Below, in pieces: positions 1 through 64,000 of a DNA stretch of 64,000 bases. The stretch lies in contig OZ024750.1 in assembly GCA_964016885.1 (NCBI GenBank), forward strand, positions 54,560,001-54,624,000, written 5' to 3'. Positions within the stretch are counted from its first letter, which is position 1. Each line of letters begins with the position of its first letter. The notes under the pieces were generated by a model. The model saw only the letters and a list, made by a program, of their open reading frames with translations. It was not told the DNA's origin and searched no databases. The position numbers and the translations under genes are program-made. This DNA is from Eledone cirrhosa. Its lineage: Eukaryota.

Positions 1-340
1 GAGCATAGACCGAGATGATTGTCAGTAGTCTCCTACCTACAACTAATCTAAGCTTAATTATTCGATTACTAACTCGAACTACCTCTATTGTCTTATTGAT
101 CCATTTCTCAGCCAGGAAAATGCCTACTCCCCCTAACCCATCATCCTTACCTACCCAGAATAGCTTATAGCTAAGACGCTTGCCTACGACTAGTCTCGCA
201 GAGGCACCCCTCCATCTCACCTCTTGCACGCAGCACACATCCACCTGCCTTCTCTCCAGCATCTCCGCTATTTCAGCAGACCTACCTCTGAGAGTGCCAA
301 CATTAAGTGTTGCAACTCTGAGATGCGACGTCTTCATATT
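1..340 (-). mobile_element. RTE-clade LINE, N-terminal APE endonuclease fragment (runs off window)
   Basis: Minus strand translates to [39 protein letters not shown]...YKLFWVG...GGVGIFLAEKW...IISVYA, homologous to the APE domains at 12031-12800 and 42400-42720. Confidence 0.85.
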
Positions 341-526
341 TTTCTATGCTGTTTTGTTGCTGTGCTGATAAGCTTTTTGGCATTGATACACTGGTTGGAT
401 GCCCTTCCTAACACCAGCGCCACTTTACAGCATGGACTGGGTGCTTTTATTTGTGCCACCAGCACTAGAGAGGATGTCTTACTAGACTCAAGGGCCCTCT
501 CTACCCCTCCATTTTACAGCATGGTC

Positions 527-920
<394 letters not shown>

Positions 921-2563
921 CGGCTGCTGGACCTGATGGATTCCCAGCAGTTCTCCTAAAAATATGTAAGCGGGCCTTAGCAACTCCACTGAAGATGCTC
1001 TTCAGAAGCTCCTTGGCTAGCGGTGTACTACCCAGGGAGCTGAAAGAAGGCACAATATGCCCTATCCATAAAGGAGGTAGTAGAGCGGAGGCCAAGAACT
1101 ATAGGCCAGTCTCCCTGACGTCGCATATCAGTAAGGTCATGGAGCGAGTCGTCAGAAAGAAACTAATCACTTTCCTCGAAGAAAATGACCGCCTGACTAG
1201 CACGCAACATGGCTTCCGCCCAGGAAGAAGCTGCCTTACACAGCTGCTACATCACTACGACTGGGTACTGAGACAACTGCTAGACGGCTCACATGTAGAC
1301 GTGATATATCTTGACTTTGCGAAGGCCTTTGACAAGGTCGACCACGGAATGATATGTCACAAACTACACGGACTCGGCATAACTGGAAAAGTAGGTGAGT
1401 GGCTGCATGGCTTCCTAAGGGACAGAAGCCAGGCAGTCGCAGCAAATGGGGCCCTCTCGAGGGAAACACCGATAACAAGTGGGGTGCCTCAGGGGACAGT
1501 CCTGGGACCACTACTGTTTTTGGTGGCTCTCTCGGACATGCCCTCTGTGGTGCATGCAACAACATCCCTCACTAGCTATGCTGATGACACTAAGGTAGCA
1601 CAGGCAATCAAAAACCCGGCTGACGCTGCCCTCTTACAGCAGGATCTGGATGCCATATACAGATGGGCGGAAGAAAACAACATGCAGTTTAATGCTGGCA
1701 AATTCCAAGCCCTACAATACAAACCTGCAAACACAAACAAAAATATAGCGGAACACAGCTACACAGGACCAGGAGGGACCGATATCCCCGTGTCAAAATC
1801 GATACGAGACCTGGGCATAGACATGAGCGATGATGCATCTTTTTCTTCACACATCATGAAGGTGGCGACAGCATGTAGACGATTCGGTGGCTGGATCTTG
1901 AGGACTTTCCTTACAAGAGATCGAGACACCATGTTGACACTGTGGAGGACTTTTGTCCTAAGCCGCCTGGACTACTGCTCCCAGCTGTGGTCACCCCATA
2001 GTGTCAAACTAACCACAGAGCTTGAGGCAATCCAGCGAAGCTACACCAAGAGGATTGCCAAGATGAGGGAGACAAGCTACTGGGAGAGGCTGAAGGAACT
2101 GAACCTCTACTCCTTGGAGCGAAGACGGGAGAGATACGCAGTGATCTACATGTGGAAAATCCTGGAGGGACTAGCACCAAACTTTGGCATTGGGAGCTGG
2201 ACCAACCGTCGAACAGGACGTCACTGTGTGGTGCCAAAGGTCCCGTCTTCCACATCTAGAATAAGGAGCAGGTATTGCAATAGCCTGGGATTCAAGGGCC
2301 CTCAACTCTTCAACAGGCTGCCGAGGCATCTGCGAGACTTGCATGACGTGGAGGTGGATGTCTTTAAGAAACATCTCGACACCTTGTTATCCAGGATCCC
2401 GGATGAGCCCACAGCAAGACACGAGGGAAACCTAAGGGCAGCAGCAACAAACTCCCTCCTACACCAGTGGCCAACCTATACAGGCTGGAGATAAAATGTG
2501 TAGCAACAAGGGCGGTGCCCCAGCATGGTCTCAGCCGGATGGCTGAAACAGGTAAAAGAGTAT

Positions 2564-2594
<31 letters not shown>

Positions 2595-2599
2595 TACAG

Positions 2600-3154
2600 A
2601 TAATTTAATATATCTAGTAACATAAGCGCAGAGATGTACGCCAATGCCAGCAAATACACAGGTTATGTCATAGTACCTAGGTGGTTCAATGCAGGAGGAT
2701 GCAGAACAATAATATAAAAGACGTAAAATAAGAAAATAAAAAAAAAATTTTTTTTTAAATTAACTTACTTAAATTTTCACTCCAACTAATTAGTTTCTGC
2801 AAAGGGATAAAGACAGTTATGTAATGAACTGTTGAGAATTTCATTGTGTCATCAGGGAGGTCTATTCTCAGCCAAGTCTCCAGGCAATGCGCGGACACTG
2901 GGGACTCGTATAAAAATAATAATAATTCGGTAAATGGAACAGCTATCGAGGACTGGATTCCAAGCACTGAAAATTCTCGCTGCCACTGGTCAAATGGCCG
3001 ATTCTAAAGAATCAATCACGTGACACTGAGGCTAGTCGGTAGTTCATTACGTAACTGTCTTTATCCCATTGCAGAAACTAATTAGTTGGAGTGAAAATTT
3101 AAGTAAGTTAATTTTTTTAAATTTTTTTTTAAAATTTTCTTATTTTACGTCTTT

Positions 3155-3155
<1 letters not shown>
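2600..3155 (-). mobile_element. Non-coding HHR-bearing element (family A) with an inverted terminal segment
   Basis: About 2712-2830 and 3041-3155 are reverse complements; homologous to 54251-55370; flanked by (TA)n. Confidence 0.75.
2780..2859 (-). ncRNA. Type I hammerhead ribozyme motif, extended stem II
   Basis: Minus strand: cucc CUGAUGA cacaaug...cuuugca GAAA cuaauuag UU ggag. Stem I cucc/ggag, palindromic stem III, GUU triplet; stem II is imperfect in this copy. Confidence 0.65.
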
Positions 3156-3185
<30 letters not shown>

Positions 3186-3186
3186 T

Positions 3187-3255
<69 letters not shown>

Positions 3256-3259
3256 TTGC

Positions 3260-3311
<52 letters not shown>

Positions 3312-3318
3312 TTGCATA

Positions 3319-3373
<55 letters not shown>

Positions 3374-3430
3374 TTGCATATATATATACATATATATATA
3401 TATATTTGCATATATATATATATATTTGCA

Positions 3431-3465
<35 letters not shown>

Positions 3466-3490
3466 TTGCATATATATATATATATTTGCA

Positions 3491-3529
<39 letters not shown>

Positions 3530-3551
3530 GCATATATATATATATATATGC

Positions 3552-3613
<62 letters not shown>

Positions 3614-3618
3614 TTGCA

Positions 3619-3659
<41 letters not shown>

Positions 3660-3681
3660 GCATATATATATATATATATGC

Positions 3682-3717
<36 letters not shown>

Positions 3718-3777
3718 GCATATATATATATATATGCATATATATATATATATGCATATATATATATATATATATGC

Positions 3778-3819
<42 letters not shown>

Positions 3820-3820
3820 T

Positions 3821-3891
<71 letters not shown>

Positions 3892-3893
3892 GC

Positions 3894-3929
<36 letters not shown>

Positions 3930-3972
3930 GCATATATATATATATATATATATGCATATATATATATATATA

Positions 3973-4052
<80 letters not shown>

Positions 4053-4070
4053 TATATATATATATATATA

Positions 4071-4148
<78 letters not shown>

Positions 4149-4150
4149 TA
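3156..4150. repeat. About 1-kb (TA)n array with periodic TGC/TAC interruptions
   Basis: Seen directly; source of the spurious YIYI ORFs. Confidence 0.97.
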
Positions 4151-4207
4151 TGTTGATTTAAAACTGCACTATCCACAAGTGTTTTTAACCTTCATATCAT
4201 GTCCTCC

Positions 4208-4278
4208 TATTTTATCTGATGAAAACACAAATGTTATTGCATGATGATATTTGTTTTTGAAATGCGCATAATAAAATA
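4208..4278 (+). ncRNA. Type I hammerhead ribozyme motif in a ~160-nt insert within (TA)n
   Basis: uauuuuau CUGAUGA [aaacacaaauguuauu gcau gaugauauuuguuuuu] GAAA ugcgca UA auaaaaua. Perfect 8-bp stem I, long stem II, palindromic stem III. Confidence 0.8.
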
Positions 4279-4353
4279 TATGGAACTCATTTAACCTTCT
4301 GTTGATCTTATATATATATATACATATATATATATATACATATATATATACAT

Positions 4354-4990
4354 AAGTAAAAATTATCGAGAATCGAATTTCAGCTCAGGAATTAATGAGA
4401 ATCACTTCCGAGTTGTGTGGCAAGCGCTCGATAATTCATATGAATTAGAGCTTACAACTTACGTTAAAGGCCAAACACACTGAGATGGTGGTTAAACTAA
4501 TCATCCACACAGCGAAAATTCGATCGCCTATTTCGGGTCAAACAGATATACGGATATAAAAATATAAATTGTTGAAAGCTTACCCGGACCCCTGGAAAGA
4601 TGGTAAAGCCCAGTATTTGGATTTCTGGGGCTCCATAAGTCATTTACTGTCCACTTACATAAAGGATGTTAGGTTTCTGGTATCATGACTGAACTGGGAG
4701 TACGCGTTATCAACGGGATTCAGTTCGAAAGACCACATAAATGTGTCTGTAACTGACCCCACGTGGGGTTCAGCAAGGGAGGCAACACCTATATTAGGCG
4801 AATGAATTCAGTTGTGTATAATATTGCGAAAATGCAAAATATCACAAATCGAATAAAGCTCTCGACAGAGTGGTTAAATATAACAAAGCTATTCAGCAGT
4901 CAATAGAATAGAGCAAAAACAATCAATAAAATTAACTGGCCAATAGCTGGACTCTGGAGATTAATACAAGTAAAAATTAGCGAGAATCGA

Positions 4991-4996
<6 letters not shown>
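4354..4996. mobile_element. Terminally redundant, hairpin-rich ~614-nt non-coding element in (TA)n
   Basis: AAGTAAAAATTA(T/G)CGAGAATCGAATTTCA at 4354-4382 and 4968-4996; many internal hairpins. Confidence 0.6.
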
Positions 4997-5068
<72 letters not shown>

Positions 5069-5069
5069 G

Positions 5070-5927
5070 CGGCGTAGAACTGTAAAACTAGAAACGTAGT
5101 CTATAGCATAAGATGTACAGAGGGTACTTGCAGAAACATGACAACAACATACATAGGTGAGACAGCTCGTAGCATAGGTGAAAGGATAGACCAACACTGG
5201 GGGGAACTAAAAGGACGAAAAAACGGGTCAGTACTATACGAACATGCTAGACAACAACATGACGGTAACATAGACAACATAGAAATTAGAATAATATCTA
5301 AACATAGAAATGACCCAGCAGATAGGCAAATCAGAGAGGCCAGTGAAATAGAAATTAGAAGACCAAAGCTAAACAGAAAGAATGAGTGGAATACCAACAA
5401 CACCCAAACAAACAACACTGACCTAAGAGAAGTATAAATAAGTAAATAAAATAAGATAAATAAATACATACACAAGCACATAAACACACACTAGTCACCC
5501 AGCAAACACAACACTATACACACTAGTCACACAGCAAACAACACTATACACACACGCAAACGCATGCGCAAAGAAGACAAAATAAAATAAACAAACAAGC
5601 AAATAAATTAATAAATATATAGACAGACTGAATAAAAAATGGCGTAGACATACAACACAACAGGAGGAAAATATAACACCACTGACAATGTTGCAGATGT
5701 GCAACGAAAGATTTATGTAAATTATGTAAACTATATATATGTGTTTATGTCTATATTGTATCTGTGTTATTTTTGACCGTCTGTGAGTCAATGGCAACAT
5801 TGAGGACCGAGTAATCTAGATTACAGATATAAAAGACAGCGAGAAGCGAAAACCAACCAAACAGTGAGTGTGTTCTGTTATTAATTCTGGCAATATTACA
5901 CAAATACGACCCTCCCCAAGTATAACA

Positions 5928-5930
<3 letters not shown>
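5070..5930 (+). mobile_element. Penelope-like element 3' fragment (GIY-YIG endonuclease plus pseudo-LTR)
   Basis: CKTRNVVYSIRC...YIGETARSIGERIDQH...SVLYEHA...RQIREASEI..RPKLN; paralogous to 18439-19340; decayed HHR (CUGACAA..GAAA) near 5677-5720. Confidence 0.85.
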
Positions 5931-5990
<60 letters not shown>

Positions 5991-6545
5991 TCATCATCAT
6001 CATCATCACCGTTTTACGTCCGTTCTTCCACGCTAGCATGGGTTAGACGGGTTGTCCTGTTGTGGGCAGTGTCTGGTCGGCTGACCATGCCTTGCTCATA
6101 CAGGAACTGATCTGGCTTGATTTCTACAGCTGGATGCCCTTCCTAACACCAACCTCATTTACAGTGAGTGCTGGGTGCTTTTTCGTGGCGCCTACACGTC
6201 CACTTTACAGTGTGGGCTGGGTGCTTTTTTGCCGTGGCACCTCCACGACCACCTTGCGGTAGGGGGAGTGGGGGCATATTGTTTATATGCTTCAGCATGT
6301 ACCCATGGGAGGTCGGGTACCCTGTATTACTGCGTGACGCCAGAAGTCACGGTCTTGTGTCATTGTCTTTGAGAGGTGTAGTTGGGTAAGGTCGGCTTTT
6401 ATCACCTCATCCCAAGTCATCTTGGGTCTCCCCACTCCGCGGTTTCCATCAACTTCTAGTGCTCTGCACCTTTTTATGCAGCTGTCATCCTTCATACGCA
6501 TCACATGTCCATACCAGCGTAACCGCCTCCCCTGCACGCAGCATT
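5991..6545 (-). mobile_element. RTE LINE 3' fragment (subfamily B)
   Basis: [12 protein letters not shown]...GRPKMTW C-terminus, 3' UTR and (GAT)n tail; near-identical copy at 45423-45903. Confidence 0.9.
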
Positions 6546-6593
<48 letters not shown>

Positions 6594-6654
6594 TATATAT
6601 ACATATATATATACACATATATATATATATATATATACATATATATATACATAT

Positions 6655-7333
6655 AAGTATGTATGTATACGTACATACATATATGTATACAGACGTACAG
6701 TAGCATGCATATATATATATATATATACATATATACATACAGGCACACATATATATATGCATGCTACTGTACGTCTGTATACATATATGTATGTACGTAT
6801 ACATACATACTTACATTTAAGTAAGTGCCGTACTAAGAGTGAGAAATGAAATTTCGTTTCATTCTATTCCATTTATCGTTTTCGGTGCGCCTGACCGACT
6901 GAACTCACACGATATGCAAATTAGGCTGCTCAGCCGTTAATTTTCATAAGGAAAGTATATACTTTCGAACGTTCAACCATCTGGCAGAAGGGTATACGGT
7001 GCTGACGATAGCTAACAAGCTTGAAACTAGTACATCGTTCCTGTGTCAGTGTTGAATAAAATGGTGACGTGGTTGCCTTAACACCGTACGGCATAAATCA
7101 GGCTGTCCGTTTGTTTACAAACGAACAAAGCGAACATTATAATAAATGTTCGCTAAACTGATACGTGCATATATATATGTGTGCCTGTATGTATATATGT
7201 ATATATATATATATATATGCATGCTACTGTACGTCTGTATACATATATGTATGTACGTATACATACATACTTACATTTAAGTAAGTGCCGTACTAAGAGT
7301 GAGAAATGAAATTTTGTTGCATTCTATTCCATT

Positions 7334-7336
<3 letters not shown>
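6655..7336 (+). mobile_element. Non-coding HHR-bearing element (family B): 460-nt monomer, ~120-nt terminal direct repeat, inverted 5' segment
   Basis: GTAAGTGCCG at 6821 and 7281 (460 nt apart); about 6655-6760 is the reverse complement of about 7167-7272; homologue at 19482-19998. Confidence 0.8.
6997..7037 (+). ncRNA. Minimal type I hammerhead ribozyme
   Basis: cggug CUGACGA uagcu aaca agcuu GAAA cuag UA caucg. Palindromic ACUAGU stem III, GUA triplet. Confidence 0.8.
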
Positions 7337-7940
<604 letters not shown>

Positions 7941-7943
<3 letters not shown>

Positions 7944-8715
7944 CGAACTAAGGAAAAAATTAGAAATAAGAAGGATCAGATGTTGTTTACTCGAGAGAAG
8001 GCTACGTTGGTATGGTCACGTGATGTGCATGAAAGACGACAGCTGTATAACAATGTGCAAGGCAATAAAGATAGATGGTAGCCACGGAGTAGGCAGACCC
8101 AGAAAAACCTGGGACGAGCTGATAAATTCCGACCTCACACTCTTACACCTCTCCAAGACAATGTCACTGGACCGAGACCTTTGGCGGTACTCAGTAATAG
8201 AGAAGACCCGCCTTACCTAAATACAAAGTAAAACCTACTACAGTCAGTAGGCATCTCTAACAAAATACACCCCCGTCCCACCACCCCCACCCCATCCACA
8301 CCGCCCCTTTCAATGTAAAGTTATGTTGGTGCCACAACATCCAGGCCGAAACAAATGAGATCGTGTAGGTGTCAACAAAAAAAACACACAGTCCACGCTG
8401 TAATGTGGCCGTGTAGGCAACACGGTAAAAACCTCCCAGCCCCACACTGTAAATGTGGTTGGTGTTAGGAAGGGCATCCAGCTGTAGAAAACCCGCCAGA
8501 CAGTCCACGCTGTAATGTGGCCGTGTAGGCAACACGGTAAAAACCTCCCAGCCCCACACTGTAAATGTGGTTGGTGTTAGGAAGGGCATCCAGCTGTAGA
8601 AAACCTGCCAGACAGTCCTATGCGAGCAAGACAATCACTTTTGCATCAAGTGGGAAAACCCCCGTCCAAACCCATGCAAGCGTGGAACACGGACGTTAAA
8701 CGATGATGATGATGA
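7941..8715 (+). mobile_element. RTE LINE 3' fragment (subfamily A) with a ~112-bp tandem duplication in the 3' UTR
   Basis: [26 protein letters not shown]...; tail GGACGTTAAACGATGATGATG; duplicated unit bounded by ACAGTCC (about 8388-8620). Confidence 0.9.
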
Positions 8716-8730
8716 TATATATATATATAT

Positions 8731-8877
8731 ATTTCGTTTCTGAATTTGTTTAGCAAGATTCTTTATCTGAAAACGTGTGTTGAAACCGATATTGTTATAC
8801 TTTGGGAGGGTCATGTTGCCAATAAGAAACACACGCACCAGTTGCTTTCACTTCAATTTATTATAATAAATTTATAA
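8731..8877 (-). mobile_element. Short 3' tail fragment of the PLE family at 14033-19340
   Basis: Near-identical to 14033-14180 and ends at the same nucleotide (...CAGAAACGAAAT). Confidence 0.85.
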
Positions 8878-9399
8878 ACACATATATATATATATATATA
8901 CATATATGGTGGCTGCCAACTCGTTTTCGAGTACGGCCACTACTTTATATCCATGTAGGAGAACCCCTACCGATGCGCTGAACGAATGTGACTTTTTAGT
9001 CCAGCCAGCGACTTGAAAACTCTGGGACAAAGACTACACTTGTGACCATTATTGACACATAGTGCAGGGCCCATGGTACCATGTGATGACAAGTGCAGAG
9101 AGATCTCCAGATATAAAGCAATGCCTGTGCTGTGAAGCTTTTATAGTGACCAAAGGCACTGCACAAAGCCAGTCCCACTCTCTTAACCAAGATGATATTT
9201 ACCAAAAAGAAGAACAAGTCAACATCATTGGATACCATCAGGGTTGCAGGTGTTATATCAGAGTTTTCCTTCTAGAATTCTGCCTTGACAAAGGCTAAGG
9301 GGTCATCTCTCCCGGTGATTTTGGATGGCTATGATATATATATTCATTCATTTCATTTCATTTCATTTCATTTTACGTCCGCTTTTCCCTGCTTGCAAG

Positions 9400-9430
<31 letters not shown>

Positions 9431-9436
9431 CATATA

Positions 9437-12400
9437 TCATCATCATCATCATCATCATTTAACGTCCCTGTTCCACGCTTGCATGGGTTTGGACGGGGGT
9501 TTTCCCACTTGAGGCAAGAGTGGTTGTCTTGCTCGCATAGGACTGTCTGGCGGGTTTTCTACAGCTGGATGCCCTTCCTAACACCAACCACATTTACAGT
9601 GTGGGGCTGGGAGGTTTTTACCGTGTTGCCTACACGGCCACATTACAGCGTGGACTGTGTGTTTTTTGTCGTGACGCCTACACGATCTCATTTGTTTCGG
9701 CCTGGATGTTGTGGCACCAACATAACTTTGCATTGAATGGGGTGGGACGGGGGTGTATTTTGTTAGAGATGCTTACTGACTAGTAGGTTTTACTTTGTAT
9801 TTAGGTAAGGCGGGTCTTCTCTGTTACTGAGTACTGCCAAAGGTCTCGGTCCAGTGACATTGTCTTGGAGAGGTGTAAGTGTGTGAGGTCGGAATTTATC
9901 AGCTCGTCCCAGGTTTTCCTGGGTATGCCTACTCCGTGGCTACCATCTATCTTTATTGCCCTGCACTTTGTTATACAGCTGTCGTCTTTCATGCGCATCA
10001 CGTGACCATACCAACGTAGGCTTCTCTCGAGTAAACAACATCTGATCCCTCTTATTTCTAATTTTTTCCTTAGTTCGTTTATGCTTTGCCGTTCACGTAT
10101 ATTACTATTACACATCCAGCGGAGCATGCAAGCTTCGTTCCTCTCTAGTCTGCGTATATCCTCTGCACACAATGCCCAGCTCTCACTGCCATGCAACATT
10201 GGTGTTCGTATGCAGGCATCATACAACCTGCCTTTCATTTTTAGGGAGAACCCTTTAGCGGCTAATAGTGGTATAAGCTCTCTGAACTTTTTCCATCCAG
10301 TTCTGACTCTAGCTACTGTACTTTCAGAGCACCCTCCCTCACTGCTGATTTTGTCACCCAGGTAACGGAAGCTGTCCACTATTTCTATAGAACCCTCTGC
10401 GCAATTGAAAGAGTTAGTATTTTTGTGAGCACTTGCTGCTACTTATTGCACCAGAGCACCGGCCACATGTAAAATCTGTGTTCTTAGTTAGCTTACCTGT
10501 GATCCCACTACATCTTTTATGCACCCATACTTTGCATTTGGGACATAAAATGGAGTTTCTACCTACGCCTTTCCTACACACTGAGCATGGCCATTTCCCG
10601 GAGGGGACCGGCGCCTTATTTTCTTTCCTACAAACTAGAACTTTAGTCTTAGCCAGGTTAATTTTAAGGCCTTTTGATTCTAGGCCGTGCTTCCATGTTT
10701 GGAATTTCTTCTCTAGCTCGGCCATTGATTCAGCTATGAGCGTTAGATCATCTGCGTATAGGAGTTCCCATGGGCAGCCGGTCTTGAACTCCTCTGTTAT
10801 AGCCTGAAGGGCAATAATAAATAGTAGGGGGCTAAGAACAGAGCCCTGATGGACACCAACTTTTACGCTAAACTCTTCACTATATTCGTTGTTAATTCTA
10901 ACCTTGCTGACTGTTTCTTTATACATGGCTTGTATGGCTCTCACAAGCCATTCGTCAACACCTAGTTTTCTAAGAGCCCACCAGATAATGGAACCCACCA
11001 GATAATGGAACGGGGGACTCTGTCGAAGGCTTTCTCCAAGTCGACAAAAGCTAAGTATAGGGGTTTACTTTTAGCTAGGTACTTCTGTAGTTGTCGTACA
11101 ATGAAAAGAGCGTCTGTGGTACTTTTTCCTGACACAAACCCGAACTGCATTTCATCTAGATCAATTCTCTCTCCGATTAGTTGTGCTATTACTTTTTCCG
11201 TGACCTTCATGACCTGGTCGATTAATTTAATACCTCTATAGTTACTCCTATCTAGGGCGTCTCCTTTAGCCTTGTAACAGTTAACGATGATGCTGCTACG
11301 CCAGTCCTTCGGAACAACCCCATTCTGTATGACTTGGTTTACTATCCGGGTGACCATGGTGTGTCCCACCGTACCGGAGGCTTTCAGCATCTCAGCAACT
11401 ATTTCCGAAGGCCCAGCCGCCTTACCCGTCTTCATATCTTTGATTGCCTTACTTATTATACTACCTTCGACTAACACTGCTGGTCCCTCTATTGGGTCGA
11501 TGTGGGGGAGACTGTCTTTCTCCCATTTATTCTCATTTAGTAGCCTTTCGTAGTGACACTTCCAAGCTACCTTCTTATCAGCATAAGTGATGGCAAGTAC
11601 GCCATCATCGTTAAGTACACACTTCTCCCCGACAATATCACGGTTTTCCTTGACACATTGCCTAGCAATCCTAAACACCTCACGTTTTTGGTCCTCGCGT
11701 TGTAGAACATACTTGAACTTTCTTTCATCTGCTTCCCTTCTTGCGAAGTACACTTGTCTCCTAGCTTCCCTCCTGGCCACTTGATAGTCTTCTCTACTTC
11801 TCCCATCCCGCCATGCTTTCCAAGCCTGCTTTTTGGCCTTGATTGATCCCTCCACCTTACTGTTCCACCACCATGTTACTCTCCTCCTGCCTACAGGCCT
11901 GCTCCAGCCACAGACTTCGTCTGCCGCCATCAGCAGGTTTGCTTTCAGGAATTCCTACTGTTCCTCTACCTTGTACGACTCTAATTGCTCTTCCTTACTG
12001 TCGAAAGCATCAAGTAATATGCTTTGAAATTTATTTCTGGGCTGCGGGATCCTTTAGCTTCCATATTTTTCTCCTGAGGATAGTCCTCTTCTGCTGTCTA
12101 GTACGTCTCGTCCTGACTATGAGGTCGCTAATTATCAGTCTATGTTGGGAGGTGCATTCTTCATGGGGGAGGGATTTAGTGTTTACAACAGACACTCTGT
12201 CACGTCTTCTGGTAAGGATATAATCTACCTGGCTGGTATGTTCTCCTGATCTGTAGGTGATCAAGTGATTGTCTCGCTTTTTGAAGTTAGTGTTACAGAT
12301 AGTTAGGTTGTTTGCATCACAGAATTCCAGGATTCTGGAGCCTTCCTCGTTTCTAGTACCAAACCAATAGCCTCCGTGGATTCCGTCATAGCCGTCACAA

Positions 12401-13200
12401 TGTTGTCCAATGTGACCATTTAGGTCGCCAGCAATAATTATATAGTCACTGTCGGTTATTTGGGAGGTAGTGAGCATCAGTGTCTCATAGAATCTGTCTT
12501 TTATAGCGCCAGGCAGTCCGGATTGGGGCGCGTATGCAGATATTACTGTCACAGTAGTTCTGTTTAGAACAAGTCTTATTTTAATTATTCTGTCATTCAC
12601 TCTATTTACATCTATTATCTTATCCACCCATTTTTCTGCTAACATGATTCCCACCCCACCTATCCCATTGTTATTCCCCACCCAGAAAAGCTTATAGCAA
12701 CGTTTTTTACCCACAATGAATCTAGCAGACCATCAACCTCCTTACGTTCAAGCATTTCTACAACCTCGTTAGAGCGGACTTTTAAGGTGCCTACGTTCAT
12801 GGTACCAACTCTGAAGTTTTGGATTGTGTTTGGAGGATGGGGCGCAGGGAGGGGTGAGGGGAATGAGTTTGGGGTTATGTTGGCCATCCGCGGCCGAAAC
12901 AAAGAGGGGGGGGCTTGCCCCTTCGTCCGGCAGCATGAGGTGAATTTGTCGTTATCTTTGGCATTGTCATTGAGTGTCCAGATTCTTCAGACTCTCCAGA
13001 AATTCCTTAGTCCATCCATCATATCGAAAAGTACCCAGTCGTGATAGCATAGGCCGTTGACTTGTGATTGGTCCAAATAGTAAAGGTGGTGAGTGGGGGC
13101 AGGAGGGAGGGATATGGGGTAGTTAGCAATGAGGGAGATTATTTAGAACCAGCGTGGAGAAGATTAATTTAAAGCAAGGATAGCAACGATTGTAGATATA
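9437..13200 (-). mobile_element. Near full-length RTE LINE (APE-RT with PHD-like finger), frameshifted
   Basis: APE (NVGTLK, AYAPQSG, AGDLNGH, VDYIL, SQHRLI), RT (KAAGPS, QFGFVSG, FVDLEKAFDRV, GVHQGSVLSP, YADD), RLRWYGHV; (GAT)n tail at about 9437-9457; a short duplication at about 10978-11010 and other indels break the frame. Confidence 0.93.
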
Positions 13201-13272
13201 TATGGATGAATGAACGAGGTTTTAAGGAGACAAGAAGAAAATGTTCTATAATACATATATATATATATACAC

Positions 13273-13342
<70 letters not shown>

Positions 13343-13348
<6 letters not shown>

Positions 13349-13845
13349 GGTATATATTGAGTTAGGAACTCAAAATAGTCTCTTACAACAAAATAGCTCT
13401 AAGAAAGAGTTATATCTGAGCCGTATATTATAATAGAATATAAAAGAAAAAACAAACACAGATATATAGATATATGTGTTTAAATCGTAAACCTGGCTGC
13501 TATTTTTAGTGGTGTGGGTTTGTGAGACTCGCTAGGATGCCATGTGCGCTGTTTTATATTTTATATATAGTATACATAGATGTGTCTAGGATACTAATTC
13601 ATCATCCACTGATGAGCTTGGATTAGTATATCTATTCACAATTAACTTTGTGAAACAACAACAAATTGTCTGGGTGATTGGTAGTTACCACAATTCCGGT
13701 TTGTATTTATTTTATTTTCTTAATTTTCTTTTCGAAATATATATAATAAAACATATACTTTGATTATGTGAATGTCTTCATTTATTAATATTCTGAATAA
13801 TATTAATAACTCCAGAAAACGTACTGTAGAGTGCTTTTAATCTAT

Positions 13846-13850
<5 letters not shown>
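13343..13850 (+). mobile_element. ~500-nt non-coding HHR-bearing insert in (TA)n
   Basis: Unique sequence between two TA arrays, with an HHR at 13601-13678. Confidence 0.6.
13601..13678 (+). ncRNA. Type I hammerhead ribozyme motif
   Basis: aucaucca CUGAUGA ... GAAA caa caacaaa uug UC ugggugau. 8-bp stem I with one G-U, stem III caa/uug, GUC triplet; stem II irregular. Confidence 0.72.
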
Positions 13851-13934
<84 letters not shown>

Positions 13935-14232
13935 ATATATATATGTGTGTATATATATATATATGTGTGTATATATATATATATGTGTGTATATATATAT
14001 ATATGTATGTATATATATATGTATGTATATATATTTCGTTTCTGAATTTGTTTAGCAAGATTCTTTATCTGAAATCGTGTTTTGAAACCGATATTGTTAT
14101 ACTTTGGGAGGGTCATGTTGCCAATAAGAAACACACGCACCAGTTGCTTTCACTTCAATTTATTATATATTTATAAATTTATAAATTTCTGGTTGGTTGG
14201 TTGGTTCCACAACCAGATAGTTGTTTATATAT

Positions 14233-14277
14233 AGTCATAGTTCTTTCGTCACACACTCTGTGACCTCTTCAGTGACT
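14233..14277 (-). ncRNA. Minimal hammerhead ribozyme in PLE pseudo-LTR (canonical core)
   Basis: aguca CUGAAGA g gucaca gagug ugugac GAAA gaac UA ugacu. Confidence 0.8.
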
Positions 14278-14761
14278 GGGGATTCCTTTCTTTGTTTCTG
14301 TGACTCTCCTTTGTTCTGTCCTACGCCATTTTGTTTCTGTGTGTGTGTTGTGTGCTCAGTCTGCGCATGCGCCACATCCGGGTGTCTGTGTGTGTTCATG
14401 TTCATTTATTTATTTGTTTATTTACATGTTACTGGTTGGTTGTTTGTTCTATGTGTGTGTTTTCATTTTGTCCTTAATTGTAAGTTGTGATGTTGCCTGT
14501 AGCTTGAAACTAGTACATTGTTCTTTTGTCAGTGTTGAACAAAAGGGCAACGATGGTTGCTAAACACTGTACGGCTTAATTCGGGATATTTGTTTACAAA
14601 CAAACCGAGCATTATAATAAATGTTTGGTAAATCCATACGTACATATATATATGTGTGCATGTATGTATATATATATACATACTACTGTACGTCTGTATA
14701 CATATATGTATGTACGTATACATATATATATATATATATGTATAAATATATATATATATAA

Positions 14762-14849
<88 letters not shown>

Positions 14850-14986
14850 ATACTTTGGGAGGGTCATGTTGCCAATAAGAAACACACGCACCAGTTGCTT
14901 TCACTTCAATTTATTATAATAAATTTATAAATTTATAAATTTCTGGTTGGTTGGTTGGTTCCACAACCAGATAGTTGTTTATATAT

Positions 14987-15031
14987 AGTCATAGTTCTTT
15001 CATCACACACTCTGTGACCTATTCAGTGACT
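14987..15031 (-). ncRNA. PLE hammerhead copy with variant core CUGAAUA
   Basis: Same fold as 14233-14277 but with G8>U; identical variant at 19170-19214 (+). Confidence 0.6.
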
Positions 15032-15216
15032 GGGGATTCCTTTCTTTGTTTCTGTGCCTCTCCTTTGTTCTGTCCTACGCCATTTTGTTTCCGTGTGTAT
15101 GTTGTGTGCTCAGTCTGCGCATGCGCCACATCCGGGAGTCTGTGTGTGTTCATGTTCATTTATTTATTTGTTTATTTACATGTTACTGGTTGGTTGTTTG
15201 TTCTATGTGTGTGTTT

Positions 15217-18200
15217 TCATTTTGTCCTTAATTGTAAGTTGTGATGTTGCCTGTTCCACTCATATTTTCTATTTAATTTTGGTTGTAATTCTTTTATGTT
15301 TATTGCCTCTGTAATTTGTCTAAACATTGCGTCTTTTCTGTGTGTAGATTCTATTTTTATTTCTATGTTCTCTAATTTACCCTTATGTTCTATTTTAGCA
15401 TGTTGGTAGAGTACAGATGATTCTTTACTATCTTGAAGGTCTCGCCAGTGTTCATTTATCCGTTCCCCTACACTACGAGCTGTCTCACCTATGTACACTA
15501 TATTTTTGCCTCTACATTGTCCTTCAGTACATCTTATGCTATACACTACATTTCTAGTTTTACAGTTAATATGGGGGCTTATTTTACAGGTTATACATTT
15601 CTTATCTATACATGAGGGTCTTTGGAAAGGGTATGTCTTGCTAATAAGTGTTTTTACGGAGGTACCTGGTCTTTCTACTATCTTAATATTGAGTTTATGT
15701 TTATTTGGGGCCCTTCTAAATTTGTAAGCTAATTCACCTCTAGGGGTTGTATCGATGAACATTACACTCTGGTATTTATTGCTATCATACCATGAGTTTA
15801 TTCTATTAGCCTTATTCCTAGTTCTTTCTAGTCTATTCCAAAATTTGCTCCTATACAAGGGGCAGGTCCCATTTATGTCATTATTTACCATTTTTTCCCA
15901 TTTAGTTCTGGCTCCTCTATACACTCTGATTCTATCTCTCTGATTGTAGCCAGAGAACTGCATACGGTGGATGAAGTGTTGTATGTGTCTCTCTAGTTCT
16001 TCGGGGTTGCACATGCGGGACACGTTTCTCATCACCCGTACCAAATCCGCAATCAGTATGTTGATTTTGGTATGGTCCGAAACGGCCGAGTTTCGGTGGA
16101 TCAGATGTTTGGAAGTCATCGGTTTGGCATAATGGGAATGGAGGATTTGTTTTTTATTATTAATGGTATCTAACCAGAGCTCTGTGTCTAGTACAGGTAA
16201 TCGATGGTTGGGGTGTTTACTTGGGTAGTCTATAGTAACTCTAATGCTCTGGTGGATGGAGTTAGCTATTTGCTGGATGCTTTCCATTGTGTTTTTCTCT
16301 AGTTCCTGACTGTTCTCTAGTGAGGGTGTCTTAACTACGATGTTTATATCATCAACGTAGCGGGAGTACATTATCAGGGTTAAGGGGTCTTCTAATTGTT
16401 CTTTAAGTTTAAGTTTAAGTCTACTGTCCCACCATACCATGAATAAGTTAGCTATGTCGCCTGCAATGCTAACACCAATGGCTGCTCCTTCCTCTTGGAC
16501 ATATGTTTTTCCATTAAATTTGAACATATGTTCCTTAAGGGTTAGTTTTATGCTGGCCCCTACCGCATGTGCAATCATTTTCTTTAGTTCATCGTGGTTT
16601 TCGGGTATCCGTATGGCTCTGGTCCACCCATTCCATCTGTCTGTGTGGGTTTTCTTATTCATTGAGGTAATGGTAGGTGGTCTGCCTCTTGCTGGTCTTG
16701 TAGGGCACAGGTTGCTAAGGTCATATGTGTCTAGGTAATTATTACTATAGGTAAGTTTAAGTAGGAGTCCCAGCTCACTGGTATCAATCCCACGGAACTC
16801 AACATTGCTCTCACTGATCATTTCTACGCATTTCTCCACAGTAAAATCCACGTCAATAGATGGATACAGGGACACAACATCCATACTACCTATTATGCAG
16901 TTTGTTAGGTCCCTAGATCGGTTACTCCCGCCGATTCTGCAGAGGAAATCCTCCGTGCTGTCACATACATCTTGGGACATTTCGATGATGGGGCGTATGA
17001 TCAAGGAGAGGAAGTAGGACAGTCTGTAGTTACTAGCAATGTTAGCTCCACAGACTGGCCGTGTTGGTGGTCCTGCGACAGGGTCACAGCCCGTTTTATG
17101 GTCTTTTCGAAGCCCATACAACGCCGGCACGTCATTGTTCCAGGCCTGGAAGTTGTTGGCAGTCCTTTTGTTGGGCTTCATTATATTCGTCCACATCACC
17201 ATATGGGCATTGAGGGCTTTTTCTCTATCCTCATGCTCCTGTGGTGTTACCTCTCTTGTGTTAGTGATGTGCGGTTGCATTGCCTGGATGTAGTTTGGCA
17301 GGCTGTCAACCGACATTCTGCCAGACTTGTCTGTTGGAAAGCATGCTATCTCTCCATTACGCGAGCGCTGCATGAGCTTACGCAAGCCATTTGCAGATTT
17401 TTCTCCCAGTTGCTGGGCCTCCATTCTATTATGCTTCTTGCTATACTGTTCTATAATATTTCTAAGCTCGGATCTAGCTATACTAAATTGTGCTTTTGTT
17501 TGTTCATCGACCTGCGACGGCAATTGCGTGCGTTTGTTAAATGGTAGAGTCGTGGCGTGGACTCGTCGCAGGTCGAACGATTTATCGGAGGGATTATAAA
17601 ACGTAGAGTTCCAGGCTGCTGCTTTATGTGTACTAGTGCTATTGTTATTGTTAGTTGTGTTGTTTCTATTTCTATTTCCACCAACAGCCTTATGGTTGTT
17701 TCTATGTCTCTCATAGTTACTCCTGTCTCTTTCCACTGGCTCATTGTTGTTATCTACCCTATTTTGTGTGTCTGTGTGTTCGTCTTGGTTATTTTCTTTG
17801 TCCTTAGTCTCCCTTCTCCTTTTAATCCTATTGCTTTCCCTTATTTCTGTGATTTCTGTGCTACTGTCATTACTTGTTCTCTGTGTCTGTGTGTTTGTTA
17901 AGATTGTGGTGGTGGAAGGCATTGAATGTGTGTGGGTTGTTGTTGTTGATGTGTGCTGTTGTTGATGTGTGTTGTTGTCTCCGTGTGCGTTATTATTGTT
18001 GTGTGTGTTGTTTGTGTCTGTGTGTCTGTTGTTGTTTCTGGGTATGTTGTTGTTGGTGTGTGTGTTGTTGTTATTGTTGTTTGTGTCTGTGTGTCTGTTG
18101 TTGTTGGGATGTGTGTTGTATATGTGTATGCGTATATTGTTGCTTTTGTTTTTGTTTTTGTGGCTCCAGTGTAGTTTTGTAAATGATTTTTCTATTTCTG

Positions 18201-18255
18201 ACAGACAACTAATCATATTTACCTTCTTGAATGTCGCAAATCGCGGGGCAGACAT
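15217..18255 (-). CDS. Penelope-like reverse transcriptase plus GIY-YIG endonuclease
   Basis: PTDKSGR, LYGLRKDHK, TRPVC, SMDVVSLYPSI, QEEGAAIG, RYVDD, LPVLD, CxxxxCxxC, NVVYSIRC...YIGET; 1012 aa open. The true reading frame likely continues upstream across a frameshift near 18246. Confidence 0.93.
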   Translation of the reverse strand: MSAPRFATFKKVNMISCLSEIEKSFTKLHWSHKNKNKSNNIRIHIYNTHPNNNRHTDTNNNNNNTHTNNNIPRNNNRHTDTNNTHNNNNAHGDNNTHQQQHTSTTTTHTHSMPSTTTILTNTQTQRTSNDSSTEITEIRESNRIKRRRETKDKENNQDEHTDTQNRVDNNNEPVERDRSNYERHRNNHKAVGGNRNRNNTTNNNNSTSTHKAAAWNSTFYNPSDKSFDLRRVHATTLPFNKRTQLPSQVDEQTKAQFSIARSELRNIIEQYSKKHNRMEAQQLGEKSANGLRKLMQRSRNGEIACFPTDKSGRMSVDSLPNYIQAMQPHITNTREVTPQEHEDREKALNAHMVMWTNIMKPNKRTANNFQAWNNDVPALYGLRKDHKTGCDPVAGPPTRPVCGANIASNYRLSYFLSLIIRPIIEMSQDVCDSTEDFLCRIGGSNRSRDLTNCIIGSMDVVSLYPSIDVDFTVEKCVEMISESNVEFRGIDTSELGLLLKLTYSNNYLDTYDLSNLCPTRPARGRPPTITSMNKKTHTDRWNGWTRAIRIPENHDELKKMIAHAVGASIKLTLKEHMFKFNGKTYVQEEGAAIGVSIAGDIANLFMVWWDSRLKLKLKEQLEDPLTLIMYSRYVDDINIVVKTPSLENSQELEKNTMESIQQIANSIHQSIRVTIDYPSKHPNHRLPVLDTELWLDTINNKKQILHSHYAKPMTSKHLIHRNSAVSDHTKINILIADLVRVMRNVSRMCNPEELERHIQHFIHRMQFSGYNQRDRIRVYRGARTKWEKMVNNDINGTCPLYRSKFWNRLERTRNKANRINSWYDSNKYQSVMFIDTTPRGELAYKFRRAPNKHKLNIKIVERPGTSVKTLISKTYPFQRPSCIDKKCITCKISPHINCKTRNVVYSIRCTEGQCRGKNIVYIGETARSVGERINEHWRDLQDSKESSVLYQHAKIEHKGKLENIEIKIESTHRKDAMFRQITEAINIKELQPKLNRKYEWNRQHHNLQLRTK

Positions 18256-18438
18256 AATACAGATAACTCATCATTATCTATTATTGTGTTACCGTATATA
18301 TTTGTGTTGTTGTTGATGTTGAACTCATCCGTTAATGAAGTGTCGGCCATATTTATACCGTCAACCACGATGAACTGAAGAAAATTATTGCACATGCGGT
18401 AGGGGCCATGGTATGATAGCAATAAATACCAGAGTGTA

Positions 18439-18984
18439 ATGTTCATCGATACAACCCCTAGAGGTGAATTAGCTTACAAATTTAGAAGGGCCCTAAATAA
18501 ACATAAACTCAATATTAAGATAGTAGAAAGACCAGGTACCTCCGTAAAAACACTTATTAGCAAGACATACTCTTTCCAAAGACCCTCATGTATAGATAAG
18601 AAATGTATAACCTGTAAAATAAGCCCCCATATTAACTGTAAAACTAGAAATGTAGTGTATAGCATAAGATGTACTGAAGGACAATGTAGAGACAAAAATA
18701 TAGTGTACATAGGTGAGACAGCTCGTAGTGTAGGGGAACGGATAAATGAACACTGGCGAGACCTTCAAGATAGTAAAGAATCATCTGTACTCTACCAACA
18801 TGCTAAAATAGAACATAAGGGTAAATTAGAGAACATAGAAATAAAAATAGAATCTACACACAGAAAAGACGCAATGTTTAGACAAATTACAGAGGCAATA
18901 AACATAAAAGAATTACAACCAAAATTAAATAGAAAATATGAGTGGAACAGGCAACATCACAACTTACAATTAAGGACAAAATGA
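18439..18984 (+). pseudogene. Inverted duplicate of the PLE GIY-YIG C-terminus
   Basis: Matches the C-terminal 181 aa of 15217-18255 except for three substitutions (P/L, P/S, G/D). Confidence 0.9.
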
Positions 18985-19362
18985 AAACACACACATAGAA
19001 CAAACAACCAACCAGTAACATGTAAATAAACAAATAAATAAATGAACATGAACACACACAGACTCCCGGATGTGGCGCATGCGCAGACTGAGCACACAAC
19101 ATACACACAGAAACAAAATGGCGTAGGACAGAACAAAGGAGAGGCACAGAAACAAAGAAAGGAATCCCCAGTCACTGAATAGGTCACAGAGTGTGTGATG
19201 AAAGAACTATGACTATATATAAACAACTATCTGGTTGTGGAACCAACCAACCAACCAACCAGAAATTTATAAATTTATAAATTTATTATAATAAATTGAA
19301 GTGAAAGCAACTGGTGCGTGTGTTTCTTATTGGCAACATGACCCTCCCAAAGTATAACAATA

Positions 19363-19441
<79 letters not shown>

Positions 19442-19481
19442 TTATATATATATATATTTATACATATATATATATATATAT

Positions 19482-19998
19482 GTATACGTACATACATATA
19501 TGTATACAGACGTACAGTAGTATGTATATATATATACATACATGCACACATATATATATGTACGTATGGATTTACCAAACATTTATTATAATGCTCGGTT
19601 TGTTTGTAAACAAATATCCCGAATTAAGCCGTACAGTGTTTAGCAACCATCGTTGCCCTTTTGTTCAACACTGACAAAAGAACAATGTACTAGTTTCAAG
19701 CTTATTAGCTATCATCAGCACCGTATACCTTCCTGCCAGTTGATTGAACGTCAGAAAGTATATACTTTCCTTATGCATATTAATAATGGCTGAGCAGCCT
19801 AATTTGCATATCGAGTGAGTTAATTGGCCAGGTGCACCGAAAACGATAAATGGAAAATATGAAACTAAATTTCATTTCTCTCTCTTAGTACGGCTGTTAC
19901 TTAAATATAAGTATGTATACGTACATACATATATGTATACAGATGTACAGTAGTATGTATATATATACATACATGCACACATATATATATGTACGTAT
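19482..19998 (-). mobile_element. Second family-B HHR element (~433-nt monomer plus ~85-nt terminal direct repeat)
   Basis: Repeat at about 19482-19566 and 19915-19998; body homologous to 6820-7170. Confidence 0.8.
19683..19723 (-). ncRNA. Minimal type I hammerhead ribozyme
   Basis: cggug CUGAUGA uagcu aaua agcuu GAAA cuag UA cauug. Confidence 0.8.
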
Positions 19999-20345
19999 TA
20001 TGTTTGTCTTGGTCTTCCATGTCTGAAATAAAGAGGAGCACTTGCATGCTCGCCCGGAGACAGGAGGTGAATTTATCTTTGTCATTGTCATTGTGAGTGT
20101 TCAGATTTTCCAACTCCATAGTTCATTTATCATAGTGAACAACACCGAGATCTAAGATTAAGAAGTAGTGGCCTTGTGACAGATATTAGCATTAGAAACC
20201 TTACTATAAAACTGCTGAGTTTTCATTGGGCCAAATAACTATGGTGGTGAGTGAGAGTGGGCAGGATTGAAAGGGTGACTTCTGAAAGGCGAACGTACCT
20301 AGCCAACCTGGGAGATACTGGAAAAACAAAAACAATAGCCAAACG
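19999..20345 (-). mobile_element. RTE LINE 5' leader fragment
   Basis: Similar to 60850-61140 and 12875-13090 upstream of APE domains. Confidence 0.65.
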
Positions 20346-20489
20346 TAAACTGATTTTCTAATGAGAAGACTTCTAAATGTCTTCATTTATAAATGTCTTC
20401 TAAGTGGATATAAGGGATAGGAAGAATACTGAAAGTTCTCCATTACAGAATCCACCCCAGCTAGGATCCATTTCGTTTATACAACTGGA

Positions 20490-22921
20490 GTATTATTATT
20501 ATTTTTATTATTATTGTTGTTCTTTGAGTCTCAGTCATTAATGTTATTTAACTGGAAAGTTTGTTGAAATGAATATCAAGCCACTACCTGCAGCCTCAAA
20601 CATTCAGGACGTATCGGAGGGTTCTTGCTGTTCCCTGCAGGCATACCTTTTGAAGTGTTCCATCCTTGGAAACTCTTTGGAAATTCTTTGAGATAGTACC
20701 TAGTGCGCCTATGACAATCGGGATGACCTTGATTTCATGGAAGTTCCAAATCCTTTTTAACTCCCACTTTAAATCCTGGTATCGGTTAATTTTCTCCCTC
20801 TCCTTTTCTTGCACTCTCGTGTCAGATGGGCAGGCTACATCTACAATCAGGCACAATCTTTTTTCCTTGTCCAAAACCACCAGGTCAGGCCTATTGTGTT
20901 CTAATTTCTTTTCCGTCTGTATCCTAAAATCCCATAGCACCTTCACCTGATTGTTTTATATCACCGACTCTGGCTTATGCTCATACCACTTCTCAGAATG
21001 TGGTAAATTGTTTAGTTTGCATAGATGCCAGTGGATCACCCTACCTATCACATCATGTCTCCAGCCTTTATAGTGAATGTTGGCTACGTGTTTACACTCG
21101 GATACAATGTGAACCACAGTCTCTTCTCTCTCTCCACAGATCCTACACGGTGAGCTAGCCTCCTCCTTATCAATATGGTGTTTCACCCACTTCGTTCTGA
21201 GGGCTTGCTCTTGCACAGCCATTAACATTCCTTCTGTAGCTTTTTTAAGGAGTCCAATTTTAACCAGTTCCATGTCTGTGGATCTCTAAATTCCGTTTTC
21301 TTAAAGAAGGTACTATGAAGGGATTTTTCATGAAGGTTGCTCTTCCTCCTTGGACATCCCCTGGTCTATTGTCTTCTCCTTCAGTACAATTTTGAGCATT
21401 GGCTCCCTACTCTCAGTCACATATCTGTGCAGGCTGTTTTTCTCCATCTGAACACACTCCTCTATGCTGATAAGACCTCTTTAAGTAGAGTCTATCAACA
21501 TCACTCCTCTTGTGGAACATGTTGTATATAGTCATTATCTTCCTATCCATTTCTTTTTGTTCAGCAACATTCCATTTCAGAATCCCTGCACTGTACCTAA
21601 TAATTGTTTCTACTTTAGGCACAAGGCCAGCAATTATCCAGTGCATTACTGGTACTTTTATTTTATCGACCCCATAAGGATGAAAGGCAAAGTCAACCTC
21701 GGCGGGATTTGAACTCAGATCGTAAAGGGACGTAACTATGCTGGAAAGTATGGCGTCCGACTCTCTACCGATACTGCCAATCCACCTCGGGAATTCACTG
21801 CACTTATGACATTCCTACTATTTAGATGTGATTTTAATACGCTCCTTATTCTCCTAATGTACTCAGATCTTATCAATTCCTTCATTTTTTTGTTCTTGAT
21901 GTCTCCAGAACACCTAAATATCTGTATCCTTCTTCAGTGTCAATTTCCTTTTTCATCTCACCTGTTGGTACCTGGATTCCGTTGTTTCTGCTCAATTTAC
22001 CCTTCTTCATCACTAGGACTCTACACTTATTAACACCAAATTCCATACATATATCATTGCTGAAAATACGGACAGTGTCAACAAGTACATCCAACTCCTT
22101 CTCACTCTTCCCAAAGAGTTTAAGATCGCCCATGAAGAAGAGGTGGTTGATGGTAAGCTCTCCTCTTCCCAACTTGTATCCTGCTCTCACTTTTCGCAAT
22201 GTAACGGACAGGGGTATCAGGGCAAGGACAAACAACAAAAGGGGACAAACTGTCTCCCTGGATTCGGTCTTTCATTACCAGAACTGTGGTACCTTTTGTC
22301 AACCACTCTGGTACCTCACCCGACATCAAGCAGTCATTGAACATGGTTGTCAGTTTCGAGTGGAGGGATGTTATATTTTTAATCCAATACCCTTGCACAC
22401 CATCTGGGCCTGGTGATTTCCAGCTGGTTAGTTTTTTGGTCTGCCCTTTAAAAGTTTCAACTGTGATACTTAAATCAGGTTGTTGGTGTACTTGTTCTCC
22501 ATTTGTACTGTCTCAATCCACACTGCCTGGCTATTATGTTCAACATCTTGCTCCCATATTCCTCTCCAGAATGTCTTAGTCTGTTCCGCCTCAGGGATCA
22601 CATTGTTGCCTCTTTCTTTCCCTTCAAGCTGTTCAAATAACATCTTCTGGTTGTCAAACATGCAGTTCTGTCTATACTGACTGACTCTGCCCTCATACCG
22701 CCTAATCTTTGCACTCTTTGCTACAATGCGTTGCTTCAGTTCCTCTACGATAACATTTAGCTTTTTTCCTCTTAGTTTTGTATTTTATTTTCAATCTATC
22801 TTTAGTGTCTATGTTTTGTTGTGTCCCATTCAGTAAAGACTCAAGCTTTCCAATGTCTTTTCTCATTTCCTTGATTTGACAATTCAGTCGTTTCTTCCAC
22901 CAAGATTCTGATCTTTCTTGT
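20490..22921 (-). mobile_element. Decayed Dong/R4-like RLE-type non-LTR retrotransposon
   Basis: QGDSLSP, NHLFFMGDLKLF (YMDD position), CRICGEREETVVHIVSEC zinc knuckle, WDFRIQT...NRPDLVV...IVDVACP..KE.EK..RY restriction-like endonuclease; (TAA)n-like tail at about 20490-20515; frameshifts and an internal deletion. Confidence 0.85.
21600..21787 (-). mobile_element. tRNA-derived SINE (octopus OK-like, Meta-type core) inserted in the Dong element
   Basis: A box TGGCAGTATCGG, B box GAGTTCAAATCC, core GGGGTCGATAAAATAAAAGTACCAG, tail GTAGAAACAATTATT. Confidence 0.8.
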
Positions 22922-22924
22922 TTG

Positions 22925-23878
22925 TTGTTTCCTCTCGTTTTTATACCAAGTAATCAGTAGAGGAGCTAGAGAATAAATTCTGGCTATGGAAACAGCAGTT
23001 GGAATCAAGAGGACGGAGAGTGAACATAGCTAAGACAAAAGTGTTGATAAGTAGAAAAGAGGACAAAACTCTGATTCCGCCAGGGAAATGGTCATGTTCG
23101 ATATGTAGAAAAGGATTTGGCATAAACTCTATAAAATGTACCCAATACAGATCTAAGATGGGATAGCAGGCAAACTAACAGGTAGGGAAAACTACTTATG
23201 CAGTAGATGTACAGGGAAATTTTACAGTAGGAGTCGCAATGACAGACACATTTTTCAAAAGCAGGTAGGTTCTATAGACATGGTGGATAGCTTCCAGTAC
23301 CTTGGTGATCTGATTAGCATGGGAGGGGGGTGTTCCGAGGCCATAATATCTAGAATAAGGATGGGTTGGAAGAAGTTTAGGGAGCTGCTTCCTCAGCTGA
23401 CTAAGAAGGGTTTCTCCCTGCTTACGAAAGGCCGGTTATATGATGCCTGTGTGAGGAGCGCGATGCTGCATGGTAGTGAGACATGGGCAGCAACTGCAGA
23501 GGATATGCGACGGCTGGAGAGAAATGAAGCAAGTATGCTCCGTTGGATGTGCAATGTCAATGTGCGTGACTGAGCAAGCATAGATGAGTTGAGAGAGAAA
23601 CTATGTATAAGAGAGATAATTTGTAGTTAGAGAGAAGACTGCGATGGTATGGGCATGTGATGCGCATGGAGGATGACCGCTGGGTAAAGAAGTGCCAAGA
23701 TATCCCAGTAGAAGGAAGACCACGAAAAACACGGGCAAAGGTGGTAAGAGCAGACCTCAGATCGCTGAAGCTCATGGAGGAGATGACGAATGACTGTGGC
23801 AAGTGGTGAGATGCTGTGCTGAATAGGACCCATTCCACCCTTGCAAGCAGGGAAAAGTGGACCTAAAATGATGATGAT
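22925..23878 (+). mobile_element. RTE LINE 3' half (subfamily C), decayed
   Basis: WKQQLESRG..NIAKTKVL, decayed Cys finger, VDSFQYLG, LHGSETW; (GAT)n tail. Confidence 0.88.
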
Positions 23879-24456
23879 AATATATATCAAAATAAGAGTC
23901 ATATATGATAAGAATAGAGGAGAAGGAATTAATATATATGTTAGATGCCTTAGACAAAGCGAAGTGTGCTCAATGCTTAAAGATGCAAGATTAAATATTA
24001 CAGTGGAGTTAATATTCAAGGAGAATTTGTGTGCAGAGGATAAGCAGAGCGAAACACTGTAAGAAATAAATTTTGTTATTAAATGTCTTGTTTTCCCCAC
24101 CATATATTGCTTATGTGTGTGTGTACAGATATAATGTTTCTGGTTTGGTATTTGAGTTGGTATCTCACCAGAACATCCATCTATCTAGCACTAAAAAGAA
24201 AAGGGGAGAGGGAGGTTAAGGAAATGATATACATACCAAATCATTTGAATTTCTCTTCACTGCCATAACCTAGATCACAGCAGGGGATTTTTCAACACAA
24301 CCCCTCTCTCATTGTTACTATTTCTTTCTCTTTCTATCTACCTTGTTACCTACAAACTTAGTGAAACTTTATACTGTTTCCCAGCCCCTGCCTCCATATA
24401 CTCCAAGAAAACAAAAAAGAACTTATTATGGTTTGAGAGAGAAATTGTTAATGAAA

Positions 24457-24888
24457 TAATTGTTTCTACTATTGGCACAAAGCCAGCAATATCCCAGTGC
24501 ATTACTGGTACTTTATTTTATCGACCCCATAAGGATGAAAGGCAAAGTTAACCTCGGCGGGATTTGAACTCAGAATGGCAAGGGCCGTAACTCTATGCAT
24601 CAAAGCATGGTGTCCGACCCTCTACCGATACTGCCAATTCACCGCCCTTTTGTTAATGAAATAATGATTTCATGATTTCTAGTATAGGCACAAGGCCTGT
24701 AATTTGGGGGAGAGGAAAGTCGATTAAATGGACCCCAATACGCTACTGGAGCTTTATTTTATCGACCCCATAAGGATGAAAGGCAAAGTTAACCTTGGTG
24801 GGATTTGAACTGAGACCGTAAAGAACCGTAACTCTATGCTGCAAAGCATGGTGTCCGATTCTCTACTGATACTGCCAATCCACCACCA
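24457..24888 (-). mobile_element. Two tandem OK-like SINEs at one target site
   Basis: SINEs at about 24461-24647 and 24672-24887, separated and flanked by three copies of TTGTTAATGAAATAAT. Confidence 0.85.
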
Positions 24889-25426
24889 TTGTTAATGAAA
24901 TAATGGAAAGTAATTTCAAAGAAGTAGAAGCAACAAACGCATTAAAACCACATTTATTGTTGAATAATGAAAGTATTAAAAACAAAAATGGATTAAAATA
25001 ATAAAGAGGAAGAAAGAAAAGAAGGGGGAGGGGCAAACTTTCCACACTTTACTGGGTGATATATCTCAGCCCTACCCAGTAATTCTCCACCCCTTGGTGG
25101 GTGGTAGTTCTTAGCTGTACCATGTATGAAAATTGAAGTCATAGCCACTGCACAAAGATTGAAACAAAAATAGAATACACCTCAGTTAATCTGTGTTACA
25201 GATAATCACTGAAAACACACCTCTGGCCCGCTACAGTTAGTTAATCTGTCACCTTAGCTGAGCAATGAAAATACACCTCTGGCTCTCAAGTCTTTTAGTC
25301 ACCTGAGCTAAATAGCGAAAACACACAACTGTCTGTTAGTCAATGTCACCTTAGCTGAGCAGTGAAAACATGTGTGGAACATAACATAAAATTATGATAG
25401 AAGGTTTATAGATAAATATAAACACT

Positions 25427-25612
25427 TTAACCCTTCTACCATATTTCTAATGAAATATTTTGATTTATTGATGAAAAATAAGGGAAGGATTTACGAAAAT
25501 TATGTTAATTATTTTGGAAGGTTTTAATTTATATAGGAACCTTTTAAAATGTTTCGTTTTGTTCCATAGAACCAGAGGTAGTTTTGGGCAGGTTGTTAAT
25601 AAAGGGGTCAAA
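25427..25612. mobile_element. piggyBac-like MITE remnant
   Basis: TTAACCCTT...AAGGGGTCAA ends; related copies at about 29157-29550 and 39201-39447 share CATATTTCTAATGAAA-like sequence. Confidence 0.45.
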
Positions 25613-26803
25613 ATAAAAACTTTTGTATCTTAGAGCAAGTGGCAATTTCATGTGGTTTTGTATAAAAAAAAGGGTTAGCCAGCATAGGTCCCGGGTTTTA
25701 AGTTAACATGTTAACTTAATCCATTGTTTCCTGTTGCACCAATCCAGGAATTGGGGTTCCTCCCTCATCAGTTTCAGAAGTAGGAAATCTTCCTCTTCTG
25801 ATTAAACTATTACTTATTTCTACCAACCCTGTTGACAGACATTCCCCTAATCCCTCTCTTTCTCACTCACACATCATTCTTGCTCCATCCCTCTTTCAGA
25901 CACACACACACATTTTCCTTGTCCCACCCTATTGCAGTCTGTCTCCCTCCCTCTCTTTCTCACACACCCCACCTTACTTCATCGTATTGCAGGTACTACT
26001 TGTTCCACTCTTTTGACAAACATCCTATCTCTTTTCTTTCTCCCACATATTTACACCCTTTTCCTTTCTTCCCTCTATTGCAGGCACATTTTGCCCTTCC
26101 CCACCCCTGTTACCAACACACTTTACCCCACAACTATGAATTCCCACCCTCTCACATACATTCCTCAAAAACCCAACCAGAAGCTGGTTTTCATTAAATT
26201 CTTGCTCCTACTCCATTTGATGGAACTGATCTGGTTCCACTTTCATTTTATATAATATCAATGTTATTTGTGTGGGTACATGGCCTAGTGGTTAGGGTGT
26301 TATACTCATGGTCAAAATGTCTTGGGTTCAATTTTTAAGTGAAGTATTTTATTTCACATTGCTCCTTCTGCCAGTATTGGCATTGAAAAGAACCATGGAA
26401 GTATTGTGTCCTTGGTCCAATGTGACGATCAACTCCTTTCCTTCTCTAAATTAATACATGACAATCCAACGTCCAATCCAATCCTGGGTCTTCTCACTCC
26501 TAATGGAGGACCTCCTCCCTGGTTGACCTCCACTGCTTTCTGTTTCGTTTTGGTTATGTCAGGGGTGTAGCCATGCTCACTATGATTGGCCAATTGGTGT
26601 GGATGGCTGTGAGGAATTCATCCACCCTTTGTTCCTACAGTTCCACTTACCCTCTTCACCAGACCAGGGTGTGGTAGGGGAGCCTGTTTAGTCTCTGACC
26701 ACTTGACCATGAAGCAGGTTGTACTGGGTTACATGGTACCAGTAGCAGGCTGACCTGACAATAATCAACCTGGCAATCCAATGTAGGAAGAATTAATTAA
26801 TCA

Positions 26804-28406
26804 TAAAGGGTCATCTGAAAAGTTCATAGGCTGACCAAGGGCATACATCAAAACGGCCGGTCGCAAAAGTGAAACTAATTTTTGACGACAGTTACGTACG
26901 TCATTACTTTCAATTTGGATTGTGAATTTGTTTGTTTTTTTTACAACAGGTCTCAATAGTGAAAGTGAATTTTGTTGATGGTGTTAATTAGTATTGCGTG
27001 TACGTGATAATTTTTTTTAATTCTTTTTTTGTGTATTGTTTGTACGGAAAATTTTTTTTTAAATAATGACATTGTGTGTTGAAATAAATAAATATTGAAA
27101 ATCCTTATTTAAATAATGACATTGTGTGTTGAAATAAATAAATATTGAAAATCCTTATTACACCCTATAAATAGCTGAAATACAGTTGATCATCTCGCCA
27201 AACTTGTTGGCACCAACTCTCTGTCGCCAAAGAAATTAAGGTAGGGTCATAAGAAGGACAGAGAATGATAAGGGATTTGGGTCAGAGAGGCAACTTGGGG
27301 TCAGAAAGGCAGATTGGCGTCAGAAGGGCTGGGAAAATTTTTTTTTTTTTAAAACGAAGCACCGAAGGGCTGGATTGTAATACAGTGTCACATCAAATAT
27401 GGCTGGACGAGTGTATGGTTGCGTTACCTTAGTTGAAGATATTTTGGATACCAATGTTATTCTTAATCGTTTTGAAACAGTGTATACACTGTTCCCGGTG
27501 ATAAACGGTGACACGTTGTGTATGTTACAGTGGTTGGCGAGCCGGCGTCTGTTGGCGAACAATGTGAATTGTCCTGTCTGCAATGAGGCGTGCACATTGC
27601 AAAAAAATTCTGAGGGGATTGATAAATGGAGATGGCGATGCGCCCGCGACAAATTAGTCAATCGGTGCGATGGAATTCTTTATTTTATTGAAGCCGTGTT
27701 CGACTCGAACACCTTATTGGCATTATCTATATGTGGTGCTACGATCATGCCCAAACTGAGATGATGAGAGAAACAGGACTTAGCAAGCTGACAATTATAG
27801 ACTGATGTAATTTCCTTAGAGAAATTTGTGAGCAGTATTTGGAGGCGAATCCTCAACAGCTTGGAGGATTCGATGAGAATAAGTTTGGCGAGTTTCAGCT
27901 ATTTATAGGGTGTAATAAGGATTTTCATAAGGTACGTCAATTTATATTTTATATGCAACAAACGTATAACTATGTAATTATTTTTTTTTTTTAATTTATT
28001 TCTTTCAACACACAATGTCATTATTTTAAAAAAAATTTTCCGTACACACAATACACAAAAAAAGAAAGAAAAAAAAATTATCACATACGCGCAATACTAA
28101 TTAACACCATCAACAAAATTCACTTTCACTATTGAGACCTGTTGTAAAAAAAAAAAAAAAATTCACAATCCAAATTGAAAGTAAGTAATGACGTACGTAA
28201 CTGTCAAAAATTAGTTTCACTTTTGCTACTGGCCGTTTTGACGTATGCCCTGACCAAGATACTCTCAATGAAGGATCAAATGAGATTTATTTTTCATAGT
28301 CCCTGGAAAGAAATGTAGTTATTAATGAGAAGAGTTAAAATTGATGCATGTAAAATTTCACAGCTCTAGCATCAATCCTTCATGAACTTTTCGGCTGACC
28401 TTCATA
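26804..28406. mobile_element. Tc1/mariner-like MITE interrupted by the Merlin element
   Basis: Imperfect TIRs AAGGGTCATCTGAAAAGTTCAT / ATGAACTTTTCGGCTGACCTT. Confidence 0.55.
26840..28249 (+). mobile_element. Non-autonomous Merlin (IS1016/ISXO2-like) DNA transposon
   Basis: About 350-bp TIRs beginning GGCATAC; 9-bp TSD CTGACCAAG (26831-26839, 28250-28258); internal remnant CPVC...DKWRWRC and TIID*CNFLREICEQY...QLGG of a Merlin-type transposase lacking the DDE core. Confidence 0.8.
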
Positions 28407-30109
28407 TGATTGTGCCTACATTAAAATAATCTTAGATTTTCTAATACATACTGTATTGTACATATCCTCATCATTTTTAAGTTCACTTTACCATGGTTAG
28501 ACATGTTTTCTCTAGTACAGCCTCTCTCCACTTGTTTCTTTACTTTGGGACCTGGGGGTCAGCTTTCACTTCTGCCCATGTCTTTCTTAGTCTCTTTCTT
28601 CAGCAACTTCCTTCCACTTGGTACTCCTGATGCTTCTTCACCCAATAATCATCATCCATATGCATTACATGTCCATACCAGCACAGTCTTCTCTCATTCA
28701 TTATCAATGATGAATGAGCATTATGCAAATTAGACTAACCTTTTCAGTAAAGTCTATTTGTGTTTGATATAAATAGTATTTGACTATATATCTCTTTGTA
28801 GATAGAAGGATTTTTTACAGCTAAATTTATCCAAGATTTTCTAATATATTCTGTGTTTTACATATATATTTATTATATGTCCAGGCATGGCTGGGTGACT
28901 AAGGAGTTTCACAACCACAGGGTTTCAAGTTTACTCCCACTCAGTGGCACCTTGAGCAAGTGTTTTCTACTACAACTTCAGGTTGACCAATGCTTTCAGA
29001 TTGAAATTTGGTTGATGGAAACTACAGAAGCATGCTGTATATATGTGTTGTTTAATTTTGTCTGTCCCGTAACTTAGTTGTTCAATAGAGATTCATAAAA
29101 TATCTACCTGACTTTAAAAAAATAGACACTGGGATGGATATATTCAATAACTCCCTTTAACCCCTTCATCACGACATTTCTAATGAAATACATTCTGTTT
29201 CAATTAATTATAAAGGAATTATTATTCTATTAATAAGATAACATAGCATATGGTTCATCATCATCATCATTTAATGTTTATTTTTACACGCTAGCATGGG
29301 TTAGACGAGTTGTCCCATTGTAAGACAAATCAGATCAGGTGACTGTCTTGCTCATACAGAACTGTTTCTAGCTTGGCTTTTACACCTGGATGCCCCTCCT
29401 AATGCCAACCACATTTACAGTGTGGACTAGGCATTCTTTATCATGGCACCAAAATGACCAGCTGGCAGGTTGGACTGGGTACCTTTGTATCGTGTCATTG
29501 GCATGAAATTATGTTAGAAGACTTTTGGAAAGCTGGTAGCAAAAGGTTAAAGGTGATGCCACAGTAGGGCTACAATTTAATGACTAAAACCAGTAATGGA
29601 AAAGAATTGAAAGTGGGGGGCACAAGAAATGTCAAGTAACATTTACCTTGTTTCCATCTCTACCACACAATGTCATTATTTTAAAAAAAAATTTCTGTAC
29701 ACACAATACACAAAAAAAGAATTTAAAAAAATGTAGAGTGCCAAAACCTTATTACCAAGGTGTTGTTGACCTTTTTTATTTCTACAGGGACCCAGTGGGT
29801 GGGGCTGGGTTGACATCAGGCAGCAGCACTGGTGTGTGTATCTATATATACCTGTCTTTCTGATAACCACTCCAGTTATCTCCTCCTGAATTATAATTGA
29901 TTTGATCTTCATCTACTTTGTCTCTACTTGTTATGTTCTTGTGCTTCTTAGCTTGGCTCCCCCAGCCCCTCCTTCTCTTGGCTCTTCCCTTATCTCGGAT
30001 CCCCAGCTTATGGTTTCTCTCCTCTCACTTCCTCCTCCTCTTCATGATAAGTGGGTAGGAAATATCAGGAGAAATCTAATTCATAAGTATCTACTTGCAC
30101 AACAGTCAA

Positions 30110-30165
<56 letters not shown>

Positions 30166-30166
<1 letters not shown>

Positions 30167-30420
30167 AGGGGTGAAGGGTGCATGCATGCAACACATGCAG
30201 TGCATGCATTATAGAATCTTGAATTGATCAATTGCGTCGGTTGAAGCAAGCAGAATTTTGGCTGCTTGCTAAATCGTAGACACATAAAAAGATAACACTA
30301 CATGCGGCTTTGAACGTGAGGGTCATTTAGAGGGAATTGGGGGGTAAGGCTGCACAGCCCCACTTTCTGCCATGGCGATTGGACTGCATGCCCTGCTTTC
30401 CAGGTTACCCTTCACCACTG
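30166..30420. mobile_element. 255-bp hAT-like MITE
   Basis: TIRs CAGGGGTGAAGGGT / ACCCTTCACCACTG; 8-bp TSD ATATATAC. Confidence 0.7.
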
Positions 30421-30517
30421 ATATATACATATATACATATATTTTTAAATCACCTTTATACCTCAACAAAAGAGTGGATCGGAGGAGGTCCAGGTTTGGG
30501 AAGTTATATATATATAT

Positions 30518-30788
30518 ACAACATCCAGCCCGAAACAAATGAGGTCGTGTAGGTGTCACAACAAAAAAGCACACAGTCCACGCTGTAATGTGGCCGTGTA
30601 GGTAACACGGTAAAAACCTCCCAGTTCCACACTGTAAACGTGGTTGGTGTTAGGAAGGGCATCCAGCTGTAGAAAACCCGCCAGACAGTCCTATGCGAGC
30701 AAGACAATCACTCTTGCCTCAAGTGGGAAAACTCCCGTCCAAACCCATGCAAGCGTGGAATATGGACGTTAAACGATGATGATGATGA
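30518..30788 (+). mobile_element. RTE subfamily A 3' UTR fragment
   Basis: Matches 8335-8715; (GAT)n tail. Confidence 0.85.
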
Positions 30789-32444
30789 TACATACATATG
30801 TACATATATATGTATCTATACATACATGAATCATCATTGCTACATATATACATGTATACATATATACATGCATAAATATGTACACACATATGTTGCCATT
30901 ATCATTATCATCATCACTATTCCCACCAAAACCCCATTATCACCACCACTACCACCATCATTATTACAACCATCATCATCATCATCACAACCACTGCCAT
31001 CAACACCACCACCACCATCATCTTCACCACTACTATCACCATTACTTCTTGAATTCAATGAAGGAACCTTCAAATTCCATCTTCTAAAAATATTCTGCCA
31101 AATAGTACAAGGTATCATGCTGTAACAATTAATCCAATCCACAGCATAGATTGGTACTTTATATATTGACTCCAAGAGGATGAAAGGCCAAGTTGACCTC
31201 TGCAGGATTTGAAATCAGCTCATGGAGAGCTGGAGCAAATACTGCCAAGTATTTACTCTGGTGCTCTCTTCTAATTCTATGCATTCTAAATCTAAATTAT
31301 GACTCCTGTCACCGGAAAAAAATGTGATATGGCAAAACTGAAGCCTCTATGATTAAAATACCCAAGAAACCTCCTGCTATTAGATGGGCTAAATATATGT
31401 GTGAGTCATAACAACAATATTGTAAAAAGGAAAATGAAATTTATAGCACATTTTTCTGTAGGTTTAGGTGGTCTCCAACAAGAATTGTATCTCATAGGAG
31501 ATTTTTCAGGTGTGTAAATGATAGCGAACACTCCCATTTCTCACACACAAACATACCTATTTATGTTGTTATAGCTCACAACTATACAAGTTTAGTTGGC
31601 ATGCTGTCCAAGTCCAAGAATCAAACCCACAATCTTAAGATCATGAATCCAACACTCTTACCACTAAGCCACATGCCTTCACCACCATGTAAAAGCTATT
31701 TTTGGTTTTCTTTTTGTTAATTTAAACAAGCAGTTCCGTAGAATAATGAAAGAATAGCAGTTTTATAAAATAAAAGAATAACATAATTCTAATTCTATTT
31801 TAACAAGTTATTAGTTTTAATTATTAATAGAAATGTTTGTTTTACATGTGTTGTATCAAATTGTAATATCGTCACACATAATGCGAGAATTCTTCCATTA
31901 AAAGCTAATTTAACTGGCACATCTAATTCCTTCTATCCATACTCTCTTAGTTCTTAACTTTTAATTCCAGATTAATTCTGGTTCATCACCATCAAATTCA
32001 TTATTATAATTATTATTATTATTATCATCATCACCATCATCATTTGTGTGCAAACATCCAATTTTTTTTCTGTCCATGTTAACATGTGTTAGTCAGATCT
32101 TCCTTACATCTTAGTCTTTTTTCATCTCTACTCTTCAGTACAATATTTAGAGAGCAAACATTACCATTGCTTTCTACATATTCCTGTCATTTCTGTCACA
32201 CTGTCTTTCATATCTAGCCACTCGCTCAGGTCACTTTACTTGTCATCATGTGTCCTGTTTTTGTTTTTTTTCCATGCTGGCATGGGTTGGACAGGTCATT
32301 ATAGACCATGTTTTAGTCATAGATCAGTACTTGAACCTCTCGTTTGGTCAAGGAACCATGTCCTTCTCAGATAGATTCCAGTATTTGGCATGATTTCTAC
32401 AGCTGGATATCCTATCACCAACTATTTTACAGATTATATTCCAA

Positions 32445-32700
32445 AGTCTGTCTTGAGCCCGGAGGCTCACCAGGCTGGTGCCTATCCTAGTTTCTGTGGT
32501 ATTAAGCAACTGAGAGTACAAGACTTCCCCCTCGACAGGATGCCAGTCCATCACTGGTTAAACCCCCAACTACTATTGGTACTCATTTTCAGCTGAGTAT
32601 ACTGGAGCAATGAGAAATGAAGTGTTTTGCTCAAGAACACAACACACAACCCAGTCCAGGAATCGAACCTATGACATTAAGATCGTAAGTCCAACGCACT
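32445..32700 (-). mobile_element. tRNA-derived SINE with CORE-like and V-domain-like segments
   Basis: Minus strand: GGTTCGATTCC B box, TTCTTGAGCAAAACACTT, then GATGGACTGGCATCCTGTCGAGGGG. Confidence 0.6.
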
Positions 32701-33429
32701 TTAAACCTGGCAGAGCCTGCCCCTCTCCAGGTCTAAACACAGTCAATTTCTTCCAGAGAAGCAGTAAGATTGATAGAGAAGAACTAGGAAAGAGATATAG
32801 AGGAAGAATCAACTCCAATATTGGACTGGTCCTTATTTTATCAACCTCTAAAAGAAAGAAATCAAAGTTGACCGTAGCAGGATTTGAATTCAAAGTGCAG
32901 AGAGCTGGAATGAATACTGCAAAGTATTTTATCCAACATTCTAATGCAGCTGCCAATTCATTGCCTCCAACAGATTAAACTCACTTTATTTTTCCCCAAC
33001 CTCTACATGTCTCCCACTTTCAGTACCACATGTTTCACTACGATGTAGGCTTCCATTACACATCCAGTAGATTATACTCACCTCATTTCTCCCCAAACTC
33101 TACACATCTCCCACATTCAATACTCCATGCTTCACAATCAATCATGTAGCATCATGTACCTGAAACTTGAGTTAGTGTATGTCTTAGGTCTTTACATCCT
33201 GCAATGAATTAGCAGAAAATATTTAAAAACATATTTGTTATTTCAAATGTTTATAGTATCTTTACTAGTGGATCATTGTAAACATTTGTAGTATTGGAGT
33301 AAAGACTTTGTAATGTGATGCAGTCATAGTACTGGTTTGTACTTTTCAAGAATGTCTTGCTAATATGGTTTCATGTGTTACAGGATGTTAAGAGTTAAAT
33401 ATCTAGCTACAAGTCACTTGTACTGTGTT

Positions 33430-34610
33430 GTTAGAACGGCAGTGGTGATGGTGTTGTTAGAGTGACAGTGGCGGTGATGCTGCTGTTCTTGTTAGTGTGG
33501 TGGGAGTTTTGTTTGTGTAGTGGTTAGGTGAGGATGGTAGTGGTGTTGTTTGTGTAATGGTGATGTGAAGGGGGTGACAATGTTGTTAGTGTAGTGATGG
33601 CAGTGTTCTTAATGCAGCGGCAGTGTAGTTAGTGTGGTGTTGGTGTATTTAGGGTCGTGGTAGTGTTGTTAGTGTGGTGGCATTGTAGTTGGGGGGGGGG
33701 GGTAGCATTGTAGTTAGGGTGGTGGCAGTGTAGTTAGGGTAGAGGTGGTGTTGTGAGTGTAGTGGTAGTGGTGGCGGTGTAGTTAGTGTGGTAGCAGTGT
33801 TGTTAGGTGATGGGGGTGTAGTTAGTGTAGTAGCAGTGTTGTTAGGGTGGTAGCAGTGTTGTTAGTGTAGTAGCAGTGTAGTTAGTGTGGTAGCAGTGTT
33901 GTTAGGGTGGTGATGGTGTTGTTATTATAGTAGCAGTGTTGTTAGGGTGGTAGCAGTGTTGTTAGGGTGGTGGTAGTGTTGTTATTGTGGTAGAAGTATA
34001 GTTAGTGTGGTAGCAGTGTAGTTAGTGTGGTAGCAGTGTGTTAGGGTGGTGGTGGTGTTGTTATTATAGTAGCAGTGTTGTTAGGGTGGTGGTAGTGTTG
34101 TTATTTTGGTAGCAGTGTAGTTAGGGTGTTGTTAGTGTAATGAGTGTTGTGGTGGTGTTGATATAGTTTGGGTGGTGGCTGTGTAGTTAGAGTAGAGGTG
34201 GTGTGCTGAGTGTAGTTAGGGTGGTAGCAGTGTTGTTAGGGTGGTAGCAGTGTAGTTAGTGTAGTAACAGTGTTGTTAGTGTAGTAGCACTGTTGTTTGT
34301 TTAGTAGCAGTGTTGTTAGGGTGGTGGCAGTGTTGTTAGTGTGGTAGCAGTGTTTTTAGGGTGGTAGCAGTGTTATAAGGTGGTGGTAGTGTTGTTAGTG
34401 TAGTAGCAGTATTGTTAGGGTGGCAGCAGTGTAGTAGCAGTGTTGTTAGGCTGGTGGTTGTGTAGTTAGTGTGGTGGCGCTGTAGTTAGTGGGCTAGCAG
34501 TGCAGTTAGCATGGTGGCAGTGGTGGTGTCAGTGTAGTTAGTGTAGTAGCAGTGTTGTTAGCATGGTGGTTGGTTAGACAGTGTGGGGACAGTGTAGTTA
34601 GGGGGCATTG
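33430..34610. repeat. GT-rich ~20-bp minisatellite (GTTAGGGTGGTAGCAGTGTT-like)
   Basis: Degenerate tandem units seen directly. Confidence 0.9.
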
Positions 34611-35134
34611 GTTGTTTGAGCAGATAGCAGATACTCCATCTGCTAGAAATAGATGCTAAATGTTTGGTTGTACAGTATTTATCAACATCACCATGATCCC
34701 CATTCCCACCACCACTCTCATCACCATGTCCACCGCTTCAACATAATCTCCACCATCATTATCACAATCATCACCACCACTACCATCATTATCTTCACCA
34801 CCACCATCATCATTACCACCATCATCATCATCACAATCATCACTTCCATCATCATCATCATATTTGTCATGTTCAACTGGAAGTAATAGTGTTATTGGGA
34901 TATAGCAGTTAACACTAATTTTTTTATTCAGTAAACAGCCAATGTAGCAGGTTAAAATATCATATACTGTTATTTAACCCAACATATACCAGCCAATCTA
35001 TCATACACATGTTCAATTACTGGCTCAATTAAACTTATTCCAAGAAAATACTATATTTTACTTCTTTTCTACTGTCTGTCTGTATCACTATCTATCACTG
35101 TCAGTATGTATATATGCTTACCTATCTATCTTTC

Positions 35135-35497
35135 AGCGACACTTTGCACAACTGTTCGAGCAGAGCGGTGTGCTGAACGAGGCAATGGACTTCGGTTCAT
35201 ACCTCAATGGCCTGCCGCGTCTCTCGAGCATGGACGCCGAGTTCTGTGAAAGACCGATCACAGCTACTGAGATATGGGACGCTCTAGGCCTCTGCGGGAA
35301 ACGCAAATCACCCGGTCTAGATGGTCTACCCTATGAGTTTTGCATAGGCATGCCGGACTTGTTCTCTGGCGTCCTCGAAGCCATCTACTGCAACTGGTAG
35401 CAGAACGGTAGAATTCCCAGTTCTGCAGGCATGGGCGTAGTAACGCTGATCAGGAAAGACAAGAACAAGGGGGACGAACTAAGCAACTTTAGGCCCA
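35135..35497 (+). mobile_element. Tx1/L1-like RT fragment
   Basis: PITATEIWDAL...KSPGLDGLPYEF...GRIP...GVVTLIRK.....LSNFRP, with one in-frame stop. Confidence 0.75.
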
Positions 35498-35879
35498 GAA
35501 TGTTGAGAAATGACACACAAGTTGATATATATTAGGAAAATAAGAAAAAAGTAGAAAATGCTGATAAGATAACAGCAAAACTTTTTTTTTTAAAGTAATC
35601 TATAGTACCGGTTTCAGCCAATAAATATTTCGCTTTTTTCATGCTACAGGAAATATGATAAAAAGTATATAATAAAATTAAGGTGTATATTAATTGGAAG
35701 AGAACTATTAGAGGACATAGTTTACATATATATAAAAATTCACATTTTTGTTTATCTCTTTCTCTCTCTGCATTGGTGGTTGGTGGTAGTAGCAGTTAAA
35801 ATAGCAGTTGGCTTGTCCCTTGTTACTGTCTGACTGACTTCAATTGCAGCAGCAGTAGTAGAGGGGGAAGAAGAAGATG

Positions 35880-36090
35880 ACTGAGACATGTAGGGAAAAA
35901 TGACCTGGGGAACGGAAATAACGGGCGACGGGTGTATCCAAACCGAGTCATATGTTCCTCAAATGTTCAGCAAAACGGTCCACCAAACGCCGTCCCGTTT
36001 GTCCAATGTATAGGACCCACAAAGGGAACACTGGAAGGCGTAGACAACGTGGGTGGAGGTGCAGGTGAAGGAGTGGCAGATTTGGTCTGT
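35880..36090 (-). mobile_element. PLE GIY-YIG fragment (same lineage as 51400-54130)
   Basis: HSFTCTSTHVVYAFQCSLC / YIGQTGRRLVDRFAEH with a frameshift; nucleotide similarity to 53340-53480. Confidence 0.75.
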
Positions 36091-36362
36091 CTACATGTAT
36101 GTATGTGTCTGTCTATCTTTGGTTATATATGTATGTCTGCCTCTCTATCTATCTGCCTATATATGTATATATATTTACCTGTCTCTTTCTTTGGCTAGCT
36201 CTCTCTCTCTGTTCTATTTATTCTTAAAAGACTCCCCCTACCTCATATCTTTACCCCCAGTTCTCTGTACACTGCACACACACACATACACACCACACAC
36301 ACACCCATTGATCCTCTCTAATATTGTTGCTGTTATTACAATCCTTGTTGTTGTCATTGCAG

Positions 36363-36487
36363 GCGATATATACGATGACACATGTCCCAAAATTGAGAAG
36401 AACAATTTGGATTGTGAGTGTGTTGGTGGTGGACGGATCCTGATAGAGAATTCCAAGAAACATATACAGATATTTGGTTATTCTAAG
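36363..36487 (+). CDS. PHPT1: Internal exon of a 14-kDa phosphohistidine phosphatase (PHPT1/Janus-Ocnus family)
   Basis: ttgcAG|GC GAT ATA TAC...TAT TCT AAG|GTatgt; 125 nt; encodes DIYDDTCPKIEKNNLDCECVGGGRILIENSKKHIQIFGYSK, matching the family motifs DIYD, CECxGGGRI and I.(V/I)(Y/F)GYS. Confidence 0.88.
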
Positions 36488-36648
36488 GTATGTGATGTGG
36501 TGGTGTTCATCCATCATTTGCAGGTATTTAGTTATTGTAAGATATATGATGAGGTGGTGTTCATCCATCATATACAGGTATTTGGTTATTGTGAGGTATG
36601 TCTGGTGTGGTGTAGTGGCATTCAACTATCATATACAGATATTTGGTT
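36461..36648 (+). repeat. 54-bp tandem repeat spanning the exon 3' end and splice donor
   Basis: CATATACAGATATTTGGTTATTCTAAGGTATGTGATGTGGTGGTGTTCATCCAT-like units at 36461, 36515, 36569 and a partial unit at about 36630. Confidence 0.85.
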
Positions 36649-37071
36649 CCATCCATGTCACATCAGCTGTAAACCTAACAGTCTGTAACACAAAGGAGCA
36701 GAAGATAACCAATTTCCAGGATTTGACCCACCACTTCCCTTTTGTGTCACAGTTGAAACCTCTTGTATCCCCAGACTGCCATTTTCCTCAGCAAAATCAG
36801 GTGGAGTGCATCCTACCTGAGGGAGACCCATGGGATGGAATGGCTGATGCAGTGAGTGTCACTGGCTGTTTTTTGAGGCAATGCTTTCACCATTTTGTCC
36901 ATGGTGCCCAACTGAGATATACTGCCCCTCTCTTTCACCTCCCCATTGTTTCTCCCCCACCTCCCTTTTTCTCTCTTCTCTGTTTATTATTTTAATCCTC
37001 CTTTCTTAAATACTTTCATTACTGTAAACTTCTGTTCAACAATAAATTGCTGATATTTGGTTATTCTAAGG

Positions 37072-39059
37072 CAGTGGTTACCAAACTTTTTTTATTCACC
37101 ACACATTTTTGATAAAGTAAAAATATGCTGCAACACTTTGTACACACAAACGAATTCTTGTTATTAAGAGTTGACAGATTGTGTTATTTTTCACATATTT
37201 TGTTACTAAGCTTTACTTGTTTGCAACTTTAACAGTTACTAGCAGTAAAGCCCGGCGTTGCTCGGGGTCGCTCAGTAGCTGTGTTAAAGTTACAATGTTA
37301 AGTTTCTTTCTTGGCTTAAAAACTGTAGTGTCTACTGTGCAGACTTGCATGTGGTGTTTTTGATTAATATTCCCTCAACCAACAATATGCCTTATGAAGT
37401 TAAGAAAACATAACGATAACCCGAATGTTATAACAAAAGAGGATGCTGGGGATAGAAACTGCACTGGTTATTTATTAACAAAGATCGAAAATGTAAACAC
37501 TGCAACGCAGAGAAAAACATTAGCGTAACCAAATTATCAGTTATGTCTGTCTGCACGCCTATATCACCTCTCTGCACGACTGTCTGTCTGCACGCCTATA
37601 TCACCTCTCTGCACGACTGTCTGTCTGCACGCCTATATCACCTCTCTGCACGACTGTCTGTCTGCACGACTGTCTGTCTGCACGCCTAATGACGAAATAT
37701 TTGCTTGTTTTACGTAGTCTTTAAATAGACTTGTTTTCAAGTAAAAATATTGTTTTAAAATGCTTTTAAATGGAAATGAAGCAAAACGGAAGCTTAGTGT
37801 TCGAACTGATGAATTTTGCAGGTCAATATTTTGCTGGCTCGACAACTGTTCGTATCCGCGTAATTTTTTACGTAAGACGCTCAATGTAAACAGAACAAAG
37901 GGAAATAATTGATAACTTACGCTCAAAAATCGATACATTATATTCGATTTCGTCAGATAGGGCGGGTCAATTTGAAATATTTTTTTTCCGATGTCTTCGC
38001 TAGGGCTCAATCTATATATATAAAACTGAGGTTGTCTGTCTGTCTATCGATTTTTGGCACACATCTCCTCTTAGTTACAATGTTAAGTTTCTTTCTTGGC
38101 TTAAAAACTGTAGTGTCTACTGTGCAGACTTGCATGTGGTGTTTTTTATTAATATTCCCTCAACCAACAATATGCCTTATGAAGTTAAGAAAACATAACG
38201 ATAACCCGAATGTTATAACAAAAGAGGATGCTGGGGATAGAAACTGCACTGGTTATTTATTAACAAAGATCGAAAATGTAAACACTGCAACGCAGAGAAA
38301 AACATTAGCGTAACCAAATTATCAGTTATGTCTGTCTGCACGCCTATATCACCTCTCTGCACGACTGTCTGTCTGCACGCCTATATCACCTCACTGCACG
38401 ACTGTCTGTCTGCACGCGTATATCACCTCTCTGCACGACTGTCTGTCTGCACGACTGTCTGTCTGCACGCGTATATCACCTCTCTGCACGACTGTCTGTC
38501 TGCACGCCTTACGAAATTTACAGATACATATATTTTAAATAAACTTATATAATTTTTGCTTTTTTTTACGAAATATTTGCTTGTTTTACGTAGTCTTTAA
38601 ATAGACTTGTTTTCAAGTAAAAATATTGTTTTAAAAGGCTTTTAACTGTTCGTGTATTGTGTTAATGTCATTTTAAACGCTGAGAAAGCCAGCGTAATTT
38701 TTTTCATTTTTGCACGCAGACGCTCAATGTAAACAGAACAAAGGGAAATAACTGATCACTTACGCTCAAAAATCGATACATTATATTCGATTTCGTCACA
38801 TAGGGCGGGTCAATTTGAAATATTTTTTTTCCGATGTCTTCGCTAGGGCTCAATGTACAAGTATATCAATTTCGGTGCAATTCCATGAGAGATTCTAAGA
38901 GGAGATGTGTGCCAAAAATCGATAGACAGACAGACAACCACAGTTTTATATATATAGATATATGAATTTTTGTACAATTTGTATTTTGTATTTTTCACAT
39001 CTTAAAACATCTTAAAACTTAATCTTAGTCTTTTGCGGGACACGGTTTGGGAACCACTG
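37072..39059. mobile_element. hAT (Charlie-like) MITE containing a Helitron
   Basis: TIRs CAGTGGTTACCAAAC / GTTTGGGAACCACTG; 8-bp TSD TTCTAAGG / TTTTAAGG. Confidence 0.8.
37239..38958 (-). mobile_element. Non-autonomous Helitron with internal duplication and 37-bp minisatellite
   Basis: Minus strand starts TCTATATATATAAAAC and ends CCCGAGCAACGCCGGG hairpin...CTAG, inserted between A and T; about 37289-38010 is repeated at about 38073-38853. Confidence 0.8.
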
Positions 39060-41374
39060 TTTTAAGGTATGTGAAGTGATGTCGTTTTCAATCCTTATCT
39101 TGTTTCAGTGGAAGCTGCTAATCTTTTAACAATAGGCCCTGGCGTGGCTTCTTAAATGTTCAGCTATGCTGTATTCATGGTTCCAATATATTGTATATGT
39201 TAAACCATTTAGATACAAAACTGCCTGAAACTGCCCATGGTTTTGTGATACAAAACTATTTACATCAAAGTGTTCCTTGCACCATAATTTTATATAAGAA
39301 CATTTGTTAAGTTTTGTTCCAAATACCAGTTAAATAATGAGAAAGTTGGTAATATTACTAAATCCCTCTGAATTCTTGATAATTTCAAAATTATTTGCAA
39401 ATTATTGGCTATGTCTTTCATTAGAAATATGGTAATGACAGGGTTAATGACATGGTAGTGAAATGGTTAATATATTTGGGTCTGACAATATGTGATATTA
39501 CATGAGCTTAAAACATATTGACCTCTTTGGTAGGTATATTGATTTTAGTGACTGCAGCTTGACCAAATGGTTAAGATGTACACTTCACAATCATTGGATC
39601 CTGGGTTCAATCTTACAACATGACATCTTGGGCAAGTGTCATTTACCATAACCTCAGGTCGACCCCAGCTTTGTGTGTAAATTTGAGTTGATAGAAATTG
39701 TTTGAAAGCCAGTTTGATGGACTGTAGGTGTAATTCAAAGGGTCAGCTTTGTTACACATTGTGTCATGCTAAATTTCCTTGACAATTACATTAAGGGTAC
39801 ACATATCTGTTGAAAATTTAGTCACTCACAGGTTAATGTCATGATTGAACTACTGTAACACTCATCGTTGCCATTGATGGAGATTCATTTCTTTTTTTTT
39901 TTTTCCATTTATGGTCTAAATTATTCATTCCAGTATAACAGGGGTCTCTGTCAGTTTCAACAGTGAGTTTTCTGTTATTCAATAAAATTAACTACCAGCC
40001 CATTAAATTAACACCTAAGTGGTTGAGTATTCAAGACACTTGTAATAATCAATGCAATTCTTAAGCAGAATCGGAATGACATAGTATTTAACAATAGTGG
40101 ACATTCGAATTAATTACAATAGATCCAATGGGTTTCCAAATTTTTCTCTCTCTTCTTGCTCAATTGGATGGGTCATCCTAAGCCAGCAATCCTTGAGACA
40201 TCCACAAAGTTTCCTGCCTTTGTTGACCTCAAAGCAGCTTTCAACACAATTGACCACATATCCCTCTGGGCTTCCAAATAATTTCTGTTTAACCAATTTC
40301 ACTCACAAGGTTTGGGTCAACTCAAGTCTAAAAAGAAAAACACTTGCCCAAGATACCACACACTGGGATTGAACCTTGGACCTTGTCATTATGAAGTAAA
40401 CCTCTTAAATATCTTAAATAAACCTCTTAAATATCTCAAGTAAACCTCTTAATTATCTTAAATTAATAGTTTGCATAAGAGAAACACTATAGTTTATGTT
40501 GATTACAAACAGGCACAAGTGCATTCATATATACACACATACATATATACACACATCCACACATGCGCATTCACCTACCTGCAAATGCAAATGCACATAC
40601 ATATACATATATAACTACACACATGCACATCCATACGCAGTCATACATGCACACACACAGAGGCCCATTCATGTCCCTATAAGGTGAGGGGGAAATTGTT
40701 TGCGCCCATGCTCCTTCATAGGCCCATGCATGTTCTAATGAGGAAGGGGGTAGGATTGTCTGCACACATGTACATACTACAGTCATATACACACACGCCC
40801 AACCCTTGCTACCAGGGAAAGCAGTTGTTAAATGGTGATGATGTGTGTTTCTCGGGTGTTTTAATAATAGTGGTACTGTTGTGAAAATCAATGTGAAATA
40901 AAATGTTTTGCTCAAGAACACATCTTCACTGCTGTTATCATCAATGCAACTGTTCTTATGATATCTATATAATCCACGCTACCTATTTTTAAACCCCTCT
41001 ATTTTGCCTGATCTTATTTGTTCCTATATACTATTTTATTTAACCATCTGCTCCTTTACTTCTATATCACCCACTTTTTACTGTTAACTCTTCACTTAAA
41101 AATACTCTTTCAAGACCATTATGCACCTTCCCCAACGCTACATCTACCCACTAACCATCCCTACCTCCACCACCACTACTTCCTTCTTCTGACCCCTTGC
41201 CTGTCCAGATATACTTACCACTGTCTGCCCCCCCCCCCTCACACTTCCTCCATCTGACCAGTTTACTACTTTGATGAACTCAACCAAAGCACTACCAAGA
41301 CCAGTGACCTATTTTTTCATACCCTACAAATATTAATACATCCATGAAAAGGCTTGCTGAACACACTACCCGAA

Positions 41375-41504
<130 letters not shown>

Positions 41505-42269
41505 GAATGGACGTGGTAAAAACCATTACTCACCAGAGTACTCGATACTTGGGGTAGCAGAGTGGGTAATATGAAAAATTCAGATCCCGACAACTGAGTT
41601 TGGATCTAGCTGTTGAAACGGCTGGAGCTCAGCCATCCCAAATTTTATATATATATATATATATATTTATGCATTTGTGTGTGTTTATATGTATCTATAT
41701 TTATAGGATAGTGGGAGTCTAATGACTGAAGCCAGTAAAAGAGTAAAGCATCACACTCATCACCACAGCCCTCTTCTCTTTGGCAATACATCAAATGGAA
41801 GGAATACAAGACTTTTCAAAAATCAGCTGATCTCTGCACTGTTATCTTTTTACTATGGCAAGGATTCTGGGGAGGTAATCTTTGCAAATGTGTTTTTGTG
41901 TGTAAATAATACCAGTAAAGTGGTGGGAATGGTTGCTGTTTGTGGGGTGGAGAGGGGTATGGTTGGGGCACTGATGTTGTTGGTGTTGTTAGTGGTGGTG
42001 TTTGAGTTGGAGGGGAGACATTGGTGGTGGTGGTAGTGGTGGGTTTCTGTTTTCTGCTGGGATAGAGACTAGTTGCTAAGGGGAAAAACTAGTTGTTGCT
42101 ATGGAGAATGGATTTGCTTATATTTTTCAGATTTATTTTTGTGTGTTCTGTTAACATTTCCCAAGAAGTTTTTTTTTTCTAGTTACATGTAAAACATGGC
42201 AAACTACCTGTTTGTATAACACACACACACACGTGAGTGTGTGTGTGTGTATATATGTATATATATATA

Positions 42270-45200
42270 TATCACCTCCCGCTGCAAGACGAGAATACAA
42301 GAACCCCTCTTTATTTCAGACTTGGATGACCAACAAAATTCCGTCTCCCACACCCCTCCCAGGCCCTCCAACCCATCAAGCCCACCCTCCCTACTTCAGA
42401 GTTGGTACCATGAATGTAGGCACATTGAAAGGTCGCTCAAATGAGGTTGTAGAGATGCTTGAACATAAAGAAGTTGATGTTTGTTGTATTCAAGAGACTA
42501 GGTGGAGAGGTGGGTCTGCCAGATTCATCGTGGGTAAAAAACGATGCTATAAACTTTTCTGGGTGGGAAATGACAACAGACTGGGTGGTGTAGGAATTAT
42601 GTTAGCTGAAAAATGGGTAGATAAGGTAATTGATGTAAATAGAGTGAATGAGAGAATAATTAAATTAAGATTAATTCTAAATAGAACTACTGTGACAATA
42701 ATATCCACTTATCTGGTCTACCTGACGTTATAAAGGACAGGTTCTATGAGACGCTAATGCACACTACCTCCCCAAATAACCGACAACGACTACTTAATTA
42801 TTGCTGGCGATCTAAACAGTCACGTTGGACAACATAGTGATGGCTATGATGGAATCCATGGAGGCTATGGGGTTGGAAATAGAAATGAGGAGGATTTCAG
42901 AATCCTGGAATTCTGTGACGCAAGAAGCCTAACTATCTGTAACACAAACTTCAAAAAACGTGAAAATCACTTGATCACCTATAGATCAGGGGAACGCGCC
43001 AGCCAGATAGATTATATCCTTACTAGAAGACGGGACAATGCACTTCCCTACTAGTTAGTGACCTCATAGTCAGAAATAGACGTACTCGACAACAGAGGAG
43101 GCCTACCTTGAGGAGAAGAATATGGAAGTTGAAGGAACCCATAGCCAGTGACAAATTAAAAAACTTATTACTTGATGCCTTTGACAATAAGGAAGAGCAA
43201 TTAGAGACGTGCGATATAGAGGAACAGTGGCAATTTTTGAAAGTGAACCTGCTGAAAGCAATGGATGAAATCTGTGGCTGGAGCAGACCTATTGGCAGGA
43301 GGAGAGTAACTTGGTGGGGGAACAGAAAGGTAGAAGAGACAATCAAGGCCAAAAAGCAGGCTTGGGAAGTAGAGAACACTATCAAGTGGCCTGGAGAGAA
43401 GCTAGGAGGCAAGTGTACCTTGCAAAAAGGGTAGCAGAGGATAGAAAGTTCAAGCATGCTCTACAATGTGAGGGTTCAGGATTGCTAGACAATGTGTCAA
43501 GGAAAACCGTGATATTGTCGGGGAGAAGTGTGTCCATAATGATAACAGTGTACTTGCCCTCACTGATACTGATAAGAAGATAGCCTGGAAGGGTCACTAC
43601 GAGAGACTATTAAATGAAGAGAATAAATGGGAAAAAGATAGTCTACCCCAAATCGATCCAATAGAAGGACCAGCGGTGCAAGTTAATGGTAGTATAAGTA
43701 AGGCAATCAAAGATATGAAGACAAGCAAGGCAGCTAGACCTTCGGAGATAATTGCTGAGATGTTGAAGGCATCTGGAATGGTGGGCCATACTATGGTCAC
43801 CCGTATAGTTAACCGAGTAATACAGAATGGGGTCATACCAAAAGACTGGCGTAGCAGCATCATCATTAACTGCTACAAGGGTAAAGGGGATGCTCTAGAT
43901 AGGGGAAACTATAGAGGCTTTAAGTTAGTTGACCAGGTCATGAAGGTCACAGAAAGAGTTATTGCGCAACTAATCAGAAAGAGAATTGATCTAGATGAAA
44001 TGCAGTTTGGGTTTGTGTCAGGTAAAAGTACCACAGACGCTCTTTTCCTTGTACGACAACTACAAGAGAAGTACCTAGCTAAAAGTAAACCCCTCTACTT
44101 AGCTTTTGTAGACCTGGAGAAAGCCTTTGACAGAGTCCCCCGTTCCATTATCTGGTGGGCTCTTAGAAAACTAGGTGTAGATGAATGGCTTGTGAGAGCT
44201 ATACAAGCTATATATAATGAAACAGACAGTAAGGTTAGAATTAACAATGAATATTGTGAAGAATTTAGTGTAAAAGTTGGTGTACACCAAGGCTCTGTCC
44301 TTAGCCCCCTCCTATCTATTATTGCCCTTCAGGCTATAACAGAGGAGTTCAAGACCGGCTGCCCATGGGAACTCCTATACGCAGATGATCTAATGCTCAT
44401 AGCTGAATCAATGGCTGAACTAGAGAAGAAATTTGAAACATGAAAGCATGGCCTAGAATCAAAAGGCCTTAAAGTTAACTTGTCTAAGACTAAAGTTCTA
44501 GTTTGTAGAAAGGAAAATAGGGCACAGGTGCCCTCAGGGAAATGGCCATGCTCAGTGTGTAGGAAAAGAGTAGGCAGAAATTCCATTTTATGTCCCAAAT
44601 ACAAGGTATGGGTACATAAAAGATGTAGTGGGATCACAGGTAAACTATCTAAGAACATAGACTTTATATGTGGCCAATGCTCAGGTGCAATAAGTAGCAA
44701 CTGTCCACAGGATACTAGCTCCTTCTATTGCCCAGATGGTTCTATAGAAATAGTAGACATTTTCCGTTACCTGCGTGACGAAACCAGCAGTGGTGGAGGG
44801 TGTTCTGAAAGTACAGTAGCCAGAGTCAGAACGGGAGGGAAAAAGTTCAGAGAGCTTATACTGCTGTTGGCCACAAAAGGTTTCTCTCTAAAAATGAAAG
44901 GCAGATTGTATGATGCCGGTATACGAACAGCAATGCTACATGGCAGTGAGACATGGGCATTACGTGCAGAAGACCTGCGCAGACTGGAAAAGAACGAAGC
45001 ACGCATGCTCCGTTGGATGTGTAATAGTAATATACGTGAACGGCAAAGCATAAATGAACTAAGTGAGAAATTAGGAATAAGAGGGATAAGATGCTGTTTA
45101 CTTGAGAGAAGACTACGTTGGCATGGTCACGTGATGCGCATGAAAGATGACAGCTGCATAAAAAAGGGCAGGGCGATCAAAATTGATGGTAGTTACGGAG

Positions 45201-46195
45201 TAGGTAGACCCAGAAAAACCTGGGACGATCTGATAAATTCCGACCTTACACACTTGCACCTCTCTAAGACAATGTCACTGGACCGAGATCTTTGGTGCTA
45301 TACAGTAATACAGAAGACCCGCCTTAATTATGTACAAAGCGAAACCTACAGTCAGTAGGCACCTCTTAACCAAATATACACCCCAATCCACTACCATACC
45401 CTATCCTCCTACTCCCACCAACATCATCATCATCATCATCACCGTTTTACGTCCGTTCTTCCACGCTAGCATGGGTTAGACGGGTTGTCCTGTTGTGGGC
45501 AGTGTCTGGTCGGCTGACCATGCCTTGCTCATACAGGAACTGATCTGGCTTGATTTCTACAGCTGGATGCCCTTCCTAACACCAACCTCATTTACAGTGA
45601 GTGCTGGGTGCTTTTTCGTGGCGCCTACACGTCCACTTTACAGTGTGGGCTGGGTGCTTTTTTTGCGGTGGGGGGAGTGGGGGCATATTGTTTATATGCT
45701 TCAGCATGTACCCATGGGAGGTCGAGTACCCTGTATTACTGCGTGACGCCAGAAGTCACGGTCGTGTGTCATTGTCTTTGAGAGGTGTAGTTGGGTAAGG
45801 TCGGCTTTTATCACCTCATCCCAAGTCATCTTGGGTCTCCCCACTCCGCGGTTTCCATCAACTTCTAGTGCTCTGCACCTTTTTATGCAGCTGTCATCCT
45901 TCAACACCACGAGATAATGAGATCGAGATCGTGTAGGTGTCACAACAAAAAAACACACGGTCCACGCTGTAATGTGGCCGTGTAGGTAACATGGTAAAAA
46001 GTTCCCAGTTCCACATTGTAAATGTGGTTAGTGTTAGGAAGGGCATCCAGCCGTAGAAAACCTTCCAGATTGTCCTATATGAGTGAGACACGGTCACCCG
46101 ACCAACCTTGCCTCAAGTGGGACAACTCCCGTCTAACCCATGCTGGCGTGGAAGGTGGACGTTAAATGATGATGATGATGATGATGATGATGATA
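42270..46195 (+). mobile_element. Near full-length decayed RTE LINE; 3' UTR interrupted by an inverted RTE-B fragment (45423-45903)
   Basis: APE 42400-43080, RT 43676-44443 (YADD), PHD-like finger about 44549-44680, RLRWHGHV; tail resumes at about 45925-46195. Confidence 0.9.
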
Positions 46196-46267
46196 TATAT
46201 ATATATATATATACGAGACTATTGAAGTTTGCTTGAAGCATTGTGGAATTATAAGGTATATTTCTTT

Positions 46268-46542
46268 AAGTCGTTTGGAAGCCTCGACAATGCAGATGGG
46301 TAAATCTCCGCGTAACAAGATCCGGTGGTGGAGAGAGAGATGTGAGTGTACGTTGAGATGTGTGGCGTGTAGAAGAATGTAGGAAAGAGCGTAAAGGATA
46401 AAAATCCTTTAAGCTCTTTCCTACATTCTTCTACACACCACACATCTCAACGTACACTCACTTATATCTCTCTCTCTCCATCACCGGATCTTGTTACCCG
46501 GAGATTTACCCATCTGCATTGTCGAGGCTTCCAAACGACTTT
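46268..46542. repeat. ~135-bp-arm fold-back palindrome
   Basis: AAGTCGTTTGGAAGCC...AAAGGAT | AAA | ATCCTTT...GGCTTCCAAACGACTT. Confidence 0.92.
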
Positions 46543-46587
46543 AAAAAATATATATATATACATATATCATCATCATCATTGTATATT

Positions 46588-47320
46588 TATTGTTATATTT
46601 TGGGAGGGTCATGCTGCAAATAAAAACACACGCACCTGCTGGATTTAACTTCAATTTATTATAAATTTCGAGTTGGTTAGTTTAAAAACTGGATGGTTAT
46701 TTATTTATTGTCAAAGCTGTTTCATCACACATTCTGTGACCTCCTCAGTGGCTCATTTCTTATTTTGTGTCTCTCCTTTGTTCTGTCCTACACCATCTTA
46801 TTTTTGTGTGCTGTGTACTTGGGTTGCACATACATTATATCCAGGTGTGTGTGTGTGTTCTTATTTATTTACTTGTCACTAGTTGGTTGCTTGTTCTATC
46901 TGTGTCTGGGTTTTTTTATTAGTTTGGTTCTTATGTGTCTCTATATGTCTTTATCTTGTCCTTAGTTATTAGTTGTGATGTTGCTATTCCACTAATGTTT
47001 TCTGTTGAATTTTGGTTGGAATTTGTTTATGTTTGTCGCTTCTGTCATCTGTTGGAGCATTGCATCTATTCTGTGTTTGGATGTAATTTTTATCTCTGTG
47101 TTCTCTAATGTGCCCTTATGTTCCATTTTGTTATGTTGGTGAAGTACTAATGAGTTTTTCCTATCTTCTCGCTAGTGTTCATTTATCCTTTCTCCTATGC
47201 TGTCTCGTCTATGTAAAACTATCTTGATATTTAATTTTAGAACCCTTCTAAATCTATAAGTTAGTTTGCCTGCATGTTGTGCTGATAAATATTACACTCT
47301 GGTATTTATTGCTCATACTA
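46588..47320 (-). mobile_element. Old PLE 3' fragment related to 14033-19340
   Basis: Similar pLTR and GIY-YIG remnants; decayed HHR CUGAGGA ggucaca...ugugau GAAA at about 46710-46753. Confidence 0.75.
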
Positions 47321-47400
47321 CAGTATATCCCTTCCATATACTATACCGATTGTGTTTTGTTATTTCTGTTTACCTTTTACATACATACATATATATATAT

Positions 47401-47742
47401 ATCATCATCATCATCATTTCATTTTATGTCCACTTTTCCCTGCTTGCAAGGGTGGGACGGGAACTGATTCTGGCTTGATTTCTACAGCTGGATGCCCTTC
47501 CTAACACCAACCTCATTTACAGTGAGCGCTGGGTGCTTTTTTTGCCGTGGCACCTCCACGACCACTTTGCAGTGGAATGATAGGGACCCCAGTCCCTATC
47601 ATCTCATTTCTACAGCTGAGTAAACTGGAGCAATGTGAAATAAAGTGTCTTGCTCAAGGAAACAACACATCACCCGGTCTGAGAATTGAACTCACAACCT
47701 TTCGATTGCAAGGCCAATGCTCTAACCACTAAGCCATGTGCC
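47401..47742 (-). mobile_element. tRNA-head CORE-type SINE with RTE-derived tail
   Basis: TGGCTTAGTGG A box, GAGTTCAATTC B box, TCCTTGAGCAAGACACTT core, tail GGAAGGGCATCCAGCTGTAGAAA...(GAT)n; near-identical copies at about 55395-55715 (+) and 61258-61595 (+). Confidence 0.85.
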
Positions 47743-47834
<92 letters not shown>

Positions 47835-48021
47835 AATACACACAATGCATTAACAGAGAAAGCTTTAAGCTATACTCTGACTGGCTACCAACTCACTCAA
47901 CAAACATTAGGATATACCTTAGTATAATCCCAATTTTACGTTTGGGGTGCTAACTATATGTATTTTGCGGAAAGCCAGTTGTATTATTTTATATGAGACA
48001 TAATTAAAATATATCTCCCTT

Positions 48022-48142
48022 TCCAAACAATTGTTTCATTATAAGTTTTCTACAAGTTGGGAGAATGTGTCCGGGTTATGTAGAAGCCTGCAGACATTCC
48101 GTAGGAATATATGCAGGTGGGCACTTATAAATCATCAGTGGA
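48022..48142 (-). ncRNA. Type I hammerhead motif with a large branched stem II
   Basis: ucca CUGAUGA u uuauaagu [two sub-hairpins] acuuauaa u GAAA caauug UU ugga; lies within a ~540-nt non-coding insert (about 47840-48380). Confidence 0.72.
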
Positions 48143-48378
48143 TGCCCGTCAAACATTGATATAAAAAAACTCACTTACCGATGTTTTTAATCCCATGTCA
48201 GCGATGGTCTCCCTCCGCATCAGAATGACCGCCAAATTTGAAATTCCAGCAGTCTCAGAATGAGGAATCTCACAGCGTCATGAAGCGAGAAGGGGAGGTC
48301 ATCGCGAAACACAAGAAAGTAAAATAATAATTTACACGCGGGTCAATTAATTTTTTCAACAATTTTTAACCCTGCGTG

Positions 48379-48426
<48 letters not shown>

Positions 48427-48430
<4 letters not shown>

Positions 48431-50440
48431 CATCATCATTTGACGTCCACTTTTCCCTGCTTGTAAGGGTGGGGCGAATCCTATTCAGCACAGCTGAGGT
48501 CTGCTCTCACCACCTCCACCCATGTTTTACGTGGTCTACCTCTACTGCATCTTCCTTCTGCTGGGATTTCTTGGCACTTCTTTATTCACCGGTCCTCCTG
48601 CACACCACAACTTATCCCTCTTATACCCAGTTTTTCTCTCAACTCATCTATGCTTGGTCATTCACGCAAATTGACATTGCACATCCATCGGAGCATGCTT
48701 ACTTCATTTCTCTCCAGAGTTGCTGCCCATGTCTCACTACCATATAGCAACGCACAGCTCACACAGGCATCATATAACCAGCCTTTTGTTCATAGGGAGA
48801 AACCCTTCTTTGTCAACAGAGGAAGCAGCTCCGTAAACTTCTTCCAACCCGTCCTTATTCTAGATACTATGGCCTCAGAACACCCTCCTCCCATGCTAAT
48901 CTGATCACCTAGGTACCGGAAGCTATCAATCACATCTGAAGATCCTACTTGCATTTGAAAAATGTGTCTATCAATGTGACTTCTGCTATCAAATTTCCAT
49001 GAACATTTACTGCATATCTAGTTCCCTATCTGTTAGCTTGCCTGCTTACCCACTACATCTCTTGTGTACATTCTATAGAATTTATGTCAGTTCCTTTTCT
49101 ACATATCGAACATGGCCATTTCCCTGATGGAATCAGAGTTTTGTCGTCTTTCCTACTTATCAACACTTTTGTTTTAGCTAGGTTCACTCTCAGTCCTCTT
49201 GATTCCAACTGCTGTTTCCATAGCCAGAATTTATTCTCTAGCCTCTCTACTGATTCTGCTATAAGAACCAGATCGTCAGCATAGAGAAGTTCCCATGGGC
49301 AGCCAGTGTTCAACACCTCTGTTATGGCTTGGAGAACTATAATGAATAAGAGCAGGCTGAGGACCGAACCCTGATGCACTCCTACTTGTATCTGGAATTC
49401 CTTACTAAACTCCATTCCTACTCTCACTTTACTGACAGCTCCTCTGTACAAAGCTTGCACTGTCCTCACAAGCCATTCCTCTACACCTAGTTTCCTTAGG
49501 GACCACCAGATGACAGGTCAACAAAAGCTAGGTATAGTGGCTTATTCTTCTCTAAGAACCTCTCTTGTAGTTGTCTCACTAAGAAGAGGGCATCTGTTGT
49601 ACTTTTCCCAGGCACAAAACCAAACTGCATCTCATCTCATCTCATCTGACCCTTCCCCTAATTAGTTGTGCTAGCATTCTTTCTGTCATCATCATCATCA
49701 TCATCTTCATTTAACGTCCATTTTCCATGCTAGCATGGCTGATCCATCAGTTTTATGCCCCTAAAATTGCTCCTCTCCTGAGCATCCCCTTTACTTTTGT
49801 AGCAATTTATAAGAATATTGCTGCACCAGTCTTTGGGTATGACTCCGCCATATATAGTTTGTTTGACTATGCGTGCAACCAGTTTAGTACCTACTTCTCC
49901 TGATGTCTTCAGCATCTCAACAACTTTCCCTGACGGTCCAGCAGCCTTACCACTTTTTATTTCCCTAATTGCCTCTTTGACCCTATAATCGTCAATCTCA
50001 ATAGCTGGTCCCTCTGTTGGGTCTACTGGAGGTAGTTTTTCTCTCTCCCATTCATTCTCAACATTCATCAGTCTCTCATAATGACATTTCCAGGCCTCCT
50101 TTTTCTGAGCATCAGTGACACTAAGTGCACCAGCATCATTTCGGACACACTTACCTCCAACAACATCCTGATTTACATTGACACACTGCCTTTTAATGTG
50201 GTACACCGCACATCTCTGATCTTCTCATCGCTGAACAACAGCAAATCTCCTACTCTCAGCTTCCCTGTGTGTTAAGCATACCTGACGTCTAGCCTCTTTT
50301 TTAGCAGCTGAGTATGTCGGTCTCTATTCCCACCAATTTTCCAAGCCTTCCATGCTAGTCTCTAATGGCTCTATCTACCATGCTGTTCCACCACCAGGTT
50401 ACTCTCTGTCTGGTTGGAGCTTTGCTTCATCCACAACTCT
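48427..50440 (-). mobile_element. RTE LINE (subfamily C), truncated and decayed
   Basis: KAAGPSG, GVHQGSVLS, YADD, WPCSIC; a short RTE tail is inserted at about 49688-49740. Confidence 0.88.
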
Positions 50441-50535
50441 CTTCAGAGAGAGAGAGTTTACAGTGCTGAACACACAAACCGAAACTGCTTGACATCACAG
50501 TCGGGTTTATTTCTCTCCCTCTCTCCCTCTCTATG

Positions 50536-50569
<34 letters not shown>

Positions 50570-50954
50570 TATACACATATATAAGGGGTACAAAACTGCC
50601 ATGGTGACAAATATATTAAGTAAAGATAATACGGTTCACAGAACTCACTTAAAAAGATGAATTAAGGTATAGAAACCAACTATGATAACTATCAACATCC
50701 AGACAGTTTCAAAGTAGAATTGTTTCGCAATTCAGTAATGAGAAATATTGACCTCTTATTGCTTATCAATGGATGTCCAGATCAATACACTCATCACTAC
50801 TAAAATTCATTAGAATACTAAAAAGCACATGTGTTAAAAGAGGAAAGACACATGCCTATTCCGTACTGGTTTTATATAAGTGTCTTTCTCTCTTTACTGT
50901 ATTATAGAACAGAGCTATGTAATTAGAAAGTGAACAACACAATATATAACTACT

Positions 50955-51017
50955 CCATTACCAAGGTTTCAGGACCCTACACAATATTAACATACATCTA
51001 GTTCGCTCATCAGATAG
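50955..51017 (-). ncRNA. Type I hammerhead motif
   Basis: cuau CUGAUGA ... GAAA cc uu gg UA augg; a second, decayed motif (acaucca UUGAUAA ... GAAA cug UC uggaugu) lies at 50695-50776. Confidence 0.62.
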
Positions 51018-51399
51018 AAAGGTTATAAATATATGAAATTGAAAGTTGGAAAATATACATAAGAAAGAGTATATATAAAAATTATATAGAAAATCATAAA
51101 AAATAAGAAGCACGTGTACATACATACACATATACGAACATACGTATAAAAATATATTTATATAAAAATAAGAAATAAAAAAAGAAATAGAAATAAAAAT
51201 TAAATGGTCAGACAAGGCGATACAATATATACACACACACACTCTTACATATATACACACACAATCCTACATTCAGACACACTCGTGTGTGCGTCCAAAA
51301 AATAAATATGTCAAAATACCATGTGGATATACGCATATCCACACATACACACACATATATATATATACATATAAACTCAACTCTCTCCACTCCCTGCCA

Positions 51400-54130
51400 T
51401 CACCACCCATACTCATATCACCTTCAAACCTAACCCCTGTATCCCGTCACCTTCCACCCCCTTTCCTCTCCCCACCACTGAATCTGCACACGCTTTGCCC
51501 AAGCACCTTAACCCCTCCACCTCCGCCCCTTTCACTCCCACACGTCCCTGCACTGTAGTCACCATACCCCAGGACCTACCACTCTCCGAAGATGAGTGCT
51601 CCCTCCTCGTCCGTGGTTTGCGTTTTATACCAACCACATCTACCTGCGACGAGTTCCACACACGTGCCGATATTGAGGGCTTCCGTTGATTAAAGCTGAA
51701 AGATTTTTTTTCACACAGACGGATGACTTCAGTTGCCGGCTACCACATTGGACGCTGAGCTTTGGCCAGTTCAGTACCCTCGACTCCTTTGTTGATACTT
51801 GCCGGCGTACTGTGAATCGGTTCCATTTCCACCAGCATTCTCATCGCTCTAACATCACGCGGGCTGAGCTCTCTGCTCTTCGCAACCTTCGGCATCGCGA
51901 TGACATTGTCATCAAATCTGCTGACAAAGGTGGCACTGTGGTGGTTTGGAACGTTGACCTCCATAGAGCTGAGGCTCTCCACCAGCTTCACAATACCCTT
52001 TTTTACCGCCCTTTATCCTCCGACCCCACTCCTGGCTACCAACAACACGTGTCCTCCACTATCCACCAACTCACCTCCTCTCTCCTACCCCCACAGCCAC
52101 CAACCTTATTGTATGCACCCCTCGCACACCCACCATCTACTTCCTCCCCAAAAAACACAAACAAAATAATCCTGTCCGTCCTATCGTTTCCACGTGCAAC
52201 TGCCCCACCGAGATAATTTCTGAATATTTAGACACCATCCTCGCCCCGTTGGTCAGCAATCTCCCCTCCCACATCCACAATACCAATCATGCCCTTAGAC
52301 TCTTCATCAACTCCTTCTCCTTCCCTCCTGGTCCCACTCACCTTCTCTTTATCCTAGACATTACCTCTCTCTATACCGTCATCCCTCATGATGACAGCCT
52401 CCGCGCTCTCCAACATTTATTTAGATTTACGCCCTACCCCTTACCCCAGCACTACCACCCTTCTCAGTCTAGCTGAGCTTCTTCTGAGCCTCAATGGCTT
52501 TTCTTTTTTGGGTGAATTCTATTAGCAGGTCTCTGATGTAGTGATGGGAACCAGAATGGGTCCAAACTATGCCAACTTCTTTGTTGGCTACGTCGAAGCC
52601 CAGATCTTCTCCCAGTACGCTAGACCAACTCCTGAGCTATACGCTCGTTATATCGATGACTGTATCAGCGCCACCTCTCTATCACGAGAACAGCTCAACT
52701 GTTTTCTTTCTTTTGTCCAATCTTTCCATCCTGCTCTCACTTTCACCGACTCCGTCTGCGATTCTTCTGTTGCTTTTCTAGATATCTCTCTATCTATTAA
52801 TCACTCTCACCACACCCTCTCTACTTCCAACTACATTAAACCAACAGACTCCCAATCTTACCTCGACTTCACCTCTTCCCATCCAACCCACACCAAACAC
52901 TCCATACCCTATTCCCAATTCCTCCGTCTTCGTCGACTCTGTAGCCAGGACAACGATTTCGAAACCCATTCCCTTTGCATGGCTTCCTGCTTCATCCAGC
53001 GTGGATATCCCTCCACCTTGGTCCAAGCTGTTCTCACCCGCACCCGCGAAACAGACCGCACCACAGCTCCTCACCTCACCCTCTCACCTACCACCCCATC
53101 GCCATATCCTCCGTTCCTTCCGTATCCTCTTGTCTGACCCTGTCACTTCTCACTTTTTTCCAAACCCACCCATTACTGCTTTTAAGCGCTCCCGCAACCT
53201 CTTTGTTCGCTGTTCTTTTTCGTCCTCTCCCACAACTCCACCCGGCTCTCATCCTTGTTCCCGTTCCCGCTGCAACACTTGTCCCTTTATTTCCACCCTC
53301 ACCACTCTTACAGGCCCTAATGGATCTTTCCATATCCGCCATTCCTTCACCTGCATATCCACCCACGTTGTCTATGTTCCTCCGGTGTTCCCTGTGCCGA
53401 ACATTTGAATGACATATGACTCAGTTTGGATACTCCTGTCGCCCGTCATTTTTGTTCTCCTGGTCATTCTTCCCTACAGTCCTGGGTGTCCTTTTACATC
53501 ATAGATCACAGGCCTCATGCACCAGGATTGAACAAAGTCTGATTCACCGTCTTGGGTCCTATTCCCCTCTTGGACTCAACTCTAATACCCCGTACATTAT
53601 CATACCCCTAGATTCCTATGGCTTTCTAATGATCATTAGCAGCTTCTCTTACAACTAATACAGGCCGACTATATATGCTCACTCCACTTTTCCCTTCACT
53701 GCTCTGTATACACACATACACACCCTTATATTAACATACTTTTGCTCATAGTCTCATACTTACATGCACGCACACTCCTTTACTCACATATACACACACT
53801 TTTCTTCTTAGCTTCGTACGGACGTATAATAACACACACACACACACACACATGCATACGCATGTGTACAAGTATAGCTCTTTTTACAAAACAGATTTTT
53901 TTTTCTTCCATTTCAGGTAGACGCGCTCCATCATCCACTTTTCTAAAAAATAAATCATACACAAAACGCCAGCACCAACAGTTTTGCAAGAAATGTCAAT
54001 ATGAATTGATCTGTTATCTTTATCTAAAGACATTTTTTCCAATTCCAACTCACCCGTCCCCTCAATCTATCTTGTTTCTCATTCTTTCTTCTGATGAAGG
54101 ACTAGCGTCCGAAACGTTAAGACCCTCTTC
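51400..54130 (+). mobile_element. Decayed Penelope-like element, second lineage (Neptune-like)
   Basis: LSEDECSLLVRGLRFIP, IVIKSADKGG, LDITSLYTVIPH, MGTRMGPNYAN, RYIDD, KPTDSQSYL, IPYSQFLRLRRLCS, CSRSRCNTC, FTCISTHVVY; many frameshifts; HHR in the 3' region. Confidence 0.88.
54087..54122 (+). ncRNA. Minimal PLE-type hammerhead ribozyme
   Basis: ucuu CUGAUGA a ggac uagc gucc GAAA cg UU aaga. Confidence 0.8.
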
Positions 54131-54213
54131 CTGCTATATCAAGCGTTAACCTAATATATTCCTTCCATATACTGTACCGATTGTGTTGTTATTTCTGTAT
54201 ACCTTTTACATAC

Positions 54214-54250
<37 letters not shown>

Positions 54251-54423
54251 ATTGGTATATTTACCAACATATGCGTACAGATGTACACTAATGCTAGCAA
54301 ATACATAAGTTATGTCATAGTACCTAGGTGGTTCTATGCAGGGGGATGCAGAACAATTATATGAAAGACGTAAAATAAGAAAATTTTAAAAATTAAAAAT
54401 TAACTTACTTACTAAAATTTTCC

Positions 54424-54503
54424 CTCCAACTAATTAGTTTCTGTAATGGGATAAATATAGTTACGCAATGTAACTATCGAGAATTTATTACGTCATCAGG
54501 GAG
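54424..54503 (-). ncRNA. Type I hammerhead motif (monomer 1)
   Basis: cucc CUGAUGA c guaau...auuac a GAAA cuaauuag UU ggag, with an internal auaguuac/guaacuau hairpin. Confidence 0.75.
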
Positions 54504-54955
54504 TCTATTCTCAGCTAAGTCCCCAGGCAATGCGCGGACACTAGGAACTCATATAAAAATAATAATTCGGTGGATGGAACAGCTAGCGGGGACTGAATTC
54601 CATAGCACTGAAAAAGTTCACTGCCTCTGGTCAAGTGGCAGATTCGAAAGAATCAATCACGTGACACTGAGGCTAGTCAGTAGGAGTGGGGTGGTATTAT
54701 GACAAGAGCCTACTACCACTACAATGAATTAGCAGTGGATTTGGCAAGTTTGCTCAACAAATAAATAATTTGGAGATAAATATAGAGAATTGGTATATTT
54801 ACCAACATATGCGTACAGATGTACACTAATGCTAGCAAATACATGTTATGTCATAGTACCTAGGTGGTTCTATGCAGGGGGATGCAGAACAATTATATGA
54901 AAGACGTAAAATAAGAAAATTTTAAAAATTAAAAATTAACTTACTAAAATTTTCA

Positions 54956-55035
54956 CTCCAACTAATTAGTTTCTGTAATGGGATAAATATAGTTACACAA
55001 TGTAACTATCGAGAATTCATTACGTCATCAGGGAG
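54956..55035 (-). ncRNA. Type I hammerhead motif (monomer 2)
   Basis: Same fold as monomer 1, with stem II guaaug/cauuac. Confidence 0.78.
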
Positions 55036-55823
55036 TCTATTCTCAGCTAAGTCCCCAGGCAATGCGCGGACACTAGGAACTCATATAAAAATAATAATTC
55101 GGTGGATGGAACAGCTAGCGGGGACTGAATTCCATAGCACTGAAAAAGTTCACTGTCTCTGGTCAAGTGGCAGATTCGAGAATTCATTATGATGACAATG
55201 AATTCAAGTGGCAGATTCGAGAATTCATTATGATGACATAATGAATTCTCGATGGTTACATTGCGTAACTATCTTTATCCCATTACAGAAACTAATTAGT
55301 TGGAGTGAAAATTTTAGTAAGTAAGTTAATTTTTAATTTTTAAAATTTTCTTATTTTACGTCTTTCATATATATATATATATACACAACCTTTCGATTAG
55401 CTTTGCAATCGAAAGGTTGTGAGTTCAATTCTCAGACCGGGTGATGTGTTGTTTCCTTGAGCAAGAGACTTTATTTCACAGTGCTCCAGTTTACTCAGCT
55501 GTAGAAATGAGATGATAGGGACTGGGGTCTCTATCATTCCACTGTAAAGTGGTCGTGGAGGTGCCATGGCAAAAAAGCACCCAGCACTCACTGTAAATGA
55601 GGTTGGTGTTAGGAAGGGCATCCAGCTGTAGAAATCAAGCCAGAATCAGTTCCCGTCTCACCCTTGCAAGCAGGGAAAAAGCGGACGTAAAAATGAAATG
55701 AAAAATGAAAATGATATATTTATATATATATGAAAAATGAAATGATGATATATATACACACACATACACATAAATAGATAGATACAGAGAAAAAAATGTA
55801 AAGAACACACAATATTATATACA

Positions 55824-56131
55824 CTAGCAGAAAAACCACCCTTCGGGTGGTTTTCTGCAACCATGTGTAGTGTGTATATTGATATTATACGCAAGTATAT
55901 TAACATGTAGATATATTACATCAAATAAAATCGCCACCGGAAGTGTTGACACCACACACTCTCTCTTTCTATATATATATATGGTAGTTGAAGTGGTGGT
56001 GGTGGTGGTAACGATATACCGGAAGTGCAACTTTGAAAAGAAGTCAATTTTAAATTATTTATTTTTATGAAATTATTTTTGTTTACGAAATTTAGTAGAT
56101 AAATTATGTAATATTCATTATTTATTCAAAG
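55824..56131 (-). mobile_element. Helitron-like 3' end (GCAGAAAACCACCC hairpin plus CTAG); inverted relative at about 63040-63436
   Basis: Hairpin GAAAACCACCCGAAGGGTGGTTTT followed by CTAG|T; shared internal sequence with 63040-63436. Confidence 0.6.
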
Positions 56132-56597
56132 TTGGCAGGTGAATTGGCAGTATCGGTAGAGGGTTGGACGCCATGCTTTCTAGCATAGTTACGTCCCATT
56201 ACAGTCTGAGTTCAAATCCCGCCGAGGTTAACTTTGCCTTTCATCCTTACGGGGTCGATAAAATAAAGTACCAGTAATGTAATAGGTAATTGCTGGCCTT
56301 GTGCCTAAAGTAGAAACAATTATTTATTCAAAGTGGCGGGGGATTGGCAGTATCAGTAGAAGGTCGGACGCCATGCTTTCCAGCATAGTTACGTCCCTTA
56401 ACAAAAGGGTGGTGAATTAGCAGTATCGGTAGAGGGTCGGATGCCATGCTTTGATGCATAGAGTTACGGCCCTTGCTGTTCTGAGTTCAAATCCCGCCAA
56501 GGTTAACTTTGCCTTTCATCCTTACGGGGTCGATAAAATATAGTACCAGAAATGCACTGGGTAATTGCTGGCCTTGTGCCAAAAGTAGAAACAATTA
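56132..56597 (+). mobile_element. Stack of three OK-like SINEs (one partial)
   Basis: Heads at about 56135, 56333 and 56407; target ATTATTTATTCAAAG duplicated. Confidence 0.85.
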
Positions 56598-56739
56598 TAG
56601 TTTAGATACATAAATATATATACACACACATACATGTATATATATATACACATACACATGTACACATATATACAAGCAAAGAAAGAAGCAAAAACAAAAA
56701 ATATATATGAATATACAGACATACATGTATCATCATGTT

Positions 56740-59700
56740 TCATCATCGTTTAACGTCCATCTTTCACGCTAGCATGGGTTAGACGGTTTTGTTCCATTTG
56801 ATGCGGGAATGGTGTGGAGACAATGTCTCGCTCGCACGGAAGTGTCTCTGGCAGGTTTTTTTTACAGCTGGATGCCCTTCCTAACACCAACCACATTTAC
56901 AGTGTGGACTGGGAGCCTTTTCACCATGTCTCGTACACGACTTACAGTGTGGACTGTTGTGTCATCGACACAGTGGAAGAAACAGGAGAGGGAAGGTGGG
57001 GTGTACATTGAGTTAAGAGGTCCCTACTGACTGTAGGTTTGTATGCAATGGTAGTCGGGTCTTCTGTACAACTGCATGGCGCCAAAGGTCTCGATGCCCA
57101 CCTACACCTCTTAGAGAGGTGTAGGTGGGCAAGATCAGTTTTTATTACCTCGTCCCAGGTTTTTCTTGGTCTACCCACTCCGCAACTTCCATCAATGTTC
57201 ATTGCCCTTCACTTTTTTATACTGTCGTCCTTCATACGCATCACATGTGCATACCAACGCAATCTCCTCTCCAGAATACAACATTTGATACCTCTTATGG
57301 TTAGTCTCCCTCTTAATTCGTTTATGCTTCGCCTTTCGTGCACATTACTATTACACATCCATCGGAGCATGCAAGTTTCATTTCCTTCTAATCTACGCAG
57401 GTCTTCAGCACACAATGCCCATGTCTCACTGCCATGTAACATTGCTGTTCATATACAGGCATCATACAATCTGCCTTTCATTTTTAGAGAAAAAATCCTT
57501 GTGGCCAACAGTGGTATAAGCTCTCTGAATTTTTTCTATCTTGTTCTAACTCTGGCTACTACACTTTCAGAGCACCCTCCTCCACTGCTGATTTTGTCAC
57601 CAAGGTAACAGAAGGTGTCTACTATTTCTATAGAACCATCTGGGCAGTTGAAGGGGATATCCAGTGGGTCCTTGCTGCTTACTGCACCTGAGCGTCGGCC
57701 ACATATAAAATCTAAATTCTTAGGTAGCTTACCTCTGATCCCACTACATCTTTTATGTACCCATAGTTTGCATTTGGGACATAGAATGGAGTGTCTACCT
57801 ACTCCTTTCTTACACACTGAGCATGGCCATTTCCCTGAGGGTACCCGTGCCCTATTCTCCTTTCTGCATACTAGAACCTTAGTGTTAGACAAGTTGACTC
57901 TAAGGCCTTTTGATTCAAGGCCATGCTTCGAGGTTTGGAACTTCCTCCTAGTTTTCTAAGAGCCCACCAGATTAAAGTGCGTGGGACTCTGTCAAAGATC
58001 CTTCTCCAGATCAACAAAAGCTAAGTAGAGGGGTTTACTGTTAGCTAGGTACTTCTCTTATAATTGCCGTACAAGGAAAAGAGCATCCGTGCTACTTTTA
58101 CCTAGCACAAACCCAAACTGCATTTCATCTAGATCAATTTGGTCTCTAATCAGTTGATTTGGTCAAATAATTTAATACCCCTATAGTTTCCTCTATCCAG
58201 GTTTTCTCCTTTGCCCTTGTAACAGTTGATGCTGCTATGCCAGTCATTTGGTATGACCCCATTCAGTATTACTTGGTTTACTATCCTGGTGACCATAGTA
58301 TGTCCCACCATTTCAGATACCTTCAACATTTCAGCAACTATCCCAGAAGGCCCAGCTGCCTTGCCTGTCTTCATATTTTTGATTGCCTTACTTATTACAC
58401 TACCATCAACTTGCACAGTTGGTCCCTCTATTGGATCAATTTTGGGCAGACTATCTTTATTCCATTCATTCTCCACATTCAGTAGTCTCTCGTAGTGACA
58501 CTTCCAAGCTACCTTCTTATCACTATCAGTGAGGGCAAGTACACCATCGTCATTACGGACACACGTCTCCCCGACAATATCACAGTTCTCCTTGACACAT
58601 TGCCTCACAATCCTGAATATCTCACTTCTTTCGTCTTCCCGTTGTAGAATATGCTTGAACATACTATCCTTTACTTCCCGTTTTGCAAGGTATACTTGTT
58701 GTCTAGGTTCTCTTCTACCCGATAGTGTTCTCTCTTACACCCGTCCTGCCATTGTTTCCAAGCATGCTTTTTGCCCTTGATGGACTCCTCCACCTTACTG
58801 TTCCACCACCATGTCACTCTCCTCCTGCCTAACGGTCTGCTCCAGCCACAGATTTTATCAGTCGCCTTCAACAGGTTAACTTTCAGGAATTCCCACTGTT
58901 CCTCTATATTGTATGTCTCTAATTGCTCTTCCTTACTATCAAAAGCATCAAGTAATATGCCTTTGAATTTGTTACTGTCTGTGGGGTTCTTCAACTTCCA
59001 TAATCTTCTCCTTAAGGTATTCCTTTGACAATGAGTATATCTGGCCCTGACTATGAGGCCACTTACTATTAAATTATGTTGGGAGGCGCATTCCTCGCGA
59101 GGGAGGGACTTAGTGTTCAAAACAGACACTTTGTCTCGTTTCCTAGTAAGGATAAAGTTTATCTGGCTGGTGTGCTCCCCTGATCTATACGTGATCAAAT
59201 GACTGTCACGATTTTTGAAGTTTGTGTTGCAGACAGTCAGGTCATTTGCATCACACAATTCCAGGATCCTGAAGCCTTCCTCATTTCTAGTACCAAACCC
59301 ATAGCCTCCATGGATTCCATCATAACCATCACAATGTTGTCCAACATGACCATTAAAGTCGCCAGCAATAATTATGTAGTCACTGTTGGGTATCTGGGAG
59401 GTAGTGAGCATTAGAGACTCATAGAACCTGTTTTTAGTAACATCTGGTAATCCTGATTGGGGTGCATCATCATCATCATCGTTTAACATCCATGTTCCAC
59501 GCTGGCATGGATTTGAACGGGAGTTTTCCCACTTGAGGCAAGAGTGGTTGTCTTGCTCGCATAGGACTGTCTGGCGGGTTTTCTACAGCTGGATGCCCTT
59601 CCTAACACCAAACATATTTACAGTGTGGGACTGGGAGGTTTTTACCGTGTTGCCTACACGGCCACATTACAGCATGGACTGTGTGTTTTTTTGTCGTGAC

Positions 59701-61150
59701 ACCTACACAATCTCATTTGTTTCGGCCTGGATGTTGTGGCACCAACATAACTATACATTGAAAGGGGTGGGGTGGGGGGTGTATTTTGTTAGAGATGCCT
59801 ACTGACTGTAGTAGGTTTTACTTTGTATTTAGGTAAGGCGTGTCTTCTCTATTACTGAGTGCCGCCAAAGATCTCGGTCCAGTGACATTGTCTTGGAGAG
59901 GTATAAGTGTGTGAGGTCGGAGTTCATCAGGTCATCCCAGGTTTTTCTGGGTCTGCCTACTCTGTGGCTACCGTCTATCTTTATTGCCCTGCACTTTTTT
60001 ATACAGCTGTCGTCTTTCATGCGCATTACGTGACCATACCAACGTAGCCTTCTCTCGAGTAAACAACATCTGATCCCTCTTATTTCTAATTTTTCCCTTA
60101 GTTCATTTATGCTTTGCCGTTCGCGTATATTACTATTACACATCCAGCGGAGCATGCAAGCTTCGTTCCTCTCTAGTCTGCGTATATCCTCTGCACACAA
60201 TGCCCAGGTCTCACTGTCATGCAACATTGCTGTTCGTATGCAGGCATCATACAGCCTGCCTTTCATTTTTAGGGAGAACCCTTTAGCGGCTAATAGTGGT
60301 ATAAGCTCTCTGAACTTTTTCCATCCAGTTCTGACTCTAGCTACTGTACTTTCAGAGCACCCTCCCCCACTGCTGATTTTGTCACCCAGGTAACGGAAGC
60401 TGTCCACTATTTCTATAGAACCCTATAATAGATACAGTTGTCCCATTTAGTACTAACCTTATTTTAATGATCCTGTCATTCACTCTATCTATGGCAATTA
60501 CCTTGTCTGCCCATTTTTCTGTTAACATAATTCCAAAACCACTCAGCCCACTATTACATTCCATCCAGAAAAGCTGATAGCATTGTTTCCTGCCCACAAT
60601 GAATCTAGTAAACCCACCTCTCCACCTGCTCTCTTGAACATAACAAACATCGACTTCCTTACGTTCAAGCATCTCTACAACCTCGTTTGAGTGACCTTTC
60701 AATGTGCCTACATTCATGGTACCAATTCTGAAATTTTGGATATTGCTGGGGGTGGGGTGGAATGGAGGCACAGCAAGGGGTATGGGTGACGGAATTATGT
60801 TGGTCTTGGGCTTCCATATCTGATATGATAGGAATGCGGGAGATGGAATTATGTTGGTCTTAGGCTTCCATATCTGATATGATTGGGCTGCATTTGCATG
60901 CTCGTCCTGAAACGGGAGGTGAATTCATCTTTATCATTGTGAGTGGTAACATTCCCCAACTCTGTAATCCATTTATCGTAGCGAACAAGGTCTAAGAATT
61001 ATTGGCCTTATGAGAGAGATTAGCATTAGAAGCCTTATTATAAAACCACTGAGTTTTGATTGGCCCAATAACTATGGTGGTAAGTGGGGGTGATTGGGAG
61101 GGAATGGTGACTTCGGAAGACGGACATGCTTAGCCAACCTTGGCTTCTTA
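56740..61150 (-). mobile_element. Decayed near full-length RTE LINE with internal deletion, split by a nested RTE
   Basis: APE reads ...NGTTVSII (60425) and resumes at APQSGLP (59465); RT and finger remnants at 57536-58662. Confidence 0.88.
59466..60424 (-). mobile_element. 5'-truncated RTE subfamily A copy nested in the APE domain of the older RTE
   Basis: Near-identical to 9440-10395; (GAT)n tail. Confidence 0.88.
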
Positions 61151-61920
61151 ATTCTTGCTTCTATTTCTAAATGGATACAGACAGGAAATATATTTTTAAA
61201 TGTCTACATTACAGTTTTTCCGGCCGCTACATTCCAGTGTGTGTGTATATATATATACACATGGCTTAGTGGTTAGAGCATTGGCCTTACAATCGAAAGG
61301 TTGTGAGTTCAATTCTCAGACCGGGTGATGTGTTGTTTCCTTGAGCAAGACACTTTATTTCACATTGCTCCAGTTTACTCAGCTGTAGAAATAAGATGAT
61401 AGGGACTGGGGTCCATATCATTCCACTGCAAAGTGGTCGTGGAGGTGCCACGGCAAAAAAAGCACCCAGCACTCACTGTAAATGAGGTTGGTGTTAGGAA
61501 GGGCATCCAGCTGTAGAAATCAAGCCAGTATCAGTTCCCGTCCCACCTTTGCAAGCAGGGAAAAGCAGACGTAAAATGATGAAAATGATGATGATATATA
61601 TATATACACACATACATATAAAAATATGTACATAGACAATTACGGAAAAGCATGCAAAAAAACCTTGCGTAAAGAAGCAATAATTAAAAATTACAGTAAA
61701 CGCTTATATTATCATAGGGCACAAAATATACAAAAAAAACTCTATGTATGCTTATATATACACACATGTATAACATGCAAGTCAGATACACACCTACATG
61801 TATAAACACAGATACACATACACACAGACAATAAGTAGGTGCACATAAGTATAAACACACACATATATATATACACATATACACACGGACATATACATAT
61901 GCATACATACACATAGTCAC

Positions 61921-61954
<34 letters not shown>

Positions 61955-62847
61955 GTGGGTTAAGATTCGAATGTAAAAGATTAAGAAAGGTTAAAGAGTG
62001 CAATTGTATATTGAAAATTGTATATAAAAAAACTCAGTAAAGGAAATGAAGTCAATAAGTGAATAATATAGGTGTAATATAAAATAAGTGTTGAATGTGT
62101 ATCGTATGTGTGATGAAAGTCCAGGGTATTTGAAATAAGAGAGAGTGTTCAAGGTAGATGAGTATCCAAAATGGTGTTATGATGCCGGGAAAGGAGATGA
62201 GTTCTTATATGTGGGCAAAATTAAAAAATTTCAGAATTTAAATTAAGACAAGTAATGGGAGATTTCAAATTTTGTAGAATCCTGTATTTTTCTGTTACAC
62301 ACAAGGTACACCTTCTTGTGCCTTTTACATATTCTTTTGATTGGTCTAAAATAGACCAATCAATTTCATATAGGATCCCACACTCTATTTGCCAACGCCG
62401 TAGTTTTCTTTTTTTTTCTGGTGTTGAAAGAAAGCAATGTGTGCATAGTATCTTTTTTTTAAAGTATCCTAACCCTAACCCACATCATTCTCCAGCAGCA
62501 GGTTGTTTGGCATTAGGAAGGGTATCCAGCTGTAGAAACTTTTCCAAAATGGAATGTATCAACAAGAAATAGTTGTCTTACCTATCTGTCTAGCCTCTAT
62601 GTGATGACCTCTCTAACCCATGCAACGTGGAAAATAAATGTAAATTGGTGATGATTTTATCCATATGTGATTATAATGGAGTATTCCACTATTAATTTTG
62701 CTAATACTAACAATAAGTATTATTCTAATTGTATAAGGAAAATTAATAATAACATCTAAATTATAATAAAGTAAGAAGCACGGGACTGCGTACGGTTTAT
62801 AATTTGTTATCCCCTTAGTAAAATAAGTTGGATTACTTTGAATAAAT

Positions 62848-63037
62848 AATTGTTTCTACTTTTGGCACAAGGCCAGCAATTACCCAATCCATTACTGGTA
62901 CTTTATTTTATCGACCCCGTAAGGATAAAAGGCAAAGTTAACCTCGGCGGGATTTGAACTCAGATCATAAAGGGCCGTAACTCTATGCTTCAAAGCATGG
63001 TGTCCGACTCTCTACCAATACTGCCAATCCACCGCCC
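62848..63037 (-). mobile_element. OK-like SINE with 15-bp TSD
   Basis: Flanked by CTTTGAATAAATAAT on both sides. Confidence 0.85.
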
Positions 63038-63512
63038 TCTTTGAATAAATAATGAATGAATATTACATAATTTATCTACTAAATTTCGTGGCTTCTCATT
63101 AAATATATTTTATTATTTATTTAAAGATTCACTTCTTTAAAATTTTCAAATGTCAACACTTCCGGTTAGCAATCGTTTAAATAAATATTTATATATTTCT
63201 CCTAATGCAGTTTATATATAATATCGTCTTTTTTAATGTATCGTGGATTGTGTTACTGATTACATAAGACAATGTAACGCATTCTTCGTTCACTTTCTGT
63301 GTATATTGTCAATTACGATTTTATTTGATCATATCTACATGTATATATACTTGCGTATAATATCAATATACACACTTCACATGCTAGCAGAAAACCACCC
63401 TCGGGTGGTTTGCTGCTAGGGTGGTTTTTCTGCTAGTTATGAATAATAATAATGATGTAATGCTTTTTACCTGAACCTATAATTTTGCATGTTGCAACAA
63501 CTCCATGTACAA

Positions 63513-64000
63513 TCATCATCATCGTTTAACGTCCATTTTCCATGCTATCATGGGTTAGACGGTTTGTCCCATTTGATTCAAGTTGGGTCAGATGACCGTG
63601 TCTTGCTCATATAGCTTCCATCAGTTTTGATCGCCCTGCATATTTTTATACAGCTGTCATCCTTCATATGTATCTCATGCCTATACCAACACAATCTCTT
63701 CTCCTGCATACTGCATCTAATACCTAATTTTTCTCTTAATTCATTTTCACTTTGCCGTTCATGTATATTACACATCCATCAGAGCATGCATACTTCATTT
63801 TTTTCCAGTCTTCGCAGGTCCTCTACAAAGTGCCCAGGTCTCACTACCATGTAACATTGCTGTTCGTATACATGCATCGTACAATCTGCCTTTTATTTTT
63901 AGGGAAAAACCCCTTTAGTAGCGGTAGTAGCTCTCTGAACTCTCTCCATCCTGTTCTTACTCTGGCTACTGTACTTTTGGAACACCCTCCTCTACTTCTG
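63513..64000 (-). mobile_element. RTE LINE 3' fragment (runs off window)
   Basis: LHGSETWAL and ELREKLGIR remnants; (GAT)n tail. Confidence 0.85.

Follow-up and report, generated by a model that had tools for sequence, protein, structure and literature searches.

We analysed a window of 64,000 nt from Eledone cirrhosa (GenBank assembly GCA_964016885.1, contig OZ024750.1, positions 54,560,001 to 54,624,000 of the forward strand); "the window" refers to this whole stretch. An insertion without an open reading frame, B1, occupies positions 6654–7336 between two (TA)n microsatellites, and two further copies of the same family (family B) lie beside a Penelope-like element (PLE) of a different family (family A). 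The features are as follows.

6548–6653, no strand: left (TA)n target microsatellite.
6654–6761, minus strand: inverted arm of B1, bounded on the outside by the short 3′ end, which abuts (TA)n.
6749–6761, no strand: inversion junction, a 13-nt palindromic overlap of the inverted and direct arms, covered by both matches.
6749–6813, plus strand: upstream partial unit with the 5′-truncated end, equal to 7209–7273.
6814–7273, plus strand: complete 460-nt unit in PLE phase (lag 460), with the tail-homologous start, structured core, hammerhead, hairpin, and AT-rich end in this order.
6826–6833, plus strand: 5′ strand of a long-range helix with 7086–7093, predicted by RNAalifold, enclosing the hammerhead domain.
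6914–6921, plus strand: invariant octamer ATGCAAAT, within the invariant block 6912–6922.
6951–6966, no strand: perfect, invariant 16-bp palindrome in the invariant block 6945–6966, found only in the two B copies.
6981–7049, plus strand: type I hammerhead motif, from a descriptor match, family variants, and conservation statistics. Stem I is 6997–7001/7033–7037 with a predicted outer extension, 7002–7008 belongs to the core, stem II consists of 4 bp that follow a U.U pair, and stem III of 1 bp with the palindrome 7026–7031.
7130–7153, plus strand: conserved 9-bp hairpin with a TATAATAAA-like loop region, supported by covariation.
7161–7273, plus strand: AT-rich palindromic end segment, in which the 5′ and inversion ends and also the short 3′ end fall.
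7274–7336, plus strand: 63-nt tail at one end only, a copy of the unit start (61/63 identical to 6814–6876).
7337–7941, no strand: right (TA)n target microsatellite.
14035–19360, no strand: ORF-bearing PLE complex of family A, facing B2 and B3 tail-to-tail with (TA)n in between.
14501–14724, plus strand: third, partial copy B3, which begins within hammerhead stem II and stems from a duplication.
19479–19998, minus strand: second copy B2, an upstream partial unit of about 87 nt and one unit of 431–433 nt, with the short end.

The direct segment of B1 (6749–7336) is 588 nt long and corresponds to 1.28 units at lag 460. Positions 6749–6854 and 7209–7314 are identical over 106 nt, and the whole redundant segment (6749–6876 against 7209–7336) is identical at 126 of 128 positions, with mismatches at 6855 and 6859 only. 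These values reproduce the exact 460-nt period with terminal redundancy proposed in an earlier note made from the sequence alone; the partial-tandem structure stands, and the monomer count given there, 1.26, is corrected to 1.28. The same note described an inverted 5′ copy of about 105 nt, which we found as an exact 108-nt reverse complement (6654–6761 against 7166–7273, 108/108) overlapping the direct arm by 13 nt. Read in the phase beginning at 6814, B1 comprises the last 108 nt of the unit in inverted orientation, the last 65 nt, one full unit, and the 63-nt tail. A target-site duplication is unreadable inside the (TA)n microsatellite. On both sides of B1, RTE-type fragments follow the TA flanks, and the window as a whole is rich in (TA)n and RTE-type fragments.

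B2 consists of 1.2 units, with about 87 nt redundant, and has neither the tail nor an inverted copy. Its core is identical to that of B1 in 299 of 360 aligned columns (83%), and its hammerhead core begins at 19718. The unit length is 460 nt in B1 and 431–433 nt in B2, and the GC contents of the cores are 0.40 and 0.36, respectively. B3 lies in a 1298-bp inverted duplication with 18407–19702, in which 11 columns differ and an interrupted TA spacer is shared. The three B copies therefore record two insertions, and B3 is not independent. The earlier note mentioned neither B3 nor the position of B2 next to an ORF-bearing PLE. B2 and B3 were duplicated together with family A and the TA spacer, most likely from a read-through transcript of family A.

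Family A carries a frame at 15217–18267 on the minus strand (1016 aa from stop to stop) in which an RT, a C-x4-C-x2-C linker, and a GIY-YIG-type end can be recognized by eye; Pfam gave only a weak RVT_1 match on this frame. Such a linker is of the Neptune/Nematis type as described in PMC8557442. The element is 5′-truncated, with a frame break near the N-terminus. Among the best 120 of 272 matches (6,012 candidates), the closest protein was an Octopus vulgaris hypothetical protein (65%), and the next matches listed had 32–52% identity. An ORF-bearing PLE thus co-occurs with family B in the window, as autonomous-type PLEs do with retrozymes. The whole region 13850–19998 is a compound insertion composed of a tailed pLTR (97% identical to the other), the partial B copy, TA, a pLTR with the 5′-truncated ORF, a short inverted ORF piece, an inverted 0.95-kb arm, TA, and B2. 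Its two identical arms share a change in the hammerhead core; in the tailed pLTR copy (14272), the hammerhead is intact. B3 and the tailed pLTR join at 14501, at a point that is exactly within the palindromic stem II of the B hammerhead. The short end and tail of family A (14091–14120 on the minus strand and 14035–14090) lie in a short open frame whose initial ATG is within the pLTR. Such a frame would be expected if the ORF of the next unit began with the tail; this one gave no homologue (best E 4.4).

The tail-to-tail arrangement of B2 and B3 with family A, co-duplicated with the TA spacer, would fit a family that spreads by 3′ transduction with family A, and the RTE-type fragments around B1 would fit a passenger of an RTE LINE; in either case B would have no cis-signals of its own. 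However, B1 is free of family A sequence and has an inversion and a tail of its own; where the two families share a locus, B runs antisense to A; and the covarying RNA structure described below lies on the B strand. We consider spread of this kind very unlikely.

Copies of B outside the window were reached through sequencing runs. Four of 23 runs were compared with one period (6877–7336) at 80% likeness, and 7169–7336 was skipped as a repeat. B matched 3,714 of 16,285,364 contigs in run X1, 52 of 762,587 contigs in run X7, and 41,689 of 12,467,656 raw RAD reads in run X21. None of the 10,118,568 contigs of run X4 matched B despite a word share of 0.36. Run X7 is small and its library is not on record, and it was not counted as RNA. 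Summed over contigs, the depth reaches up to about 2 million; this value and the share of RAD reads are measures of abundance and not of copy number. These results indicate that family B is abundant and comprises several subfamilies. The B insertions in the window carry one hammerhead each, and no locus with two B hammerheads was seen, with 7169–7336, where head-to-tail joints would lie, masked in the runs. Joints of the opposite-strand type in X21 were rejected as genomic inversions, as they lie mostly at or beside read-end sites and have a depth of 0 in the contig runs.

No ORF occurs in the family B unit, which includes neither the RT nor the GIY-YIG ORF of an autonomous PLE. A tblastn search for coding remnants in B1 and B2 with PLE homologues (the best 120 listed) gave a best match of E = 0.007 over 29 aa and a next of 0.045, and the absence of an ORF reported in the earlier note is thus upheld. 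We also examined whether B might be the pLTR of family A. The only likeness was a 36-nt stretch, AC-rich with TATAATAAAT, at the corresponding place after the hammerhead in relatives of family A (E 0.06), which was equalled in 1/200 and 6/200 mononucleotide shuffles, and this identification was rejected. The stretch may be taken as a lead to the clade of the partner and nothing further; no partner PLE sharing the 3′ end of B was found in the window.

A related explanation derives B from an autonomous PLE, either as its pLTR end or as a rare copy with an internal deletion, so that the abundance and conservation would be those of the parent. Most minimal hammerheads of animals are single motifs in truncated PLEs, as described in PMC4209133, the 36-nt stretch resembles the same position in family A pLTRs, and the search masked 7169–7336, with the loose ends of contigs taken from the entries listed (399 further entries exist). 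Nevertheless, in each of the two copies, which differ by 17%, the tail leads into the core with no ORF, and a helix between tail and core, with a double change, is common to both. All six X1 loose ends listed read as diverged B sequence and none as an ORF, and likewise none of those listed in X7 reads as an ORF. The X1 loose end at 6902 runs on into the tail of B itself (29 contigs), and the X21 depth on the plus strand is continuous across 6877–6922 (about 1,060–1,370). Two groups of X21 loose ends (6939 and 7098) are mixed and lie at read-end sites. An origin as a piece of an autonomous PLE consequently appears improbable.

In regards to the ribozyme, a strict type I descriptor gave six matches in the window and one in 30 block-shuffled windows (0.03 per window). 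Two are in B (7002 on the plus strand and 19718 on the minus strand), two in family C, one in the family A pLTR, and one after a decayed PLE. Both B matches contain the core boxes CUGAnGA, GAAA, and UH together with stems I, II, and III, and the hammerhead that the earlier note placed in the 460-nt monomer is confirmed at this level. Cleavage is predicted after GUA, between 7032 and 7033. The place of the G10.1–C11.1 pair, highly conserved in hammerheads according to PMC4209133, is taken by U7009.U7022 in both copies and did not vary among the 40 of 59 substitution entries listed. The single base pair of stem III with its palindromic loop is a form described as requiring a dimer (PMC4209133).

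Rfam at the gathering score returned no hammerhead across the window, with none of the six descriptor matches recovered, and at E ≤ 10 it gave 107 matches over 6600–7400, none of them a hammerhead; these sub-threshold matches were rejected because nearly all were AT-rich and of the miRNA type. The predicted ribozyme assignment is one that depends on the descriptor and on conservation, without support from Rfam. The lowest-energy fold of 6981–7049 sequesters the hammerhead core (−19.5 kcal/mol, 2.1 below the hammerhead-compatible fold at −17.4 kcal/mol), and the circular fold does likewise. Windows of 61–66 nt around the hammerheads folded no better than their shuffles (z 0.5 to −1.3). The gain from cofolding a dimer was small (−42.7 vs −39.0 kcal/mol) and was left out of the argument. 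The exact B hammerhead pattern occurred in no stretch of the viral contigs and in none of the metagenome contigs. A relaxed pattern matched 8 and 1 loci, which we attribute to chance: none of the nine had stem II, similarity to B, or similarity to a PLE protein.

We compared variation along the family using the differences between B1 and B2, 40 of 59 substitution entries, and 8 indel entries. At least 73 of 289 positions vary among the entries listed. None of the 14 hammerhead core positions varies among them (nominal P 0.015), and none of the 26 positions of the core, stem II, and loop III (nominal P 0.0003); the P values are nominal because the sites are not independent. Two other blocks of 21–22 nt are as invariant as the ribozyme among these entries. 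The invariance shows signs of purifying selection on the putative ribozyme, as the earlier note had suggested from two copies. B1 and B2 differ within the ribozyme at N7 (7006) and loop II (7016), as had been noted, but also at stem I position 7036, which still pairs as G.U. In stem I, G6999T and T7035G occur at matching levels, namely in 72 and 73 contigs of X1 and in 4816/10092 vs 5046/11437 and 408/7753 vs 349/7859 reads of X21. We read this pair as a probable flip from G.U to U.G, with the phase deduced from frequency.

All eight variant entries listed for the 18 stem positions of the hairpin at 7130–7153 keep the pairing, three of them as double changes (7130/7153, 7133/7150, and 7136/7147). 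The 7130/7153 change is on one molecule in B2, and the other two would be paired likewise. By this comparison of sequences, the predicted hairpin is the clearest covarying element of family B. The RNAalifold helix 6826–6833/7086–7093 has 8 pairs, one of which is changed on both sides between the two copies. The core (6812–7165) gave folding z-scores of −5.4 on the plus strand and −2.9 on the minus strand (60 dinucleotide shuffles), and B2 gave −4.5 in the sense and −3.9 in the antisense orientation. The G.U-type changes and the z-scores point to the plus strand of B1 as the probable RNA strand. In the unconstrained fold, several variants outside the hairpin and helices break predicted pairs, and beyond the covarying helices the fold of family B is a prediction.

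The invariant blocks 6912–6922 and 6945–6966 are possible promoter or protein-binding sites. The octamer ATGCAAAT is a possible promoter element of the snRNA type, put forward here as a candidate lead only. Newt satellite 2 has an snRNA-type promoter.

A short 3′ end (about 7265–7273) recurs in B and may be extended by the 63-nt tail. On the 5′ side, the partial unit varies in extent, and an inversion may precede it. In the two insertions, the 3′ ends without the tail lie at about 7265 and 7273, 8 nt apart, and the third end is the 63-nt tail, which is seen once, on B1, and is absent from B2 and from the inverted arm. TA-like microhomology could favour the short end. Family A has short ends at the probes 19334 (plus) and 14871 (minus) and an end longer by 56 nt at 14120 and 8818 (both minus). 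Family C is ORF-less and is represented by 54250–55367 and 2600–3154, with the sense on the minus strand and a type I hammerhead that has a stem II region of 51 nt; in both of its two insertions, the inverted arm has the short end and the direct arm has a tail of about 115 nt. The locus 54250–55367 contains two complete hammerhead motifs 532 nt apart and is a true dimer, the two-hammerhead arrangement of retrozymes that B does not show in the window. The redundant segments of B2 and B1 overlap (about 7161–7265 and 7209–7336 in B1 numbering), so that the different permutation point that the earlier note assigned to B2 is not borne out; the ends fit the fixed short-end/tail pattern common to families A and C. 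This pattern, which for B is based on two whole independent insertions, is better explained by fixed RT starts with a variable 5′ extent, a putative PLE signature.

Published PLE insertions are described as partial tandems with an inverted 5′ copy, a one-sided tail, and a (TA)n bias (PMC8557442), and in a rotifer PLE the inverted pLTR is reported to overlap the direct pLTR by 15 bp in a palindrome (PMC3846280). The tail has been described as the interval between two internal RT start sites, with both strands cut and extended (PMC11167929). B likewise has the partial tandem, the inverted 5′ copy with a palindromic overlap, a tail at one end, and a (TA)n target, and its arms, tail, and (TA)n flanks bear out the PLE-type partial tandem and 5′ inversion noted earlier. 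Slippage in the microsatellite or an assembly artefact in AT-rich DNA might also give redundancy and inversion, as AT-rich palindromic sequence makes up 65 of the 128 redundant nt and PLE-type structures are described as troubling assemblies (PMC8557442). This origin is extremely unlikely given that the 63-nt tail is unique sequence (61/63), that B2 and family C independently show the same plan, and that the hammerhead descriptor is rarely matched by chance. We regard trans-mobilization of B by a PLE reverse transcriptase-endonuclease as highly probable. The broader reading, that family B is an ORF-less, PLE-mobilized retrozyme-like element with an RNA template and a predicted hammerhead, is nearly as probable.

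We compared family B with known systems. Similar to animal non-LTR retrozymes as described in PMC7229834 and 10.64898/2026.07.22.740005, B is ORF-less, a few hundred nt long, strongly folded, and present in high copy, with a type I hammerhead, a short palindromic helix III, a core GC of 36–40% (below 45%), and co-occurring PLEs. The unit of 460 nt exceeds the range of 170–400 nt given in PMC7229834 and is within the range of 51–972 bp given in 10.64898/2026.07.22.740005. Unlike non-LTR retrozymes, B was seen as dispersed insertions of 1.2–1.3 units with one hammerhead and no dimers or multimers, although both sources are described as counting solo copies within such families. B also has a PLE tail and an inversion, unlike retrozymes as described there; the terms "inverted", "tail", and "target site" do not occur in PMC7229834. 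We assign B to the retrozymes provisionally, on features of its sequence.

In regards to Neptune/Nematis endonuclease PLEs, as described in PMC8557442, PMC3846280, and PMC11167929, B shares the partial tandem, the inversion with palindromic overlap, the one-sided tail, (TA)n, and a hammerhead upstream of the 3′ end, but it has no RT or GIY-YIG ORF and its redundant part excludes the hammerhead. Its tail of 63 nt compares with 30–40 nt in those elements and 56 nt in family A. Non-autonomous Chlamys elements such as MRC1 of Chlamydomonas are also described as ORF-less, with pLTRs, and as moved head-to-tail via PLE machinery (PMC8557442). According to the same source, the 3′ end of those elements is in general also that of an autonomous family, and hammerheads are mostly absent from their clade, whereas B has a hammerhead and no partner within the window. 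The conserved boxes, the palindromic 15.2–16.2 region, and the predicted dependence on a dimer are shared with the PLE hammerheads of minimal form or small helix III described in PMC4209133, from which B differs by U.U in place of G10.1–C11.1. The 4-bp helix II and long predicted helix I of B are nearer to the canonical metazoan type I form.

Among the papers listed in a literature search, none dealt with an octopus ribozyme, judged by title and the start of the abstract. The main text of a 2026 O. vulgaris repeat annotation, which reports 31 recently active Penelope-like families, has no mention of hammerhead, ribozyme, or retrozyme. Family B may already have been entered in repeat libraries such as Repbase or Dfam. 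We conclude that B is a new example of the known retrozyme kind and not a new class of element.

We propose the following route for B. A master locus with two or more units would be transcribed, and the hammerhead would excise a unit-length RNA. Cleavage would probably occur as a dimer because stem III is a single pair with a palindromic loop. The unit RNA would likely be re-joined as a circle, and an end-to-end template jump would be equivalent. The PLE protein would then cut (TA)n DNA and begin reverse transcription internally, at the short end (about 7265–7273) or at the tail end (7336). Since PLE RT starts internally, fixed ends are compatible with a circle. Copying would cross the intact cut site and run slightly beyond one unit, and the inverted arm, joined at the 13-nt palindrome, would arise either from self-priming after fold-back or as a second cDNA made from the other target strand. 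Daughters with a single hammerhead, such as B1, would mostly be dead ends. In a rotifer PLE, pLTRs are reported to suffice in cis for integration in trans (PMC3846280).

The copies of B span the cut site, and no pile of ends at 7032/7033 was seen among those listed in the runs, which implies a template that was either uncut or re-joined. A template spanning the cut site together with apparent selection for a cleavable core is most simply explained by cutting and rejoining. Given mobilization by a PLE, we slightly favour a circular or end-jumped template.

The template is the only point at which a non-autonomous mini-PLE copied from linear, uncut transcripts of a tandem master differs from this reading. 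Such transcripts would start near 7161–7170, about 25–30 nt past a TATA-like loop, and the hammerhead would be retained because it serves some purpose other than circularization, for example folding or the trimming of read-through RNA. The 5′ end of B2 (7161-equivalent), the inner end of the B1 inversion (7166), and the inversion end of one X7 contig (about 7177, read from a loose end) cluster, a single RNA of about 6701–7336 with two priming sites would explain all of B1, and both tail mismatches fall within its last 22 nt. The clustering of 5′ and inversion ends at 7161–7209 and the mismatches confined to the tail mildly favour a linear transcript from a tandem master. Uncut RNA is described as the dominant substrate of an anole PLE (PMC11167929), and PLE start sites are placed in the upstream pLTR (PMC8557442). 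Moreover, the hammerhead is reported to be dispensable for PLE insertion in vitro, with no RNA-seq ends at its cut site (PMC11167929), and this dispensability favours a linear uncut template. Of nine Xenopus retrozyme dimers, eight are reported not to have cleaved (10.64898/2026.07.22.740005). However, purifying selection on the catalytic core is not accounted for by a linear template alone, and the clustering is based on three events and could reflect AT-rich microhomology or pausing of RT at the 7130–7153 hairpin. We consider a linear template a real possibility, somewhat on the doubtful side.

Within the circular or end-jumped reading, a more specific and rather speculative form is that B is a cephalopod circular-RNA retrozyme, in which PLE RT copies the circle from two fixed internal starts and the 7130–7153 hairpin, in the same AC-rich/TATAATAAAT context as in family A pLTRs, acts as a PLE-recruiting cis-signal. 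We consider this form unlikely. If true, it would provide a naturally paired retrozyme–PLE system in which insertions record the mechanism, and it would require an active U.U-closed variant of the hammerhead.

Arguments on which enzyme mobilizes animal retrozymes are still based on co-occurrence and phylogeny. PLEs have been called "a strong candidate" (PMC7229834), and the mechanism of mobilization is stated to remain to be elucidated (10.64898/2026.07.22.740005). The value of B is sequence-level evidence of PLE machinery inserting retrozymes, in the form of an ORF-less hammerhead unit with a PLE-specific tail and inversion, near an ORF-bearing PLE and an ORF-less family with the same ends. 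Thousands of B copies are likely, and the genome-wide spread of their ends can decide between a circular and a linear template. Furthermore, the short structured RNA of B is suited to direct use in the in vitro PLE assay already available.

Other elements were observed in the window. A minimal hammerhead without loop III (54087–54122) lies downstream of decayed RT and GIY-YIG-type frames, which represent a second PLE at about 51.7–53.4 kb. Diverged relatives or end fragments of family A occur at 5078–5930, 46548–47318, and 8715–8878, and each ends in AT-rich repeats. A 296-bp near-perfect palindrome (90%) is located at 46257–46552 beside one of these relatives. Positions 821–2494 contain a LINE RT frame of 557 aa from stop to stop (Pfam RVT_1, E 3e-30), which is preceded by a 54-nt tandem repeat of its own 5′ junction (712–919).

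Follow-up and report, generated by a model that had tools for sequence, protein, structure and literature searches.

A 532-nt repeat in the Eledone cirrhosa stretch analyzed here (64,000 nucleotides of contig OZ024750.1, hereafter the window) is probably a non-LTR retrozyme, a non-autonomous passenger of Penelope-like elements (PLEs) that was copied into TA microsatellites. The locus at 54251-55371 comprises 1.74 head-to-tail units, a junction and an inverted arm, and lies inside a TA microsatellite (Table 1). Tandem type I hammerhead ribozymes (HHRs), the lack of an ORF, low GC content, strand-specific folding and a conserved ribozyme core make the retrozyme the best reading of this locus, as an earlier note on the same DNA had proposed. 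The fold-back at the ribozyme core, which that note regarded as part of the architecture, is particular to this insertion; the other copy joins by a 3-4 nt overlap in stem II, so the core fold-back is not a feature of the family. The family has two loci in the 64-kb window (54251-55371 and about 2596-3159) and no third.

Table 1. Features of the 532-nt element and its diverged copy, numbered from the first letter of the window (minus is the RNA sense)
Feature	Position	Strand	Remarks
Diverged copy	2596-3159	-	less than one unit, one HHR, plus inverted arm; 84.5% identity over 440 nt
Left target	54214-54250		(TA)n then (GA)n, at 3' end of decayed Penelope-like element
Unit 1	54251-54788	-	full 538-bp unit, no ORF
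21-bp hairpin	54256-54305	-	ends about 5-10 nt before left outer end
HHR 1, type I (predicted)	54423-54504	-	CUGAUGA 54499-54493; GAAA 54441-54438
Predicted cut-to-cut monomer	54428-54959	-	532 nt
Unit portion occurring once in window	54684-54788	-	unlike flanks
Unit 2	54789-55179	-	5'-truncated, 0.73 unit
HHR 2, type I (predicted)	54955-55036	-	CUGAUGA 55031-55025; predicted cut after GUU 54960/54959
Junction stutter	55163-55238		35-nt direct duplication, period 41
Snap-back hairpin	55217-55252		perfect 16 bp, loop ATGA
Inverted arm	55231-55371	+	141 nt
Right target	55367-55383		(TA)n, then dispersed repeat 55396-55732

Analysis of the direct repeat revealed a start-to-start spacing of 532-538, which bears out the tandem monomers of about 535 nt described earlier, though just 1.74 units are present. 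The tandem closes on itself at 532-538 bp and contains no coding remnant. Over 397 aligned columns, 4 substitutions and 2 indels separate unit 1 from unit 2, and all six differences are private to one unit. This pattern is compatible with units that entered the locus without differences, as expected from a circle or a uniform array. The single-copy portion of unit 1 has no similarity to the flanks; the tandem is therefore not a local duplication of flank plus element. The left target and the internal unit boundary have ATATAGAG in common. The 21-bp hairpin near the left outer end folds in the diverged copy as well and may be a recognition signal for reverse transcriptase (RT).

On the minus strand each unit presents, in order, stem I, CUGAUGA, a 51-nt stem II domain, GAAA, CUAAUUAG, UU and stem I. 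The type I core (CUGANGA, GAAA, UH) is intact in both units, with 4-5 bp in stem I, 5-6 bp in stem II and 3-4 bp in stem III. In HHR 1, positions 54504-54500 form stem I with 54427-54423 (4 bp), the stem II domain (54492-54442) has 5 bp with a C opposite an A at its base, stem III is palindromic and the predicted cut follows GUU at 54428/54427. HHR 2 has a stem I of 5 bp and a stem II of 6 bp on the same C-A opposition. The two predicted cuts are exactly 532 nt apart, and the earlier claim of two HHRs at this distance holds for these minus-strand motifs (CUGAUGA at 55031 and 54499), which stand far above shuffled sequence. The window contains 10 type I HHR-shaped motifs compared with a mean of 0.21 (maximum 2) in 200 block shuffles. 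When at least 4, 5 and 4 bp were required in stems I, II and III, thresholds picked after the motif had been seen, two motifs were observed compared with none in any of the 200 shuffles. Comparison with the diverged copy revealed identity at 29/29 positions of the core and stems I and III, and at 345/409 positions elsewhere (one-sided Fisher p = 0.009); stretches of 26 and 32 nt outside the HHR are likewise identical. A search of the window with Rfam gave nothing at gathering score and 9 weak unrelated matches at E <= 10. This result is uninformative, since a textbook minimal HHR at 54091 was missed as well.

The stem II domain departs from the canonical type I HHR, in which 10.1-11.1 is paired between CUGANGA and GAAA and a short stem-loop II contacts loop I. 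A C stands opposite an A at the base of stem II in all four copies that have both sides. The first stem II pair is described as the most conserved after 15.1-16.1, and U-U as its best-tolerated mismatch (Perreault 2011, PMC3088659). Metazoan retrozymes are described with a 4-bp stem II and a short loop, and with G-C or U-U at its base; the 51-nt domain and the C-A found here differ on both counts, and a mismatch at this position is shared with axolotl HHR_Amex2. The palindromic stem III, an unpaired base after CUGAUGA and a possible pairing of loop II with sequence 5' of stem I are also found in minimal PLE HHRs and pseudoknotted HHRs (PMC4209133; PMC3088659). In contrast to their published consensus, with G10.1-C11.1 directly before GAAA, an A precedes GAAA here. 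The flank-loop pairing, a 7-bp pseudoknot of (U)GAGAAU with AUUCUC(G/A), can be drawn in 3/3 HHR copies and was not above controls (P = 0.08-0.40).

The earlier note had also read stem II as compensated between the copies (guaaug/cauuac versus caaug/cauug). One two-sided change (U-A to C-G) stands; against this, the first G-C pair is lost in the diverged copy, and covariation in the HHR was not above shuffles (303 of 500). The sequence guaaug/cauuac is that of unit 2, whereas unit 1 has GUAAUA. The caaug/cauug pair could not be upheld: the 3' strand of the diverged copy itself is CUUUG, stem II of that copy has one mismatch, and CAUUG comes from its inverted arm. Stem II of the diverged copy is absent from the constrained fold.

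Other HHR-shaped motifs were found in the window. Three of type I (4205-4280 and 13595-13680 on the plus strand, 50945-51025 on the minus strand) have a 36-nt stem II domain and a stem I of 6-8 bp. In the motifs at 13609 and 51013, which are unrelated to the 532-nt family, the 5' flank has a 10-bp complement in loop II, a possible pseudoknot; P was about 0.005 when local controls were used, and 0.007 and 0.05 with shuffles. Stem II of the motif at 4216 is long and regular.

Stem III of the 532-nt family is a 12-nt palindrome, with a predicted energy of +1.5 kcal/mol as a hairpin compared with -9.0 to -10.8 kcal/mol as a two-copy duplex. A stem III that is unstable in the monomer and stable as a duplex is a known sign of dimer cleavage, which these models would predict here, and such cleavage has been described for HHRs of this kind (PMC4209133; PMC7229834). 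The active HHR fold lies 2.5 kcal/mol above the minimum-energy fold. Cleavage would probably be slow owing to the C-A opposition at the base of stem II. On these models self-cleavage is plausible, and we lean slightly towards HHRs with a useful rate of cleavage; release of a unit-length RNA is predicted from the motifs, and ligation of the monomer into a circle has a little under an even chance. The tandem DNA already contains sequence spanning the GUU site, so back-junction reads alone cannot show circles.

A substantial minority possibility is that the repeat is a PLE passenger with an inactive or dispensable HHR, in which uncut read-through multimers serve as template and no circle forms. 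This account agrees with the retrozyme explanation in all but the cleavage step (step 2 of the mechanism given below). The C-A at the stem II base in every copy, the weak stem III and insertion ends lying away from the cut site would all fit it. Insertion by an anole PLE protein is reported to be unaffected by HHR mutations, with no reads ending at the cut site (PMC11167929), and 8/9 frog retrozyme dimers are reported as uncleaved in vitro (Li, Clavereau and Pollet 2026, bioRxiv 10.64898/2026.07.22.740005). On the other hand, the core is conserved at 29/29 positions against 84% overall identity and folding is strand-specific, and the HHR of an axolotl retrozyme, in which a U-U mismatch stands at the stem II base, is reported to cleave, better as a dimer, and to make circles (PMC7229834).

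The RNA expected from a retrozyme was examined by folding. The cut-to-cut monomer (532 nt, 36.7% GC) has a circular minimum free energy of -139.1 kcal/mol. Its z score is -7.65 on the HHR strand, where 0/60 shuffles were as stable, compared with -4.05 on the opposite strand. For 400-nt stretches the z scores were -6.9 on the HHR strand versus -1.7 on the other, and -4.05 versus -0.03 in the diverged copy. Control stretches (n = 27) had a mean z of 0, and 1/27 reached -5.2. Of the base pairs hit by substitutions between the copies, 10/22 and 12/25 are kept, a weak signal (P = 0.03-0.08) that is confined to the HHR strand. The longest ATG-initiated ORF in the monomer is 42 aa, ARAGORN found no tRNA in 53500-56000, and a search for PLE protein remnants with 120 PLE proteins against both copies gave one match (E = 0.022). 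The monomer thus lacks coding capacity, has a GC content below 50% and is predicted to fold into a stable self-paired molecule.

These properties are those described for metazoan non-LTR retrozymes, which share head-to-tail units with a type I HHR in each, a low GC content, lack of an ORF and a self-paired monomer (PMC7229834; Li 2026), as well as co-occurrence with PLEs and a weak stem III favouring dimer cleavage. The unit of 532 nt is longer than the 150-450 nt given in PMC7229834 and falls within the 51-972 nt of the Li 2026 preprint. Unlike known metazoan retrozymes, the locus has only 1.74 units plus an inverted arm, and cleavage and circles are predictions here. A plant-type LTR retrozyme was considered and rejected, the HHR being type I rather than type III and no 4-bp target site duplication (TSD) having been seen. 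Word searches of the literature found no cephalopod retrozyme, although supplements, subscription journals and repeat libraries may hold one. A search of sequencing runs with the stretch gave 15 rows, of which 12 share part of it; none shares half its words and no RNA run is among those listed. The four highest shares (0.20-0.46) belong to one study, which may be the source of the DNA, and the eight small shares are not counted as evidence. An exact-motif scan of viral contigs gave 0 matches. Six motif matches in metagenome contigs were dismissed as chance, with no similarity past 20 nt and no upstream CUGAUGA.

The diverged copy in Table 1 had been described as having similar outer ends and the same architecture. 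The ends are indeed common to both loci, but the copy contains less than one unit and a single HHR (CUGAUGA at 2855, predicted cut 2784/2783), and its inner junction is a different one. Its 119-nt inverted arm (3041-3159) begins at a 3-4 nt TAG/GTAG overlap located in the distal hairpin of stem II, with neither a UGAUGA fold-back nor a hairpin apex. Two consecutive tandem units with complete HHRs are present at 54251-55371 and not in the diverged copy, from which release of a monomer is impossible, as it has less than one unit and one HHR. The copy sits in (TA)n behind the 3' end of a LINE. This LINE has a reverse transcriptase ORF at 821-2494 on the plus strand; we take it to be CR1-like by its motifs.

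Both copies of the 532-nt element are flanked by (TA)n on both sides, and their ends coincide with the same two of the unit's five alternating-TA runs, at which the element grades into the (TA)n target. Apart from (TA)n, no TSD was seen at either of the 2 loci. Measured downstream from the cut, the outer ends are at 70 and about 180 nt, an offset of about 110 nt, and neither is at the cut site. Shared outer ends together with variable inner junctions would fit target priming at two preferred RNA sites followed by variable 5' truncation. If minus is the RNA strand, the template was an uncut multimer or a circle and never a linear cut monomer, because cut sites lie within the copied DNA, two in the direct units and one in the arm. 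An anole PLE protein is reported to start internally at two RNA sites, to nick and extend both target strands and to use uncut RNA in vitro (PMC11167929).

The long inverted repeats, the TA target and the common outer ends would also suit a DNA transposon of the fold-back or MITE-like kind that carries an HHR-like motif by chance. We consider this reading highly improbable. The left repeat begins about 110 nt inside the element, interiors and junctions vary between the copies, and the tandem unit and the HHR statistics would be left unexplained.

The arrangement would instead fit a PLE-mobilized sequence. Of the two parts of this layout, a partial tandem and an inverted 5'-truncated copy, the inverted arm is present at 2/2 loci and the tandem at 1/2. 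Insertions of EN+ PLEs are described with the same partial tandem and inverted truncated copy, a junction palindrome and two fixed outer ends (PMC3846280; PMC8557442; PMC11167929), a (TA)n target and reverse transcription that starts internally, downstream of the HHR. Direct pseudo-LTRs (pLTRs) with one inverted pLTR, a tail and a junction palindrome are described for PLE insertions in PMC3846280, and pairs of opposite-strand HHRs 100-700 bp apart in PMC4209133; cephalopod Naiads target (TA)n as well. Unlike EN+ PLEs, the 532-nt element has no RT-EN ORF, its end offset is about 110 nt compared with a PLE tail of 30-40 nt, and its inverted arm may stem from another template. Li et al. 2026 argue that metazoan retrozymes are non-autonomous PLEs.

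By these likenesses the unit could be the 3' UTR or pseudo-LTR of an autonomous PLE present in truncated pieces, and not an independent element, a reading we find improbable. The direct-plus-inverted layout is that of PLE pLTRs (PMC3846280), frog retrozymes are said to resemble pLTRs (Li 2026), and with a comparison confined to the 64-kb window there is room for a parent PLE elsewhere. Against this, the full 532-538-bp unit closes head-to-tail with no coding remnant, whereas a partial tandem of an autonomous PLE would have ORF sequence between its repeats. No similarity to the 532-nt unit was seen in the UTRs of either PLE family of the window. The 3' end of Naiad_Ovul, where GAAA precedes CUGAUGA, has by eye no evident likeness to it, and the two 12-nt stem III motifs are absent from the Craig 2021 (PMC8557442) supplement, where line breaks can hide matches.

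An autonomous EN+ PLE is present in the genome. The window carries an intact 1016-aa ORF (15217-18267, minus strand) with RT motifs and C-terminal GIY-YIG-type nuclease motifs, whose best match is an Octopus vulgaris protein (67%). The PLE around it (13860-19702) has a 99%-identical inverted duplication (14501-15794 and 18407-19702), which takes in 200 nt of a neighbouring HHR family and ends in stem II of that HHR. A second 3' end of this PLE (14091-14500) differs over its 410 nt by 6 substitutions and one indel, and has the better HHR core (14272). The neighbouring family is a second small HHR family, at 6648-7336 (plus), 19352-19998 (minus) and 14501-14845, with a unit of about 435-460 bp and cores at 7002 and 19718. 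It has U-U at the base of stem II, a palindromic stem III and a 3'-proximal hairpin of about 27 bp, and it lies in (TA)n as a partial tandem with an inverted arm (6648-6761) that matches the adjacent unit. A 22-nt hairpin motif common to this family and the 532-nt family was discarded, 26 and 75 of 300 shuffles being as high.

Other repeats were also noted in the window. A decayed Penelope-like element at 51677-54210 (plus), presumably Neptune-like by its motifs, contains the minimal HHR at 54091, and the 532-nt element sits in its 3' (TA)n. The dispersed repeat that adjoins the 532-nt element on the right (55396-55732) has two further copies (47384-47718 and 61258-61606; 93-96% among the three), which we assume to be SINE-like. 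A segment of about 640 bp between (TA)n runs (4354-4996), with a 29-nt direct repeat at both ends at a spacing of 614, resembles a further small element in partial tandem; an HHR scan of this segment found none. At 36365-36487 (plus) there is an exon-sized match to Janus/Ocnus (Pfam PF05005, E = 1e-10), so the window contains part of a host gene.

Analysis of the junction at 54251-55371 revealed an inverted arm that is 96% identical to unit 1. As had been noted, the arm starts at UGAUGA within a perfect hairpin (arms 55217-55232 and 55237-55252), the right side of which continues as the arm, and a short stutter precedes it (55163-55197 repeated at 55204-55238). From UGAUGA, lacking C3 and the 5' strand of stem I, the arm runs through the HHR and past the cut site to TATAT 70 nt beyond. 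The element switches strand at the palindrome TCGA, and the direct sequence reaches TTCGA at 55179. After 55179 the sequence follows the complement of the arm start, folds back at ATGA and then makes one more 41-nt round from the equivalent of 55163. Snap-back synthesis that made a TCGA overlap for end joining may account for this path, and we take the junction (55163-55252) to resemble synthesis-dependent microhomology joining. Fold-back chimeras occur in long reads, and the stutter and fold-back could in principle be a sequencing or assembly chimera. This is most unlikely: at 3 sites the arm is unlike either unit, and it ends where the arm of the 84% copy ends, followed by (TA)n and the dispersed repeat.

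The differences between the arm and the units bear on the template. At 54456 and 54491 the arm has the state of the diverged copy, where units 1 and 2 both differ from it, which hints at a second template molecule. The 54491 arm state is present in both stutter copies and so arose before joining. On this evidence, which amounts to 2 sites, one of them a CpG, derivation of the short arm from a second RNA molecule, at this locus only, seems marginally the better supposition. The pattern was absent from 2/2 neighbouring elements, where arm and own body differ by 2 substitutions in 114 and by 4 plus an indel in 950, as the self-priming model predicts (Arkhipova et al. 2013, PMC3846280).

Under that model the molecule that carries the direct units also gave rise to the arm, through self-priming or fold-back, and we hold this quite possible, if somewhat short of even. 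It would account for the perfect junction hairpin and for the arms that match their bodies in the two neighbouring elements; it is the published interpretation of PLE junction palindromes (PMC3846280), and a heterogeneous multimer or RT errors could yield the two differences. It does not explain why, at 54456 and 54491, units 1 and 2 agree with each other while the arm agrees with the diverged copy, nor a diverged-copy junction without a hairpin apex. Inverted pieces and junction palindromes are themselves a known feature of PLE insertions (PMC8557442; PMC3846280). No twin-priming account of PLE inversions was found in the literature, although supplements and subscription journals may hold one.

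For the non-LTR retrozyme that we favour, a mechanism in five steps can be proposed. In step 1 the minus strand would be transcribed as a multimer, and in step 2 the HHRs, with their palindromic stem III, would cut mainly as a double hammerhead. In step 3 a PLE enzyme would nick (TA)n, and the target 3' end would prime on short UA runs within the RNA, with a preference for two sites, 70 nt and about 180 nt downstream of the cut. In step 4 the long copy would run for 1.74 units, while the short copy would be primed from the opposite side of the target and would stop in the ribozyme. In step 5 the short end would fold back, copy 14 nt and anneal to the long end via TCGA, giving a head-to-head join; the stutter would be one repeat of the fold-back round.

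A more far-reaching combination of claims is speculative and, in our view, rather unlikely as a whole. The HHR would be an active new subtype whose long stem II domain, with C-A at its base, is held against the 5' flank of stem I by a pseudoknot; other long-loop HHRs of this genome (13609, 51013) would belong to it, and current descriptors would miss it. The locus would directly record that Penelope-type inverted repeats can arise by the head-to-head snap-back joining of two separately primed cDNAs from different RNAs.

As a retrozyme, the 532-nt repeat adds a likely cephalopod example to a known kind of element, a modest advance. Two consequences could weigh more. If HHRs with stem II domains of 36-51 nt and a mismatched base do cut, such ribozymes are undercounted in surveys of animal genomes, and a retest of the 'half-core' motifs described from Naiad PLEs would be worthwhile. 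The origin of PLE inverted repeats is stated as open in PLE papers. Small, diverged passengers present in many copies make this origin testable from genome sequence, by comparison of the subfamily alleles of the arm with those of the direct units.
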